Part shown: piece by piece, positions 1 to 44,106 of the stretch
How positions within the stretch are numbered: position 1 is the first letter of the stretch
Layout: each line of letters opens with the position of its first letter
Origin: a virus
Direction: 5' to 3' (one strand)
IMG/VR virus record: IMGVR_UViG_3300042934_000260
Span: 1 to 44,106 of that record
Length of the DNA stretch: 44,106 nt
Notes under the pieces: model-generated
The model's input: only the letters and a program-made list of their open reading frames with translations
Databases searched by the model: none
What the model was told of the DNA's origin: nothing
Made by a program: the position numbers and the translations under genes

Positions 1-127
1 AAGCGAACAAATCGAGCTGGTAAAGCTGAACAGTCCCATCCTTGAGCGCTACGAATACAACGTGGCTGATACGAGCTTTTGGAACCAGAGCAAGACGGAG
101 AACACGAACCCGGCCGAGATCTTCGCC
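1..127. repeat. Left copy of the 127-bp terminal duplication (assembly overlap)
   Basis: Base-for-base identical to 43980-44106 by direct comparison. Confidence 0.95.
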
Positions 128-511
128 TCTAAACATATTTACCTGCTGCAGGCCAAGAAGGAGCGCATTAACGGCTGGAAGCGGCTGCGGGAATGGATCA
201 AGGTCGAAGATAAGCTCGATCACGTTACGGGCAAGTGGTACAAGGACGCGCGTCTCAAGATATTCAGCACGTGCGTGAAGACGATCGAAGCCATACCGTC
301 TATGGTACACGATGAACGCAAGGTCGAGGATGTGGCCGCGCACAAGCTTGATCACATCCCGGACGCGCTTCGGTATTGGATTATGACCCGGCACACGGAT
401 GGTCGCGGAGAAACGGCTTGGAATGCGTCTGCGGGATCAATTGCTGACCGCCGCACATCATTTGATGACGATGAAGACGACGGCCTGCCGGTTGTGAAAG
501 GATTTTGGTAA
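1..511 (+). CDS. terL: Terminase large subunit, C-terminal (nuclease) part; continues in frame from 43045..43979
   Basis: The frame of 43045 runs through the junction, because 43981 corresponds to position 2, which is the frame of ORF 62..511. The joined ORF is 481 aa. The C-terminus carries DHIPDALRYW-type nuclease-domain residues. Confidence 0.9.
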   Translation, partial: SEQIELVKLNSPILERYEYNVADTSFWNQSKTENTNPAEIFASKHIYLLQAKKERINGWKRLREWIKVEDKLDHVTGKWYKDARLKIFSTCVKTIEAIPSMVHDERKVEDVAAHKLDHIPDALRYWIMTRHTDGRGETAWNASAGSIADRRTSFDDDEDDGLPVVKGFW

Positions 512-524
512 AGGAGGCCAGATC

Positions 525-752
525 ATGGCATATATCGTAGCAATCGCACTGGCCGCTCTGGCTGGTGCTTTTTTTGTGATCTACCGGCAACAGGACAAGA
601 TCGACGATCTGACCGAACGCCTGGTAGCCCGCAATCAATCGGAGTATCTGGCGTCGGTCGCAGCTAAAGCGCCGGCCGAACCAGAGCCGGAGTATCAGCC
701 TCGTCTGAGCTTCTTCGACCAGCAGCTTAGAGAGAAGGAGCGTGAACAATGA
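525..752 (+). CDS. Small membrane-anchored protein (N-terminal TM helix, acidic tail)
   Basis: 75-aa ORF with hydrophobic N-terminus IVAIALAALAGAFFVIY and RBS aaggagg upstream. ATGA overlap with the portal start. Confidence 0.6.
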   Translation: MAYIVAIALAALAGAFFVIYRQQDKIDDLTERLVARNQSEYLASVAAKAPAEPEPEYQPRLSFFDQQLREKEREQ

Positions 753-2965
753 GTATCCTGACAAAAGCAGCACAGAAGGCGCAGGGCATCTTTTATAAGA
801 CGGAGCCGGAAGACCAGCGGCTGACGCAAGATCCGAATACGGAAGAACAGCAGCGTCTCGTGGATATGGCCTTGGGTGATTGGGAAGTGTTTAAGCCTCC
901 CCGCGAACAGATGCACGATCGATGGGCCGAGGAGCAACGGTTTTACAACGGGGATCACTGGTTCGGACTGCGGACAGACGCCGAGACTCGAATGCGGCCG
1001 AACGCGAAGGAAAACATCTTCTTCTCACAGATCGAATCGATCGTAGGCAAACTGTGCGGCTGGACACCGGTACCGGACTTCCAAGAGCAGGAAGACGGCG
1101 ACAAAGACAAGGCTTCCGCGCTGAACGATTTCATTCCTCAGGAGCTTAAACAGATCCGCTTTCGAGAGAAGTATAAGCGTGCGGTACGCCGGGCAATCCT
1201 GCATGGTCCGCTGATCTTCCAAGTCCTGCATGACCCGGATTACGAAGGCGGCCGCGGCAATTACAAATACAAAGGCCGTAACGACATTGCGCCGGTGGAT
1301 CTGTACAGCTTCTACCCGGACCCGCGCATTACGGACTTTATCGAGCTGCAGCGGATGTCCGCCATCATCGTAAAGCCGGAGCCGCGGACGATGGAGTATA
1401 TCCGCAAGCGTTGGCCGGACCAAGGCGTCAAGGTGCAGCCGGACAATACGCTTGGTCAACATGGGGAAACGCCGGGTTATCAAAGCAGCGAAGCGTTTAA
1501 CCGGGACCTCTACGGCGGCGCAGGACGAACGTATACAGGCACACAGACTGCGGAGATCCTGGAATACTGGTACCGCGGACTGCCAAAGGTTGTCACACGC
1601 GATGATCGGGAGTTGTTCCGGGATATGGCCGACATGGCCTTAGAGCGCGGTGCGGATCCTGCAGAGTATGCAGCCAAGGCGAAAGGCGATATGGACGGCA
1701 TTCACTGCATCTACGTGAGCAAGAACGGCGTGTTCCTAGAACACAAGGCGTATGTTTACGACCATGGGCAGTATCCGTTCGTCGCCCGCACGTTGTACCC
1801 GGAAGAGGGTAACATCTGGGGCAAAGGCATGGGACGCGATATGATCCAGCCGCAAATCTTCCTCAATAAGTACAGCGAGATCGTGATGGAAACCATGTCC
1901 AAGCAGGGCAACAGCGCGATTATGTACGAGGAAGGGGCCATTACTAAGCCGAGAACGTGGCAGGAACAGCGTTCGATGCCTGGTGCAATGCTTCCGGTAG
2001 CGGCAGGACGGATGAACTCTATCAAGGAGCTGGAAGGCGTGAACGTGCCTTCTACGGCGCAGAACATGCAGCAGTATTACCAGCTGGTCTTGCAGAAGAT
2101 CCCGGGTCAGTTCGACTCCTCTAACGGAGCAGCGGACAGCCGGGTAACATCCGGCGAGCAGGCCAAAGCGCTGATCGCTGCCGCTGGCACAAGGCTCAAT
2201 ACCGTATCCGACATGATCTCCGAAGAACTTGAGGAGGTCTTTTTGCAGTACATCGAACTCGCCTGTCAGTTTTACACGGACGAACGGATTGCTCGTGTGA
2301 ACGGGCGTCGGGTGTCGATCAGCCGCGCATCCTTGGTCAGCAGCGTACCTACCGAATACATCCCGGTTGATGACGGTATGGATCCGGAGCAACTTCAGGA
2401 ACCGCAGATGGACCCTGAAACGGGGGAAATGATCGCTCCTCAGCCCGCAGAACAATCGGAGCCGCTTGAACTTAATGAAGAGTTCGTTCCGGAGTTCGAC
2501 ATCCGCGTCAATATCGGCGTAGACAAGCCGCAGGACCGAGAATACTGGATGCAGCTCGCCTTTAACATGATGCAGATGATGGACCCAATCAAACAAACGC
2601 CGATGATCGATGCAGAGGCGGTTCGATACACCGTTCAAACGGGCCGTATGGAGACGATGGACGTCATACAGCGGCGGATCGACGAGGAAGTCCAACAGGC
2701 ACAGCAAACGCAGCAATCCGCGCAGCAGTTGGAACAGCTCCAAGCGGAGAACCAGCAGCTGCAGCAGGCGCTTCAAGAAGCGGGCATCCAGCTCGAGCAG
2801 ATGAACGATGAAGACCGCCAGATTGACCGTCAGTTGAAGATCGGCGAGCACCAGCTTAAAGAAGCTAAGGTTGCCACAGAGTTGATGAAGAACGGATACC
2901 AGGCTCCCCCCTTAGAGCCAACTACGCAGCAGTTCGACATCACACAAGGAAGCGAATCGTTTTAA
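749..2965 (+). CDS. Portal protein (738 aa) with long Gln-rich C-terminal coiled coil
   Basis: Size and position directly after terL. Sequence character is portal-like, and the C-terminal QQ/LQ heptad-like tail recalls the P22 portal barrel. Confidence 0.75.
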   Translation: MSILTKAAQKAQGIFYKTEPEDQRLTQDPNTEEQQRLVDMALGDWEVFKPPREQMHDRWAEEQRFYNGDHWFGLRTDAETRMRPNAKENIFFSQIESIVGKLCGWTPVPDFQEQEDGDKDKASALNDFIPQELKQIRFREKYKRAVRRAILHGPLIFQVLHDPDYEGGRGNYKYKGRNDIAPVDLYSFYPDPRITDFIELQRMSAIIVKPEPRTMEYIRKRWPDQGVKVQPDNTLGQHGETPGYQSSEAFNRDLYGGAGRTYTGTQTAEILEYWYRGLPKVVTRDDRELFRDMADMALERGADPAEYAAKAKGDMDGIHCIYVSKNGVFLEHKAYVYDHGQYPFVARTLYPEEGNIWGKGMGRDMIQPQIFLNKYSEIVMETMSKQGNSAIMYEEGAITKPRTWQEQRSMPGAMLPVAAGRMNSIKELEGVNVPSTAQNMQQYYQLVLQKIPGQFDSSNGAADSRVTSGEQAKALIAAAGTRLNTVSDMISEELEEVFLQYIELACQFYTDERIARVNGRRVSISRASLVSSVPTEYIPVDDGMDPEQLQEPQMDPETGEMIAPQPAEQSEPLELNEEFVPEFDIRVNIGVDKPQDREYWMQLAFNMMQMMDPIKQTPMIDAEAVRYTVQTGRMETMDVIQRRIDEEVQQAQQTQQSAQQLEQLQAENQQLQQALQEAGIQLEQMNDEDRQIDRQLKIGEHQLKEAKVATELMKNGYQAPPLEPTTQQFDITQGSESF

Positions 2966-2966
2966 C

Positions 2967-3004
2967 GGGCTTGCGCTGAGACTGCGCAGGCCTATTTGCT
3001 TTTC
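2967..3004 (+). terminator. Hairpin/attenuator after the portal gene
   Basis: Stem GCTTGCGC / GCGCAGGC with a 7-nt loop, then the interrupted T-run tatttgctttt. Confidence 0.45.
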
Positions 3005-3042
3005 ACACTCAGCCCCTCCCATAGGGCACAGGAGGATTTACC

Positions 3043-4023
3043 ATGACTGATCACAACGAAGAAGTCGGCTCCCAGACCGACATTGAAACGCCAGACGTCG
3101 ACTCCCATATCGACGCATCGCAAGACGGCACGGCAGCAGCTGACCTTTCGTCCGTTCGCGAAATGTTTGGGTTGCCGGCAGTCGAGACAGCAGAAGAGCC
3201 GGATGACCAGCCTGCAGATGATGCGGGTTTGGATGATGAAGCCGCTCCTGAAGACGAGGAGATCGAAGAGGCGCCGCGAGATAAGAATGGGCGCTATGTG
3301 AAATTCAATAAAGAAGACACGTTCGTTCCGGAAGAGGAGTACGACCCGCTTCTTCGCAAAGGCCTGAACTACGACAAGGTTGAAGGCCGGGCTAAAACGT
3401 ACGAGTCAGCACTGGAACGTGTGGCAAAGCTCAGCGGCTACAAAGATCACGCGGACATGCTGGCTAACCTGGACCAGATCGAGCAGCAGCGTACACAGCA
3501 AGAGATCGACGGCTTCGAGACGGTAAAGAATCAGCTTCGCGAACAAGCGAATGACGGGTATCTGGACGCAGATTCCGTTGAGCAGTTTATCAAGCGGACC
3601 GAGGAAGCCATCCAGTACAAAGAGTCGGAACGGCAGCGGAAAGAACAGGAGACACGGGCGCAGCAGGAAACAGAAGGCTGGAACAAGCTTTTCGCCAAAT
3701 ACCCTGATCTTGCATCTCAAGTGCAGGATGAAGGAGACGGGAACATTAAGGCCGACTTCCTCAACCCCGACATGGTTGCACGCATTAGCCGCGGCTACGA
3801 CCCAATCGATGCGTACGAACTGGTCCATCGCGACAATCTTGCGACCGAAGCCAAGAAGAAGACCGAACAGCAGATCCTCAAACAGCAGCGACTCAACAAA
3901 CGTGCCGCGGTCGAAACGACCAACAGCGCACCAAGAGAACCGGAAGTCCCAGCGCAACTCGCAGGGGCTTTTTCTATGTTCGGACTCGATCCGAATGCAG
4001 CTAAAAAATACGTGAAAAAGTGA
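3043..4023 (+). CDS. Scaffolding protein (acidic N-terminus, coiled-coil middle)
   Basis: 326 aa. D/E-rich N-terminal third and helical charged repeats. Sits between the portal and capsid genes. Confidence 0.6.
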   Translation: MTDHNEEVGSQTDIETPDVDSHIDASQDGTAAADLSSVREMFGLPAVETAEEPDDQPADDAGLDDEAAPEDEEIEEAPRDKNGRYVKFNKEDTFVPEEEYDPLLRKGLNYDKVEGRAKTYESALERVAKLSGYKDHADMLANLDQIEQQRTQQEIDGFETVKNQLREQANDGYLDADSVEQFIKRTEEAIQYKESERQRKEQETRAQQETEGWNKLFAKYPDLASQVQDEGDGNIKADFLNPDMVARISRGYDPIDAYELVHRDNLATEAKKKTEQQILKQQRLNKRAAVETTNSAPREPEVPAQLAGAFSMFGLDPNAAKKYVKK

Positions 4024-4033
4024 GGGAACCCAC

Positions 4034-4444
4034 ATGGCATTTGAATTCCACTACAACGACTTCGGCGCTCCACAGCGGCGCACGGACCACATCCTTGCAA
4101 CCAACGGCGAGGCATTCCAAAAGGGTGAAGCGGTAAAGATCGCAAGCGGACGGATTACAAAAGCCGGCCCTACTGACGCTATCTACGGGTTTACAAACCA
4201 AAAACTCGCGGCCGGTACGGATCAAAAGCTCGAAGTCGCGATTGCACGCGAAGGCGATTGGTTTGACGCGCCTTACACCGGCACAGCAGCAGTCGGATTC
4301 GTTATCGCGGCTAACGCTGTAGCCATCACGGCAGACGGTTTGTCGGTAGACGCAGCAACGGTAACGGGCGGCGCACTGACGGTCATTCTGATCGATACCA
4401 ATGGCAAAAAAGCACGTGTCAAAGTTTCCAAACGCCAAATTTAA
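4034..4444 (+). CDS. Putative head decoration/cement protein (DUF2190-like)
   Basis: 136 aa, Ala/Gly/Thr-rich beta-type sequence immediately upstream of the major capsid gene. The family assignment is from memory. Confidence 0.4.
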   Translation: MAFEFHYNDFGAPQRRTDHILATNGEAFQKGEAVKIASGRITKAGPTDAIYGFTNQKLAAGTDQKLEVAIAREGDWFDAPYTGTAAVGFVIAANAVAITADGLSVDAATVTGGALTVILIDTNGKKARVKVSKRQI

Positions 4445-4470
4445 TCGAGAATCGAAGGGAGCATATATAA

Positions 4471-5439
4471 ATGACTACACTGCAAACCGCCCTGTCGTGG
4501 GATAAAAACGTCCTTGAACCGGTATTCCGCGAGCTTTACTCGCAAGAGGTGAAGAGCAAGACCGACTACATCCCGATGATGTACGACGTTAACACATCCA
4601 ATAAAGCTGTCGAGTCGATCGAAATGATCGGCGGCGAAGGACTGATGGAAGAATGGTCCCGCTCGGGCAAACAGGTCTACTACAGCTCGGTGGATGAACT
4701 CTGGCAGAAATACTTCCGTCACGAGAAGTACTCTGACGGACGCCAGATCGACCGCGACTTTATCGACGACCTGAAACTTACCGCAATCAAAGACCGCATC
4801 AAATCGCTGGCTGGATCCGTGTACTACACGCGCCAGATGATGGCTGCTCAGTGGTTCATCAATGGCAATAAGACAACAGGCGCGATCGACTACAATAACC
4901 GCCTGTACGACGCTTCCTTGCCGGACGGCAAAGCACTGTTTGCAACGGATCACCCGCTCTTCCCGGGCGACACAAGCCCTGGGCAATCCAACCTGCTGAC
5001 CACGGAGCTGACGATCGACACGTTCGACGATGCTGTAACGCAAATGCAGGGCTGGACGAACGACAAAGGCAACATCATCCCTGTGATGCCGGATACACTG
5101 ATTGTTAGCCCATACAACCGCCGTGCAGCTCTGCAAATCGCGGGCATCAATGGCAAGGGCGAAGGGTACGAGCCAGGAAACGCAAACCACAACATCAACG
5201 TTTACGAAGGACAAATCAAGGTTGTCGTTAACCCATTCTTCGCAAAAGGCAACAAGAAAGCTTGGGTTGCTGCTGACTCCAGCCGTATGAAACAAGCCAT
5301 GAAATGGTTCGACCGCCGTAAACCGGACGAAAACAGCATGATGGACTTCGATACGGAGATCGCGAAATACTCCGTGATCATGCGGAACTCGTTCGGCTGC
5401 GTAGACTGGACTTGGGGCATCGGCTCCTTCCCGACCTAA
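4471..5439 (+). CDS. Major capsid protein, Mu gpT-like family
   Basis: 322 aa. The FATDHPLFPG segment and the later MPDTLIVSP segment parallel Mu gpT (FDTDHPVYP ... LLVVP). Strong RBS and expected position. Confidence 0.75.
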   Translation: MTTLQTALSWDKNVLEPVFRELYSQEVKSKTDYIPMMYDVNTSNKAVESIEMIGGEGLMEEWSRSGKQVYYSSVDELWQKYFRHEKYSDGRQIDRDFIDDLKLTAIKDRIKSLAGSVYYTRQMMAAQWFINGNKTTGAIDYNNRLYDASLPDGKALFATDHPLFPGDTSPGQSNLLTTELTIDTFDDAVTQMQGWTNDKGNIIPVMPDTLIVSPYNRRAALQIAGINGKGEGYEPGNANHNINVYEGQIKVVVNPFFAKGNKKAWVAADSSRMKQAMKWFDRRKPDENSMMDFDTEIAKYSVIMRNSFGCVDWTWGIGSFPT

Positions 5440-5458
5440 ATCGAAAGGAGACTGAATA

Positions 5459-5788
5459 ATGCCAGGACCGACGAAGTTTAACGCTCTCGACACCAAGACA
5501 CTGACGGTCAATGGGGCTACCGTATTCAGCAATGTGGTGAACGCAACGATCACGTTCGATCCGCCTGCAATCGCGACACTGACTGGCGCTGACTCGTCTG
5601 CTATCACCGTGACAGGCGCGGCACTGGGGGACCGAGTCCTCCTCTTCCCGCCTTACGACACAGCAGGTTTGATTATTTACGGCCGTGTATCCGCGGCCAA
5701 TCAGATCAAAATCACGATGTACAATCCAACCGGGGCGTCTATCGACCTGGCCTCGGGATCATGGAAAGTGAAGGTGCTGCGGCCATGA
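5459..5788 (+). CDS. Small beta-rich head-associated protein
   Basis: 109-aa ORF with RBS aaaggaga, directly after the capsid gene. All-beta style sequence. Confidence 0.5.
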   Translation: MPGPTKFNALDTKTLTVNGATVFSNVVNATITFDPPAIATLTGADSSAITVTGAALGDRVLLFPPYDTAGLIIYGRVSAANQIKITMYNPTGASIDLASGSWKVKVLRP

Positions 5789-5973
5789 GCAAACAGGAGA
5801 AGGTTGAATGGACACTCACCGGACCTAAGGGCGCGGATGTGGAACCGATCGACTATATCCCGCTCAAGCGTGCAGGCAAGGATACTCCGGAATCGGAACG
5901 CGAGCTGATCGAATCGCATAACACGATGGTCAGCTATCTGCGCGATAACAAACTGATGAAGGAGAAAGAATAG
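5785..5973 (+). CDS. Hypothetical protein (62 aa from ATG 5785)
   Basis: ATGA overlap with the preceding stop. The track ORF 5761..5973 is in the same frame. Confidence 0.45.
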   Translation: MSKQEKVEWTLTGPKGADVEPIDYIPLKRAGKDTPESERELIESHNTMVSYLRDNKLMKEKE

Positions 5974-5999
5974 GGAGGGGCTTAGGCTCCTCCTTTTTC
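5974..5999 (+). terminator. Rho-independent terminator after the capsid gene block
   Basis: 8-bp stem GGAGGGGC / GCTCCTCC (one G-T pair), loop TTAG, then TTTTT. Confidence 0.75.
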
Positions 6000-6010
6000 T
6001 ACGTGATGCC

Positions 6011-6148
6011 ATGAAATACAGAACCGAGTTGGATGCGCTGAATGCGCTTGTAGAAAAGCAAGAGCAGACCAACGAGCTTTTGCGGCAGCTCTTGAACAAA
6101 AACGAGAACCCGAGACAACATCGGACGAAAGGGGATAAGCCGGCATGA
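6011..6148 (+). CDS. Possible 45-aa coiled-coil ORF (below the track cutoff)
   Basis: ATG 6011 gives MKYRTELDALNALVEKQEQTNELLRQLL... and its stop overlaps ATG 6145 as ATGA. No clear RBS. Confidence 0.3.
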   Translation: MKYRTELDALNALVEKQEQTNELLRQLLNKNENPRQHRTKGDKPA

Positions 6149-6507
6149 GCAGTCTTTCCAGCAGACGGTCGCCTTCACCGACGTACAACGTCAATAATCC
6201 ACGTTCGATTGACCTCCTCACGAATGGAGCGTCGGGCGCTACGGCAAGCTTCAACGTGAAAGGCGACAGCACCGTACAGGTCGAAATTTACGGCAGCGCG
6301 ACCGCAGGCACGGCTTCTTTTTTCACCATTGGGCGCAGCGGAATTGAACGCGCGGTTATGGGCTATAAACAAGCGGACGCTTCGACCGCGACGACCGGTA
6401 TAAATGGTGACGTTATGAGCTTCGACGTGACGTATGCAGATAAATTTGTGGTGAGACTGGCCGGGGTAACAGGAGGAACGCTTAGCGTGAACGGGAGGGC
6501 GGTATAA
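6145..6507 (+). CDS. Hypothetical beta-rich structural protein
   Basis: 120-aa ORF, Ser/Thr/Gly/Ala-rich. Its stop overlaps the start of the collagen-like gene (TAATG). Confidence 0.5.
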   Translation: MSSLSSRRSPSPTYNVNNPRSIDLLTNGASGATASFNVKGDSTVQVEIYGSATAGTASFFTIGRSGIERAVMGYKQADASTATTGINGDVMSFDVTYADKFVVRLAGVTGGTLSVNGRAV

Positions 6508-7322
6508 TGCCGAGTTCATGGGACAACATTGCGCGGATCATTTCTGCTCAAGCTCGGAAGCAAGTAGCGGAATTTAACCAACAGACGAACACCGTTCCGG
6601 GTCCAACCGGGTCAACGGGTGCTCAAGGTCCGAAAGGTGAAAAAGGAGACCCAGGCGATCCAGGGAAAGATGGAACGCTTGGTCCACAAGGTCCAATGGG
6701 TGTTCAAGGAACCGCGGGAGAACGTGGAGAGGCTGGCCCCGAAGGACCGGTAGGCGTGCAGGGTTCTCGCGGTCCCCAGGGTGTAGAGGGTCCTCCTGGG
6801 CCTCAGGGACCGCAGGGTATTGAAGGGCCGAAAGGCGATGATGGTCCCGTGGGTCCTGCTGGCCCGAAAGGCGACCCAGGCATGCAAGGTCCGCAAGGCG
6901 CTCAAGGAACGAAAGGGGACACCGGAGCGGTTGGTGCAACCGGAGCAAAAGGTGATACCGGTGTTCAAGGCGTCAAAGGTGCGACCGGCGCGACAGGTCC
7001 AGAAGCTCCATATTGGTCGGATGCGGTCATGACAGGCAACGATGGATTCGTCACGGTCACCTTCCCAGCGGGTATGTTTACCGAACCGCCGCAGGTTGAA
7101 GTGACCGCCGTTAACCCGACCAGTACCGCAAACCCGAACGGTGAGAACCGTGCCTACAATGCCGAAGTCATTGGGGATCCAACAACGACGCAGGCTCGAA
7201 TCCGGGTTCGCGCTTACCCCATGGGGTCTGTAACCGTCCTGTTGGGGGCTGTGACGGTCAATGAGGCGCCAGGAAAACCGGTTAAGGTGTTGGTTACTGC
7301 GACCAAACGCCGGATCACGTAG
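6507..7322 (+). CDS. Collagen-like (Gly-X-Y) fibre protein with ~105-aa C-terminal beta domain
   Basis: About 45 uninterrupted GXY triplets ([19 protein letters not shown]...). The C-terminal globular part is [23 protein letters not shown]... Confidence 0.85.
6597..7004 (+). repeat. 9-bp-periodic coding repeat encoding the GXY triple-helix region
   Basis: GGN-NNN-NNN periodicity is visible throughout and in frame with the CDS. Confidence 0.85.
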
Positions 7323-7333
7323 GAGGCGCAAAG

Positions 7334-7522
7334 ATGGAGTTTGAATTGCATCAAACATATAAGTTCAGGGATGCCGGGACAAAAAAGACCACCGACCGCA
7401 CAATTACGCGCATCGAGGACGGTATGATTTACTGGACAGTTCCCGGCAGCAAAGCCGAATTCATGGGCAACGTTGAATGGTTTTCTGAACAGTTCGACGA
7501 ATGCGGCGTAAAGGAGGGCTGA
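7334..7522 (+). CDS. Hypothetical protein (62 aa)
   Basis: RBS gtaggagg upstream. The stop overlaps the next start. Confidence 0.5.
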   Translation: MEFELHQTYKFRDAGTKKTTDRTITRIEDGMIYWTVPGSKAEFMGNVEWFSEQFDECGVKEG

Positions 7523-8148
7523 TGATGCTCGTTAAAGAAGTTGTGGCGGAGATCCAAGAAAAGGCTCCAAACCTTCTTACTCCGGATTCGATCCTCCGCA
7601 AGATAACGATGGTACGCGACAAACTGATTCGCACGGCGGGATCGTGGCAGCAGCAGACGGATAACATCGCTTCGACCTACGACATCATCGCAGGCGAACC
7701 TTTCTATCCGCTGCCTGCACCGCCTGGGAACATCGAAGAGATCATGATCTACGATACCGTGTTCCGACAGCCTTACACCGAAAACGGCGGAACGTGGCGA
7801 AGATGCCTGCCGCAGAAGCAATTTAACCAAGACTCGCTTAGTTATCTGCGGCCTTACTACTATTACGAAGCAGGAAACATCTGCATCGTGCCTACGCCAT
7901 CATTCGACATGGCATACGGGATCAAGGTATTTCACAGGCCGGTGCTGAACCCGCTCACAACGGCGGATATGAACGGGTCTACGGGCTTTGATCCGAACTT
8001 TGATATCGTCCTGGTGTACGGCGTGCTGCGCGAGATCACCAACGGTAGCATGGCGCAGGAAATGGACGCGAAGTACCAAGAAGCTTTGCAAGACTATAAG
8101 AATGCGAACAACGGTGGCGAAACCTACGCCGTGAAATCGAGGTGGTAA
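7522..8148 (+). CDS. Adaptor-like structural protein, paralogue of 11126..11695
   Basis: RBS aaggaggg is followed by ATGATG at 7522/7525. It shares ordered motifs with 11126..11695: (V/I)(V/I)AE-x5-PN, (I/V)AG-x3-Y-x-L and NI(E/D)(E/K)(I/V). Confidence 0.55.
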   Translation: MMLVKEVVAEIQEKAPNLLTPDSILRKITMVRDKLIRTAGSWQQQTDNIASTYDIIAGEPFYPLPAPPGNIEEIMIYDTVFRQPYTENGGTWRRCLPQKQFNQDSLSYLRPYYYYEAGNICIVPTPSFDMAYGIKVFHRPVLNPLTTADMNGSTGFDPNFDIVLVYGVLREITNGSMAQEMDAKYQEALQDYKNANNGGETYAVKSRW

Positions 8149-9839
8149 TATTGGACAACATGTTCCCTTGGAACGACAACACATCTGGCGATATCGCAAG
8201 TCAGACGAACCCCCGGTATGAGACACCGATGGGGGCACAGCAAAAGGCAAACACGGCTCGAGATGCTGCAATAGAGGTGGCTGCGCTGGCTTTGGCGTTC
8301 CACAAGTCTCGCGGCAATGACGAACATCCGCTGGCAACGATTGCGGACGCTGGTTTCATGTCGGCGGCAGATAAATATAAAGCGGACACGTCGACCTTAT
8401 TTGCACAGGAGAACCAAAATGCGTTTTCTGGCGTGAATGACATTTCGGCGACAACCAAAACCGACAACGTGTATTTCGTCGGCGGTGTTGGCATCACGGT
8501 TACGACGGATCCTGCAACCAAAAAAGTCACCATCACCGCAACGGGAACTAGCACGCCGGGTCCACATGCTTTTTCGCACCTAACGGGCGGGAGTGATCCG
8601 ATTCCGGTAGCTACAGCGGGTAGTGACGGCTTGATGAGCAAAGATAGCGTGACCTCCTTAAGTAGTGCAAGGTCAAGGCTGGACAACATGTTCCAGATCG
8701 CCCCGTCTGTTATGACTATTCCGCTGAAAAACGATTACCGAGGCTGGCAGGGCGTTGCTGTAAGCGATGACTTGATTTATGTACTGACGGATCGGAATGA
8801 ATCCTTCGGTCTTGAAAACATCATTTCCGTATACTCGCTTGATGGAGTTTTTCAATCGGAAATTCGGGCAGTGTACACAGCAACGGATCCGCAAGGAAAG
8901 TTCATGTCATTCGGCGATGGAAATGTAATTGATGGAGCACTTTATGTGACAGCTTACAACGTGAACAGCGGCGGCACACCTTTGGTCAGCCGCGTTTTAA
9001 AGTATACCTTGCCTGGATTAACACTATCGGAGACGTATGCTATCGGATCAGGGACGGCTGAATCGGTTACCAAGTACAACAATGCGTATTGGGTGGTTTA
9101 TTACGACATCTTGGCTGTCCGCAAATACGATCTCAATTTCAACTTCGTTCAAGAATATCCGCTGCCTGCGATCGAAGCCCCCCACGGATACTTCCAAGGG
9201 TCTTTCTGGGAAGATGGGTATTTCTATGCTAATTTGCATGGCCATAATGTAAATGAATCCTCCAGTCCGTTTGCAAAACTTGTGCGGTATTCATTTGACG
9301 GCACGTCGTTTACGTTTGATCAAGCGATTACCCCGCCTACACTTGGATGTTCGCAAGGCGTGTCAATTTATGAAGGTTTCTATGTTTGGAACGATAGGCC
9401 GAACAATGTAGTAGTAATTACCAAAAACAAAAGTGTGGCAACCATCTATCCAACAACTCTTCCGCTTCGAAAACAGAATACTTTTAAGCCGGAGCTGTTA
9501 AACGGTTGGACAAATTTTGATACTACGTATGACCGTACCGCCCGGATTACAGTCCAGAATGGGATAGTTTATTTTTCGGGAATCATTCAAAACCCTTCCA
9601 ACCCTGATGCTTACAACGGAGCAACAAGAATTTTTAAAATACCGACCCTATATGCTCCAAAATTCAACACAAACTTCTTGGCTCTCACAGATAAAGGTCC
9701 GATGCGCATGCCAGTAGTAGGGAAAAACACAGTTCAGCCAGCCGAACAGATCGGAAATGTCAATGTGCAGAATATCCTAGCGTATTCGAACATTACATGG
9801 CTTTCGCTCGATGGCATTAGTTATCCGATTTTGGAATAA
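8142..9839 (+). CDS. Tail fibre / receptor-binding protein (N-terminal fibre motifs, C-terminal beta-propeller-like domain)
   Basis: Contains HPLATIADAGFMSAADKYK and SDGLMSKDS, which are AGFMSxxDK-type motifs common in phage tail fibres, plus HAFSHLTGGSDPIP. The start is GTG 8142 (overlapping the previous stop) or ATG 8160. Confidence 0.6.
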   Translation: MVILDNMFPWNDNTSGDIASQTNPRYETPMGAQQKANTARDAAIEVAALALAFHKSRGNDEHPLATIADAGFMSAADKYKADTSTLFAQENQNAFSGVNDISATTKTDNVYFVGGVGITVTTDPATKKVTITATGTSTPGPHAFSHLTGGSDPIPVATAGSDGLMSKDSVTSLSSARSRLDNMFQIAPSVMTIPLKNDYRGWQGVAVSDDLIYVLTDRNESFGLENIISVYSLDGVFQSEIRAVYTATDPQGKFMSFGDGNVIDGALYVTAYNVNSGGTPLVSRVLKYTLPGLTLSETYAIGSGTAESVTKYNNAYWVVYYDILAVRKYDLNFNFVQEYPLPAIEAPHGYFQGSFWEDGYFYANLHGHNVNESSSPFAKLVRYSFDGTSFTFDQAITPPTLGCSQGVSIYEGFYVWNDRPNNVVVITKNKSVATIYPTTLPLRKQNTFKPELLNGWTNFDTTYDRTARITVQNGIVYFSGIIQNPSNPDAYNGATRIFKIPTLYAPKFNTNFLALTDKGPMRMPVVGKNTVQPAEQIGNVNVQNILAYSNITWLSLDGISYPILE

Positions 9840-9903
9840 TACATGGGATCGCAGCAATCAATTGAGGTATAATATCCTCATTAATTGTATGAGGAGACCG
9901 CCG

Positions 9904-10992
9904 ATGAGAAATTTAGGATTGGATATTGCACGGAGCGCGGCCATTATCATGGTTTTAATTAGCCACAGCCGTTTTTTCTTCACTCAGTATACAGATTTAC
10001 AGTTTCTATCTTTCAATGGACTTTTAGGGGTTGAACTGTTTTTTGTGCTAAGCGGGTTCTTGATCGGCGGGATTTTACTGAGAGATCTCTACGAAGAGGG
10101 CGGATCTCTGATGCGGTTTTATTCGAGGCGTTGGCTTCGAACGCTGCCTGCTTATTTTCTAGTGTTAAGCGTCTTGTTAGTAGTTGCAGTTGCTAATCAA
10201 GAGCCATGGTTTCTCCAACATTATTTATTTATCCAGAATTTTAATTATGAGCAAATGTCTTTCTTCCCTGTATCTTGGAGTTTATCAATCGAAGAGTGGT
10301 TTTACCTTTTAAGTGCTCCGCTGCTCTTGATGATTTCCAAAATCTCGGGTAAGCATAAAAAGGAATGGTTCTTCGCCTTCTGCCTTCTCGTAATCGCGGG
10401 ATCGATTATCGCAAAGGTCCTGCATGTTTACTGGAATAATCCGCCGTGGGATGCTGGAGTGCGTAAACAAATATTCTTCCGGATGGATAGCTTTATTTTC
10501 GGAATAGGACTTGCTGGTATTAAGCATTACTACCAATCGTTTTATGAAAAAGTAAAAGCATCTCATCTGTTCGTGCTGTCGATCAGCATGCTGGCGTTGA
10601 TTGTTGCCTATTATGTCGGTTCATTAGAAGCGGGGAAGGAAGCAATCAACCACTCTTTCATTGGAAGAACGATTTTGTTCGACGCCATTTCATTCTCGTT
10701 TATGTTGATGATCTGGGCTCTTGAAAAAAGCAAAAGGGTCAATAATATTCAGGGAATTGTTCGTAAATCAGCACTGTATGTCGCTCTTTTGAGCTATTCG
10801 CTTTATCTAGTACACTTTGAAATATTTTTTTTCGTTATTGATAAAACAACTGCAAACACATCCGTTTATCTGCAGGCACTCTTCCTGCTTTTATCTATAG
10901 GATGTTCTTTTATCCTGGCTCACATCATCTATAAATATTGGGAACTTCCTTTCATCAAAATGCGGGAGAGGAAAAAGAGTATACAACGTTAG
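9904..10992 (+). CDS. Acyltransferase family 3 (OafA/Oac-like integral membrane O-acyltransferase)
   Basis: About 10 predicted TM segments. The N-terminus LDIARSAAIIMVLISHS and the SLSIEEWFY motif are typical of acyltransferase_3. The most likely start is ATG 9904, preceded by aggaga. AT-rich relative to its flanks. Confidence 0.75.
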   Translation: MRNLGLDIARSAAIIMVLISHSRFFFTQYTDLQFLSFNGLLGVELFFVLSGFLIGGILLRDLYEEGGSLMRFYSRRWLRTLPAYFLVLSVLLVVAVANQEPWFLQHYLFIQNFNYEQMSFFPVSWSLSIEEWFYLLSAPLLLMISKISGKHKKEWFFAFCLLVIAGSIIAKVLHVYWNNPPWDAGVRKQIFFRMDSFIFGIGLAGIKHYYQSFYEKVKASHLFVLSISMLALIVAYYVGSLEAGKEAINHSFIGRTILFDAISFSFMLMIWALEKSKRVNNIQGIVRKSALYVALLSYSLYLVHFEIFFFVIDKTTANTSVYLQALFLLLSIGCSFILAHIIYKYWELPFIKMRERKKSIQR

Positions 10993-11010
10993 AGTGTGTT
11001 CGGATTAGAG

Positions 11011-11040
11011 AGGCTTGCGCCGACTGCGCAGGCTTTTTTT
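11011..11040 (+). terminator. Rho-independent terminator 1 after the acyltransferase gene
   Basis: Stem GCTTGCGC / GCGCAGGC, loop CGACT, then T7. Confidence 0.8.
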
Positions 11041-11042
11041 GT

Positions 11043-11065
11043 ATCTGTCGATACAGATTTTTTTG
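11043..11065 (+). terminator. Rho-independent terminator 2 (tandem)
   Basis: Stem ATCTGT / ACAGAT, loop CGAT, then T7. Confidence 0.65.
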
Positions 11066-11125
11066 TGAAAGGAGCCGTACCATGCAAGGATGGGTTTCCA
11101 AAGTAAAAACGCAAGGAGGGTGAAC

Positions 11126-11695
11126 ATGAAAACATCCGACATCATCGCCGAAGCCGACATTCTCGTCCCAAACAACGTTCCTTCTGCTAACAAGGTGGTA
11201 CAGCTCAATTCACTTGTGACCGATTTCTACAACGCCGTAAAGATCCCGAAAGTCGCAAAGTTCACCACGGTTGCAGGACAAGCGGATTACGCTCTCGGAA
11301 CAGACATACGCTCGAAGAACATCGACAAGGTACAGGTCGAGAACTTCCGGTACGCCAGCATCGAACGAGACGACTACCAGCCGACGCAGACGGGGTTTAT
11401 CTTTGACGACGACACTTCCACCCTGTCGCTCAATCCAGCGCCGTATGATGTTCTACCGGCGTTTGTGCGCTACCACAAGATCGCAACGTCGTTTGTCACG
11501 AGCGCGAACCTTGAAGCGGTCCCGGGCATCCCGAGTGAGTATCATTGGACGTTGGTGCCGGCACTGGCTGCTTATCTTGCCAAGACGCAAGACGATGGGA
11601 TCAAGGCCGCGAACTATGAAGCCGAGTACAAAGCCGCTTGGAATGTAGCGTCTCAAAACTACGTACAAGCGGCGTCGGGAGCTGATGCGCAGTGA
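11126..11695 (+). CDS. Head-to-tail adaptor-like protein (P22 gp4 / T7 gp11 position)
   Basis: RBS aaggaggg followed by ATG 11126, giving 189 aa. It immediately precedes the 476-aa hub-like gene and is a paralogue of 7522..8148. Confidence 0.5.
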   Translation: MKTSDIIAEADILVPNNVPSANKVVQLNSLVTDFYNAVKIPKVAKFTTVAGQADYALGTDIRSKNIDKVQVENFRYASIERDDYQPTQTGFIFDDDTSTLSLNPAPYDVLPAFVRYHKIATSFVTSANLEAVPGIPSEYHWTLVPALAAYLAKTQDDGIKAANYEAEYKAAWNVASQNYVQAASGADAQ

Positions 11696-13122
11696 GACCA
11701 GCGCAGTACACACAACCACAGTATCAAGACGTAGGCGGGGTTCTCCCGCCTATTTCTGTGCGCACCATTAACGGATTGAACGCCTATGATCCGCTTTCGA
11801 TCGACGACAGTTATTTGACCGATTCGTTGAATATGACGACCCGAGACTTTCCTGCTGTATCCACAAGGCCGGGATATCGGACGATTGCAACGTTCGGAAG
11901 AGTGCTGGGCATGTATACGTTCGGACGCTACATTCACGCCATCTTTTCGGACGGGACTTGGAGGAGGGGGCTGAATTCCTCTCCAACATTCTCCTGGCAA
12001 ACATTGACGAGTGGGTTGCCGTCTGGCGGAATCGCATACACCTTCACGGCCTACCAAGGCGAGTACGACGCGCCGAGAATCTTTGTGGCTGGTGGCAGCC
12101 AAGTCTACATGTACGACGGCACATCCGTTTCCGTTCTCAATGGTGCGCCGAGCAATTCGCGGTTCATCACGACGTTTCAAAATAGATTGTGGGTGATGTC
12201 CGGTAATGAATTGCTGGCATGTGCTGTCGATTCCTCGACCATCTGGAACCGATTCAACGGCGGTGCAGGCGACAGTTACGGTCGACAGATTGAAACACCG
12301 GATGGCACGGGCGTAACCGGGCTCGCGGCAAGCACCACGTTCATGCTGATTACGTCAGCTACCAGCATCCAAGAATTGACCGGCACAGACCCCACCAATT
12401 TCTCTTTGCGAACAGTAGATGAAGAGTCCGGAGCCGCGAACAACACCGCGATCACGAACATGAAAGGCGTTTACTACACCATCGGTGAAAACGGCATGTT
12501 CCAATACGCGGGCGGTACGCTTCCGGATAGCAGCTTCTTCGAGATCATCAGCAACCGGTTCAAAGAAAAAGTGCTGTTGGGCGGTCCCGGCGTCAGTGCT
12601 GGTGTAGCGCTGGGCAGCATTTTTATGGGTGACGCTTTACGGATGTACGTTTACGACCCGAGGCAGGGCGTGAATGCTTGGAGCATCTGGGGCGGCGACA
12701 TCTTTCTGCAAGCGGTAGAGGTTGAGGGAGACGGGTTTAAAATGGCTCCTGCGATCTCGACAGCAACCAACAAAATCCTTCTCTTTGATCAAACGACGGA
12801 TGATGGAGCGCCGATCTCATGGCAGATCACGACCAAGCCGTTCAACAACGCTTCGATGGCGCAAAAACAGCGGTGGTACAAACTGTTCGTGACCATGACG
12901 TTCACCGGGAGCGTTCAGATCTCCCTGTCCAATCAAGTCTCCGGCGAGTCCTGGGAACAGGTGGTATCACTGACGGGATCCGGCAGCCCGGAAGTGCAGC
13001 GCGTCATCATCCCTGTTCAAAAGTATGCACGAGAAAACTACATCCGTATTCGAATCGCTGGTCAGGGTACGTGCAAGATCCACGAAATCACGCGGCAGGC
13101 TCGTCAGTTGCCGCTTTATTAG
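11692..13122 (+). CDS. Tail hub / nozzle-like protein (P22 gp10 or T7 gp12 position)
   Basis: 476 aa. N-terminus is ...INGLNAYDPLSIDDSYLTDSLNMTT-x7-STRPGY, then a beta-propeller-like repeat character. GTGA overlap with the upstream gene. Confidence 0.5.
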   Translation: MRPAQYTQPQYQDVGGVLPPISVRTINGLNAYDPLSIDDSYLTDSLNMTTRDFPAVSTRPGYRTIATFGRVLGMYTFGRYIHAIFSDGTWRRGLNSSPTFSWQTLTSGLPSGGIAYTFTAYQGEYDAPRIFVAGGSQVYMYDGTSVSVLNGAPSNSRFITTFQNRLWVMSGNELLACAVDSSTIWNRFNGGAGDSYGRQIETPDGTGVTGLAASTTFMLITSATSIQELTGTDPTNFSLRTVDEESGAANNTAITNMKGVYYTIGENGMFQYAGGTLPDSSFFEIISNRFKEKVLLGGPGVSAGVALGSIFMGDALRMYVYDPRQGVNAWSIWGGDIFLQAVEVEGDGFKMAPAISTATNKILLFDQTTDDGAPISWQITTKPFNNASMAQKQRWYKLFVTMTFTGSVQISLSNQVSGESWEQVVSLTGSGSPEVQRVIIPVQKYARENYIRIRIAGQGTCKIHEITRQARQLPLY

Positions 13123-13132
13123 GAGGTGCACC

Positions 13133-13387
13133 TTGGATAGAAAGCCTCTGGGCATACAGCGCCTGAAAGACAAGCCGACCGAGCAGGAAACACATGAGTA
13201 CATCCGGTCAATCGCTGATGCTCTCGTCCGCATGTCAAAAGAAACCTTGACGCTGCCCACGGTTACGGACTATGGCGAGGATATCGAAGCGATCAAGACG
13301 GAGAACGCAGAGACGCAGGTCACATTAACCAGTCTGCAAGATCAGATTGACAATTTGAGAGGCCGTATCGAGGCATTGGAGGGATGA
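13133..13387 (+). CDS. Small coiled-coil protein (84 aa from TTG 13133)
   Basis: RBS aggaggtg lies 5 nt upstream of the TTG. The C-terminal heptads are LTSLQDQIDNLRGRIEALEG. Confidence 0.5.
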   Translation: MDRKPLGIQRLKDKPTEQETHEYIRSIADALVRMSKETLTLPTVTDYGEDIEAIKTENAETQVTLTSLQDQIDNLRGRIEALEG

Positions 13388-13390
13388 TAA

Positions 13391-15826
13391 ATGGCTCAAA
13401 CAAGCGGGTATACCTACGGCATCCGCAATGCACTGCAGCAAAAAGGGATCTCCGGCAACCAGGTCGGATTCAACAGCAAAACCGGCATGGTCACGATCGG
13501 CGGAAAAGATTTTATTAAGCCCGGCACCACATCCAACGGCGTATCGAATACCACACAGGCAGGATTCAACACAGCCTGGAGTTCGTTCAATGCGCCTTCG
13601 CAAACGCCTGTCATGGCTGCGGCTTCTGCCGCGGCTAAAGCGGCGCAGGCAGCCAAGACTCGGGTGACGAACCCAACGGCCGCGGTGATGCCTAAGGCGG
13701 CTCCTGTGACGGCTTATAACCCGGTCACACCGCAGCAGACGACGCTCGACAACATCAACAAAGCGATTCAACAACAGCAGCAGTATCAGTTCAAAGGACC
13801 GGAGACACCGTTCAGCTACGACCAAACGACAGACCCGGCGTACCAGGCCCAGCTTGCGGAGGCGAAACGTCAAGCCGAGATCCAGCAGCTTGATACGAAC
13901 GCACAACTTCGAGGCAATGGCCAAGGGAAGTCGTCCTACTCGGAAGCAGTGGCGTCTCAGATCGGCAATAACGCCGTGTCCAGCATCGCCAATAACCTTG
14001 TGCCTCAGCTTATGGCTGCGGCTTATCAGCGTTATAACGACACAGAGAACCGCGATCTGCAGGTTCAACAAATGAATTACGGAGTTGGCCAAGATGCGAT
14101 TTCCAATCTTGCAAATCAATATGGAATACAAAATCAAGAGTACTTCCAAAATCCAATGGCGGAGGCGGAGCTTACAGGGTCTTATCAATCACAGCCTATT
14201 AAGCAAGCGATTCAAGAAATCCGAGACCTCAAAGCACAATCCGAAGCGAAAGGAATTACAAAGGAGCAACGAGCGACCAACAGCGCGAAGGCTGATCAAA
14301 TTCGTTTGTTCCTCGACTCTCAAGGTGTGGATTCTCGACAATTCGGAGCTAACGTCAACCTGTCCGCAGCGACAAAGAACCAGAATCAAGGTGTTCGAAC
14401 GCTACAAGGACAGCAAGTCGATCTTCAAAACAGACAAGCCAACTTGGACGCTGCGCTTAACGTGGCGAACATGACCGGCCGTGTCGTGAATCCGCAGTCT
14501 GATTGGACCGGCCTGTTCCGACAAGCAAATAGCGGGAAAGCGCCACTCACGATGGCCGGACAGAACCAGAACTTCCAGCAGGGCATGCAGAATCGTCAGC
14601 AGAACTTCACGGAAGACAGCTTCATGAAAGAATTCAACGAGCGCGTGCGTTCGACCGGCGTACAAGAGGCGTTGGCTTGGGCTGCGCAGAACTTCCAAGA
14701 ATACAGCTACGACCGCAGCCAAACGGAAACAGAGAATCAAAACGCAATCTCCAACGATCAATGGTCGCAAACCATGGCGTATCAGCAAGTGCGGGATCAG
14801 GTCGGGGATTCGCAATGGCAGGCGCAGTTCGACGAAGATACGCGCCGTTACGGGTTGGACTATGCGCTTAATCAGCTCGTAACGAACAACCAAATCTCGC
14901 AATCCCAAGCCGACAGTGCTCGATCCGACGCACAGCTTGAACTGCAGCAAGATCAGTTCTCCTATGGCATGGCGAGCGATCAAGACGCGAAGAGCCAAGG
15001 TAAGACGGCTGATGCGTATGCGCCGTACATCGAGAGCGTGGCGAAGTATAACGAATCGGTAGACAAATTGGGTCAGCCTACAGGACAAAAAACATTGGGC
15101 AACCCCGATACCGTTAAACGCTCTATCCTTGCTTCGGGCCTTAACGATTACGAGCAGTACCGTCTCATGGAAATGTATGGTCTCTGGCCGTCAGGAGAAC
15201 CTATCCCCCCAAAGCCTAAAGCCTCGACGAACACGACTCTCGGCAACTTGGCAAAGAAATACGAGTCGTCGGGGAATCCGAGCACAATCGCTCGTAACGC
15301 TGGAGATATCGGCGGGGCGTCTTATGGTACGTATCAGATCACAGAAGGCACGATGCCTGGGTTTGTCAGCTACCTGAAGAACTCCGGTAATCCACTTTCT
15401 GGCTTGCTTAGTGGCGTTCAGATCGCCAGCAAGGCTTTCGACAGCGCTTGGAAAAATGCAGCTGCGCAAAATGGAGGCAGCGTTTTGAAAGCGGCCGAGG
15501 AAGGTTTTATTAAACAGTCACACTTTGACCCGGCTGCCAGCAGCATTAAGAGCAAGACGGGCGTTGATCTGACCAAACGTTCGAATGCAGTCCAACAAGT
15601 CCTTTGGTCGGTATCTGTCCAACACGGCCCAGGCGGAGCCAAAAACATCTTCTCAAGAGCCGGAATCAACAACAAAATGACGGACCGCCAGATCATTGAT
15701 GCTGTTTACAAAGAACGTTCAGCGAATAACGGGATGAAATACTTCCCGAGTTCTGGGCAGAACGTTCGGAACAGCGTCCTTCGCCGGTTCGAAAAAGAAT
15801 ATCAAGACGCGGTTAAAATGCTGTAG
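13391..15826 (+). CDS. Gln/Asn-rich internal virion/ejection protein with C-terminal lysozyme-like domain
   Basis: 811 aa. A long Q/N-rich helical body is followed, from about 15240, by KKYESSGNP...GGASYGTYQI, which has the catalytic-Glu context of lytic transglycosylase or lysozyme-like folds. Confidence 0.55.
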   Translation: MAQTSGYTYGIRNALQQKGISGNQVGFNSKTGMVTIGGKDFIKPGTTSNGVSNTTQAGFNTAWSSFNAPSQTPVMAAASAAAKAAQAAKTRVTNPTAAVMPKAAPVTAYNPVTPQQTTLDNINKAIQQQQQYQFKGPETPFSYDQTTDPAYQAQLAEAKRQAEIQQLDTNAQLRGNGQGKSSYSEAVASQIGNNAVSSIANNLVPQLMAAAYQRYNDTENRDLQVQQMNYGVGQDAISNLANQYGIQNQEYFQNPMAEAELTGSYQSQPIKQAIQEIRDLKAQSEAKGITKEQRATNSAKADQIRLFLDSQGVDSRQFGANVNLSAATKNQNQGVRTLQGQQVDLQNRQANLDAALNVANMTGRVVNPQSDWTGLFRQANSGKAPLTMAGQNQNFQQGMQNRQQNFTEDSFMKEFNERVRSTGVQEALAWAAQNFQEYSYDRSQTETENQNAISNDQWSQTMAYQQVRDQVGDSQWQAQFDEDTRRYGLDYALNQLVTNNQISQSQADSARSDAQLELQQDQFSYGMASDQDAKSQGKTADAYAPYIESVAKYNESVDKLGQPTGQKTLGNPDTVKRSILASGLNDYEQYRLMEMYGLWPSGEPIPPKPKASTNTTLGNLAKKYESSGNPSTIARNAGDIGGASYGTYQITEGTMPGFVSYLKNSGNPLSGLLSGVQIASKAFDSAWKNAAAQNGGSVLKAAEEGFIKQSHFDPAASSIKSKTGVDLTKRSNAVQQVLWSVSVQHGPGGAKNIFSRAGINNKMTDRQIIDAVYKERSANNGMKYFPSSGQNVRNSVLRRFEKEYQDAVKML

Positions 15827-15840
15827 AAAGGAGGCGCCGT

Positions 15841-18800
15841 ATGGGGTTTTTGGATGAGGAACGCAAACGGTTGTTGAATCAGAAGGAGAGCGGAGGGAGC
15901 GGGAACGGGTCCGCTCTCTCTTTTTTGGATCGGGAGCGTACGCGTCTTAACACAGGGCTGTCGCTTTCGCCGGATGGACAGTCCAAGCTGAAAGCGCAGC
16001 AGCAGCGCAAGACAACGGTAGAGTCCAAAGTGCCGAACATCGGAGATCCGACCGCGGCTCTGCGTAATTTGCCGAAGCAGATCCAAGATGGGATGGCCGG
16101 ACCTGATCCGGGTCCGAATGCTTCGCAGGAAGAACGCGATGCTTGGGCCATGAAGAAAATGAAAGAAGACGTCGCGAAGATCCAGCGGGAGAAGAATCAG
16201 AAGGCTGCCGCTCCGCCTGCGCCAGCTCCACAAAAGAACGGATTCTTCGATACGATCGGGAACTTGTTCAACCCGAAAAGTTACAGTCCCGACAACATCC
16301 CAAAGAACTTGGAGACGCCGCAGTTGAAACCGGTTCGGGAAGCTTTGGGGTTCGCGGAGAACACGGTAGATTCGGCGACGTTCGGTGCATTGCCGTTCGC
16401 TTTCGACCAAGCGCGTAAAATCCCGGGCTCGCAGTATCTGCTCAACTCGCAGGCGAATACAGACATCACAAGCAGAGCGGCTAAAGCCCAGGAAGGGACG
16501 GCATTGGGCACAACCGCTGACTTGTTGGGCGCTTTGGTCCCTTACGCTGGCGCTTACCGGGCAACGGGCGGACTGGCTCGTGCAATCAATACAGGACGCG
16601 GCCCCATTGCTTCCAACTTCGTACGCGGTACGCTGGCCGGCGGCGCTTATGGTACAGCGAATGAGCTGGGAGAAGCAGCTTTCGGCAAAAATGACCAATC
16701 GCTCCCGCAAAGATTGCAGGACATCGGTATTAGCGCTGCTCTGGGTGGCGCTGGAGACGCCGCTGTTAGTGCGGCACTCCCGTTCCTTGGACGCGCGGCG
16801 CAGAAGTATCTGCCGGGATTCCGCAGTACACCAGACGCCCCAGCTAACCCTTTGGCGCTTCCGCCTGGTCGATCTCCGGGAGTACAGAACCGAATGAATG
16901 CGGCCGCACAGCGTAGCGTAAATGCGCCTGGAACAAACCCAATCGCAGAACCCTATACATTCGGCCTCCCTTCTGCAGCTCGTTCCGTGGACGATGTGCT
17001 GCGCGCTCCAGATCCGCAGCAACTCGCTACCAGTCGTTCCGGAGCGCGAGTCAATGAAGAGTACCAGAAGCTCCGAGCATCCGTTCAAACACAGCGCGCA
17101 GCGGGTCAACCGACGCCAACGAACCGCGAGCTGTACGAGCAGGCGAAGGCACGTGTCGACGAAGTTCCGGAACCGGTTCGCCCCGAGAGTCCTGCGGTGC
17201 AAGCTGCACAGCCTCAAATCGCAGCGCCTAGAACTGCAGCAGCGCCTGAACGTCCAGTCGCGACGGTAGAATCCTATGACCGAGCGCTGGCTAATGGAGA
17301 TACGGAAGCGATGCGCCAGATTGCTCCCGATATCGCCGAGAAGATGGCGGCTTATCCCGGAGATCTTTCGCAGATCCCGACCTTCCTTCGCGGAAAGATG
17401 TACAACCAGTTGGGAATCAACAAGAGAGCACCTTCCAATCTGCCGCGTGAAGCGGATCTTGCGCCGGAACCTAATCGCACGCCTGAACCGCGTATCAACG
17501 CACAAACGGGGCCACAGCCGCGCAACATGGTCGATCAGCGTGTTCCAATGCCAAACAATTCGTTGCTCGAACGTCCGATTGTGCCGCGCGAACCGGCCAA
17601 GATTGATCCTTTGATCGGGAATGCTAATCCATCCACACTCGGCGTCGGAGAGATCGCTGATAATGTTCAGGGTATCGCTGCTCGCAACTTGCTTCCAGGT
17701 ATGACAGAGAAGCTGGCATATCGATATCCACTCAATGATACAAGATCACATCTTCGCTCCGTCACGGATAAACCCGCTATTGACTACGGGAAGTTAGGGA
17801 ACAAAATCTACACAGACTGGGTTGACGACCTTTTCCCAATTCGTCAAATGACCAGTCAAGCCCAGAAAGTCATGGGCAGGGTTTTGGAGGCTGGAGAAGA
17901 CCCTTATATGATGTCACTGGCTGCTCGCGGTTCTGATATGACTTCACGTGAAATTTTGCTGAATAAATTCGTCAATCTTAAAGGCGAAGTGGTCGGAGAC
18001 TCATTCAAAGGGATTCTAAGTCAGCTGCCAAAAGGACGTTCTGCACGAACTGATTTTGAAGACTACTTGCTCAATAAACAAGCGATCTTTAGATTTGGAC
18101 AAGGAGAAAAAGTGTTCCCAGACCGGATGGAGTGGACACCTCAAAAAGCTCAAGACAAAATCGTTACGTATGATGCTCAATACCCAATGTTTAAAAAGGT
18201 TGCTGACGACCTGTATGGATTCCAAGGAAACCTACTGGATCTACTGGTTGATGGTGGCGTTCTTTCTCGCGCTCAAAAAGCAGCTTGGATTGAGGCTAAC
18301 CCAGAGTACATTCCGAATAAACGTTGGTTCTCGGATCTGGAAAAAGGTGTGGCTGGTGGATTTGGGGGCGGAGGTAAATCTATCGCCAACGTATCGAATC
18401 CGATCAATAAGCGTAGAACAGGCAATACACCGGAAGTTTCTGCCGCAAAGGCGACGGATAAAGACGTCAAAGCGCTTGATGGGGGATCTCAACGCCCGAT
18501 CATTTCGCCAATCGAAGCAATCATTGAGAACACCGACAAGTTTGTAAAAGCAGCAAATCGAAATAAGGCTATGCAGCAGTTTTATAAGCTCATTGCTGAA
18601 AATCCAGACGACTTGTCTGCATTCGCTACTGTCATAAAGAAAGACGGAGAACCATTGCCGGGTGATATTGAGGATCTGGTAGATGTTTTGACTGGAGACC
18701 TCACGAAATCAGCAGCTACTGTCTTTAAAGTAGACAAAGACAATATCGTACGTGTCATGGTTGGCGGTCAGCCCGCTCGACTTAAAATCAATGACAAAGC

Positions 18801-20358
18801 GACATTGGAATCGTTGCTTGCGCTCGGGCCGCAAACATCGGGCATGATCATTGATGGAATCGGTAAACTGACATCCAATTTCAAGATGGTTACAACTGGC
18901 GTTAGCCCAACCTTCTCGATATTGCGAAACGCGCCGCGTGACTTTGTTCAAGCATTCGCCGCTTCTAAAACGACAAACAATCCTATCGAGTTTGCTGCAG
19001 ACTACGTTTCTGCAATGGGTCAAATCCTCAAAAGAGGAGGAGGGGCTGATTATCAACTCTTCAAGTCACTTGGTGGCGGACATTCATCCAGTGTGGCGGC
19101 TGATCGTAACCTTGTAGCTGCCAGCAAACGCGCGATTTCCAACAACAGACTCAGCCCAAAAGAAACGTTAGGCCGAGGATGGGATAAGTATGGGAACGTT
19201 TTGAACGCCGTAGAATCTGCACCGCGTCTCGCAGAATTCAACCGCATTCGAAAATCCGGAGGAAGCAACGAGCGTGCTTTGTTTGAAGCCAACGATATCA
19301 CGGTCAACTTCAAACGTAAGGGTAAATTAGGTCGGGATTTTGACAAGGTTTTCCCTTACTTCAATGCCGCCCTTCAAGGCATGGATAAAAACGTGAGAAT
19401 GTACGCAAACCCAAAAACTTTGCTTCCAGCTTTAATAAAGTCTTTTGTGAGTATGACGGTTCCTTCTATCGCTTTGCATTACGTCAATGCCAATGATCCT
19501 AATTATCAAAAAATTTCCGAAAGAGAGAAGGACACTTATTGGCATGTCCCCAAGCCGGACGGAACGTTTTGGAAAATTCCGAAGCCAAGAGAAATAGGCG
19601 TTATTTTCTCTGATATTCCAGAACGCGCACTAAGACAATTTAGGCTGAATGACCCGGCAGCTTGGGAAAGGTTTGGTGAAACGGTTAGAGTTGCTTTTTC
19701 TCCGCCAGGTATATCTTCTGCTATCAAACAAGGAGCAAGTATTCCGGATCGAATTGCAGGAGATACTATTTTTGGCCCATTAGTTCAACTATCATCTAAC
19801 AAAAACTTTGCAGGCAGTCCTATCGTTCCTGGATATCTCGAACGCCTTTCGCCTGAACTGCAGTCAGATGCCCGCACATCTTCGTTATCGAAAGAAATTG
19901 CGAATTGGCCCGGAGTAAAACTTTTGACGGACGGTTCGCCTAAGAAGATGGATTTCCTCATTAAAGCGTACACTGGATTTCTCGGTCAGTTAGGTCTCCC
20001 ACTTATTACGCCAAGCTCGGGATCAAGCGGCACTCTTGAACGCCAGCTCACATCTGACCCTGTATATTCGAACGATATCAGTACGGAATTTTACGAATAC
20101 AAAAACAAGCTCGACCAAGCGTATACAGATCGTGAGTACAAGAATCTTCCGAACTGGTACGACGACAGCTACCGTAAATACTTGAACAAGGTCAGTTCTG
20201 ATATGTCCGATATTCGCGGTCTGATGCGGGAAGTCCAAGAAGACAGCGGCCTTGGGAATCAAGAAAAAACCGAACAGCTGCGTGAGATGCAAGAATGGCT
20301 CAACGAAATGGGAGAAGAAGCGAACGCCAACTTGCGCGGCGTGATCCCAAGAAAGTAA
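15841..20358 (+). CDS. Giant internal virion/ejection protein (1505 aa)
   Basis: Largest ORF, following the 811-aa protein. The N-terminal ~570 aa are Pro/Ala/Gln-rich and low in complexity. The C-terminal ~900 aa look globular. Confidence 0.55.
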   Translation: MGFLDEERKRLLNQKESGGSGNGSALSFLDRERTRLNTGLSLSPDGQSKLKAQQQRKTTVESKVPNIGDPTAALRNLPKQIQDGMAGPDPGPNASQEERDAWAMKKMKEDVAKIQREKNQKAAAPPAPAPQKNGFFDTIGNLFNPKSYSPDNIPKNLETPQLKPVREALGFAENTVDSATFGALPFAFDQARKIPGSQYLLNSQANTDITSRAAKAQEGTALGTTADLLGALVPYAGAYRATGGLARAINTGRGPIASNFVRGTLAGGAYGTANELGEAAFGKNDQSLPQRLQDIGISAALGGAGDAAVSAALPFLGRAAQKYLPGFRSTPDAPANPLALPPGRSPGVQNRMNAAAQRSVNAPGTNPIAEPYTFGLPSAARSVDDVLRAPDPQQLATSRSGARVNEEYQKLRASVQTQRAAGQPTPTNRELYEQAKARVDEVPEPVRPESPAVQAAQPQIAAPRTAAAPERPVATVESYDRALANGDTEAMRQIAPDIAEKMAAYPGDLSQIPTFLRGKMYNQLGINKRAPSNLPREADLAPEPNRTPEPRINAQTGPQPRNMVDQRVPMPNNSLLERPIVPREPAKIDPLIGNANPSTLGVGEIADNVQGIAARNLLPGMTEKLAYRYPLNDTRSHLRSVTDKPAIDYGKLGNKIYTDWVDDLFPIRQMTSQAQKVMGRVLEAGEDPYMMSLAARGSDMTSREILLNKFVNLKGEVVGDSFKGILSQLPKGRSARTDFEDYLLNKQAIFRFGQGEKVFPDRMEWTPQKAQDKIVTYDAQYPMFKKVADDLYGFQGNLLDLLVDGGVLSRAQKAAWIEANPEYIPNKRWFSDLEKGVAGGFGGGGKSIANVSNPINKRRTGNTPEVSAAKATDKDVKALDGGSQRPIISPIEAIIENTDKFVKAANRNKAMQQFYKLIAENPDDLSAFATVIKKDGEPLPGDIEDLVDVLTGDLTKSAATVFKVDKDNIVRVMVGGQPARLKINDKATLESLLALGPQTSGMIIDGIGKLTSNFKMVTTGVSPTFSILRNAPRDFVQAFAASKTTNNPIEFAADYVSAMGQILKRGGGADYQLFKSLGGGHSSSVAADRNLVAASKRAISNNRLSPKETLGRGWDKYGNVLNAVESAPRLAEFNRIRKSGGSNERALFEANDITVNFKRKGKLGRDFDKVFPYFNAALQGMDKNVRMYANPKTLLPALIKSFVSMTVPSIALHYVNANDPNYQKISEREKDTYWHVPKPDGTFWKIPKPREIGVIFSDIPERALRQFRLNDPAAWERFGETVRVAFSPPGISSAIKQGASIPDRIAGDTIFGPLVQLSSNKNFAGSPIVPGYLERLSPELQSDARTSSLSKEIANWPGVKLLTDGSPKKMDFLIKAYTGFLGQLGLPLITPSSGSSGTLERQLTSDPVYSNDISTEFYEYKNKLDQAYTDREYKNLPNWYDDSYRKYLNKVSSDMSDIRGLMREVQEDSGLGNQEKTEQLREMQEWLNEMGEEANANLRGVIPRK

Positions 20359-20369
20359 CCACAGCTCAA

Positions 20370-20400
20370 GCCTCGCCCTAACCGGCGGGGCTTTTCATAT
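20370..20400 (+). terminator. Rho-independent terminator ending the structural operon
   Basis: Stem GCCTCGCC / GGCGGGGC, loop ctaacc, then TTTT. Confidence 0.7.
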
Positions 20401-20430
20401 ACCTACAAATAGATGAGGGGAGCTTGGCCC

Positions 20431-20871
20431 ATGGTTGATGTTGATACTTCGGGGGAAGATCGGCAAGGAGGGAGCGATGATGTAGTGCCTGTACAACGTC
20501 TGGAAGACGTAGAAAAGAGGCTGGCAAACTTGGCAGACGAGTTCACACGACAAGCGGGTGAATCGGTGGCAGCATCTAGGAGAATCGAAGCACTGGAAGC
20601 CGCAGACGCCCGGCATGATGAAAGCATCCGCCAGATGAAGGAGTCCACGCAGAAGATGGAACTGTTGTTCAACCGCATTACGCAACAGTTGGACAACCAG
20701 GATATGAAGCTGTTCCAACTGCTGCAGCAAGGTCAAAAGGAAGGCGCAAGCGAACGTACAGCCATGGCGAAGGAACGAACGGCAACGCTCAAAGACTTTC
20801 TCAAGTTCGCGACCTGGCTAATCGGCGGTACGCTTTTCGTCATCATCGCAAAAATATTCTTTGTACCATGA
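20431..20871 (+). CDS. xhlA: XhlA-like lysis-associated membrane protein
   Basis: N-terminal coiled coil plus a single C-terminal TM segment (FATWLIGGTLFVIIAKIFFV). First gene of the lysis cassette. An alternative start is ATG 20413. Confidence 0.55.
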   Translation: MVDVDTSGEDRQGGSDDVVPVQRLEDVEKRLANLADEFTRQAGESVAASRRIEALEAADARHDESIRQMKESTQKMELLFNRITQQLDNQDMKLFQLLQQGQKEGASERTAMAKERTATLKDFLKFATWLIGGTLFVIIAKIFFVP

Positions 20872-21761
20872 GGGAGGGAATTCCTGTGTCCTATAACATC
20901 ATTCAAAGAGGAAACGAGCACACAAATAGCAGCGACAGAGACAAGCGAACGCCGACAGTGATCGTCAACCATATCAGTGCGGGCAGTATGGAATCCATGG
21001 ACAGTTGGTTCCGCTCGTCGGGAAATAAAAAAAGTTCGGCACATTACGCTGTAGCAAAAGACGGTCGTATTTATCAGTACGTTGATATTCGTCGCATGGC
21101 TTGGACGCAAGGACTTACAGTCGACCGGATTGCCTTTGCTACAGCTCCGATCATCCGAGAGCACTCACGAACGAATCCGAACAAGTACTGCATCGGGATC
21201 GAACACGAAGGCACGGACGGCGAATTGACAGAGGCGCAGTTCGCTGCGAGTGTCTGGCTTCACAAACATATCCAGGCAGAAGTGAAGCGAATTTACGGGC
21301 ACACAATCGATCTGACGCCGCGTTATGTGATCGGTCACTGCCAAGTAGATCCGAAGCGGAAACCATTTTGTCCGGGTCCGCGTTTCCCATGGCCCCGGCT
21401 ATATGCAGCACTAGCAAAACCAGAAACCTCTCCGCCGAAAGTTTCTGACGCTCCGAAAGTCGTACAGATCCTCGAAAACGGGGCGTCCATTCGTAGCGAA
21501 GAAGGAACTGGACTGATCTTCGACGGCGCCGCATACGCACGTCTAACACTGCTTGCACGGATTTTTGGTGCGCAGGCAACGTCACGTTGGGATAATTCGG
21601 AGAAGGCAGCTTACTTCAACGGACGCAAAATTGCGTCGGCTCAAGTCTATGAAGGTCGCGCATATATTCCCGTACGTCCGATCGTTGAATCATATGGTGC
21701 TCGTGTTAAATGGGATGGAAAAGGTCCGGTAATTGATATCATTAAGGAGGCGAAACAATAA
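20868..21761 (+). CDS. Endolysin: N-acetylmuramoyl-L-alanine amidase (Amidase_2/PGRP) with Cu-amine-oxidase-N-like wall-binding domain
   Basis: Carries VNHISAG, SAHYAV, IGIEHEG and HCQVDP..KPFCPGP motifs. The C-terminus GRAYIPVRPIVESYGARVKWDG looks like a stalk/binding repeat. An alternative start is GTG 20886. Confidence 0.85.
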   Translation: MREGIPVSYNIIQRGNEHTNSSDRDKRTPTVIVNHISAGSMESMDSWFRSSGNKKSSAHYAVAKDGRIYQYVDIRRMAWTQGLTVDRIAFATAPIIREHSRTNPNKYCIGIEHEGTDGELTEAQFAASVWLHKHIQAEVKRIYGHTIDLTPRYVIGHCQVDPKRKPFCPGPRFPWPRLYAALAKPETSPPKVSDAPKVVQILENGASIRSEEGTGLIFDGAAYARLTLLARIFGAQATSRWDNSEKAAYFNGRKIASAQVYEGRAYIPVRPIVESYGARVKWDGKGPVIDIIKEAKQ

Positions 21762-22033
21762 TGGACGCATTCGGAACAGTCTTGCCATTCGCGACCGCCT
21801 TGGCCGTACTGGTGACCGCCTTGGTTCAGCTCGTCAAGAAGACATTCAAGATCCCCAAAAACTATATCCCGCTGATCGGACTCGGCATCGGTCTGCTGAT
21901 TGGCTGGGCAGCTTATCCGTTTACCGACTTGGAGACCGTGCGAAGAGTGTGGGCCGGCGGCTTCGCGGGCTTGGGCGCAACCGGCCTATTCGAACTGCTG
22001 CAGAACCGACCAGGCACCACAAAAGAGAAATAA
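21761..22033 (+). CDS. Holin (90 aa, two to three TM segments, charged C-terminus)
   Basis: TAATG overlap with the endolysin gene. Hydrophobic segments are VLPFATALAVLVTALV and IPLIGLGIGLLIGWAA. The tail is basic and polar. Confidence 0.7.
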   Translation: MDAFGTVLPFATALAVLVTALVQLVKKTFKIPKNYIPLIGLGIGLLIGWAAYPFTDLETVRRVWAGGFAGLGATGLFELLQNRPGTTKEK

Positions 22034-22038
22034 AAAAG

Positions 22039-22070
22039 AGCCCTACCCTTATTGGGTGGGGCTTGTTTCT
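22039..22070. terminator. Bidirectional terminator between convergent genes
   Basis: An A-run, then stem GCCCTACCC / GGGTGGGGC with loop ttatt, then a T-rich run. Confidence 0.7.
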
Positions 22071-22488
22071 ATTTCAATCCATCAATTGCTTTAGCTTCAT
22101 TCCAAAGCTGATAAGGAGAAATAGCGCCTGCTAAGTATTTGTTCACGGATATATACGCGATTGCTTGTCCGTCATACACAATAACCGGAGGAGCATACGA
22201 ATAAGGGTTGAAAGCACTACCGCTCATATACTTACTTCCATAAGTTCCGTACGGGTTCCAGATGCTGGTGGTCGAGTATTTGCTGCCATAATTTCCGTAC
22301 TTGTTGAAAATTGATTCCGAGTCGTATTTGTTTGTCGATAGAGTACCTAAGAACTCGGATCCATCATTCGAATAAACCTCGAATTCGGAAGACACCATCA
22401 CACTCGTTGCTGCTTCAGTTTGTGCAGGTGCCGCAAAACCAAAGGTTAACAAAACAACGAATAGAAGCAGAATAGATTTTTTGTTCAA
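22069..22488 (-). CDS. Secreted repeat protein (moron): signal peptide plus SxWNxYGxYGSKY repeats
   Basis: Signal peptide MNKKSILLLFVVLLTFGFAAPAQTEA|A. About 2.7 copies of a 16-aa repeat. RBS aaggaggtga precedes a TTG start. AT-rich. Confidence 0.7.
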   Translation of the reverse strand: MNKKSILLLFVVLLTFGFAAPAQTEAATSVMVSSEFEVYSNDGSEFLGTLSTNKYDSESIFNKYGNYGSKYSTTSIWNPYGTYGSKYMSGSAFNPYSYAPPVIVYDGQAIAYISVNKYLAGAISPYQLWNEAKAIDGLK

Positions 22489-22861
22489 AATTTCACCTCC
22501 TTATAGTATATATCGACACTTTAGCAGAAAAAGGAATAGCGGGCTAGACGCCCACTTGTTCGCTTGATATAATAAAGTCGATCCGGAAGCACCGGTCCCC
22601 GTCGAAAGCATCGGCGGGCTTATTTTTATTTGTCACGTGATTTATCACATTTTCTCTGTTTATGGTTGTCTATGGCTGTTCATCAAAAACGCTAAAATTG
22701 AATATCTACGCGGTAATCATAGAAATATAAGCCATGGTTGTTTACCTTCGTTCACCGCCATGTTATAATATTCATAACATAAATAACGACGTATAAGCCT
22801 TATAAACCCTGTGTTCATAGGGGTATAAGGCCGGTAATTCAATTTAATTATCACAAAATTA
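22489..22861. other. Non-coding, AT-rich region downstream of int; candidate attP
   Basis: 373 bp with no ORF, next to the integrase 3' end. Contains repeated TATAAGCC/TATAAGGCC and ATGGTTGT motifs and an orphan hairpin-terminator. Confidence 0.5.
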
Positions 22862-24076
22862 TCACGAATCCTGCAAAATGGGCTCTTCAAAAGGCTTTTC
22901 CAGGATGTCTTTAAACGCCACGCGGATCTTCTCGTCGGCGTTTTTTTGCATGATTTTGGTCACGTGAGTATAGACCCGCAGAGTGGTTTTAGAATCCTCG
23001 TGTCCGATACGTTGCATGATCGTTTGCAGATCAACGCCCGCTTCGGCCAGCATGCTGACGTAGGTGTGTCGGAAGATGTACGGAGTGAATGTTTTAGTGA
23101 TCGCGGTATACTTCATTAGGCGCTGGAAGCGGCTCCTTAAATGATAGCTGTTATAAGGCCATCCGCTTTTACGCCTAAAGATGAATTGTGCTTCGTGCTC
23201 CGGTCGATGGGCTTTGTCGATCGCCTTCCATTTCTTAATGTAGGCATCGAGCATTTGCACGACAATTTCGTCGATGGTGAAAGACCGTATGCCTGCAGGT
23301 GTTTTGGGAGGGGTGAGCTCATATCGAAACATATTGAGTTTTTCGTGATAAATCGTTTTGGTGATTGATATTCTGTTTTCCTCCACAATGAGATCCTGGT
23401 ATTTAAGGGCGAACATTTCACCAGGACGCATACCGCTGAACATTTCAAGGAAGATCATTTCGAAGTCGCCTTCCAGCCCGTGATTCTTCGCAGCATCAAT
23501 GATCTGGTGCAGCTCATCCCGATTCAGGTATTCATCCTCAACGCTCGAGTTTTCAATGTCTTCGACCGTTACCGTACGCTTAGGCATCATGCTGCCCAAT
23601 GCAGGGTTGTCCAACAGGACCTTGTTTCGAATGCCGTATTTGAAAACCATGTTAGCCGTGGCATGGGTCTGCTCGATCGTGCTGCGTGAGTATCCTTCAT
23701 CATCCATCTTGTTCAATGCCTTCTGGTGCACGTTGTGTGTAATGCGCGATATAGGCATCTTGCCGTAGTAGTTATTGAGGAATCTCAAGAAATGCCGCCG
23801 CAGCCGCAAGGTGTTCCGCTTGACTCCGCTTTTCGAATAGGTCTCGTACCATTCCCATCCCACTTCTTCGAACGTGATCCGATCGGCCTGCTTTTCGTGG
23901 ATGCCCTTACTAAGCAGCGCAATGGCCGTATCTACATTAGCCTCGGCTTCCCGCTTCGTATCTGCGCGCCGGCGCACTTGCTTACGTTTGCCGGTTGCCG
24001 AATCAAGCGGTCCGTCCTTCACACACTCCCACTTATAACCCTGCTTGTTCTTGGCAGCGACCTTCTTGAACGCCAT
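22862..24076 (-). CDS. int: Tyrosine integrase (site-specific recombinase, phage integrase family)
   Basis: C-terminal catalytic signature FRHTYVSMLAEAG...IGHEDSKTTLRVYTHV and an upstream GMRPGE Arg. The probable start is ATG 24076 (MAFKKV...) with RBS gggaga. Confidence 0.9.
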   Translation of the reverse strand: MAFKKVAAKNKQGYKWECVKDGPLDSATGKRKQVRRRADTKREAEANVDTAIALLSKGIHEKQADRITFEEVGWEWYETYSKSGVKRNTLRLRRHFLRFLNNYYGKMPISRITHNVHQKALNKMDDEGYSRSTIEQTHATANMVFKYGIRNKVLLDNPALGSMMPKRTVTVEDIENSSVEDEYLNRDELHQIIDAAKNHGLEGDFEMIFLEMFSGMRPGEMFALKYQDLIVEENRISITKTIYHEKLNMFRYELTPPKTPAGIRSFTIDEIVVQMLDAYIKKWKAIDKAHRPEHEAQFIFRRKSGWPYNSYHLRSRFQRLMKYTAITKTFTPYIFRHTYVSMLAEAGVDLQTIMQRIGHEDSKTTLRVYTHVTKIMQKNADEKIRVAFKDILEKPFEEPILQDS

Positions 24077-24551
24077 TTCCCATTCTCCCTTCATATAAAT
24101 GTCCACGCGCTTGAATCATTTCGACCCTTCGTGCAGCAACGTCGATCGGTAGCGCAAAAGTTTCCGCCAACAACCATGTGTATTCCATCCACGTCCTCTG
24201 TGGAGCCGGCAGGAGCGCGTAGGGCATCGCTGCGACAAGCTGGAAGCGTCTGGCCTGCCACTCTTGGTATTGCACCATAAGCGGGTGTAAGCCACGCTGT
24301 CGGCCGTCATGCAAGGCGATGTGTCCAAGCTCGTGATAAAAGTCTGCACGCTGCTGCTCCGGGCTAGTCCTGTTGTCCAGCGAAACAATTCGAAAACCTG
24401 CAGCCCAATAAGAGAATGCTGGAAGCGCGTTGTAAATGACCTGAATGCCCCAAATCGCCGCAATCAAGTGAAAATCAAGGTAGAATCCGTGTTCGGCGTA
24501 TACGTCGCAGATCCAAACATCCGCGACCGTCGGCTGGTAACCTTGCAGCAT
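24033..24551 (-). CDS. immA: ImmA/IrrE-family zinc metallopeptidase (anti-repressor protease)
   Basis: HEXXH motif in FYHELGHIALHD. About 170 aa, directly downstream of the XRE repressor, as in ImmR/ImmA modules. Confidence 0.8.
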   Translation of the reverse strand: MLQGYQPTVADVWICDVYAEHGFYLDFHLIAAIWGIQVIYNALPAFSYWAAGFRIVSLDNRTSPEQQRADFYHELGHIALHDGRQRGLHPLMVQYQEWQARRFQLVAAMPYALLPAPQRTWMEYTWLLAETFALPIDVAARRVEMIQARGHLYEGRMGNGVQEGRCQEQAGL

Positions 24552-24599
24552 AAAAAGACCCCCTAATGGGAATATATGTTCTCTGTAAGTGTAAAAAGA

Positions 24600-24627
24600 A
24601 ACGGCCCCGCGGTTTGAGGGCCGCCTT
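24600..24627 (-). terminator. Hairpin/partial terminator between the repressor and immA
   Basis: Stem CGGCCC / GGGCCG, flanked by an A-run and a T-run. Confidence 0.4.
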
Positions 24628-24939
24628 TTATTTGCCTTGTTGCTTCCGCATGGCTTCGATGATCGCTTCGGCCATCTGGATTTCTTCTTCCGTCCAGCCT
24701 TTGCCGCCGTCCGAAAATGCCATGCCTTCTTCTGGCGCCCGCGCTATGGATCGGCCAACGAGATAATCCATTGAAACCCCGAAGTAATCAGCAAGCTTGT
24801 TCAATGTTTCTAAGTCTGGTTCTCTTTTACCATTCTCGTAGTTGCCGTAAGCAGGTCTGCTGATGCCTAAAAAATTAGCAACGTCGTCTTGAGTCTTCTT
24901 TTTCTCCTTTCGGAGTTTCAATAACCGTTGAGTAAGCAT
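24628..24939 (-). CDS. XRE-family HTH repressor (CI/ImmR-like)
   Basis: HTH segment KKTQDDVANFLGISRPAYGNYENGKREP. RBS aaggtgg lies 5 nt before ATG 24939. Divergent from the early operon. Confidence 0.85.
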   Translation of the reverse strand: MLTQRLLKLRKEKKKTQDDVANFLGISRPAYGNYENGKREPDLETLNKLADYFGVSMDYLVGRSIARAPEEGMAFSDGGKGWTEEEIQMAEAIIEAMRKQQGK

Positions 24940-24948
24940 GGGTTCCAC

Positions 24949-25103
24949 CTTATATGTAGCTAGTTTGCCTCATTATAACGTAACAAACTGTTTCCCAGAT
25001 TAAAAGTTACAAAATGAATCAAAAATGTGTTGACAGTAACAAAATGAAGCGTATAATAAGCATCAGAAGGTAACAAAACGAAACAATGAAATGAGGTGAC
25101 AAT
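24949..25103. promoter_or_regulatory. Divergent immunity promoter/operator region
   Basis: The rightward promoter is TTGACA (25030-25035), a 16-nt spacer and TATAAT (25052-25057). A leftward -10 TATAAT (reverse complement) is at 24972-24977. Four direct repeats GT(A/T)ACAAA start at 24980, 25006, 25036 and 25070. Confidence 0.7.
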
Positions 25104-25334
25104 ATGAAAAGGGAATGGCTCATTCAAAAGCGAGAAGCCAAGAAAATGAGTCAAGAAGTTGTGGCAGAAAAGCTTGGTGTCAGCCGTCCTTACTATGGAA
25201 TGATTGAAACAGGCATAAGGAATCCAAGCGTAGGGCTTTCCAAGAAAATCGCAAAAGTATTTGGATTTAAATGGACGATTTTTTTTGAAGATAAAGGTAA
25301 CGAAAAGAAACATAATAATAAGGAGGTCGGTTAA
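25104..25334 (+). CDS. XRE-family HTH protein (Cro-like)
   Basis: HTH segment KMSQEVVAEKLGVSRPYYGMIETGIRNP. First gene of the rightward operon. Confidence 0.8.
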   Translation: MKREWLIQKREAKKMSQEVVAEKLGVSRPYYGMIETGIRNPSVGLSKKIAKVFGFKWTIFFEDKGNEKKHNNKEVG

Positions 25335-25637
25335 ATGATCGAAATCAAACTCGACTCCACGCAAATCGAAGAAATGGTCGCTACCGTCGCCGAACGAGTC
25401 ATCGCAAAGCAGCAAGAACAACAACATCACCTGCCGATCGTGCTCAGCAAAGAACGCTTGTGTGAGGAACTGGACATCAGCACATCGACGGCGACGACGT
25501 TATTCCGACGAGCTGACTTCCCGGTAGCTAGAAATCTAGGTGGTCCGAAAGTGGTCACACATCTGCTGCTCCAATGGCTGGAACGCGAGGCTGGATGGGT
25601 AGAGAAAAACGCAGGGCCGAAACGGAGGTTAGGCTGA
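25335..25637 (+). CDS. HTH DNA-binding protein (excisionase/MerR-like fold; possible Xis)
   Basis: The segment LSKERLCEELDISTSTATTLFRRADFPV is typical of small phage HTH_17-type proteins. Confidence 0.5.
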   Translation: MIEIKLDSTQIEEMVATVAERVIAKQQEQQHHLPIVLSKERLCEELDISTSTATTLFRRADFPVARNLGGPKVVTHLLLQWLEREAGWVEKNAGPKRRLG

Positions 25638-25885
25638 TGCCGCGATTTAAGTGGAAGGACGCGAAGGCTCGTAACGTCTGTGTAGCGGCTACGGTCATCC
25701 GGGCGCACTTGGGAAGGACAACGGTCGAAGAGGCCCTAGAGCAGAGCCTCGACCGTTACTGCGAGAATGGGGATCAAATCTCGCGGGTGGAGCGGGGAAG
25801 GGTCTTGGCCGAAGCCAAGGCGAGGGCAAAGAACGCGCAGAGGGTTGCGCAGCAAACGAGGGATAAAGTGAGGAAAGCGATGTAA
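25637..25885 (+). CDS. Hypothetical protein (82 aa from ATG 25637)
   Basis: TGATG overlap with the upstream stop. Basic and helical. Confidence 0.45.
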   Translation: MPRFKWKDAKARNVCVAATVIRAHLGRTTVEEALEQSLDRYCENGDQISRVERGRVLAEAKARAKNAQRVAQQTRDKVRKAM

Positions 25886-25987
25886 CAGCGACTGTGGGGG
25901 CCGCTTGATTACATCATAACGTAAGCAAGCAAGGACTCCCATGCGGCATCTGCACATGCAAGTTGTGCATGAAGGGGGGATAGAACA

Positions 25988-26233
25988 GTGAAACTCGGCA
26001 GCATCATGAGAGCTTGCAGAGAACGAGCAGGCTTCTCGCAAGAAGAACTCGCACACCGCTTAAACCGCGATCCTAGCGGCATTAGCCGGTTGGAAAATGG
26101 TAAGCAATCGCCGGACATGGACACCATCATGGACTGGGCGGAAGTGACAAATACGAAAGAAGTCTTCGTAGCTTATATGTACGGGCAAGACGCCCTGAAT
26201 GCGATATGCAAGATCAATCAAGTAGGAGCGTGA
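25988..26233 (+). CDS. Third XRE-family HTH protein
   Basis: HTH segment RAGFSQEELAHRLNRDPSGISRLENGKQSP. GTG start after RBS aagggggga. Confidence 0.7.
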   Translation: MKLGSIMRACRERAGFSQEELAHRLNRDPSGISRLENGKQSPDMDTIMDWAEVTNTKEVFVAYMYGQDALNAICKINQVGA

Positions 26234-26237
26234 GGGA

Positions 26238-26489
26238 ATGAAGACGGTAAAACGGACTGCGCAGGTTGGAGAGGAAATACTAATCACCCGTCAGATGATA
26301 ACTTTCGAATATTACAAGAAAGGAGACATTTTAAAAGTCGTGAAAACCGAAGGTGCGATTCCAGAGCTTCCGAATTACCAGCTTCAATACGGGGAAGTTT
26401 ACGCAGAAGGAATAATGATTTACATCGGACCAGACGAATACGAAGTCATCATCGAGGAGGACAACCATGCTGAAACAAATGAAGCGTGA
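26238..26489 (+). CDS. Hypothetical protein, paralogue of 37223..37453
   Basis: Both share MKTxKRxAxxGExILI near the N-terminus and PDEYEVI near the C-terminus. Confidence 0.55.
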   Translation: MKTVKRTAQVGEEILITRQMITFEYYKKGDILKVVKTEGAIPELPNYQLQYGEVYAEGIMIYIGPDEYEVIIEEDNHAETNEA

Positions 26490-26745
26490 CGAACTGATCC
26501 TGCGCCAACACGCCGCAGACCATCGCCGGATGCAGCTTATGAGCATGAAGCAAAGCGGCGTCATCCTCGAAGCCGGACACGACTGGATCGACGGAGAGAT
26601 CGCACAACTGACCGCCGACATTCGCCGCATGGAAACGCAAAAAGCCCAGCTGGGGGGCTGGACTCGAGCGAAGCGTATGGTACGACGAAGCAAAAACACT
26701 ATGTACTTCATTATAACAGGCTACCGGGTTCCGAACAATGCCTGA
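26467..26745 (+). CDS. Hypothetical protein (92 aa)
   Basis: ORF in the operon, with a short overlap with the previous gene. Confidence 0.45.
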   Translation: MLKQMKRDELILRQHAADHRRMQLMSMKQSGVILEAGHDWIDGEIAQLTADIRRMETQKAQLGGWTRAKRMVRRSKNTMYFIITGYRVPNNA

Positions 26746-26819
26746 CTGGTTCTACTTGATCCCGATCGCATTCATGTTCATCACTTTGTTGCTTGACTAT
26801 AAACCTAAGAAAGAAAGGA

Positions 26820-27038
26820 ATGAACAGAAAGATGGAATGGATTGATTTGGAGAACGGACCGAACAATCTCAAACACAACCAAGACGTTTTGCTTTGGGAC
26901 AAAGATGGCGGAGCTTACTTGGCTAATGTATACAATGCAAAAGAAAAATTGTTTGCAGATTCATACACCGGAGAGTTTTTGAAAAGCTCTGAATTCTCAC
27001 ATTACGCAATTATCGAATCACCAAATGACCCCGCTTGA
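26820..27038 (+). CDS. DUF551-like protein
   Basis: MEWIDLENGPNNLKHNQDVLLWDKDGGAYLA resembles the DUF551 pattern (WI..., short LP..., VL...). The start is ATG 26820 or 26832. Confidence 0.4.
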   Translation: MNRKMEWIDLENGPNNLKHNQDVLLWDKDGGAYLANVYNAKEKLFADSYTGEFLKSSEFSHYAIIESPNDPA

Positions 27039-27116
27039 TAAGCAGCCGGATGGTTACCGGCCGAAACCCCTTCGGGGGTCGCGGGAAACCGCAATAGAAG
27101 GAGAGGAGGAAACAAC

Positions 27117-27332
27117 GTGTTCATCAAGATCACAGAAGACAAGTCGCGTTTGGAAATGCGCATCAATGGGAACAACATCAGGAGTTACTACGATAGTGGA
27201 GACGGGAAAGGAAGCATCGTAAATGTTGATGGGTTCCCATACCCGCTTTACACGGAAGAATCGCCTGAACAAATCGATTCAATGATCTACTACGAGCAAC
27301 GTGAATTGGCAAAACTCTACAGAGAACAATAA
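27117..27332 (+). CDS. Hypothetical protein (71 aa)
   Basis: RBS ggagaggagg precedes GTG 27117. Confidence 0.5.
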   Translation: MFIKITEDKSRLEMRINGNNIRSYYDSGDGKGSIVNVDGFPYPLYTEESPEQIDSMIYYEQRELAKLYREQ

Positions 27333-27431
27333 AAAAGCCGCCTGTATCAGCAGGCAGCCACATCAACACATATGAAAAGATTCTACAGCCATTATAGCAC
27401 AGGTGGCTTGTAGAGCGGAAGGAGCAAACGC

Positions 27432-27707
27432 ATGTACGCAAACGAGAGACTGCAAGAAGAACGGGAGCAGAAGCAGGAAGTACAGTTTCAACTTGAGGAC
27501 GTGAAGCTTGATCTGACCATCCTCAAGGATCGGTTGGAAGACGTATCGGACGAAGTGAGAGTCACGTTGGAAATCCTTCAAAAACTGCAGTGGGACACGA
27601 AGAATGTCAGCCCACAAGGGGTTCTGACGGTGCTGGCGGACTTTTTCCAGAATGATCTGAGCGTTTGTATCGCAAACCTTGAGCAAGCCCAACAGGAGGT
27701 ACATTGA
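27432..27707 (+). CDS. Coiled-coil hypothetical protein
   Basis: RBS ggaaggag. Heptad-rich 91-aa ORF directly upstream of erf. Confidence 0.5.
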   Translation: MYANERLQEEREQKQEVQFQLEDVKLDLTILKDRLEDVSDEVRVTLEILQKLQWDTKNVSPQGVLTVLADFFQNDLSVCIANLEQAQQEVH

Positions 27708-27708
27708 C

Positions 27709-28341
27709 ATGACCGAAACGACCGAAGCTCCGAAGCTCAACCTTTACCAGAAGATCAGCGCCGTTATGCAGGACGTAGAATACCTGTCCAAAGACGATGC
27801 AATCGAGTTCAAGTCCACCAAGTACAAAGCGATTTCGGAAGAGAAAGTCACTTCCGCTGTACGCGCAGCATTGATCCGGCATGGGTTGGTCATCCTTCCC
27901 GTTGAACAGGCTCATAGACGCGCTGACACGCTGACCACAGTGGACGTGAAGTACAAGATCGTGGACATCGAAACCGGAGAACATGAGATCTTGGCAAGCT
28001 CCGGCACTGGAGCAGATACGCAGGATAAGGGCGTAGGCAAGGCCATGACATACAGCTACAAGTACCTGCTGCTTCGCACCTTCGCGATTCCAACCGGCGA
28101 AGATCCAGACAAGGTAAGCAGCGCGGAGCTGGACGAGAAACAGCGTGCAGCGCGTGAGAAGCAGGAAGCCGAAGACCAGAAGACGCTCCGCAGCATCGAA
28201 CAGAAGTGGCAAGTACTGGCCGGTAACACGGACGGCCTTGAAAAGTGGATCGATGACATGACGAAAAAAGGCGTCAAGCTTCAAACCATGCACGAGACGC
28301 TGGCGAAGCGATTGGTCGACAAGGCGAAGGAGGAGAAATAA
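27709..28341 (+). CDS. erf: ERF-family single-strand annealing recombinase
   Basis: LNLYQKISAVMQDVEYLSKDD...FKSTKYKAISEEKV and GKAMTYSYKYLL match the ERF signature. RBS aggaggt lies 8 nt before ATG 27709. Confidence 0.8.
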   Translation: MTETTEAPKLNLYQKISAVMQDVEYLSKDDAIEFKSTKYKAISEEKVTSAVRAALIRHGLVILPVEQAHRRADTLTTVDVKYKIVDIETGEHEILASSGTGADTQDKGVGKAMTYSYKYLLLRTFAIPTGEDPDKVSSAELDEKQRAAREKQEAEDQKTLRSIEQKWQVLAGNTDGLEKWIDDMTKKGVKLQTMHETLAKRLVDKAKEEK

Positions 28342-28749
28342 ATGCTGAACCGTGTAATCCTGATCGGCCGACTTACCAAGGATCCTGAGCTCCGGTACAC
28401 GCCTGCGGGCGTGGCCGTCACTCAGTTCACACTCGCTACGGATCGACCTTTCACCACGAAGGGCGGGGAGAAGGAAACAGACTTCATCCCAATCGTGACT
28501 TGGAAGCAGACAGCCGAAGCGTGCGCGAACTACCTGCGGAAAGGCCGCATGGCTGCTGTAGAAGGCCGGATGCAGACTCGTAACTATGAGAACAGCGAAG
28601 GCAAGAAAGTCTACGTGACCGAAGTCATCGCGGACAACGTTCGATTCCTGGAACCGCCGAATCGGGAAGAGAAGAAAAATGAGTCTCAGCCATCGTTTGT
28701 TGATGACGGAAAGCCAATCGACGTTTCTGACGACGACCTGCCGTTCTGA
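28342..28749 (+). CDS. ssb: Single-stranded DNA-binding protein
   Basis: OB-fold N-terminus [21 protein letters not shown] and an acidic tail ending DDDLPF. Confidence 0.95.
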
Positions 28750-29135
28750 TGGCGAAGGACATTGGGAACTATCTCGAACAAGTCGTGCTGCTGAGAAGAG
28801 AAGCGGACGAGCTGCCGGAGGACAACCCCGGCGCTCTGATCCGCAAGATCCGGCTTCTGAAAAACTGCTTCATGTACATCGGTCGCATTTCATCCACGAT
28901 GGACGGCGATTACAAACGCATCTACGCACAGCGGCATTACGAACACGCCGTAGCATACAAGAACGCAGCCAAGAACAAGCAGGCAGAAGCGGAGATCGCA
29001 GTCAAAGAACTTCGTCAGAAAGAAGCAGACGCCTACGAGAGCATGAACCGCTGGCGCAACGCCTTGAACGCAACGCAGGAAGAGATTCATTTCCTCAAAC
29101 TGGTGCTCAAGGTTGATTTCGAGCAAGGAGAGTAG
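28749..29135 (+). CDS. Hypothetical helical protein (128 aa)
   Basis: ATG overlaps the ssb stop (TGATG). No family recognised. Confidence 0.5.
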   Translation: MAKDIGNYLEQVVLLRREADELPEDNPGALIRKIRLLKNCFMYIGRISSTMDGDYKRIYAQRHYEHAVAYKNAAKNKQAEAEIAVKELRQKEADAYESMNRWRNALNATQEEIHFLKLVLKVDFEQGE

Positions 29136-29143
29136 GTGAACAC

Positions 29144-29977
29144 ATGGATTACTTAGAGCAAGTGGTGGCCTTCCATCAATGGAAGGAAGTGAACCCCTTG
29201 CCTGCCAGCGCAATTGCATTATGGCATGAATTGATGGCCGTTTGTAATAAGGCTGGGTGGCCGGAGGAATTTACAGTAAAAAGCGCCCTGCTCCAAGCGA
29301 ATGCGGGCTTGAGTCGAAAAGAGTTCGACCGAGCCAGACAGATCCTGACCGACCTCGGACGGATCGGTTACAAGAAGTCCGGTCGAGTGAATATGGCTGG
29401 CAAATACTCCGTTATTCCATTCCCGATTGTTCAAAAGGGACAACAGGAGGGACAACGAGAGGGACATCGAACGGAACACAGGAGGGACAACAGGAGGGAC
29501 AACTATAAAGATCTTAAAGAACTTAAAGATCTTAAAAGCTCTTCTTCTGCATCTTCTGCTGGGGACGGCGTCGAATCCTTGACAACCGAAAAGCCTGAGA
29601 CTTTATACCAAGCCCATGAACGGGTGTTTGGATTCGGGTTTAGCAATCCCATGCAAGCACAGCGTCTAGGGAGCTACCTGGACGACGGGATGGAAGAAGC
29701 GGTGCTGATCCGGGCTTTGGAACGGGCGGCACTGGCTTCAACCGGGTATAGCTTCCCGTTAATCGACCGGATCGTGAAGGATTACTTTGCGGTTGGGGCG
29801 ATGGACATTGAGTCTGCCAAAGCACTGGACGCGGCACACGATGCCCAGAAGCAGCAGAAGGTGCAACAGCAAACTAGCAGGCCGGCCAGTGGCGGTAACC
29901 GGCAGCAGAAGTCATTGAGCCTGCTAGAACAAATGGCAGAGGAGGAACGGAAACGTGAACAAGTCACAGACGATTAA
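29144..29977 (+). CDS. Replisome organiser / DnaD-domain replication initiation protein
   Basis: The N-terminal winged-helix-like region is WHELMAVCNKAGWPEEF...LTDLGRIGY. A C-terminal DnaD-like repeat follows (GMEEAVLIRALERAAL...). Upstream of the helicase loader and DnaB. Confidence 0.7.
   Translation: MDYLEQVVAFHQWKEVNPLPASAIALWHELMAVCNKAGWPEEFTVKSALLQANAGLSRKEFDRARQILTDLGRIGYKKSGRVNMAGKYSVIPFPIVQKGQQEGQREGHRTEHRRDNRRDNYKDLKELKDLKSSSSASSAGDGVESLTTEKPETLYQAHERVFGFGFSNPMQAQRLGSYLDDGMEEAVLIRALERAALASTGYSFPLIDRIVKDYFAVGAMDIESAKALDAAHDAQKQQKVQQQTSRPASGGNRQQKSLSLLEQMAEEERKREQVTDD
29437..29540 (+). repeat. Iteron array plus AT-rich 9-bp repeats (candidate origin)
   Basis: Six units of about 12 bp start at 29437, 29449, 29461, 29473, 29484 and 29496. 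Four are perfect GGGACAAC. Three copies of CTTAAA(A)G follow at 29513, 29522 and 29531. Confidence 0.6.
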
Positions 29978-30290
29978 CCTGCTGAAGCTGATTACGACGA
30001 GCTATCCGAACATGACGGTGACGGCGGATACGGTCGATCAGTACAGCGAGCTGCTGGAAGACATGCCGTACAGCTTGGCAGCCGAGAACGTGAAGAAGCA
30101 TATCAAGGACAATCGATTCGCCCCGACGATCGCGGAGATCCGCGGCGGATACACGGACGCTCACGAACGCCAGAAGCGAGAGACACAGGCGTTCATCCGG
30201 GAGCAGGAGCAGCGGAAGCCGATACCAGCACCGGCAGAGGTAAAGGCGCGGATGGACAAGCTGTTCGGACGGGGTGAAGCGAATGCGTGA
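29955..30290 (+). CDS. Helicase loader, SPP1 G39P-like
   Basis: 111 aa. The sequence LLKLITTSYPNMTVTADTVDQYSELLEDMPY...FAPTIAEI resembles the G39P family. Immediately upstream of DnaB. Confidence 0.55.
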   Translation: MNKSQTINLLKLITTSYPNMTVTADTVDQYSELLEDMPYSLAAENVKKHIKDNRFAPTIAEIRGGYTDAHERQKRETQAFIREQEQRKPIPAPAEVKARMDKLFGRGEANA

Positions 30291-31617
30291 CCCACTAGAC
30301 TTACCCTACAGCCAGGAGGCCGAAGTCAGTGTCCTCGGCGCGGTGCTGCTCGATCCGCAAGCGATGGACGCGGCTGCTGAACTGCAAGAAGACGCATTCC
30401 TAAACGAGCAGCACCAACCGATCTTCGCTGCGATGCTCAAGCTGTACAGGGAACAGAAGGCCATCGACCTGGTAACGCTGGCAACGGAACTGAAAGCGGC
30501 CGGCGGCTATGACCGGGTAGGCGGAATGTCGTACCTTACGAAGCTGGCAAAGGCGGTTCCGACCGCTGCAAACATCGGCTATTACGTCCAAATCGTCCGC
30601 GACAAACACATCCAGCGGCAGATCATGACCTCGGGCCAGATGTTCCACAAAGCCGCGCTGATGGGCGAGACGACAAGCGAGACACTGGCGCAGATGCAGC
30701 AGACGGTGCAGGACTTGCAAGCGCAGGCGGCACCGAAGCAGAAGTTCAAAACGGCGAAGGACGTAGCTCGCACCATGTACGAACGGGTCGAGGAAATGTC
30801 GAACAATCCGAATCGCGGCGGCATTACGGGTATCGGCTCCGGGTTCGCGGATCTAGACCGCATGACAGCCGGATTCCAGCCTAGTGACCTGATCATCCTG
30901 GCAGCGCGACCTTCGATGGGCAAGACGGCGTTCGCACTCAACATCGCCCAGAACGTGGCTGTACGCGGCGAGAAGAACGTCGCCATCTACAGCTTGGAAA
31001 TGTCGGAAGTGCAGCTGATGCAGCGGATGGTGTGCGCCGAAGCGAATCTGGACGCGAGTCGGGTACGGACGGGAGACCTGAACACTGATGACGATTGGAC
31101 AAAGATGACGATAGGCATAGCGGCGTTGTCGGAAGCACCGCTTTTCATCAACGACACGCCGGGCATCAGTATTCACGAAATCATGCAGTCAGCGCGGGAG
31201 CTGAAGCGGGAACACGGGCTGGACATGATCATCATCGACTACCTGCAACTCATTACGAGCGGCCGGCGAACGGAGAACCGGCAGCAGGAAGTGTCGGAGA
31301 TCTCGCGGCTTTTGAAGCAGCTGGCGCGGGAGTTGGAAGTGCCGGTCATCGCCTTGTCGCAGCTGAGCCGGGCCGTCGAGCAGCGCCAGGACAAACGTCC
31401 GATGATGTCGGATCTGCGGGAGTCGGGCTCGATCGAGCAAGACGCAGACATTGTGGCGTTCTTATATCGCGATTCGTACTACAACGCAGATACGGAAAAA
31501 AAAGAAGTCGCTGAAATCATCATCAGCAAGCAGCGGAATGGACCTACCGGCACAGTCGAGCTGGTGTTCCTCAAGCAGTTCAACAAGTTCGTGAACTATC
31601 ACGAGCAGTATGCATGA
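30274..31617 (+). CDS. dnaB: Replicative DNA helicase (DnaB/G40P family)
   Basis: N-terminal PYSQEAEVSVLGAVL, Walker A ARPSMGKTAFALN, Walker B MIIIDYLQL and SQLSRAVEQR. The start is GTG 30274 or ATG 30283. Confidence 0.95.
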   Translation: MKRMRDPLDLPYSQEAEVSVLGAVLLDPQAMDAAAELQEDAFLNEQHQPIFAAMLKLYREQKAIDLVTLATELKAAGGYDRVGGMSYLTKLAKAVPTAANIGYYVQIVRDKHIQRQIMTSGQMFHKAALMGETTSETLAQMQQTVQDLQAQAAPKQKFKTAKDVARTMYERVEEMSNNPNRGGITGIGSGFADLDRMTAGFQPSDLIILAARPSMGKTAFALNIAQNVAVRGEKNVAIYSLEMSEVQLMQRMVCAEANLDASRVRTGDLNTDDDWTKMTIGIAALSEAPLFINDTPGISIHEIMQSARELKREHGLDMIIIDYLQLITSGRRTENRQQEVSEISRLLKQLARELEVPVIALSQLSRAVEQRQDKRPMMSDLRESGSIEQDADIVAFLYRDSYYNADTEKKEVAEIIISKQRNGPTGTVELVFLKQFNKFVNYHEQYA

Positions 31618-32132
31618 ACCGAGTGATGAAAAATTCACATAAACAAGGAAAGCAAGCGGAGAAACGGACAAGCTTGCCTCCCAACGATAAGGGGCGGACG
31701 AATATGGGATGCGACATTCACATTTACGCTGAGAAGCTGGTAGACGGAGAGTGGCAGCACGTCGGCGGCATCGATCAATGGGACTGGCCGAACGAGTTTG
31801 AACCGCTGGATGGTCGGTGGTACCCAATGTTCGCTGTATTAGCAGGCGTAAGAGACAGTTGGGGCGTTAAACCGATCGCAGCGCCGCGAAGACTCCCAGC
31901 AGATATGAGCGCAGAGGTATTTCTTGCCGCTGATCACTTGGTTCCGGACGGACACACGTACTCGTGGATCACAGCGCGAGAGTTCAAAGAGTATAACTGG
32001 GCGAGCCTGCCGTTCCAAAATTGGCCGATCACGCCCGTATTTTCCGAGCAAATCAAGCATGTCGTCGAGGGCCTCGAGCAGATCAGCGAAAATCTCGATG
32101 ACGTTCGCATCGTATTCTGGTTCGACAACTAA
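31614..32132 (+). CDS. Hypothetical protein (MGCDIH-start family)
   Basis: ATGA overlap at 31614. An internal ATG 31704 with RBS aagggg gives MGCDIHIYAEKL..., a start seen in other phage proteins (recollection only). Confidence 0.5.
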   Translation: MNRVMKNSHKQGKQAEKRTSLPPNDKGRTNMGCDIHIYAEKLVDGEWQHVGGIDQWDWPNEFEPLDGRWYPMFAVLAGVRDSWGVKPIAAPRRLPADMSAEVFLAADHLVPDGHTYSWITAREFKEYNWASLPFQNWPITPVFSEQIKHVVEGLEQISENLDDVRIVFWFDN

Positions 32133-32145
32133 AGGAGCGCTGCCC

Positions 32146-32427
32146 ATGAACCGACAAGAAACGCGCAAACACCTGGACGCGATTAAAGGCATGTCGGACG
32201 CGGAGATTGCAGCAAACGCCGAGCTGGTCCGCGAGGTGGCGCAGAAAGCGAACATGCACCTGGCGCTGCTGGCGAAGGCGGTACATCGGCAGAGTGAGCA
32301 ACGACCGGACTTGAAATCGGAACTTGAACGCATCATCGGAGATTTGGATGCGGCACAGCAAAGCTACAATCCATACATCGACCTCGTGATTGAAGATCTG
32401 GAGAAACTCAAGGAGGAGAGCGAATGA
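32146..32427 (+). CDS. Hypothetical helical protein (93 aa)
   Basis: RBS aaaggag lies 8 nt before ATG 32146. Same frame as track ORF 31924..32427. Confidence 0.5.
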   Translation: MNRQETRKHLDAIKGMSDAEIAANAELVREVAQKANMHLALLAKAVHRQSEQRPDLKSELERIIGDLDAAQQSYNPYIDLVIEDLEKLKEESE

Positions 32428-32720
32428 ACTACCCGATGAAGAACGGACAGATTGACCCGGAGTTTTTGGATCGGGTACACGAATCCACGAACTTGAGATG
32501 GAATATGACGAAAAGCGAAGTTGAGGCTGTTCTTATCTACGCCCAAGAAGTCATGCAGGAGATTTCAATTAAAGTCGGAGACAAAGTTCAACATGTACGA
32601 TCTGCAAAAAAAGGCGAGGTCACTTACATCACTAAAAGCGGACTCGGAGCAAAGTGTAAGTGGGAAGGCAAGGAAGAAGCAGGCAGTCCAACAAAGGTAA
32701 GCAACCTGAAAAAACTCTAA
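32424..32720 (+). CDS. Small protein with C-terminal SH3/Tudor-like beta-barrel motif
   Basis: ATGA overlap. The C-terminus is VGDKVQHVRSAKKGEVTYI... Confidence 0.5.
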   Translation: MNYPMKNGQIDPEFLDRVHESTNLRWNMTKSEVEAVLIYAQEVMQEISIKVGDKVQHVRSAKKGEVTYITKSGLGAKCKWEGKEEAGSPTKVSNLKKL

Positions 32721-32732
32721 GGAGGCCCAACC

Positions 32733-33068
32733 ATGAAATACAACGGCAAAGAAGTGACGGAGGAGTTTGCGGAAAAGGTTCAAAATAAGCTCAACAATTT
32801 GGGAGGCGAGTTCTTCGGAATTGCAGACGTGAAACGGATGTTCCAAGCCGCCGAGGAAGTGTTCGCGGAGATGGAGCCAGCACCGGTACAGCTGCAAAGG
32901 GGCGACACGGTAACGCATAATCTCCATCCGAAATGGGGTAAGGGCGAGGTTCGAAAGTTGTCGAAGTCTGGGAAAACGGCGGATGTTTATTTCAGCGGCG
33001 CAGGTTGGTGTAGCCCACTTACAAAGAACCTGACCAAAATCGAGGAGGCGCAACATGGAGAAGGCTAA
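32733..33068 (+). CDS. Small protein with C-terminal SH3/Tudor-like beta-barrel motif
   Basis: RBS aaggagg. The C-terminus is RGDTVTHNLHPKWGKGEVRKL...ADVYF. Confidence 0.5.
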   Translation: MKYNGKEVTEEFAEKVQNKLNNLGGEFFGIADVKRMFQAAEEVFAEMEPAPVQLQRGDTVTHNLHPKWGKGEVRKLSKSGKTADVYFSGAGWCSPLTKNLTKIEEAQHGEG

Positions 33069-33393
33069 GTTGACGAAGGCGCAGGCGGAGTTGTTAGAAA
33101 AATTCAAAAAGGAATACGTTACAGAAGAAGAGATTTTGGAAAACAAATTTCAGAATTTCGTCCATGACCGTGATGACCACGCATTGAAACATATTCCAGT
33201 TAGAACATTGGCCATCGCCCTCTACGTCGGCTACGAAATCATCGAAGAGGATCAGGTGGTTACGGTGACGGAGAATATGCGGGACGCCATCAGGAAAGCG
33301 AGGAACGAATCGGGTTACAGTTCGGAACAGGTTCTCGAAACATGGCTTGAAGGGTTCGACACAGCGTTGGAAGCACTCGGCATCAAACTCTAA
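33055..33393 (+). CDS. Hypothetical protein (112 aa)
   Basis: ORF in the operon, overlapping the upstream gene by 14 nt. Confidence 0.45.
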   Translation: MEKAKLTKAQAELLEKFKKEYVTEEEILENKFQNFVHDRDDHALKHIPVRTLAIALYVGYEIIEEDQVVTVTENMRDAIRKARNESGYSSEQVLETWLEGFDTALEALGIKL

Positions 33394-33405
33394 GGAGGAA
33401 CGCAG

Positions 33406-33561
33406 ATGAAAAACGGAAAGAAGCCCACGAGAGCACAAAAAGCAGCGCTGACGACCAACAACCTCAACGCCGAAAACTGGCTCATCGAGCGCGTAGGTGA
33501 CGGGTACATCATGGTGCAGCATCGCTTGACGGGCACGCTGCGGAAGGTCGCGACGAAATGA
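33406..33561 (+). CDS. DUF6906-like small protein (51 aa; not in the ORF track)
   Basis: RBS taaggagga lies 6 nt before the ATG. The sequence MKNGKKPTRAQKAALTTNNLNAENWLIER resembles the MKNGK..T..QK...NLN.ENWL family (recollection only). Confidence 0.5.
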   Translation: MKNGKKPTRAQKAALTTNNLNAENWLIERVGDGYIMVQHRLTGTLRKVATK

Positions 33562-33713
33562 GCTGCTGGATCGTGTTCGAGGTAGCCAAGCGCATGTACA
33601 TGGCAACGGGGCATGTTCCGACGCTGGAGCAGCTGCAGGCGGAGTTTGAGGATCTGCCGGCCAGTAAGGTCGAGGAAGGGATGCGGATTTTTAACGAGAC
33701 GATTGGAGGGTGA
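33558..33713 (+). CDS. Hypothetical 51-aa protein (not in the ORF track)
   Basis: ATGA overlap with the previous ORF: MSCWIVFEVAKRMYMATGHVPTLEQLQAEF... Confidence 0.4.
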   Translation: MSCWIVFEVAKRMYMATGHVPTLEQLQAEFEDLPASKVEEGMRIFNETIGG

Positions 33714-33717
33714 GCGT

Positions 33718-34095
33718 ATGGACAGACTGATCTTGCCGGGCGTGTTTCCGAGTGTGAACCACATGTATCGCAACGTGACAATCAAAGGTCGGCGCATTCG
33801 AGTGAAGACAAAGAAGGCTGAGCAGGTTTACAACGACATTATTATCCTGGCTCGATACTGGATGCGTTGCAACGGATGGAAGACAACGACGAGCAAAGTC
33901 ATCGTACGTCTGTGGTTCTTCTTTCCGGATGCCAAGCGGCGCGACTCGCACAACCAGATCAAGCTGATCGCCGACGCATTGGAAGAAGCAGGGATATACG
34001 CAGACGATAAGACCGCGCTCCCGAGAGTGATGGACGTTGATATTGACCGGAAGAACCCGCGGATTGAGATCGAATTTGAGCTGATGCTGCCATGA
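33718..34095 (+). CDS. rusA: RusA-family Holliday junction resolvase
   Basis: PSVNHMYRN, a KRRDSHNQIKLIADAL segment and a following YADDK match the RusA signature. The start is ATG 33718, in the frame of track ORF 33613..34095. Confidence 0.8.
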   Translation: MDRLILPGVFPSVNHMYRNVTIKGRRIRVKTKKAEQVYNDIIILARYWMRCNGWKTTTSKVIVRLWFFFPDAKRRDSHNQIKLIADALEEAGIYADDKTALPRVMDVDIDRKNPRIEIEFELMLP

Positions 34096-34178
34096 CCGGA
34101 TGCCCCGACTGCGGACAACCGATGGAGCAGACCGAAAACCGCTACTTTTGCCCAGGGTGCGGGCATAAGGGGGAGTAG
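34092..34178 (+). CDS. 28-aa zinc-ribbon mini-protein
   Basis: ATGA overlap with the rusA stop. MTGCPDCGQPMEQTENRYFCPGCGHKGE carries two CxxC pairs. Confidence 0.4.
   Translation: MTGCPDCGQPMEQTENRYFCPGCGHKGE
34149..34175 (+). repeat. 27-bp direct repeat, left copy
   Basis: TGCCCAGGGTGCGGGCATAAGGGGGAG is identical to 34821-34847. Confidence 0.95.
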
Positions 34179-34209
34179 GTCGAATTGGAACTTGAACAGG
34201 AGGCAGAAC

Positions 34210-34791
34210 ATGAACGTAGCAGTGATTTGCGAATATTCAGCGACGGTGAGGGACGCTTTTGTAAAGCGTGGGCATACAGCAATCTCTTTTGACCTACTCC
34301 CTTCGGAGAAGCCAGGCGGACACATCCAGTATGACGTATTGAAAATGCCGCGGGACTTCTGGGAACAGTTCGACTTGGCGATTTGCCACCCGCCCTGCAC
34401 GCACCTGGCCGTATCCGGGGCGCGTTGGTTCAAGGATAAGCAGCAAGAACAGGTGGAGGCGCTGGAATTCGTGCGTTTCCTGATGGATCTCCCAATCGAG
34501 CGAATCGCAATCGAAAACCCGGTTTCTATCATCAGCAGTCGGATCAGGAAGCCGGACCAGATTATCCAGCCTTGGCAGTATGGGCATGGCGAAACGAAGG
34601 CGACCTGCCTCTGGCTCAAAAACCTTCCGCTGCTGGAGGCCACGAATATCGTGGAAGGCCGCGAAGCAAGGGTCCATATGATGCCGCCTGGTCCAGATCG
34701 TTGGAAGGAGCGCAGCCGTACATTCGAGGGGATCGCAGAGGCGATGGCTGACCAATGGCAGCGCGCAGGTGAAGTGGCTTGGATCGTATGA
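34210..34791 (+). CDS. Minimal Dcm-like (cytosine-5 methyltransferase-like) protein, 193 aa
   Basis: CEYSATVRDAFVKRGHTAISFDL, AICHPPCTHLAVSG (PC motif) and IAIENPV (ENV motif) are present. No obvious target-recognition domain. RBS caggagg lies 6 nt before ATG 34210. Confidence 0.55.
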   Translation: MNVAVICEYSATVRDAFVKRGHTAISFDLLPSEKPGGHIQYDVLKMPRDFWEQFDLAICHPPCTHLAVSGARWFKDKQQEQVEALEFVRFLMDLPIERIAIENPVSIISSRIRKPDQIIQPWQYGHGETKATCLWLKNLPLLEATNIVEGREARVHMMPPGPDRWKERSRTFEGIAEAMADQWQRAGEVAWIV

Positions 34792-34820
34792 CTGCCTGGA
34801 TCACCACCCACACCGGATCC

Positions 34821-34847
34821 TGCCCAGGGTGCGGGCATAAGGGGGAG
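34821..34847 (+). repeat. 27-bp direct repeat, right copy
   Basis: Identical to 34149-34175. Lies within a truncated second copy of the zinc-ribbon reading frame. Confidence 0.95.
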
Positions 34848-34863
34848 CAGGGAGGAGAAGAAA

Positions 34864-36054
34864 ATGGACTATAAACTGAAACGCACGACGGCGATCGCTA
34901 CGACATTGAGCGCCTACGCAGACGATGGTAAGCCGGGACCGTGGACAGTCGCATACAGCGGAGGCAAAGACTCGACGGTCACGCTGGATATTGTGATCCG
35001 GTCGCTGATGCAACTCGCCAAGTACAACCGGGACGCGCTCAAACGCAAAGTGTACATCACGACGGCAGATACAAAGCTCGATTTCGTCACCGACCCACTC
35101 AAACATCGCGAATTGCAGAAAATCCAACGAGTAATCGAAGAAAACAAGCTCCCGGTCGAAATCGTCGAAGTCAGCGCTCCAGACGATCAAAGCTTTATGT
35201 ACTACGTAATTGGGCGAGGATACCCCTTGCCGAAAAGCAGAGTGAATCGTTGGTGCACGGATCGCATGAAAATCAGACCACAACAAAAAGCAATGAAGGA
35301 AATTCAGCCAGTTTACAGCACGATGGGCGTTAGGCTAAGCGAAACAACCGAACGGCGTAGAAGCATCGAAGGTCGCCGAGAATCAGAATATTTCAGCGAA
35401 GACGCCTTCTACCCGATCGTGAACTTTACTCTGGATGACATTTGGGCCTACCTGGTCCATGAAGGCATGGCGTGGGGCGACGCGGAGGAATTGGGCCAGC
35501 TCTACAAGGACGCCACCGGCGAATGCGGGCTGCGGCAGCGCAAGGCTGGTGCGGACGAAAAGAACGACGACCCTTGCGGCGCACGAACCGGCTGCATCAT
35601 CTGCCCGGTCGTCACGATCGACAAAAGCTCGCAGGAGTTCGCCAAGACCCACCCGTGGCTGCAACCTTACGTCAATCTGCGCAACCTGATGATCGACATG
35701 TACAAGCAGCCGCTCAATAAGGCGGGCAGAATGCGGGACGGACGGGTCTTGGAGTATGGAAAGGGCACATTCACCGTCAAAGCCCGGATGAAGCTGTACG
35801 AGGCCGTCAAGCAGGCAGAGCAGGAAAATGCAGAACTATGCGCCATGTACGGAGCCGAGCCGCAAAAGCTCATCTACTCCGAAGAGCTGGACAAGCTTAT
35901 TCGGGATCAATGGGCTGAGGACTTGGTGCAGTGCCCGTGGGTCGAGGATGCCGCGGAGGTAGGGCGGTTCTGCGAATCGAAGATCCGCGGTCTGACGGAC
36001 GGGTATCAGCTCGTTTGGAACACGGACTTCGACACACCGGAATTGCTGACATAA
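34864..36054 (+). CDS. PAPS-reductase-family PP-loop protein (DndC/IbrA-like)
   Basis: PP-loop YSGGKDST, RWCTDRMKIRP and a C-terminal Cys cluster DPCGARTGCIICP. RBS gggaggag. Confidence 0.75.
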   Translation: MDYKLKRTTAIATTLSAYADDGKPGPWTVAYSGGKDSTVTLDIVIRSLMQLAKYNRDALKRKVYITTADTKLDFVTDPLKHRELQKIQRVIEENKLPVEIVEVSAPDDQSFMYYVIGRGYPLPKSRVNRWCTDRMKIRPQQKAMKEIQPVYSTMGVRLSETTERRRSIEGRRESEYFSEDAFYPIVNFTLDDIWAYLVHEGMAWGDAEELGQLYKDATGECGLRQRKAGADEKNDDPCGARTGCIICPVVTIDKSSQEFAKTHPWLQPYVNLRNLMIDMYKQPLNKAGRMRDGRVLEYGKGTFTVKARMKLYEAVKQAEQENAELCAMYGAEPQKLIYSEELDKLIRDQWAEDLVQCPWVEDAAEVGRFCESKIRGLTDGYQLVWNTDFDTPELLT

Positions 36055-36119
36055 CTCGGATCGAGGAAGCTCCGGCGGAACCGGGGCAGATGACACTATT
36101 TTAAGAGGAGCGGATAAAC

Positions 36120-36620
36120 ATGCCAAACTGGGCAGAAGGAACATTGAAAATCAGAGGTACCCGTGAAAACATTCGTAATTTTGTTTTGAACGGGCTCAAA
36201 CCACTGGCAACTGTGGCGCAGGTTTTCGCGAGCGTAAAAGGTGAACCAATCCCCGAAACCAAAGGGTTTGAAGTCAAATCGGACGACGAGGACAATCTTT
36301 GGATTGAAAGCGAAGATGGATTCGGCATCGAAGGCGCCACAAGAAATTTCATCGATTCGAACTATATCGACATCTACTGGAACAGCGGCGATGAAGATAT
36401 AGTCACGTTTGATTACAAGGCTGCATGGGGACCGGATACTGAAGCGCTTTTGAAATTGGCGAAAAAGTACGAGATTGACATTCGGATTTATGTTTTTGAA
36501 AACGGAATGGAATACAACGCCGAATTTGAAGTCAGCCGCACCGGAGATGTTATTTTGAATCGGGAAATCAAGTTCGATGATTACAAGTGGCAATGTCCCA
36601 TGCCAAACATGGGCGGGTAA
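36120..36620 (+). CDS. Hypothetical protein, possibly DUF1281/Api92-like ferredoxin-like domain
   Basis: The N-terminus MPNWAEGTLKIRG resembles the MPNWC...G start of that family (recollection only). AT-rich gene. Confidence 0.35.
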   Translation: MPNWAEGTLKIRGTRENIRNFVLNGLKPLATVAQVFASVKGEPIPETKGFEVKSDDEDNLWIESEDGFGIEGATRNFIDSNYIDIYWNSGDEDIVTFDYKAAWGPDTEALLKLAKKYEIDIRIYVFENGMEYNAEFEVSRTGDVILNREIKFDDYKWQCPMPNMGG

Positions 36621-36724
36621 TGGGTCGCGCCCTCATGGCCTTACCCGCAGTCCTGATCTACCTCGTGGTGATCGGGCTGGCGGGATACGGGCTGCTGACG
36701 CTGGTACGGATGATGTTCGGATAA
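36620..36724 (+). CDS. 34-aa single-TM mini-protein (not in the ORF track)
   Basis: TAATG overlap: MGRALMALPAVLIYLVVIGLAGYGLLTLVRMMFG. Confidence 0.4.
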   Translation: MGRALMALPAVLIYLVVIGLAGYGLLTLVRMMFG

Positions 36725-36754
36725 ACCAACACGCCCGGCTAAGGAGGGGGTTTA

Positions 36755-36958
36755 ATGACCGTAACGAAAACCGGTGCTTTTAGAGACAAAGAATGTACAT
36801 GCGAATGCGGAAACAAACACGAACTGTACGGAGGCATCGGATACAAAACGATCAGCTGTGAGTCTGGATATGGAAGAAGCATTGGCAGAGGGGTCTACAG
36901 AAAGACGGTTTCCTGTCGCAAGTGTGGCGCTGTAAGCAAGTTTGAGGATGTCGATTGA
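36755..36958 (+). CDS. Cys-rich (zinc-ribbon-like) small protein
   Basis: RBS aaggaggggg. Carries CTCECG and CRKCG pairs. Confidence 0.5.
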   Translation: MTVTKTGAFRDKECTCECGNKHELYGGIGYKTISCESGYGRSIGRGVYRKTVSCRKCGAVSKFEDVD

Positions 36959-37001
36959 GCCGGATCATTTATCTCTACGGGGCATATAAGGAGGACTGCA
37001 C

Positions 37002-37208
37002 ATGTACGGAGATTCACTTCCGGTCGTGATCTTGACGATGCTTCTCGTGGGCTGCCTGACGTTCGGCGCGGCCGGATTCGCTCTTGGATGGGCGGTATGG
37101 GGCGCCGAGATCGTGACGTTAAAGCAGGTCGGAATCGGGGCGCTAGTGATCGTTGGACTCGCTGCTGCTGGATGGATCGGGAATAAAATTGCTCGTTTGA
37201 GCACATAA
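37002..37208 (+). CDS. Two-TM small membrane protein
   Basis: RBS aaggagga. Hydrophobic segments are LPVVILTMLLVGCLTFGAAGFALGW and IGALVIVGLAAAGWI. Confidence 0.55.
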   Translation: MYGDSLPVVILTMLLVGCLTFGAAGFALGWAVWGAEIVTLKQVGIGALVIVGLAAAGWIGNKIARLST

Positions 37209-37222
37209 GGAGCGTGGGACGG

Positions 37223-37453
37223 ATGAAGACGGAAAAGCGTCATGCGAAAGAAGGAGAACGCATTTTGATTGTTGATGCTCGGGATACGTGGGACGAATAC
37301 GCGAACGGTGACGTGTTGGAAGTAACGCTGATTTCGCAGGACGACGATTCTTTCGGAGGTTGGGTTGATGAATTTTCCGGGTCAAGCCCTTTGTTTGCTG
37401 GGATCGCGCCAGACGAATACGAAGTCATTGTAGGGGAGGAAACAGAGGTATGA
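37223..37453 (+). CDS. Hypothetical protein, paralogue of 26238..26489
   Basis: Shares MKTEKRHAKEGERILIV near the N-terminus and PDEYEVIVGEE near the C-terminus. RBS aaggag lies 10 nt upstream. Confidence 0.55.
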   Translation: MKTEKRHAKEGERILIVDARDTWDEYANGDVLEVTLISQDDDSFGGWVDEFSGSSPLFAGIAPDEYEVIVGEETEV

Positions 37454-37647
37454 GCCAAACACTAACTGTCGGAGGTACAGTTCGACACAAGGGATCTGAG
37501 CGTGATCTCGGCAGAGGAGAGGTGCTTGCTGTCGTTCGAACTGGGTACGCCAGAGTCTTGTGGACAGAACTGAGAGACGATAACGGGCTGACGGATGAAG
37601 AAGCGAAAGGGACGTATCGGATCGATAATTTGGAGGTGCAGGAATGA
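37450..37647 (+). CDS. Small SH3/Tudor-like beta-barrel protein
   Basis: ATGA overlap. The sequence is VGGTVRHKGSERDLGRGEVLAVV...ARVLW. Confidence 0.5.
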   Translation: MSQTLTVGGTVRHKGSERDLGRGEVLAVVRTGYARVLWTELRDDNGLTDEEAKGTYRIDNLEVQE

Positions 37648-38300
37648 GCCAAGAGAGAACAGAGCAGCGGGACCCGATCGCCGATATGCAAATGGCCCAA
37701 GCAGCAGAAACACGGGCGGCCGAGGTACGGCATCGCATGGAGACCACCGAACGGAACCCGATCATCGCTGAAACAAACGGGGCGAAGCTGATCAGGGACA
37801 AGCTCTTCGGAGACTTGGAGATAGCAACGGCGCTTCGGTACTATATCGAGCTGTCCGAACAACGCCGCGAAGAACGCGACAGCAATCAGCGGCTGCACAT
37901 TCAGAGCCTAGAGGAAATCGACCGCCTGAACGCCGTAATCGAGAGTCAGGCAGAAATAAACGCTCAATGGATCGACCGACTTAAAGACGCTTCCGCGATT
38001 GTAGCGGATAGAGATAAGAAGATCACGGACCTGACGGCGAAGGTGCAGGAACGGGACCACCTTCTCCAACATCGGGATCGCATTATCGAATCACACACAG
38101 TTGAACAAAAGACTGTTCAAAAGCTTTTAAGGCAGGTCGAGGAGCGGGATAAGGAGATCGAGCGGATGCGGGCGGCGCTGTATAAGGCTTACGAAGAAAT
38201 CGGGCACATCTACGGCGCTAAACCATCAGAAGTCGAGGGAATGGCGGTTGCTGCTCGCGTGAAGATCAGAGAAGTCCTAGCCCTGAAAGGAGCGGAATAA
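37644..38300 (+). CDS. Coiled-coil protein (218 aa)
   Basis: ATGA overlap. Long charged heptad regions. Confidence 0.55.
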   Translation: MSQERTEQRDPIADMQMAQAAETRAAEVRHRMETTERNPIIAETNGAKLIRDKLFGDLEIATALRYYIELSEQRREERDSNQRLHIQSLEEIDRLNAVIESQAEINAQWIDRLKDASAIVADRDKKITDLTAKVQERDHLLQHRDRIIESHTVEQKTVQKLLRQVEERDKEIERMRAALYKAYEEIGHIYGAKPSEVEGMAVAARVKIREVLALKGAE

Positions 38301-38303
38301 ACC

Positions 38304-38522
38304 ATGTGGGATCTATACGTACCTGGGATGCTCAAGCGAGGAGAATGGGTGCAAACGTGGGATGCGATCAACGAGGAGCCGTTCTTCGGCGAGTTTCGGC
38401 CGGGAAGCGATAAGGGATACGGAGACTTCGTAAAACAGAGCGGCGATCGCATCGGGGAAGAGACGGTGACGCACATCCAGTGGGTCACACCGCCAGAAGG
38501 CAGAAGGGGGCATTGGGAATGA
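38304..38522 (+). CDS. Hypothetical protein (72 aa)
   Basis: ORF in the operon, 3 nt after the previous stop. Confidence 0.45.
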   Translation: MWDLYVPGMLKRGEWVQTWDAINEEPFFGEFRPGSDKGYGDFVKQSGDRIGEETVTHIQWVTPPEGRRGHWE

Positions 38523-38842
38523 TCGCCGAGCAGAAATACTACGACCAGGCTGCGGCCAATGACATCAAGGTCCGGACGTTCGAAAATCGGATCAAGCGGC
38601 ACAAATGGGACCCGGAGACAGCCAGCACAACGCCGCCTACGATCAACGCAGATCGCATTAAAAAGAAAATGGCGCAGCTGGAGCGGCAAAAGGCCGGGAA
38701 CGCGGATCGAGTCATCTGGACGCCGGAGCAGATTGAAGCGCATTTGGAGCGAATTGGCCCGGATAAAAACTTCGAGCTGTTTTACGAGCAGAAGAAGCGG
38801 CGGAACGGGAAGTATTACACAGCCGAGGAGGCGTGGGTATGA
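38519..38842 (+). CDS. Hypothetical protein with N-terminal HTH-like segment (107 aa)
   Basis: ATGA overlap. The sequence is QKYYDQAAANDIKVRTFENRIKRHKWDPETA. Confidence 0.45.
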   Translation: MIAEQKYYDQAAANDIKVRTFENRIKRHKWDPETASTTPPTINADRIKKKMAQLERQKAGNADRVIWTPEQIEAHLERIGPDKNFELFYEQKKRRNGKYYTAEEAWV

Positions 38843-39237
38843 GCATCGATGACCAAAACAACCATCCGCTGTACAAGAGCGCACATGATCGCTTTATGCG
38901 GGCCGAGGAGCAGCAGAACATCAAGGCGGCTACTAAGTATCCCGAGCCACTGAATCCGGCGTCATGGAGCGCTGAGGAGCTGGGTGACCACTATGCGCAG
39001 GAGTCGGTGGATCAAGGGCGGTATGTGGAGGCGTTAGTGGCGAAGTGCCGCAGGTTGGTGGATGATATCGATCAAATACAAGAGTTAATCGAAGAATCGA
39101 TTGTGCATGCTGGACGAATAAAATTCGCTTCATACGATGGTACTCCTATGCAACGCGAGGCTGAGCGAACATGTGATGTTCTGAATGTCGTGCTGAGAAA
39201 GATTCGGGAAACACAAAAGGGAGCTGAAACGAAATGA
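38839..39237 (+). CDS. Hypothetical protein (132 aa)
   Basis: RBS gaggagg lies 7 nt before ATG 38839. ATGA overlap. Confidence 0.5.
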   Translation: MSIDDQNNHPLYKSAHDRFMRAEEQQNIKAATKYPEPLNPASWSAEELGDHYAQESVDQGRYVEALVAKCRRLVDDIDQIQELIEESIVHAGRIKFASYDGTPMQREAERTCDVLNVVLRKIRETQKGAETK

Positions 39238-39638
39238 GCATCGTACACAAGCAGATCAGCCCGGTCGGGCCAACAGGGATTGAGCGGGAGACTTGGGATA
39301 CGTACCGGTTAATGCGGCATCTGGAGCTGATTGGGCCGGATAAGCATCTGGGCGAGCACAAACCCGGCGTGTGGTTCGCATCGTCGGACGAGCGCAAGGA
39401 GTACAAGCGGAAAGTGGACCAGACCGTTTTTGTGAAAACGGAGTACGGCGAAGCGCTGCGAGAAGTGCCCGGACATCGGCATTACTACGCGACCGAAGAC
39501 GGCGACATTTACTCGGGACGGTCGGGGAAGCTCAAAAAGATGAAGCTGCACAACGGCAAGTATGTATCGATCATGGGCAGACAAGGCAATCAGGTCAATG
39601 TGTCGGCGATCACGCTGACGAATATGGCGTGGGAATGA
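39234..39638 (+). CDS. Hypothetical protein with NUMOD4-like C-terminal motif
   Basis: ATGA overlap. EVPGHRHYYATEDGDIYSGRSGKLKKMKLHNGKYVSI resembles NUMOD4 modules. No HNH motif seen. Confidence 0.4.
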   Translation: MSIVHKQISPVGPTGIERETWDTYRLMRHLELIGPDKHLGEHKPGVWFASSDERKEYKRKVDQTVFVKTEYGEALREVPGHRHYYATEDGDIYSGRSGKLKKMKLHNGKYVSIMGRQGNQVNVSAITLTNMAWE

Positions 39639-39958
39639 TGATACCTGATTGGTGGATCGGGCCTGCTATGATTGCGTGCATTGCAATTATCGTTTTGTGT
39701 GAACTTTTCGGTCCAAGCTCGTCATCTGAAGCGGATCTAAAAAGGATGGATAGACTTCAAGAAAAGCTGCAAGAAGCCGATCGCAAACTTCAGCAACTGA
39801 ACACTAAACCAAGCTCGGAAAATTACATCAAAAACACTGGGAAGTCCATTCTTTTCGAAGAGATGTGCGAGATGCACAAAAATAGGGAACTCAAGGATCT
39901 GAACGAGGAAGAGGACTTTATCGACAAAATGCTGCGTGATGCCGGGAGTCGGGAATGA
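39635..39958 (+). CDS. Membrane-anchored coiled-coil protein (107 aa)
   Basis: ATGA overlap. The N-terminal TM segment is WWIGPAMIACIAIIVLCELF. Confidence 0.5.
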   Translation: MMIPDWWIGPAMIACIAIIVLCELFGPSSSSEADLKRMDRLQEKLQEADRKLQQLNTKPSSENYIKNTGKSILFEEMCEMHKNRELKDLNEEEDFIDKMLRDAGSRE

Positions 39959-39965
39959 AGACATA

Positions 39966-39998
39966 GAAAAACCCCGCAAGCTTGGCGGCCAGGCGGGG
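39966..39998 (-). terminator. Leftward-facing intrinsic terminator upstream of arpU
   Basis: The stem CCCCGC / GCGGGG is followed by a T-run only when read on the - strand (+ strand shows gaaaaa before the stem). Confidence 0.45.
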
Positions 39999-40074
39999 CG
40001 ATTGAGAGGGATCTCGCTTCTATTATAACACGAGGGTGGGGATCTGAGTGGGTAATCAGGCGAGAGTGGAGCAG

Positions 40075-40497
40075 ATGTCGTTTAAGGTTTCGGAGATTGA
40101 CCACTACAAGACCCGCGAGCGCGTCGAAGAGTACATTGACACCGCACTCGCGATGCGCGATACCGACGGCGTGCGAAAAGAGACTGCGATGACCCCAAAC
40201 TATGCGCCGCGCGACTACACGAGCAACGCGCAGACGGGCAAGCCGGTGGAGGATGCTGCAATCGCCAATGTGGAGGCGGATGCGATGCGGCAGCACTGGA
40301 TTATGCTCCAGCGAGCGTTGTTGGTCTTGCGTCCCGAGGAGCGTAGACTCATTGAGCTGCGGTACTTGGGTGAGGACACGCTGTACGATTATCAAGTGTA
40401 TAACCAGATGGGGATGAGTGACCGGACGTACAAACGTCTTAAAAACAAGGCGATCAAGCGGCTGGCGATTAAACTTAACATTGAGGTTTGGAAATAA
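40075..40497 (+). CDS. arpU: ArpU-family late transcriptional regulator (sigma region-4-like)
   Basis: The C-terminus LRPEERRLIELRYLGED...MGMSDRTYKRLKNKAIKRLA is characteristic. Last regulatory gene before the packaging genes. An alternative start is GTG 40048. Confidence 0.75.
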   Translation: MSFKVSEIDHYKTRERVEEYIDTALAMRDTDGVRKETAMTPNYAPRDYTSNAQTGKPVEDAAIANVEADAMRQHWIMLQRALLVLRPEERRLIELRYLGEDTLYDYQVYNQMGMSDRTYKRLKNKAIKRLAIKLNIEVWK

Positions 40498-40540
40498 ATA
40501 AAGCCCGCTCAGGAGAGATCCTGTGGCGGGCTTTATTGTT
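40497..40540. terminator. Strong bidirectional terminator between arpU and the reverse operon
   Basis: Long hairpin AAGCCCGC...GCGGGCTT with an inner CAGGA/TCCTG stem. An A-run lies upstream and a T-run downstream. Confidence 0.8.
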
Positions 40541-40546
40541 ATACCA

Positions 40547-40804
40547 TTATTGATTGTTTCGGATAGTTTTCATATGTTCCGCAAACTCGTCATAAGAACC
40601 CCAGAACAGTTCTCCGTATCCGAACTTTTTAATGATTACGACATCGAATTTAATCCAATCATCCTTTTGGTTATCGATAAATCGTTCGGCCCATTCATAA
40701 GCTTCGAGGTCTGTTTCATAGTTCCGTGGGCATTCCAGCACTCCGCCGACGCCTTGACCCTCGCGCCGTTGTTTTTTTGCGAATCCGATATCATAAGTTA
40801 CCAT
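40547..40804 (-). CDS. Hypothetical 85-aa protein (third gene of the reverse operon)
   Basis: RBS aggagg lies 7 nt before the ATG. No family recognised. AT-rich. Confidence 0.6.
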   Translation of the reverse strand: MVTYDIGFAKKQRREGQGVGGVLECPRNYETDLEAYEWAERFIDNQKDDWIKFDVVIIKKFGYGELFWGSYDEFAEHMKTIRNNQ

Positions 40805-40835
40805 GTGATTTCCTCCTGCGTTTAAAGCCCGTCGG

Positions 40836-40997
40836 CTATTGTTTGAGTACGCTTGCCTTTACGATTAACCACGTGTTCTTTTTCCCGATCCTCGCTTCGT
40901 AGATGCCAGATTTGCAGCGTCTTTGAATCGTTTTGGCTGTATCGCCGGTGAGCTCTACAGCTTCTTCGACGGTTATGACTTCTTCAAGTATATTCAT
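40836..40997 (-). CDS. 53-aa HTH DNA-binding protein (not in the ORF track)
   Basis: RBS aaggag lies 8 nt before the ATG. MNILEEVITVEEAVELTGDTAKTIQRRCKSGIYEARIGKKNTWLI is an Xis/MerR-like HTH. Confidence 0.6.
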   Translation of the reverse strand: MNILEEVITVEEAVELTGDTAKTIQRRCKSGIYEARIGKKNTWLIVKASVLKQ

Positions 40998-41009
40998 GGT
41001 GTTTGCTCC

Positions 41010-41366
41010 TTATGCTCCGATAATTTCCCATTCTTCCCCGGTAATGTCCCAGCCGGCGTTTTCTCCGGTGATCCAGTAGTAGTCCGAATCCATGTACAGC
41101 TTTTCGAGTGCTGTTTGCATGTCGTCATCTTCTGCGAACCCGGCATCAGTTGGCCGAACGACTTCATAAGTGAAATCTTCTATCCCCATTTCTCGAGCGG
41201 CAGCCAATGTGTGGTGACCGTCAAGCAAAACGTAAACGGCTTCGCCTTTAGTGTCTGTTCCGACTTGGGCAATTCTCAATTCCACTTCTCCATGCTGTTC
41301 GAGTTGGTGTTTCTTTTCTTCTACCACGTCTGTGTCAATGTGTCTTTGGCTGCTGATAATGTTCAT
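41010..41366 (-). CDS. ParB/Srx-fold (ParB-like nuclease domain) protein, 118 aa
   Basis: VYVLLDGHHTLAAAREMG matches the ParB N-terminal domain DGxHR-type motif. RBS gaggagga. First gene after the reverse promoter. Confidence 0.6.
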   Translation of the reverse strand: MNIISSQRHIDTDVVEEKKHQLEQHGEVELRIAQVGTDTKGEAVYVLLDGHHTLAAAREMGIEDFTYEVVRPTDAGFAEDDDMQTALEKLYMDSDYYWITGENAGWDITGEEWEIIGA

Positions 41367-41383
41367 TTTATTTCCTCCTCGTT

Positions 41384-41440
41384 TGTCGCAATCGCGACTT
41401 CTTATGAGTCAAATATAGCATGTCGCAATCACGACGTCAA
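41384..41440 (-). promoter_or_regulatory. Near-consensus leftward promoter with two operator palindromes
   Basis: On the - strand: TTGACG (41440-41435), a 17-nt spacer, then TATATT (41417-41412). TGTCGCAATC(G/A)CGAC occurs twice on the + strand (41384-41398 and 41421-41435), once in the spacer and once in the 5' UTR. Confidence 0.7.
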
Positions 41441-41510
41441 CAGGTATTTTAAAAGTTTTTACGCGGCCCCTTTTATGGCCTAAAGTTGGCCTATTTATTC
41501 CGCACAACTG

Positions 41511-41519
41511 TGCTAAAAT
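41511..41519 (+). promoter_or_regulatory. Extended -10 promoter (TGcTAAAAT) for the tRNA-like RNA
   Basis: TG at 41511-41512 and TAAAAT at 41514-41519. No good -35. Confidence 0.45.
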
Positions 41520-41588
41520 GGTAGTAGGTAAAGAGCGGGCACCGACGGCGGCACGCCCCCACGCGCTGGACGGTGCTTGTGTTTATAT

Positions 41589-41646
41589 GTCTCGGTAGCT
41601 CAGTCGGTAGAGCCGTGGTGCGCTGGTTCAATTCCAGTTCGAGGCA
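41589..41646 (+). ncRNA. 58-nt tRNA-like RNA lacking an anticodon arm
   Basis: The acceptor is GTCTCGG / TCGAGGC with discriminator A. The D arm is GCTC-AGTCGGTA-GAGC and the T arm is GCTGG-TTCAATT-CCAGT. Only 8 nt (CGTGGTGC) sit where the 17-nt anticodon arm and variable loop should be. Confidence 0.6.
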
Positions 41647-41660
41647 TTGTTTCCTCCGTT

Positions 41661-41680
41661 GACCCTTCGGGGTCTTTTTT
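41661..41680 (+). terminator. Rho-independent terminator after the tRNA-like RNA
   Basis: Stem GACCC / GGGTC, loop TTCG, then T6. Confidence 0.8.
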
Positions 41681-41698
41681 ATTTGATTTGAAAGGGTG

Positions 41699-41938
41699 AT
41701 GAACATGTATAAGAAGACACCGGAAGAACAAAAGGCAACGCTGGATCGTAGTCTGACGAATATCAAGCCGAGCGAAGACGCAATCGAGCGCATCGAGCAG
41801 TTGCGTGAAGCTGCTAAATCGTTGGGGCACCAGATCATCGACCTCTGTCCGGACAGCCGGGAGAAGTCGCTGGCACTGACGCACCTGGAAGAAACGGTAA
41901 TGTGGGGCGTTAAGTCGATCGTCTTGGAAAGCAATTAG
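41699..41938 (+). CDS. Small helical protein, possibly an Acb2-like nucleotide sponge (hypothesis)
   Basis: About 78 aa. IERIEQLREAAKSLGHQIIDLCPDSREKSLALTHLEETVMWGVKSIV fits the widespread phage motif CP..RE.SLA.T.LEE..MW. The family link is from memory. The start is ATG 41699 or 41705. Confidence 0.35.
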   Translation: MNMYKKTPEEQKATLDRSLTNIKPSEDAIERIEQLREAAKSLGHQIIDLCPDSREKSLALTHLEETVMWGVKSIVLESN

Positions 41939-41946
41939 GAAGGGTG

Positions 41947-42066
41947 ATGGGTGTGACATTCAGTGCCAATCTTGGTGGATGGGGAATTATTATCGCCTAC
42001 ACAATGTTTTGCTTGCTAGTTGGATATTGCGTCGGAGAATGGAAAGCGAAAAGAGGTGTGAAATGA
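41947..42066 (+). CDS. 39-aa single-TM mini-protein (not in the ORF track)
   Basis: RBS aggaaggg. MGVTFSANLGGWGIIIAYTMFCLLVGYCVGEWKAKRGVK. ATGA overlap with the next gene. Confidence 0.45.
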   Translation: MGVTFSANLGGWGIIIAYTMFCLLVGYCVGEWKAKRGVK

Positions 42067-42428
42067 AACTCCACACAGACGGAACCATCGAGGGAACGCC
42101 GGAGGAAGTGGCGGCTTATAAGCGGGAGATGTATCCGGTGCTTGTAACGGAAGGGCGGATCAAACCGCCGGACTTCCCTTTGCCGGGAGTGAATGTACGT
42201 CCGTCGGAAGTGACTCATGCCATTTCACAAAGCACGATTGCGAGCACAGGGCAGAGCTTGAAGGAACCGTTCAGCTGGAACGAATGGACAGGTGTATTAG
42301 AAAAGATGGACCGCGTGCGAGCATTCAAGTTCCCTAAAAGGTGGCTTGAGCGCTATACGGTTCTTGAACTGCTAGAGGAAGTCGATAAACGCAAGAAAGT
42401 CGCAAGGGAAACTGGAATGTACTTGTAA
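42063..42428 (+). CDS. Hypothetical protein (121 aa from ATG 42063)
   Basis: In frame with track ORF 41979..42428 and coupled to the upstream mini-ORF. Confidence 0.5.
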   Translation: MKLHTDGTIEGTPEEVAAYKREMYPVLVTEGRIKPPDFPLPGVNVRPSEVTHAISQSTIASTGQSLKEPFSWNEWTGVLEKMDRVRAFKFPKRWLERYTVLELLEEVDKRKKVARETGMYL

Positions 42429-42514
42429 CCCCGCAAACTAAACCCCAAACGCGCAGGAGGTGACGCGGAGTAGGGTGAGCGGACGCATTATATAGAAGGA
42501 AAGGAGCTGCGGTG

Positions 42515-43048
42515 ATGGAGTTGACTCCTAAGCAGGAAATGTTCGTTAAAGAATACCTGGTGGATCTCAACGCCACACAGGCGGCTATCAGAGCGGGATA
42601 CAGTGAAAGGACGGCTCGTGCAATCGCGAATGAAAACTTGACAAAGCCTTACATTCAAGAGGCAATTCAGAAAGCAATGGACATCCGCTCTAAACGCGTA
42701 CAGATCACGGCTGATCGTGTGTTGGAAGAGTATGCACGTATTGCTTTCTTCGACCCGCGTAAGCTGTATAACGACGATGGCACGCCTGTAGACTTGTCGC
42801 AACTGGATGAGGACACGGCTCGTGCAGTCATCAACATTGATGTGTATGAAGAGTTTACGGGATTCGGTGAGAACCGCGAGCAGATCGGTGTGACGAAAAA
42901 GTATAAGGTCGCGGATAAGGTGCGGGCTTTGGATAGCTTGGCGAAGCATCTTGGCATCTTGACGGATAAGGTCGAAATGTCCGGCGCTGGAGGTGGCCCG
43001 ATGCAGGTTATCTTTGACGCTGGTATGCGGAAGAAGGATGAGGCATGA
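42515..43048 (+). CDS. terS: Terminase small subunit (Terminase_2 family)
   Basis: MELTPKQEMFVKEYLVDLNATQAAIRAGYSERTARAIANENLTKP is the classic family N-terminus. RBS aaaggag. Confidence 0.9.
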   Translation: MELTPKQEMFVKEYLVDLNATQAAIRAGYSERTARAIANENLTKPYIQEAIQKAMDIRSKRVQITADRVLEEYARIAFFDPRKLYNDDGTPVDLSQLDEDTARAVINIDVYEEFTGFGENREQIGVTKKYKVADKVRALDSLAKHLGILTDKVEMSGAGGGPMQVIFDAGMRKKDEA

Positions 43049-44106
43049 GCCAGGTCATCATCCCATACAAGCCGCAGCCACGTCAGCAGCTCTATCACCA
43101 GGCAGACGGCGTAGATGAACTACTTTACGGAGGAGCAGCGGGCGGGGGGAAATCAGAAGCCACCATTTGGGACGCGCTCAAGTATGCGATGGAGTACCCG
43201 GGCAGCCGGCAGATCATCTTTCGTCGTACGTTCCCGGATCTGCAGCGTTCGATCATCGCTCGAACTGTTGAGGTGTACCCGAAAGAGTTGGGCAAATATA
43301 ACCAATCCAAGCACGAGTGGACGTTCGTCAACGGTTCGATTATCGAGCTTGCATACTTCGACAGCGACAGCCACAAGACGAACTACCAGGGCGCGGAGTA
43401 TGACGTCATACGCTGGGAAGAGCTGACGCAGTTTGAAGAGGGCTGGTACACGTACATGCTGTCCCGCCTGCGTGGATCGAAGCCTTATCCGCGCTACGTT
43501 AAGAGCACGACGAACCCAGGAAACGTGGGGCATGCTTGGGTGAAACGCCGCTTCATTGATATTGGGGAATGGGAGCAGGTTCACACCGTGCAAGAGACGG
43601 ATGCGAACGGCGACTCTTTATTTCATCCGGACACGAAAGAGCCGATCATCACCAAGCGCGTATTCATCCCGGCCAAGGTACAGGATAACCCGGCGCTGCT
43701 TGAAGCGGATCCGAACTACATCGTGCGTCTGATGCAGCTTCCGGAGCAAGAACGTAAGCAGCTCCTTGATGGAGACTGGGACACGTTTGCCGGTCAGTAT
43801 TTCAGCGAATTTAGCCGGGCGATACACGTCGTCGATCCGTTCGACATCCCGCAGGAATGGCCCAAGTTCCGGGCGATGGACGAAGGGTATGCCGATCCCT
43901 TCGTTTGTCTGTGGATCACACTGGCACCGGACGGCACAGCTTATCTATACCGGGAGCTTGCAAAGTCTAAGCTTTTGACAAGCGAACAAATCGAGCTGGT
44001 AAAGCTGAACAGTCCCATCCTTGAGCGCTACGAATACAACGTGGCTGATACGAGCTTTTGGAACCAGAGCAAGACGGAGAACACGAACCCGGCCGAGATC
44101 TTCGCC
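43045..44106 (+). CDS. terL: Terminase large subunit, N-terminal (ATPase) part; open to the window end and continues at 128..511
   Basis: ATGA overlap with the terS stop. Walker A is YGGAAGGGKSEA and Walker B-like is YDVIRWEELTQF. No stop before the window end. This ORF is absent from the track because it is unterminated. Confidence 0.9.
   Translation, partial: MSQVIIPYKPQPRQQLYHQADGVDELLYGGAAGGGKSEATIWDALKYAMEYPGSRQIIFRRTFPDLQRSIIARTVEVYPKELGKYNQSKHEWTFVNGSIIELAYFDSDSHKTNYQGAEYDVIRWEELTQFEEGWYTYMLSRLRGSKPYPRYVKSTTNPGNVGHAWVKRRFIDIGEWEQVHTVQETDANGDSLFHPDTKEPIITKRVFIPAKVQDNPALLEADPNYIVRLMQLPEQERKQLLDGDWDTFAGQYFSEFSRAIHVVDPFDIPQEWPKFRAMDEGYADPFVCLWITLAPDGTAYLYRELAKSKLLTSEQIELVKLNSPILERYEYNVADTSFWNQSKTENTNPAEIFA
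43980..44106. repeat. Right copy of the 127-bp terminal duplication
   Basis: Identical to 1-127. Confidence 0.95.

What the first reader, a model, noticed from the sequence alone, without database searches (positions are those of the whole stretch)
34149..34847. 27-bp perfect direct repeats bracket the Dcm-like gene: an insertion or pop-out cassette
TGCCCAGGGTGCGGGCATAAGGGGGAG occurs at 34149-34175 and again at 34821-34847, exactly 672 bp apart. The left copy is the 3' end of a complete zinc-ribbon mini-ORF (MTGCPDCGQ...YFCPGCGHKGE*). The right copy sits in a truncated second version that has only the second CxxC (MTAWITTHTGSCPGCGHKGEQGGEENGL*) and runs into the RBS and start of the PAPS-reductase gene. 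The intervening DNA is the Dcm-like gene with its own RBS. The simplest reading is that the methyltransferase-like gene was inserted into, or unequally recombined at, an ancestral mini-ORF, duplicating the target. Recombination between the repeats would excise it precisely and regenerate a single ORF. That would make the modification gene a gain/loss cassette.
Basis: seen in the sequence. Interest (0 to 1): 0.65.

Follow-up and report, generated by a model that had tools for sequence, protein, structure and literature searches.

The report
Methylase cassette flanked by duplicated mini-gene piece
A small DNA-methylase-like gene in a temperate Paenibacillus-type phage sits between two identical 27-base pieces of a tiny zinc-ribbon gene; this looks like the scar of its insertion, a scar that also flanks the same very widespread gene in about one in twelve of the other phage genomes sampled.

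Summary
TGCCCAGGGTGCGGGCATAAGGGGGAG occurs only at 34149-34175 and 34821-34847, 672 bp apart and in the same reading frame; no shuffle reproduced it.

The left copy lies in the native rusA-linked zinc-ribbon mini-gene, which is collinear with relatives L180, L182 and L255. The right copy is a partial second copy of that mini-gene. It forms the ribosome-binding site and coupling leader of the DndC-like PAPS-reductase gene.

Between the copies lies a 549-bp cassette (34210-34758). It encodes a C5-methyltransferase-like protein that has the catalytic fold but no target-recognition domain.

Relatives carry rusA, a zinc-ribbon ORF and PAPS reductase without the cassette (L181, L002). One relative has the cassette at a shifted position (L001). 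No relative has both copies.

The same cassette occurs in phages of most prokaryotic phyla. It is flanked by target-derived direct repeats of at least 13 nt in 13 of 157 loci, against 12 of 1081 control ORFs. One case (L027) is backed by 66 relatives that lack the cassette.

The best reading is insertion by one short-homology crossover and one illegitimate crossover, which duplicated the gene junction. This is a phage example of the "insertion with long, variable target duplication" known for restriction-modification genes. Precise pop-out is plausible because the phage encodes Erf and SSB, but it is untested. The main rival is that two older paralogous copies were brought together.

The parts
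33718..34095 (+). RusA-family Holliday-junction resolvase gene. Its stop overlaps the start of the left zinc-ribbon ORF (ATGA).
   Evidence: Pfam PF05866, E = 9.8e-12. 94% aa identity to the RusA of L180 and L181.
34092..34178 (+). Left zinc-ribbon mini-ORF (type B, 28 aa). This is the native copy, shortened by a TAG at 34176 where relatives have CAG.
   Evidence: Window 33379-34192 is collinear with L180 at 81%. Aligns with the 44-47 aa ORFs of L180, L182 and L255.
34149..34175 (+). Left copy of the 27-bp direct repeat. It encodes CPGCGHKGE, the second Cys knuckle.
34176..34209 (+). Remnant of the zinc-ribbon ORF tail, reused as the methyltransferase leader. The ribosome-binding site AGGAGG lies at 34198-34203.
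   Evidence: In alignment A4 this stretch aligns with the L180 and L182 ORF tails, with the 9-mer ATTGGAACT shared with L180. BLAST homology to L180 and L182 ends at 34192.
34210..34758 (+). Conserved core of the mini C5-methyltransferase-like cassette, running from the ATG to the Trp codon of the family's conserved Q-W motif (QWG in most members, QWQ in the window). The full ORF runs to 34791.
   Evidence: Nucleotide homology to L001 and L185 spans 34210-34758; homology to L186 starts at 34359 and ends at the same base, 34758. PHROG 757. Fold match to M.HaeIII, M.HhaI and DNMT1.
34759..34818 (+). 60-nt trailer of unknown origin. It holds the lineage-specific methyltransferase tail (QRAGEVAWIV*) and the ATGA-coupled start of the right mini-ORF. 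It ends with ACCGGAT (34812-34818), which matches codons 2-3 and the first base of codon 4 of the zinc-ribbon ORF.
   Evidence: No homolog in any fetched locus. The ACCGGAT match was seen in the sequence and in alignment A4.
34788..34874 (+). Right mini-ORF (28 aa) with a single Cys knuckle. It bridges the methyltransferase stop (ATGA overlap) and the PAPS-reductase start (ATGGACTATAA).
   Evidence: Modest homology to the single-knuckle leader ORF in front of PAPS reductase in L002 (p about 0.005).
34821..34847 (+). Right copy of the 27-bp repeat. Homology to the zinc-ribbon mini-gene extends over 34819-34862.
34864..36054 (+). DndC-like PAPS-reductase-family gene (396 aa). Its ribosome-binding site GGGAGGAG lies inside the right partial copy.
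   Evidence: Pfam PF01507. Matches TIGR03183 (DndC) and NF005316 below their cut-offs. 72-87% identical homologs in Paenibacillus prophages.
27679..28749 (+). Erf-family single-strand annealing protein (27679-28341) and SSB (28342-28749). This is recombination machinery that could act on short repeats.
   Evidence: Pfam PF04404, E = 2.8e-18, and PF00436, E = 4.3e-36.

Best explanation
The 27-bp repeat is most likely a recombination scar left when a mobile mini-methyltransferase gene was placed between rusA plus a zinc-ribbon mini-gene on one side and the DndC-like PAPS-reductase gene on the other.

Inferred ancestral layout: rusA, then (ATGA overlap) a zinc-ribbon mini-ORF, whose end overlaps the PAPS-reductase start. 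The purine-rich end of the mini-ORF serves as the PAPS-reductase ribosome-binding site.

Inferred event: a related phage carried the cassette just behind its own copy of the mini-gene. It recombined with this genome twice.
- One crossover fell inside the conserved core of the mini-gene (short homology).
- One illegitimate join fell 27 bp further upstream in the recipient's copy.

Because the second join lies upstream of the first, the stretch between them is present twice. This accounts for a perfect, sharply bounded repeat. It also accounts for a left tail that comes from a different allele of the mini-gene, and for a PAPS-reductase gene that keeps its original leader, ribosome-binding site and translational coupling.

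Only insertions that duplicate the junction, rather than delete part of it, leave both neighbouring genes working. That would explain why such duplications flank this cassette in many phages.

Shown: the repeat, the cassette borders, the native context of each copy, cassette-free relatives, and the recurrence of target duplications elsewhere.

Inferred: the order of events, the donor, and that the phage's Erf and SSB can delete the 672 bp between the repeats to give a 36-aa ORF coupled to PAPS reductase.
For: 1. The repeat is unique, perfect and in frame. The predicted deletion product is MTGCPDCGQPMEQTENRYFCPGCGHKGEQGGEENGL*, which overlaps the PAPS-reductase ATG.

2. The left copy is in its native context. 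The window is collinear with L180 from 33379 to 34192. It also aligns with the type-B zinc-ribbon ORFs of L182 and L255.

3. The right copy is a fragment of the same mini-gene: 33 of 34 positions match L180 and 88% of 42 nt match L182. It is joined to the PAPS-reductase start.

4. In the 9 nt that vary among alleles, the two window copies are identical:
- Window left and right: TGCCCAGGG
- L180: TGCCCAAGG
- L182: TGCCGGGGG
- L255: TGTACAGCC
Outside the 27-31 bp block, the flanks of the two copies are not significantly similar.

5. The cassette borders are sharp. Homology to other copies of the gene ends at 34758 in L001, L185 and L186, and begins at the ATG (34210) in L001 and L185.

6. Relatives lack the cassette:
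- L181: rusA (94% aa), a zinc-ribbon ORF, then PAPS reductase
- L002: a single-knuckle mini-ORF, then PAPS reductase
- L180: rusA, the zinc-ribbon ORF, then other genes
In other Paenibacillus phages the cassette sits at different sites (L185, L186).

7. Flanking repeats recur around this gene.
- 13 of 157 cassette loci have boundary-abutting direct repeats of at least 13 nt.
- Only 12 of 1081 other ORFs in the same loci do (Fisher p = 1.8e-6).
- The repeat sequences differ from locus to locus. They are the 3' end of the upstream gene, with or without the start region of the downstream gene.

8. L027 gives the clearest case.
- The methyltransferase ends in a 32-nt copy of the neighbouring DNA polymerase's native C-terminal codons.
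- 66 related polymerase loci lack the cassette.
- L242 has the polymerase directly followed by the downstream gene.

9. The phage encodes Erf and SSB. Phage annealing proteins are known to recombine short or diverged homologies (PMC2327257).
Against: - No relative with an exact empty site containing this 27-mer was found. The 27-mer search of viral contigs found nothing. The 20-mer core found only L182.
- L001 is the closest relative for both the methyltransferase (90% aa) and PAPS reductase (87% aa), at about 80% nucleotide identity. It has the cassette next to PAPS reductase without a right copy. If the insertion predates that split, a perfect 27-bp repeat would need later conversion or selection.
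- The core TGCGGGCATAAGGGGGAG is identical in all five mini-gene copies examined, even where RusA is only 70% identical. Part of the identity may therefore be conservation rather than recent duplication.
- ACCGGAT just upstream of the right copy suggests a whole second mini-gene copy with a 45-nt in-frame deletion. That would fit an older duplication or a paralog.
- Excision has not been observed.
Confidence: 0.6

Rival explanations
1. Two older copies of the zinc-ribbon mini-gene were simply brought together. Either they were tandem paralogs, or one belonged to the rusA module and the other to the PAPS-reductase module. The cassette was then inserted, or recombined in, between them without creating any duplication. 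On this view the 27-bp identity reflects strong nucleotide-level conservation of the mini-gene core, or gene conversion between the two copies.
For: - Tandem zinc-ribbon ORFs exist behind rusA in relatives (type A followed by type B in L182 and L255).
- L002 has a single-knuckle mini-ORF as the PAPS-reductase leader with no methyltransferase nearby.
- The right copy is closer to L180 (33 of 34) than the left copy is (29 of 34).
- The tails of the two copies match different alleles.
- ACCGGAT at 34812-34818 fits a whole copy with an in-frame 45-nt deletion.
- The core is identical in five alleles.
- The methyltransferase and PAPS reductase are already adjacent in L001, at about 80% nucleotide identity.
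Against: - The two window copies share the allele-specific variable bases TGCCCAGGG, which L180, L182 and L255 lack.
- Identity stops abruptly on both sides.
- No relative has two type-B copies.
- The same cassette demonstrably creates target duplications elsewhere.
Confidence: 0.28
2. The repeat is a functional nucleic-acid element present twice on purpose. It could be a protein-binding site, an RNA hairpin or a translational control element placed in front of the two DNA-modification genes.
For: - The core is conserved at synonymous sites across alleles.
- It is purine-rich and resembles a Shine-Dalgarno sequence.
- In different genomes it lies upstream of three different genes: the mini-ORF's own tail, PAPS reductase (window right copy) and the methyltransferase (L001).
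Against: - Predicted RNA folding is no better than for shuffled sequences (z = 0.26, 0.84 and 0.38).
- The left copy lies 34 nt from the methyltransferase ATG, which has its own AGGAGG.
- There are no promoter-like or terminator-like sites on the + strand in 33300-36300.
- The motif occurs only twice in the window.
Confidence: 0.06
3. The cassette is a transposon-like or site-specific mobile element, and the 27 bp is its target-site duplication or attachment core.
For: Direct repeats flank the gene here and in other genomes.
Against: - There is no transposase or integrase gene in or next to the 672-bp unit. The phage integrase lies about 10 kb away at 22862-24106.
- There are no terminal inverted repeats at the cassette ends.
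- Repeat length varies from 13 to 32 nt between loci.
- The 3' cassette border varies by 0-30 nt after the conserved QWG motif.
- Microhomologies are seen at the joints, for example GTGGGG in L027. This is typical of illegitimate recombination, not of an enzyme with a fixed cut.
Confidence: 0.04

Closest known systems
[quoted passage not shown] 2010, PMC2853133, citing earlier H. pylori work)
   Same: A DNA-methyltransferase gene with no mobility gene of its own lies between direct repeats that are copies of the target. Repeat length varies from case to case. The repeats often overlap the 3' end of a neighbouring gene. Fusion of the inserted gene with duplicated target sequence occurs in both settings (here).
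   Different: The cases here are in phage genomes, not bacterial chromosomes. The inserted gene is an orphan 184-193 aa mini-methyltransferase, not a restriction-modification pair. The repeats are shorter (13-32 nt, against the >30 bp criterion used in that study). In the window, the flanks of the two copies come from different alleles, which implies a homologous crossover as well as an illegitimate one.
Phage genome mosaicism by illegitimate or relaxed homologous recombination at gene boundaries (for example Martinsohn et al. 2008, PMC2327257)
   Same: A module junction lies at a gene boundary. Short or diverged homology (the conserved mini-gene core and ribosome-binding-site-like tract) is the likely crossover site. 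The phage encodes an annealing protein (Erf).
   Different: Classical mosaic joints exchange alleles without leaving a duplication. Here a piece of the junction is present twice and flanks a single added gene.
Morons (extra phage genes with their own promoter and terminator)
   Same: A single accessory gene is present in some relatives and absent in others, and is inserted between conserved genes.
   Different: There are no promoter-like or terminator-like signals. The gene is embedded in a translationally coupled operon and uses a leader made from the disrupted mini-ORF.
C5 cytosine DNA methyltransferases (Dcm, M.HhaI, M.HaeIII; Pfam PF00145)
   Same: The predicted fold matches the catalytic domain of M.HaeIII, M.HhaI and DNMT1. 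A Pro-Cys motif (HPPCTH) and an ENP/ENV-like motif are invariant in the family.
   Different: The protein is only about 184-193 aa and has no target-recognition domain. It has no Pfam, NCBIfam or PDB sequence match. Activity and substrate are unknown.

Membership tests
Insertion with long/variable target duplication (as defined for restriction-modification genes, PMC2853133) | The inserted methyltransferase gene is flanked by direct repeats that are copies of local (target) sequence. | tested here: met
   The 27-31 bp repeat is a piece of the resident zinc-ribbon mini-gene. Analogous repeats of 13-32 nt occur in 13 of 157 loci carrying the same gene.
Insertion with long/variable target duplication (as defined for restriction-modification genes, PMC2853133) | A related genome without the insert carries the repeated sequence once (an empty site). 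| tested here: inconclusive
   For the window, L181 and L002 have the cassette-free gene order but a different mini-ORF allele without the 27-mer. L180, L182 and L255 carry the sequence once but have other genes downstream. For locus L027 the feature is met at gene-order level (66 relatives).
Insertion with long/variable target duplication (as defined for restriction-modification genes, PMC2853133) | There is no transposase, integrase or other mobility gene inside the inserted unit. | tested here: met
   The 672-bp unit holds only the methyltransferase-like ORF and short leader and trailer sequences.
Insertion with long/variable target duplication (as defined for restriction-modification genes, PMC2853133) | The duplication is longer than 30 bp (the operational threshold of that study). 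| tested here: inconclusive
   The perfect repeat is 27 bp, or 31 bp with one mismatch. Homology of the right copy to the mini-gene spans about 42 bp.
IS/transposon insertion | Terminal inverted repeats, a transposase gene and a short target duplication of fixed length. | tested here: not met
   No inverted repeats at the cassette ends. No transposase. Repeat length varies from 13 to 32 nt among loci.
Moron | The gene has its own promoter and terminator flanking it. | tested here: not met
   No + strand promoter-like or terminator-like sites in 33300-36300.
C5 cytosine DNA methyltransferase (PF00145, Dcm-like) | Sequence match to the family profile. | tested here: not met
   No Pfam or NCBIfam family at E <= 0.1 and 0.01 respectively. 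No relevant PDB sequence match. The only hit is PHROG 757, "DNA methyltransferase".
C5 cytosine DNA methyltransferase (PF00145, Dcm-like) | Catalytic-domain fold with a Pro-Cys nucleophile motif and an ENV motif. | tested here: met
   The AlphaFold2 model (pLDDT 76) best matches M.HaeIII, M.HhaI and DNMT1 (probability about 1, query-normalised TM-score 0.4-0.53). C59-H60-P61-P62-C63-T64 and E102-N103-P104 are invariant in 33 homologs.
C5 cytosine DNA methyltransferase (PF00145, Dcm-like) | A target-recognition (small) domain between motifs VIII and IX. | tested here: not met
   The protein is 193 aa, against 324-328 aa for M.HaeIII and M.HhaI. Target-normalised TM-score is only about 0.27-0.34.
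C5 cytosine DNA methyltransferase (PF00145, Dcm-like) | Methyl-transfer activity on DNA cytosine. | not testable with these tools
   Needs methylome sequencing or an enzyme assay.

The most novel reading that the evidence does not exclude
The roughly 184-aa methyltransferase-like gene, which lacks a target-recognition domain, may be a self-promoting, hypermobile phage gene. It is found at 55-90% amino-acid identity in viruses and prophages of Bacillota, Proteobacteria, Bacteroidota, candidate-phyla-radiation (CPR) bacteria, methanogens and Thaumarchaeota. It may spread by a dedicated or self-stimulated mechanism, for example DNA lesions or covalent enzyme-DNA complexes that trigger template switching. 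That mechanism would leave variable-length duplications of gene junctions. The window's 27-bp repeat would then be one fresh, still reversible insertion of this element, with the conserved zinc-ribbon core acting as a preferred landing and recombination site.
Probability: 0.12. Interest if true: 0.8.

Novelty: new member of a known kind. Interest (0 to 1): 0.5.

Why it matters
The locus shows at base-pair resolution how a phage can add an accessory DNA-modification gene inside a tightly coupled operon without breaking its neighbours. The gene junction is duplicated, so both the incoming gene and the downstream gene keep a ribosome-binding site.

The same signature around the same gene in about 8% of the unrelated loci sampled suggests ongoing gain, and possibly loss, of one of the most widely shared phage genes. 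It extends the "insertion with target duplication" phenomenon from bacterial restriction-modification genes to phage orphan methyltransferases.

If the repeats do mediate precise loss, phage populations would carry methylase-plus and methylase-minus variants. That would matter for evading restriction and other defences.

Tried and rejected
- Near-identical phage genomes: megablast of 33600-36100 against 50,697 phage records found nothing. Exact 27-mer search of viral contigs found nothing.
- Protein-pattern scans with PAPS reductase in viral and genome contigs found no confirmed relative.
- RNA structure in or around the repeat: folding no better than shuffles. Rejected.
- Own promoter or terminator (moron model): none found. 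Rejected.
- Compositional anomaly of the cassette: GC 0.557 against 0.52-0.55 for neighbours, GC3 0.667 against 0.68-0.69. Not informative.
- Trailer origin: the 60-nt trailer has no homolog in any locus. The 19-mer hits in viral contigs (L183, L184) are unrelated high-GC sequences and were judged chance.
- General linkage of the cassette to zinc-ribbon ORFs: 7 of 296 flanks against 16 of 978 control windows, so no enrichment.
- General linkage of the cassette to PAPS reductase: seen only in the window and L001 among 162 loci.
- Extended similarity of the flanks of the two copies: not significant (p = 0.55 upstream, 0.125 downstream).
- A target duplication in L001: none convincing on reading the sequence.
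- Literature searches found no paper on the mobility of this mini-methyltransferase family.
Full report
**1. The observation**

The 27-mer TGCCCAGGGTGCGGGCATAAGGGGGAG occurs exactly twice in the window, at 34149-34175 and 34821-34847. Both copies are on the + strand. None of 100 shuffles gave a match, even with three mismatches allowed. The repeat finder extends the pair to 31 nt with one mismatch, T against C at 34176/34848, at a spacing of 672 nt. That spacing is 224 codons, so the copies are in the same frame.

| Coordinates | Gene | Evidence |
|---|---|---|
| 33718-34095 | rusA | Pfam PF05866 |
| 34092-34178 | 28-aa zinc-ribbon ORF, start overlapping the rusA stop (ATGA) | |
| 34210-34791 | 193-aa methyltransferase-like gene behind AGGAGG | |
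| 34788-34874 | second 28-aa ORF; start overlaps the methyltransferase stop (ATGA), stop overlaps the next gene's ATG | |
| 34864-36054 | DndC-like PAPS-reductase gene | PF01507; sub-threshold TIGR03183 |

The window is a temperate phage. It has an integrase at 22862-24106, Erf at 27679-28341, SSB at 28342-28749 and a DnaB helicase. Its relatives are Paenibacillus prophages.

**2. What each copy is**

Close relatives were found through RusA homologs.

- L180 (RusA 94% identical) is collinear with the window from 33379 to 34192 at 81% nucleotide identity.
- Behind rusA, L180 has a 44-aa zinc-ribbon ORF, MTGCPECGADMQQDGDCYACPRCGHKGEQGALELPEAAEQLTLF.
- L182 and L255 have 47-aa versions of this ORF.

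The left copy therefore lies in the native mini-gene, called type B here. The window's version is shortened by TAG where all relatives have CAG. Its tail remnant still aligns with the relatives almost up to the methyltransferase ATG (alignment A4).

The right copy is also a piece of this mini-gene.

- Window 34819-34852 matches L180 at 33 of 34 positions.
- Window 34821-34862 matches L182 at 88%.
- Downstream it runs directly into the PAPS-reductase start.
- Upstream, the 60-nt trailer (34759-34818) has no homolog anywhere.
- The exception is its last 7 nt, ACCGGAT, which equal codons 2-3 and the first base of codon 4 of the mini-gene. This could mean the right copy is a whole second copy with an in-frame 45-nt deletion. 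The post hoc chance estimate is about 0.003, which is my own calculation.

Outside the 27-31 bp block, the flanks of the two copies are not significantly similar to each other (p = 0.55 upstream, p = 0.125 downstream).

**3. The cassette**

Nucleotide homology to the same gene in L001 and L185 spans 34210-34758, from the ATG to the Trp codon of the conserved Q-W motif (QWG in most members, QWQ in the window). Homology to L186 starts at 34359 and ends at the same base, 34758.

The protein has no Pfam, NCBIfam or PDB sequence match. It does match PHROG 757, "DNA methyltransferase". An AlphaFold2 model (pLDDT 76) is most similar to the catalytic domains of M.HaeIII, M.HhaI and DNMT1. CHPPCT and ENP are invariant in the family. 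At 193 aa it has no room for a target-recognition domain. "Dcm-like" is therefore right for the fold and unproven for the activity.

**4. Relatives with and without the cassette**

| Locus | Layout around the site |
|---|---|
| L181 (RusA 94%) | rusA, an 85-aa type-A zinc-ribbon ORF, PAPS reductase; no methyltransferase |
| L002 (C-terminal PAPS-reductase fragment 93% identical) | a single-knuckle mini-ORF (MITECPDCGRDGKERENGL...) running into PAPS reductase; no methyltransferase |
| L180 | rusA, type-B ORF, other genes |
| L001 (methyltransferase 90%, PAPS reductase 87%) | mini-gene remnant plus ribosome-binding site, methyltransferase, PAPS reductase; no right copy |
| Nine further PAPS-reductase loci with the 5' end present | unrelated genes upstream |
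| L185, L186 (Paenibacillus phages) | cassette at other sites: after erf plus a 128-aa gene, and after a dUTPase gene |

In L001, the remnant and ribosome-binding site have the same 8-nt spacing to the ATG as the window's right leader.

No relative carries both copies. The cassette is plainly a variable, inserted gene.

**5. A general pattern**

The cassette is extremely widespread.

- More than 8000 homologs have 75-90% identity.
- Homologs at 47-79% identity occur in prophages and contigs of Enterococcus, Paenibacillus and Proteobacteria.
- The same search found them in Bacteroidota, Planctomycetota, candidate-phyla-radiation (CPR) bacteria, Methanobacteriaceae and Thaumarchaeota.
- It shares about 70% nucleotide identity with Burkholderia phage Bcep1 gp12 and with Methanosarcina, Prochlorococcus and Pf-like phages.

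Flanking repeats are enriched around this gene.

- In 144 such loci, the longest exact word shared by the 300 nt upstream and downstream was at least 14 nt in 8 loci. It was that long in only 3 of 2000 mismatched locus pairs.
- With windows restricted to the gene borders, 13 of 157 loci have repeats of at least 13 nt. Only 12 of 1081 other ORFs of the same loci do (p = 1.8e-6).
- The control ORF set is crude, so the roughly 7-fold enrichment is approximate.

The repeats differ in sequence between loci. They are the last codons and stop of the upstream gene, often with the overlapping start of the downstream gene. The methyltransferase's own variable C-terminal tail is frequently encoded by the duplicated copy. 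Examples are L027 WGALKELHD*, L131 PLQETTP*, L132 QPSGAG* and L121 EVGQ*.

L027 supplies the clearest test.

- The tail ...SWGxLKE...* is native to 66 related DNA polymerases.
- None of those polymerases is followed by the cassette.
- In L242 the polymerase is directly followed by the homolog of L027's downstream gene.
- The joint in L027 lies in a 6-nt microhomology (GTGGGG).

This is the signature of microhomology-mediated illegitimate recombination, with survival only of events that keep both neighbouring genes intact.

**6. Best model for the window**

Within the 27-bp block, the two window copies share the bases that vary among alleles. Both have TGCCCAGGG, against TGCCCAAGG, TGCCGGGGG and TGTACAGCC in L180, L182 and L255. 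So they are sisters there. Beyond the block, the left tail resembles L180, while the right tail resembles L182 and then becomes the PAPS-reductase leader.

The simplest account is one crossover inside the conserved mini-gene core, between a cassette-bearing donor and a recipient with rusA, mini-ORF and PAPS reductase. A second, illegitimate join then fell 27 bp further upstream in the recipient copy. This gives a perfect, sharply bounded repeat, keeps the ribosome-binding site and coupling ORF of PAPS reductase, and uses the disrupted mini-ORF tail as the methyltransferase leader.

The deletion product of repeat recombination is a 36-aa ORF that overlaps the PAPS-reductase ATG. Erf and SSB are present. 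Phage annealing proteins recombine short or diverged homology (PMC2327257). Excision itself is inference. I put about 0.6 on this model.

**7. Rivals**

- **Pre-existing paralogous copies brought together, with conservation or gene conversion (about 0.28).**
  - For: tandem zinc-ribbon ORFs in relatives, and the L002-type leader.
  - For: the ACCGGAT match and the closer similarity of the right copy to L180.
  - For: the 18-25 nt core TGCGGGCATAAGGGGGAG(CAGGGAG) is identical in five copies, even where RusA is only 70% identical.
  - For: adjacency of the methyltransferase and PAPS reductase in L001 at about 80% nucleotide identity.
  - Against: the shared variable bases and the abrupt borders of identity.
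- **Functional repeated element (about 0.06).** No RNA structure and no promoter or terminator.
- **Transposon or site-specific element (about 0.04).** No transposase, no terminal inverted repeats, and variable repeat lengths and cassette borders.
- **Chance.** Excluded.

**8. Comparison with what is known, and novelty**

[quoted passage not shown] Its mechanism is also unknown. That study reports gene fusions with the duplicated target, as seen here. The present case differs in several ways:

- It lies in a phage.
- It concerns an orphan mini-methyltransferase.
- The repeats are shorter.
- It combines a homologous with an illegitimate crossover.

It also fits the general picture of phage mosaicism at gene boundaries. 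I found no paper on the mobility of this gene family, but the library searched is incomplete.

Verdict: a new member of a known kind. The window's repeat is a well-preserved example. The recurrence across about 8% of the sampled loci is the more interesting by-product. Interest 0.5.

Noticed in passing
window 34210-34791; loci L007-L166: The mini methyltransferase-like gene is hyper-conserved and occurs across domains. More than 8000 homologs have 75-90% aa identity. Homologs at 47-79% occur in bacterial and archaeal (Methanobacteriaceae, Thaumarchaeota) and CPR contigs. It shares about 70% nucleotide identity with genes of Burkholderia, Methanosarcina, Prochlorococcus and Pf-like phages. It has no Pfam or NCBIfam model.
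   Followed up: partly
L027 2955-2986 / 3540-3571; L131 2980 / 3579; L132 2963 / 3551; L061 2773 / 3560; L153 2964 / 3582; L121 2990 / 3553; L016 2975 / 3658: The same cassette is flanked by target-derived direct repeats of 14-32 nt in unrelated genomes. The duplicated 3' end of the upstream gene often encodes the methyltransferase's C-terminal tail. Joints lie in microhomologies ((A/G)TGAG at the 5' end, TGGGG at the 3' end).
   Followed up: partly
window 34158-34175 and 34830-34854; L180 6441-6463; L182 2003-2027; L255 1203-1227: A core of 18-25 nt, TGCGGGCATAAGGGGGAG(CAGGGAG), of the type-B zinc-ribbon mini-gene is identical at synonymous sites in five copies. This holds even where the adjacent RusA is only 70% identical. 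In different genomes three different downstream sequences follow it: the ORF's own tail, PAPS reductase, or the methyltransferase. It may be a recombination hot spot or a functional element.
   Followed up: partly
window 34176-34178: An in-frame TAG ends the left zinc-ribbon ORF where L180, L182, L255 and the window's right copy all have CAG. Without it the ORF would read on across the methyltransferase start to 34292.
   Followed up: no
window 34864-36054: The DndC-like PAPS-reductase gene stands alone, with no dndA, dndB, dndD or dndE nearby. It is conserved at 65-87% identity in many Paenibacillus prophages. It matches the DndC model TIGR03183 and NF005316 well below their cut-offs, and its role in the phage is unknown.
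   Followed up: no
L002 5552-6744: The PAPS-reductase gene of the nearest cassette-free relative is split by a frameshift into 134-aa and 247-aa parts. This is either a pseudogene or an assembly error.
   Followed up: no
P0173 / L087 (Heyndrickxia prophage): Here the mini-methyltransferase is fused at its C-terminus to a zinc ribbon (…QWGGVKCVSCG…YCPNC…). However, zinc-ribbon ORFs are not generally enriched next to the cassette.
   Followed up: partly
L176 2218-2877; L005 2368-3017; L254 3545-4849: Other DNA-methyltransferase genes sit beside the PAPS-reductase or rusA genes in relatives: a canonical C5 type, a Dam-like MethyltransfD12, and a PF00145 type. This part of the early operon appears to be a general slot for DNA-modification genes.
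   Followed up: no
L182 1222-2071; L255 876-1272: Two different zinc-ribbon ORFs lie in tandem: type A (about 85 aa) and type B (47 aa). In L255 they follow rusA directly; L182 was not scanned for rusA.
   Followed up: no

Follow-up and report, generated by a model that had tools for sequence, protein, structure and literature searches.

The window, the whole stretch of 44,106 nucleotides analysed here (IMG/VR record IMGVR_UViG_3300042934_000260), is a temperate phage of a Bacillota host and contains a small operon that is transcribed independently and probably represses itself. We favour, tentatively and with slightly less than even confidence, the reading that this cassette is an accessory ('moron'-type) operon with acr-aca-like anatomy, autonomously transcribed and self-repressed, whose products probably act in counter-defence or as an early effector. 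Judged by its architecture and by the contexts of related genes, the cassette resembles a counter-defence locus in the anti-CRISPR style more closely than it does a defence system.

Gene layout and transcription signals

The cassette consists of three genes in series on the reverse strand. Gene A (41010-41366, 118 aa) occupies a cargo slot and encodes a phrog_4807 protein with a predicted ParB/Srx fold, gene B (40836-40997, 53 aa) encodes a probable helix-turn-helix (HTH) protein, and gene C (40547-40804, 85 aa) is an orphan. These reading frames and their strong ribosome-binding sites, as described in the first-pass annotation, are read directly in the sequence. The site of gene A (GAGGAGG, 41380-41374) lies 7 nt ahead of the first ATG, that of gene B (AAGGAG, 41011-41006) overlaps the gene A stop codon, and that of gene C is AGGAGG at 40817-40812. 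All three genes are also called by independent gene callers on the sister contigs L003 and L002.

The operon is preceded by a sigma-A-type promoter on the same strand (41412-41440), with TTGACG at 41440-41435, a spacer of 17 nt and TATATT at 41417-41412. The near-consensus character ascribed to it earlier is borne out by a match at 10 of 12 positions, to which an extended -10 element is added (TGcTATATT, 41420-41412, the TG at 41420-41419). The match alone is unexceptional, with six sites of at least 10/12 in the whole window against 5.4 expected; three such sites, including the cassette promoter, carry the TG, against 0.42 expected.

Two copies of an operator-like inverted repeat accompany the promoter, one in its spacer and one in the 5' UTR, as had been claimed. 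The first, O1, is a 14-bp near-palindrome (41422-41435; coding strand GTCGTGATTGCGAC) that takes up the spacer between the -35 and -10 elements and shares 1 nt with the former. The second, O2, also of 14 bp (41385-41398; coding strand GTCGCGATTGCGAC), lies at approximately +8 to +21, directly upstream of the gene A ribosome-binding site. In the mRNA, O2 could form a 5-bp hairpin (fold -10.3 kcal/mol, z -3.05). O1 and O2 are the only matches to the motif in the 44 kb, and their pairing greatly exceeds chance expectation: of 200 shuffled sequences just two contained comparable 14-bp near-palindromes as a close pair (mean 0.015).

At its other end the cassette shares a bidirectional intrinsic terminator (40497-40537) with arpU, which is transcribed on the forward strand. 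The hairpin has a predicted stability of -25.4 kcal/mol on one strand and -30.4 kcal/mol on the other (z -5.9 and -7.1), and a U-run follows it on both strands. With its own sigma-A-type promoter and terminator, the cassette is thus an autonomous transcription unit, as first proposed. The block, described at first as AT-rich, is only modestly so, with a GC content of 0.44-0.48 versus 0.50-0.57 in the flanks. The flanking genes are confirmed as arpU (TIGR01637, 76.8 bits, cut-off 43.1) and terS (Terminase_2, E 6.6e-44), and a gene matching the Acb2/Tad1-hairpin family neighbours the cassette at a distance of ~330 bp. The neighbourhood also contains a 58-nt tRNA-like RNA without an anticodon arm, which is found again in 41 viral contigs and shows strong covariation.

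Gene A, its replacement and its family

The first position of the operon is an exchangeable cargo slot. The related phage L002 keeps the promoter, the operators and genes B and C at ~97% identity, and carries an unrelated 127-aa ORF as a clean replacement at the position of gene A. Up to 41011 the two sequences are 97.4% identical, and from 41363 onwards 96.8%, so that the break falls exactly over gene A; only two cargo variants of the slot, on three contigs, are known. L002 shows that gene A can be dispensed with and replaced. There O2 is unchanged and the promoter-proximal operator O1 is a perfect palindrome (GTCGCAATTGCGAC), gene B differs by three synonymous and one non-synonymous substitution, and gene C is identical. 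This swap indicates that the three genes are not a fixed, co-evolving system, and it argues against a cognate toxin-antitoxin pair. The earlier treatment of the trio as a single system is therefore not upheld, since gene A alone is exchanged and its homologues elsewhere have unrelated partners. A homologue of gene A in a further phage (L001, 66% identity) has a similar -10 element and 5' UTR and lacks both the operators and the HTH gene, from which it appears that operators and HTH gene co-occur.

The protein encoded by gene A is a highly acidic single domain (pI 4.2, net charge -19) and a member of phrog_4807, an uncharacterised family. Its AF2 model is of high confidence (pLDDT 94.8, pTM 0.86), and the leading Foldseek matches in the PDB are Srx, Noc and Atu1540 (probability 0.9-1.0) followed by KorB, SerK, Spo0J and SbnI (0.2-0.8), although TM scores reach only 0.33-0.51 and E-values range from 3e-3 to above 1. 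Fold matches in BFVD are viral ParB/Srx proteins. The original ParB/Srx assignment is thus supported by the modelled fold, whereas at the sequence level it is weak: the Pfam ParBc_2 score is 13.1 bits, below the cut-off of 23.6. Across 62 members of phrog_4807 Pfam gives weak matches only (ParBc_2 in 16, DUF1015 in 14 and ParB_N in one), and the family profile reaches SerK among PDB sequences at E 0.23 by way of the DGHH motif. The conserved signature of the family comprises ISSQR, K18, DGHH(T/R/S)xxAA and DxD(W/Y)Y, and gene A keeps residues at the sequence positions of ParB/Srx motifs.

The resemblance to the partition proteins ParB, Spo0J, Noc and KorB is confined to their N-terminal fold, with box I-like (Q-x-R) and box II-like (G-x-x-x...AA..G) positions. 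However, gene A has neither the HTH DNA-binding domain nor the C-terminal dimerisation domain of canonical ParB, and His-His stands in place of the box II arginine pair, a feature shared with SerK, SbnI and ParBc_2. In an informal reading of the window ORFs no ParA-like gene stood out. The single-domain model spans all 118 residues and Pfam adds no further domain, whether for DNA binding or for dimerisation. Because no such domain is detected, the most likely activity suggested by the model is nucleotide binding or hydrolysis, or binding of a host protein, and a role in DNA partition is unlikely.

A word-indexed homologue search with the gene A protein returned a single homologue, and a locus search with an alignment of four sequences returned one Longimicrobiales locus (L008); as a family of single-domain proteins, phrog_4807 has at least 91 cluster representatives. 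The same domain is also found fused to the C-termini of larger phage proteins, namely a Phage_portal protein (P0015), a MuF 'minor head protein and DNA pilot' (P0092) and a head-morphogenesis protein (P0085). In Salmonella phage SEN34 a family member lies in the early nin region, after the O/P replication genes. Other homologues lead opposite-strand mini-operons of their own with unrelated partners, such as that of L009, where the family member heads a reverse-strand operon of three genes behind its own TTGACA-17-TATACT promoter. In L012 the family member is downstream of, and co-oriented with, CI/ImmA-like genes, and in L001, L005, L011 and L014 it lies beside the lysis cassette or at the end of the prophage. 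These last five positions are usual sites of lysogenic-conversion genes and fit a role in the lysogen equally well.

Family members are always followed at close range by a small gene, which in L001 and L013 overlaps the gene upstream of it. These downstream genes are mutually unrelated except for the pair in L011 and L014, so that no conserved partner emerges for the family. A ribbon-helix-helix regulator common to the partners in L009, L011 and L014 was also considered and rejected, as only the L009 partner (L009_113) matches RHH_1 even weakly (E 3e-3). Homologues show no consistent link to terS.

Genes B and C

Gene B encodes a basic protein of 53 aa (pI 8.9). The earlier HTH call is backed by concordant matches, all of which are nevertheless below threshold: HTH_59 (19.5 bits, E 1e-3) and HTH_17 (18.5 bits, E 2.4e-3) in Pfam, against a cut-off of 27, and excisionase and HTH families in PHROGs (E 0.02-0.1). 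There is no match in NCBIfam or the PDB, and PADLOC gives only mad1 (E 0.026). From this concordance the protein is probably an HTH_17/excisionase-like helix-turn-helix, and it is presumed to be the autorepressor of the operon; the layout of the operators fits self-repression by the operon's own HTH protein, in keeping with the autoregulator proposed at first. The word-indexed searches with the proteins of genes B and C retrieved these proteins alone; for gene B no relative emerged other than that in L002.

Gene C encodes an acidic protein for which a beta-beta-alpha-beta-beta-alpha fold is predicted from the single sequence (pLDDT 76.7). Pfam, PHROGs, PADLOC, NCBIfam, PDB and word-indexed homologue searches return no family for it. 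A fold search gives ERH as the best match; since these matches reach a TM score of only 0.4-0.5 with E-values above 0.02, the fold is left unassigned. The profile and structure searches that had been recommended thus recover a ParB/Srx fold for gene A and none for gene C, consistent with the initial view that gene C has no recognisable family.

The trio likewise matches no described system, as was originally stated. PDB sequence searches with all three proteins and with the family profile yield nothing significant, tblastn against GenBank phages yields no match for gene C or for the 127-aa protein of L002, and DNA of the cassette region has no match among GenBank phages. Protein scans of IMG/VR with each of the three proteins recover no relatives, the only match (L004) being a chance similarity over 14 residues. 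The DNA pattern of the operator pair is likewise absent from IMG/VR, and in the JGI metagenomes it occurs only in L015, an unrelated bacterial locus of high GC content without homology to the window.

Likeness to acr-aca operons and alternative functions

Promoters of acr-aca operons contain either a single inverted repeat or two, with one always located in the core promoter, and Aca proteins control other anti-defence operons as well (PMC9410906, PMC13551039). The cassette resembles these operons in its strong host-type promoter and in having inverted repeats as operators, with O1 inside the core promoter (the criterion of PMC9410906). It further resembles them in that an exchangeable cargo gene for a small, acidic protein precedes the conserved regulator gene, itself small, a likeness that rests on two cargo variants and on a sub-threshold regulator call, and in clustering with an anti-defence (Acb2/Tad1-like) gene. 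However, the regulator is HTH_17/excisionase-like at best, and it lies mid-operon with a constant 85-aa gene after it, departing from the usual order of acr then aca. Searches of Pfam, PHROGs and NCBIfam for Acr, Aca or other anti-defence families return nothing specific.

If the cassette functions in this way, host sigma-A RNA polymerase would fire the strong extended -10 promoter without a phage factor, and a dimer of the gene B protein would bind both palindromes and shut the promoter. The outcome would be a burst of expression upon entry of naive DNA, followed by a low steady level that would extend to the lysogen, where expression of the operon is possible. Gene A would act as a phage effector inside the host as infection begins, in counter-defence or host takeover, and gene C would be a second, constant cargo. 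This timing for gene A is suggested by the fusion of the same domain to portal and MuF C-termini elsewhere. Together with the SEN34 nin region and the Acb2/Tad1 neighbour, these fusions point to a phage-side effector or counter-defence function more than to defence. Such an operon would provide a new regulator-operator pair for guilt-by-association searches for anti-defence genes in Paenibacillaceae-type phages, and would nominate the proteins of 118, 85 and 127 aa, all three uncharacterised, as candidate effectors.

The first-pass annotation had instead proposed defence or exclusion genes expressed in the lysogen, that is, a constitutive, autoregulated operon whose products block incoming phages. 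We regard this as possible but doubtful, and were the cassette only a lysogenic-conversion moron the finding would be ordinary. Orientation opposite to the lytic genes, an own sigma-A promoter and terminator and a lower GC content form the classic moron signature, a negatively autoregulated promoter is well matched to steady expression in a lysogen, and the homologues near lysis genes, at prophage ends or, in L012, in line with CI/ImmA-like genes are placed in keeping with this explanation. Against it, a search of PADLOC-DB 2.0 finds no match for the cassette proteins (save mad1 for gene B), the L002 cargo, the homologues or their partner genes, and thus offers no positive evidence for defence. 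The portal and MuF fusions and the SEN34 position point to a function in the lytic cycle rather than in shielding a lysogen, and the neighbouring gene is of the anti-defence type. The alternative suggestion of a toxin-antitoxin or toxin-immunity module, with gene A as an NTPase toxin neutralised by gene B (in a higBA-like order) or by gene C, appears improbable. Toxin-first type II operons are normally autoregulated through promoter palindromes, as the cassette seems to be, and the small gene that closely follows family members, overlapping in two of them, would suit a neutralising partner. A ParB-CTPase fold is also reported to act as an ATPase toxin, in the CDI protein ToxB with its adjacent immunity protein (bioRxiv 10.64898/2026.05.05.722872), and fusion to the C-terminus of MuF is a typical trait of polymorphic toxins (PMC5512222). 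Compared by description only, ToxB and the gene A family share a small ParB-fold module without DNA binding, placed C-terminally on a larger carrier and accompanied by a small adjacent partner. However, exchange of the ParB-fold gene leaves the downstream genes of the cassette in place: L002 has lost the putative toxin yet retains gene B with one amino-acid substitution and an identical gene C, and a cognate neutraliser should not outlast such an exchange. In addition, gene B at 53 aa has space for the HTH alone, and the partners downstream of the homologues are, L011 and L014 excepted, unrelated to each other.

A role in handling phage DNA, with gene A as a ParB-like nuclease or NTPase for packaging, replication or partition and gene B as an excisionase-like HTH protein, seems very improbable. 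The location between arpU and terS would suit it, as ParB-like nucleases and HNH proteins are frequent beside terminase genes, and so would the SEN34 homologue after the O/P replication genes and the weak excisionase matches of gene B. The cassette's host-type promoter, however, drives transcription in the direction opposite to the late operon, gene A can be replaced, and its homologues are not consistently tied to terS. Moreover, gene A lacks DNA-binding and dimerisation domains and is strongly acidic (net charge -19), the operators occur solely at the cassette's own promoter, and a better candidate for Xis lies near the lysogeny module (25335-25637). On these grounds packaging, partition and excisionase roles are all rejected.

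Returning to the acr-aca-like reading, a bolder version of it, which we consider unlikely, would make phrog_4807 a new class of minimal ParB/Srx-fold effector, injected as the tail of a portal or MuF protein or made in an immediate-early burst. Such a protein would disarm immunity by binding or hydrolysing nucleotides (such as an immune signal or the NTP pool), or would use its charge of -19 to mimic nucleic acid. Under this version gene B would be the founder of a new family of Aca-like regulators, with the 85-aa and 127-aa orphans as additional anti-defence proteins. Single-domain phage ParB-CTPase/Srx-fold proteins and DdrB-like ParB domains, of ~100 aa, occur alone or fused to virion proteins and are predicted to be early NTP-binding or NTPase effectors (PMC5512222, PMC12704722). 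The phrog_4807 domain resembles the DdrB-like ParB domain of polyvalent proteins (Iyer et al. 2017) in standing either alone or on MuF and portal proteins. However, hhalign of the family alignment A2 against residues 1-400 of P1 DdrB gives a probability of 0.6%, and Pfam ddrB-ParB is unmatched among the 62 family members. In contrast to that domain, phrog_4807 has a signature of its own (ISSQR, DGHH where ParB has GERR, and DxDWY) and is extremely acidic.

The cassette and its exchangeable first gene

The cassette consists of three minus-strand genes in series (40547–41440). Gene A (41366–41010) encodes 118 aa, gene B (40997–40836) 53 aa and gene C (40804–40547) 85 aa. Each is preceded by an AGGAGG-type Shine-Dalgarno sequence, and that of gene B overlaps the stop codon of gene A. 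The promoter (TTGACG-17-TATATT with a TG extension) lies 45 nt 5' of the gene A ATG. Promoter matches of this quality are not rare alone in the 44 kb (6 observed versus 5.4 expected), and 3 of them carry the TG, against 0.42 expected. A motif search of the window finds only two copies of the operator, a 14-bp palindrome, both at the cassette: O1 (41422–41435) occupies the promoter spacer and O2 (41385–41398) falls at about +8 to +21. Two similar 14-bp near-palindromes within 60 nt of each other were seen in only 2 of 200 shuffles. A hairpin at 40497–40537 forms a strong terminator on either strand. The genes, ribosome binding sites, promoter, operators and bidirectional terminator described in the first-pass annotation are each present in the sequence. 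Its 'AT-rich block' stands only in direction, as the GC content is below that of the flanks by a few points.

The window contains just one other close pair of similar 14-bp near-palindromes, (A/T)TAAAGATCTTAAA, at 29505–29536 with the copies 18 nt apart. This pair falls within a 277-aa ORF (29144–29977) of the early region, and one possible reading is an origin or an iteron-like element.

The gene B protein is basic and shows concordant sub-threshold matches to HTH_59, HTH_17 and excisionase-type families; no relatives were found in the protein collection searched. Gene C is an orphan whose single-sequence model (pLDDT 76.7) is confident for a single sequence, and a fold search with it returned no match.

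The cassette was found on three contigs only: the window, L003, which is 100% identical across the shared part (~14.4 kb of the window), and L002, a mosaic relative whose packaging module differs. Homology to L002 covers 39226–41011 (97.4%) and 41363–41711 (96.8%), and the gap is exactly the gene A ORF, in place of which L002 has an unrelated 127-aa ORF. In L002 O1 is a perfect palindrome, gene B shows three synonymous differences and one non-synonymous difference, and gene C shows none. Since L002 swaps exactly gene A and keeps the promoter, both operators, gene B and gene C, the first gene position is a slot whose content can be exchanged while the regulatory region ahead of it stays constant. 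The genes had been read as a trio, which does not hold as a fixed system: gene A alone is replaced in L002, and the downstream partners of its homologues are mostly unrelated.

On another contig, L001, a gene A homologue (66% identity) lies between lysis genes and a cro-like gene. The −10 element and 5' UTR are similar, and a different, overlapping 69-aa gene follows. This locus has neither the operators nor an HTH gene of the gene B kind, so the two go together. On this 6.8-kb contig the homologue and the 69-aa gene (3595–4330) are on the opposite strand, with the lysis genes on one side and the cro-like HTH_3 gene on the other. The homologue occupies the usual place of the lysogeny module, and the contig shows neither an integrase nor a CI.

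The gene A family

An exhaustive profile search yielded 91 cluster representatives of gene A, most of ~100 aa, with the common signature I-S-S-Q-R, K18, D-G-H-H-(T/R/S)-x-x-A-A and D-x-D-(W/Y)-Y. The family corresponds to PHROG family 4807, which is function-unassigned. The AlphaFold model built from the family alignment has a pLDDT of 94.8, and its top Foldseek matches, although moderate in score (TM 0.33–0.51), are all of the ParB/Srx fold (sulfiredoxin, Noc, Atu1540, KorB, the serine kinases SerK and SbnI, and Spo0J). A BFVD search places viral ParB/Srx proteins first, and sequence matches to ParBc_2, DUF1015 and SerK (through the DGHH motif) are weak but consistent. The initial ParB/Srx call is thus correct at the superfamily level. 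A partition ParB is ruled out, as gene A is a single domain with a net charge of −19 and has His-His where ParB has an arginine pair. Pfam matches and comparison with P1 DdrB likewise rule out a DdrB-like ParB domain of polyvalent proteins.

Members also occur as fusions, at the C-terminus of a Phage_portal protein (P0015) and with a MuF 'minor head protein and DNA pilot' (P0092) and a head-morphogenesis protein (P0085). In the account of Iyer et al. 2017 (PMC5512222), virion-protein fusions of this sort are the hallmark of effectors that the phage packages together with its DNA and injects. A (D/S)(Q/H)PR(D/A)DDG(R/K)(W/F) motif and a Gly/Ser-rich linker precede the ParB/Srx-like domain in P0015 (~655–672) and in another fusion, P0008 (~25–40). 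Together these may mark where C-terminal cargo domains of head proteins are processed or joined on.

The stand-alone member in Salmonella phage SEN34 lies in the nin region after the O/P replication genes. Those in L001, L005, L011 and L014 are beside lysis genes or at prophage ends, and that in L012 is downstream of CI/ImmA-like genes. In L009 the member heads a further three-gene operon on the opposite strand. This operon has a TTGACA-17-TATACT promoter to itself, faces a small Sigma70_r4 gene in convergent orientation and ends with a third gene that gives a weak RHH_1 match. Downstream partners are otherwise unrelated to one another.

The arpU–terS gap and possible functions

The cassette lies between the gene for an ArpU-family late regulator (40048–40497, plus strand; TIGR01637, 76.8 bits) and terS (42512–43048, plus strand; Terminase_2, E 6.6e-44). 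The same gap holds a 58-nt tRNA-like RNA (41589–41646, plus strand; Rfam tRNA, 38.4 bits) with a terminator at 41661–41674, which ARAGORN rejects as a tRNA. The acceptor stem (7 bp), D-arm, variable loop and T-arm are all present, and 2–3 nt replace the anticodon arm. A search for this architecture, with the acceptor stem left out of the pattern, identified 41 IMG/VR viral contigs (34 distinct sequences). Besides the window, copies lie in L002 and in L017–L057. The acceptor stem shows covariation at all seven pairs; 95.2% of its cells hold a standard pair (71.8% in shuffles), and its covariation score is 0.615, versus 0.141 in shuffles (reached in 0 of 500) and ~0.1 in slid controls. Some copies occur inside phage tRNA clusters, yet ARAGORN calls none of them, and no description of such an anticodon-arm-less class was found in the literature searched. 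Enzymes that recognise the tRNA acceptor end or elbow could take the RNA as a substrate or be decoyed by it. In L035 the 3' end of a permuted tmRNA called by ARAGORN (11162–11575) overlaps the start of such an element (11561–11618).

Directly after the RNA and before terS, ~330 bp from the cassette, is an 80-aa gene of the Acb2/Tad1 hairpin family (41696–41938, plus strand; PF24729, E 3.4e-18, 66 bits against a cut-off of 27). Proteins of this family are anti-CBASS/anti-Thoeris sponges. This slot is swapped too, L002 holding an unrelated 69-aa ORF. Between it and terS, a 149-aa ORF (41979–42428, plus strand) has its N-terminal ~60 residues in common with a 126-aa ORF of L002 (8488–8868) and then diverges. 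The gap is a mosaic in which segments of roughly one gene have been swapped.

The cassette has the anatomy of acr–aca loci: a strong promoter of the host type, a core promoter that contains an inverted repeat (in the cassette a second one follows downstream), cargo that is small, acidic and exchangeable, and, within the operon, a conserved small protein that binds DNA (a predicted property here). Aca proteins also control other anti-defence operons (PMC9410906, PMC13551039). PADLOC gave no matches for the cassette proteins, the L002 cargo or the partner genes of the homologues. The virion-protein fusions, the adjacent Acb2/Tad1-hairpin gene and the lack of PADLOC matches speak for a function on the phage side. 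Based on these and on the acr–aca anatomy, we favour an operon that represses itself and serves counter-defence or supplies an early effector. Defence expressed in the lysogen, as the first-pass annotation proposed, fits the orientation of the cassette and several homologue contexts equally well. For a toxin–antitoxin module the ParB-fold toxin ToxB provides a precedent, but the swap of gene A in L002 weakens this reading, and a role of the cassette in packaging, partition or excision is unlikely.

Phage genome and host

The window is a complete, circularly permuted temperate phage genome of 44.1 kb. Its lysogeny module (~22.0–25.0 kb, minus strand) contains an ImmA-like Peptidase_M78 protein, a CI-like XRE repressor and a 414-aa integrase-like ORF (22862–24106, minus strand), which we take to be a tyrosine integrase. 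The cassette apart, all genes outside this module are rightward, with arpU last. The closest cultured-phage match of the portal is that of Bacillus phage PK1 (26% identity), and the phage is distant from cultured phages. The host is likely Paenibacillaceae-like, because the closest genomic homologue of gene A is in Saccharibacillus brassicae. Between the holin gene and the integrase-like ORF, a 139-aa ORF without a family match (22069–22488, minus strand) has a signal-peptide-like N-terminal segment; TG-extended promoter-like sites lie nearby at 22545 and 22741 on the plus strand. This ORF may be a second moron.

Follow-up and report, generated by a model that had tools for sequence, protein, structure and literature searches.

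Organization of the locus

The window, meaning the whole 44,106-nt stretch of viral DNA that was analysed (IMG/VR record IMGVR_UViG_3300042934_000260), encodes proteins whose nearest named relatives are found in Paenibacillus. At the locus studied here, a transcription unit of only ~150 nt, composed of a predicted promoter, a leader, a tRNA-like sequence and an intrinsic terminator, is followed by a gene for a 77-aa Acb2/Tad1-family protein, a 121-aa ORF, terS and terL (Table 1). Upstream of this RNA unit there is a three-gene reverse-strand operon and, farther away, a late transcriptional activator. The promoter, the leader pairing, the parts of the tRNA-like sequence, its 8-nt linker and the terminator had been read from the letters in the original prediction, and all of them were recovered in place by inspection of the sequence and by a terminator scan.

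Table 1. Coordinates of the features of the RNA unit and of the first downstream gene in the window.
Feature	Position	Strand	Basis or remark
Extended -10 promoter, TGCTAAAAT	41511-41519	+	Predicted; consensus match read from the sequence
GC-rich 5' leader, ~62 nt, with hairpin	41526-41588	+	Minimum-free-energy fold
58-nt tRNA-like RNA without anticodon arm	41589-41646	+	Sequence, Rfam tRNA model, family model R1
Acceptor 5' strand, GTCTCGG	41589-41595	+	
U8 A9	41596-41597	+	
D stem and loop, GCTC-AGTCGGTA-GAGC	41598-41613	+	
8-nt linker, CGTGGTGC	41614-41621	+	Stands where the anticodon arm and variable loop belong
T stem and loop, GCTGG-TTCAATT-CCAGT	41622-41638	+	
Acceptor 3' strand, TCGAGGC	41639-41645	+	
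Discriminator A	41646	+	
Intrinsic terminator, GACCC-TTCG-GGGTC (41661-41674), then T6 (41675-41680)	41661-41680	+	Terminator scan
RBS of the downstream gene, GAAAGGGTGAT	41690-41700	+	Read from the sequence
77-aa Acb2/Tad1-family protein, first ORF downstream of the RNA unit	41705-41938	+	Pfam PF24729, E=3e-18

From the extended -10 element, transcription is predicted to start at ~41526. The leader folds into a hairpin, in which ~41537-41544 pairs with 41571-41578 in the minimum-free-energy structure, having as its core the pairing of GCACCG (41539-41544) with CGGTGC (41571-41576). This pairing is retained in two related viral loci, L395 and L199, through a G.U to G-C and a G.U to A-U replacement, a weak comparison of three sequences. 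The same two relatives have in common with the window the whole block from ~41494 onward, including the promoter, and the DNA upstream of this block in L199 is not alike. The terminator, which starts 14 nt after the 3' end of the tRNA-like sequence, is kept in both relatives despite their differing upstream cargo, as is the RBS, as far as the point where the downstream genes diverge. By inspection, the stretch from the terminator to the RBS is too short to accommodate another promoter, so the downstream gene depends on terminator read-through. Outside these relatives, the promoter-leader block and the terminator-RBS block gave no match in the viral contigs searched, the promoter-leader block and the window's own linker type gave none in the metagenome contigs searched, and the 341-bp region had no DNA similarity among 50,697 phage records.

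The product of the downstream gene, formerly noted as a possible sponge protein, is a real member of the Acb2/Tad1 family, matching also the PDB entry 9ptq ('Acb2 homolog 43') with E=0.003, and the gene is called in the source contig as well. Proteins of this family are sponges for cyclic-nucleotide immune signals. Regarding the folding energy of the RNA, the z-score is 0.0 for the 161-nt unit and -1.8 for the 58-mer; thermodynamic stability is by itself uninformative here, and the case for a structured RNA rests on covariation.

A tRNA body without the decoding arm

The 58-nt sequence follows the standard order of a tRNA, with the 5' acceptor strand, D arm, T arm and 3' acceptor strand. The acceptor stem has 7 bp, including two G.U pairs, and the 3' CCA is not encoded. 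All 16 base pairs are intact, together with all the bases of the tertiary core (U8, A14, G15, G18, G19, A21, T54, A58 and a C at the C48 position), confirming that the acceptor-T minihelix and the elbow are preserved, as had been proposed. The Rfam tRNA model (RF00005) matches the element from end to end, at 41589-41646, with 38.4 bits (gathering score 29; E=1e-4 for the whole window). This alignment covers model positions 1-71, with 18 anticodon-arm positions replaced by 4 nt, and ARAGORN finds no tRNA and no tmRNA anywhere in the window. The element is tRNA-like and not a tRNA, as it passes the Rfam threshold and fails the anticodon-arm test. Since the RF00005 match deletes the anticodon arm and ARAGORN finds nothing, the first reading of the sequence did not mis-fold a normal cloverleaf, and the covariance models recovered no hidden arm.

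Three known types of function or RNA were considered for this sequence and rejected. A tmRNA is incompatible with the lack of an ARAGORN call, with the C-G pair at 3:70 and with the size of the unit. The YrlA or Y RNA-like model (RF02553) was not matched anywhere in the window, with E values up to 10 allowed, and the order of the parts in the element is unlike that of the permuted YrlA. A role as a priming signal, one of the possibilities raised originally, is unsupported, as no site of 11 nt or more complementary to the mature RNA plus CCA was found in the window, where about one would be expected by chance.

A recurrent and covarying family

In a normal tRNA, ~26 nt separate the D stem from the T loop. 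A first search pattern combined the D arm of the window element, with its D stem fixed, with a T loop spaced only 5-15 nt away. It matched 56 viral contigs, representing 44 distinct sequences, and gave 57 matches in 185,579 species genomes, of which roughly 17 are true members located in prophage-like regions of Lactobacillaceae, Streptococcus, Corynebacterium, Roseburia, Oleispira, Pirellulaceae, Rhizobiales and others. As the viral collection is far smaller than the set of species genomes, the element is strongly enriched in viruses. A second pattern, consisting of the same search with the D stem left free, added at least 36 further distinct members. Thus, the family comprises at least 80 distinct elements of the same architecture, distributed among viral contigs, prophages of many phyla and cultured phages.

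When 23 sequences were aligned, 95.7% of the cells were paired, compared to 37-47% when the register was slid. All seven acceptor pairs and three pairs of the T stem display compensatory changes in this alignment, and the covariation score was reached by none of 500 shuffles. The D stem covaries as well, being found as GAAC/GTTC, GCAC/GTGC, UAUC/GAUA and GAUC/GAUC among the members recovered with the second pattern. Moreover, RNAalifold predicts the same three helices for the family when the fold is not supplied. Throughout the family the sequence of the acceptor is free to vary, the pair 3:70 is never G:U, and the tertiary core is retained (U8, A14, G15, G18, G19, A21, T54-A58 and a C at the C48 position), with a 2-3-nt bridge standing in for the anticodon stem-loop.

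The lengths separating the D stem from the T loop follow a bimodal distribution. Spacings of 5-10 nt were absent, 44 cases fell at 11-15 nt (mostly 11-12), three lay at 16-20 nt, and there were many at 21-24 nt. Because random deletions in tRNA genes would give neither a sharp lower bound nor a trough, this distribution indicates that the armless form is a discrete and selected design. The compensatory changes and the lengths, taken as comparative evidence, show that the architecture is real and under selection, and that it constitutes a discrete class and not a decay series. The random degradation of an intact tRNA that the relatives might have revealed was not seen among them; the armless form recurs instead in the at least 80 sequences. 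Consequently, the original preference for a functional non-decoding mimic is supported by a recurrent covarying family of discrete lengths, and the decayed phage tRNA gene offered as its alternative was largely refuted by the same covariation and bimodality.

The family was described by a covariance model, R1, which comprises the acceptor, D arm and T arm, kept by covariation, and a stretch of only 8-12 nt from the D stem to the T stem. With this model the window reaches 66.8 bits, being itself part of the seed alignment; among independent members, the element of phage Danklef scores 76.2 bits and that of the P335 phages 52.2 bits. The discriminator is mostly A and the acceptor helix usually has 7-9 bp, with a few copies in which it is lengthened to 12-23 bp (L005, L054 and L026) and two in which it is poorly paired (L007 and L015). 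An encoded CCA directly follows the discriminator in L045 and L083; since two of roughly 60 copies is close to chance, where about one is expected, an encoded 3' CCA is not a feature of the family. The forms spaced by 21-23 nt are mostly non-decoding too, as ARAGORN misses them or assigns them 'anticodons' of 2 or 4 nt, suggesting that phages carry a broader population of non-decoding tRNA-like genes.

Genomic settings of the family

An ordinary tRNA is missing from the vicinity of the element in about 40 of the 56 viral loci, and in about 10 the element lies within or at the end of a phage tRNA array. Many copies fill short gaps between co-directional genes, leaving 46/24 nt around the element in the L009 group, 9/18 in L020, 49/35 in L024 and 48/42 in L045, and copies repeatedly adjoin genes for the major head, scaffold, tail and terminase proteins. 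Neither all-against-all clustering of the flanking ORFs nor two aggregate Pfam scans revealed a protein family recurring beside the members. Homologues of the proteins neighbouring the element in the window were sought in the other element-bearing loci as well, where only terminases and no Acb2 were found. As no protein partner recurs and the hosts of the members belong to many phyla, the partner of the RNA must be conserved host machinery or a widespread host system.

Among cultured phages, the element is present in the Polaribacter phage Danklef, annotated only as 'tRNA-OTHER, Undet', where the next ORF follows after 13 nt and terS lies 1.8 kb downstream. It is also present, unannotated, in ~19 Lactococcus phages of the P335 group (P335, bIL309, TP712 and others), standing alone after the lysin terminator and behind its own TGtTATAAT box, with no downstream co-directional gene. 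Comparing D2950 with bIL309, homology starts exactly at position +1 of the acceptor. In bIL309, a temperate phage present as a prophage in L. lactis IL1403 (NC_002668), the element, at ~36732-36792, is directly beside the integrase arm-type repeats of attP. A role as the attP crossover was rejected, as the att core of bIL309 is elsewhere, being a different 29-bp repeat 125 nt from the element, and the element is retained in lytic Lactococcus derivatives without integrase. As shown by these placements, the genomes treat the element like a tRNA gene, and it behaves as a gene for a product.

The cassette of the Paenibacillus-type lineage

The two closest relatives of the locus, L199 and L395, have the promoter, leader hairpin, terminator and RBS in common with the window and differ in the cargo, in the downstream gene or in both. 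L199, whose TerS is 95% identical to that of the window, carries at the homologous position a partly mispaired tRNA-like sequence with an anticodon arm cut to CUCG-GUAA-CGAG, and has as further cargo a second aberrant tRNA-like sequence and a 185-nt hairpin domain; its sponge slot holds a Tad2 gene. The match of L199 to the YrlA model is sub-threshold only, with 20.6 bits for a gathering score of 69. In L395, the cargo includes an aberrant tRNA-like sequence of the same kind as the second one of L199, a normal tRNA-Trp and a small ORF, and it is followed by an Acb2 97% identical to that of the window. Thus, the closest relatives hold other non-decoding tRNA-like sequences in the same promoter-terminator cassette. 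The three loci are homologous in a mosaic fashion, the breakpoints coinciding with the cargo borders and with the sponge start codon. As a close relative has Tad2 in the sponge slot, the description of the surroundings as an accessory island was right.

A Paenibacillus nuruki prophage of unrelated arrangement also has an aberrant tRNA-like sequence 58 nt upstream of an Acb2 gene, and no tRNA-like sequence was found near more distant Acb2 homologues. More distant relatives of terS hold an ordinary tRNA-Pro(UGG) in the equivalent slot upstream of this gene, suggesting that the element class probably descends from tRNA genes. In 80 viral loci related through TerS, with a best identity of 59%, the element was not found, and only ordinary tRNAs and one degenerate acceptor/T fragment (L143) were present. 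Its absence from these loci indicates that it is not an old fixture of this terminase lineage.

By its predicted signals and gene content, the region upstream of terS is a conserved, early-looking platform, in which a promoter and a leader precede exchangeable tRNA-type cargo, followed by a terminator, an RBS and an equally exchangeable gene for an immune-signal sponge. Homology of the protein in the sponge slot (Acb2/Tad1 in the window, Tad2 in L199 and Acb2 in L395) shows that the context of the locus is anti-defence. This neighbourhood was found only in the Paenibacillus-type lineage.

Proposed function and alternative explanations

Taken as a whole chain, we propose, tentatively and with rather less than even confidence, that the 58-nt element is a functional gene whose transcript is matured like a tRNA and acts in trans as a mimic of the tRNA body, probably as a counter-defence decoy. 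The element would be the cargo of an early-looking sigma-A-type unit, formed by the extended -10, the leader hairpin, the cargo and the terminator, and read-through of the terminator would let the same unit supply the downstream anti-defence gene as well. For RNase P, RNase Z and the CCA-adding enzyme, recognition depends on the elbow and the acceptor/T helix and not on the anticodon arm. As the conserved parts of the element are those read by these three enzymes, its precursor should mature to ~61 nt: RNase P would cut at G1 and RNase Z after A73, and CCA would then be added, as with the CCA-less tRNA precursors of Firmicutes, resulting in a putatively stable RNA. Such a mature RNA would be non-decoding and would offer no anticodon loop to cleave, yet it would retain the shape read by tRNA-binding proteins, on which it would act in trans. 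Most likely, it would serve as a decoy or competitor that cannot be cleaved, directed at those immune effectors of the host which bind, cut or modify tRNAs, and it would work together with the signal sponge encoded next to it.

It is established that tRNAs encoded by phages can counteract defence systems that cleave tRNAs. A function in trans is favoured over a purely cis one by the copies in tRNA arrays, by the stand-alone, promoter-driven Lactococcus copies and by the terminator-bounded unit of the window. Because of the anti-defence setting, a decoy for tRNA-binding immune effectors is the most attractive specific reading. The element itself needs no dedicated phage protein. However, several observations weaken the decoy. 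Most members adjoin capsid, scaffold, tail or terminase genes, with no Acb2 homologue at the other element-bearing loci, and the many copies in short co-directional gaps would suit a role in cis equally well. Well-studied defence nucleases, PrrC among them, take most of their recognition from the anticodon loop, a feature that an armless RNA is unable to imitate. In addition, a stoichiometric decoy directed against a catalytic enzyme would need high abundance or tight binding. The copies L005, L054, L026, L007 and L015 would be poor substrates of RNase P due to their extended or poorly paired acceptors, which also counts against this role.

Extending the proposal, it is possible but doubtful that phages encode a repertoire of non-decoding mimics of the tRNA body as RNA anti-defence factors, which the Paenibacillus-type phages would carry in a dedicated early cassette with cyclic-nucleotide sponges. 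Besides the armless 58-mers, this repertoire may comprise forms whose mini-arm is capped by a tetraloop and others with aberrant loops, and its members may work as uncleavable decoys or inhibitors on the tRNA-recognition surfaces of immune effectors that cut or modify tRNAs.

The main rival, a serious one although we consider it unlikely, is a cis-acting signal for RNA punctuation or stability, where the element provides phage transcripts with a minimal and portable cleavage site for RNase P and RNase Z. Cleavage may then separate or define the ends of mRNAs or leave a protective structured 5' end, uncoupling the neighbouring genes (acb2-like here; capsid and terminase elsewhere) from the upstream RNA, and the small RNA may be a by-product. 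This would agree with the many tight co-directional gaps, including those of the L009 group, L020, L024 and L045 and the 13 nt before the ORF in Danklef, with the recurrence beside major head, scaffold and terminase genes, and with the conservation of exactly those parts that RNase P requires while the acceptor sequence is free. The acb2 gene of the window has no promoter of its own, which makes the RNA unit formally its 5' leader. The tRNA-like t-elements found at the ends of plant mitochondrial mRNAs (PMC1920247) set a precedent. Nevertheless, the copies in tRNA arrays would gain nothing from an additional processing site, the Lactococcus copies stand behind a promoter of their own and are not followed by any co-directional gene, and the element of the window is separated from acb2 by a terminator. 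Moreover, the platform of the relatives holds two or three cargos of the tRNA type, although a single cut site would be enough.

Less probable still is a mature RNA that acts in trans on the core machinery of the host and not on immunity. Possible targets that it might titrate or divert are RNase P, the CCA-adding enzyme, modification enzymes, EF-Tu and the ribosomal E and P sites. Alternatively, a synthetase indifferent to the anticodon might aminoacylate the RNA, allowing it to serve a non-ribosomal use or to block one. The occurrence in many phyla with no dedicated protein partner would point to universally conserved partners, and the complete tRNA core and elbow, as well as the discriminator that is mostly A, would be in line with this. 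However, the acceptors share no identity element and never have G:U at 3:70, which does not point to any single synthetase; the product of a single small gene would be unlikely to prevail over the cell's entire pool of tRNAs in competing for abundant enzymes; and the anti-defence neighbourhood of this lineage is left unexplained.

A decaying pseudogene, derived from an ordinary tRNA gene in the slot before terS that was deprived of its anticodon arm by a deletion and has since been drifting, is highly improbable. In its favour are the intact tRNA-Pro(UGG) of the more distant relatives, the tRNA-Trp in the same cassette of L395 and the different, partly mispaired tRNA-like sequence at the homologous position of L199. 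Drift, however, would not produce the same precise architecture in at least 80 distinct sequences of unrelated phages, with compensatory changes in all helices, and the broad spread of deletion sizes that independent deletions in many different tRNA genes would predict is not seen in the bimodal lengths with their sharp lower bound. In the window itself, the 16 base pairs and the tertiary-core bases are intact, and the promoter and terminator are conserved. The least credible of the explanations is a DNA-level site, either a tRNA-derived integrase attachment or recombination site or a hotspot of cassette exchange, for although the bIL309 element is directly beside the attP arm-type repeats and the lineage of the window swaps cargo exactly at the element borders, the bIL309 crossover core is the different 29-bp sequence 125 nt away, lytic derivatives without integrase keep the element, most copies are nowhere near integrases, and compensatory changes that preserve helices are not expected for a protein-binding DNA site.

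Significance

The mimicry of tRNAs as such is well known. In the literature searched, the coverage of which was incomplete, there was no description of a conserved and widespread phage RNA having the whole tRNA body with the decoding arm cleanly deleted, and the only database trace of the element is the 'tRNA-OTHER / Undet' label in one phage record. The armless family is widespread and apparently undescribed, being missed by ARAGORN and unannotated even in dairy phages as well studied as P335, bIL309 and TP712. If the mature RNA does act on tRNA-binding immune effectors, it would represent a new class of RNA in phage counter-defence and would help to account for the abundance of 'undetermined' tRNA-like genes in phages. 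If it is instead a minimal RNase P/Z punctuation, it would bring an organelle-style processing of mRNA to phage operons and would supply a compact natural part for synthetic biology. In addition, the cassette of promoter, leader, cargo, terminator and sponge marks a hotspot in which to seek new anti-defence genes.

Comparison with known systems

Canonical phage tRNAs (RF00005) have the same acceptor stem, D arm, T arm, elbow bases and variable-loop core as the element, and they occupy the same niches, namely upstream of terS, in tRNA arrays and after the lysin gene; their maturation is probably the same. The difference lies in the anticodon stem-loop, which the element lacks, so that it does not decode, cannot replace a cleaved host tRNA and receives no call from ARAGORN.

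Regarding small phage RNAs that imitate the RNA partner of a host defence protein, an analogy may be drawn with pseudo-ToxI repeats and RNA anti-CRISPRs. However, these imitate an antitoxin RNA or crRNA repeats and not a tRNA, and no decoy based on the tRNA body was described in the literature searched. The literature on AcrIIIA1, bacterial Schlafens, allo-tRNAs and tRNA gene fragments were set aside as irrelevant to this class.

Plant mitochondrial t-elements and the MALAT1-associated mascRNA are likewise non-decoding tRNA-like molecules. They are recognised by RNase P and RNase Z and set the ends of neighbouring transcripts, a function for which the phage element has the structural prerequisites, with many copies in operon gaps. 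The t-elements are mainly a mimic of the acceptor and T arm, and mascRNA keeps a short anticodon arm. Both are eukaryotic or organellar, whereas the phage element keeps the full D arm and core with the anticodon arm cleanly deleted.

YrlA (RF02553), found in bacteria and some phages, is also non-decoding and a substrate of tRNA enzymes, having a tRNA-like module with a T arm, a D arm and an acceptor-like stem. It differs in its circular permutation, which places the T arm ahead of the D arm, in bearing a Ro-binding helix at the position of the anticodon stem and in its link to rsr.

Finally, the tRNA-like domain of tmRNA, a molecule processed by the tRNA maturation enzymes, resembles the element in having an acceptor and a T arm and no anticodon arm. 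In contrast, tmRNA possesses the G3:U70 pair of alanine identity, a degenerate D loop without a stem, a large mRNA-like domain and the partner SmpB, compared to the full D arm of the phage element, the C3-G70 pair found in the window and a body with no coding domain.

Gene Exchange at the Slot and the Module Upstream

When the window is compared with L199 and L395, two close relatives that share its platform, the recombination junction lies exactly at the RBS/start codon, and the anti-defence gene is swapped at this point, Acb2-like and Tad2 genes replacing each other. The beginning of the next ORF is also common to the window and L199. The slot is a hotspot, and additional anti-defence candidates may exist among its uncharacterised small ORFs (121 aa in the window; 126 and 43 aa in L199). 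Regarding its ends, the window represents the phage genome in circularly permuted form, with terL beginning at 43045 and continuing past the window end; the alignment with L199 is co-linear across the junction of the window end and start.

Upstream of the RNA unit, the reverse operon is predicted to be driven by the minus-strand promoter flanked by the near-identical palindromes. The three-gene operon is absent from L199 when compared with the window, and different palindromes (GTCGTATGTGCGAC) are found in L395 at the corresponding position. Together, the palindromes, promoter and operon look like an inserted, self-regulated accessory module.

Coordinates and members of the features discussed
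Feature	Locus	Position	Strand	Details
Near-identical palindromes	window	41385-41398 and 41422-41435		GTCGCAATCGCGAC and GTCGCAATCACGAC; either side of the minus-strand promoter
Strong promoter	window	41440-41412	-	TTGACG-17-TATATT, preceded by TG
Three-gene reverse operon	window	40547-41366	-	118, 53 (HTH) and 85 aa
RBS/start codon junction	window	41684-41710
RBS/start codon junction	L199	5075-5105
RBS/start codon junction	L395	1185-1210
Start of next ORF	window	42063-42123		first ~60 nt
Window ends	window	1-2074 and 43045-44106
Additional cassette domain	L199	4856-5040		~185 nt
Small promoter-terminator units	L197 (bIL309)	800-1430		from lysin to element
Extended acceptor helix	L026	11540-11640		23 bp
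Acceptor/T-arm element	L143	5191-5240		50 nt
Bacteroidota class, Spirosoma/Larkinella	L072, L076, L081, L099, L100, L103, L108
Bacteroidota class, Chitinophagaceae and similar	L084, L085, L087, L090, L091, L098, L104, L111

Altered and Reduced tRNA-Like RNAs

Several non-decoding sub-classes have a modified anticodon arm. In the tRNA-like genes of four viral contigs (L202, L206, L213 and L217), a 4-bp stem substitutes for this arm, its loop containing the Shine-Dalgarno-like AGGAGGU, while a recurrent aggaaacaattccaagtccca form with a reduced arm is found in L234, L254, L281 and L295. Another reduced form is the tRNA-like of L199, with a mini-arm capped by a tetraloop. Regarding the acceptor helix, the L026 family member extends it into a long hairpin capped by the tRNA-like body, where ARAGORN calls an overlapping permuted tmRNA; similar extensions occur in L005 (12 bp) and L054 (13 bp). 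In L143, a distantly related prophage, the acceptor/T-arm element lies ~760 nt upstream of terS and has no recognisable D arm; this could be a relative reduced still further, or else an unrelated tRNA 3' fragment.

The Bacteroidota carry a separate chromosomal class, conserved across genera, in which a D arm and a T arm like those of the element are separated by 14-15 nt. The acceptor helix is absent, and in its place the linker AACAGG is able to pair with CCTGTT upstream; a hairpin follows 3' of the T arm.

Additional Possible RNAs

Between the lysin and attR of the Lactococcus prophage bIL309, where genes are not annotated, several small units each pair a consensus promoter with a terminator downstream of it; they are possible prophage-expressed small RNAs. 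In L199, the cassette includes an additional domain with a closing stem of ~16 bp, and the whole unit has a folding z-score of -3.0. No Rfam family matched this domain at threshold; a sub-threshold alignment resembling YrlA, a Y RNA-like RNA (RF02553), covers parts of both tRNA-likes, the T arm in the first and the D arm in the second.
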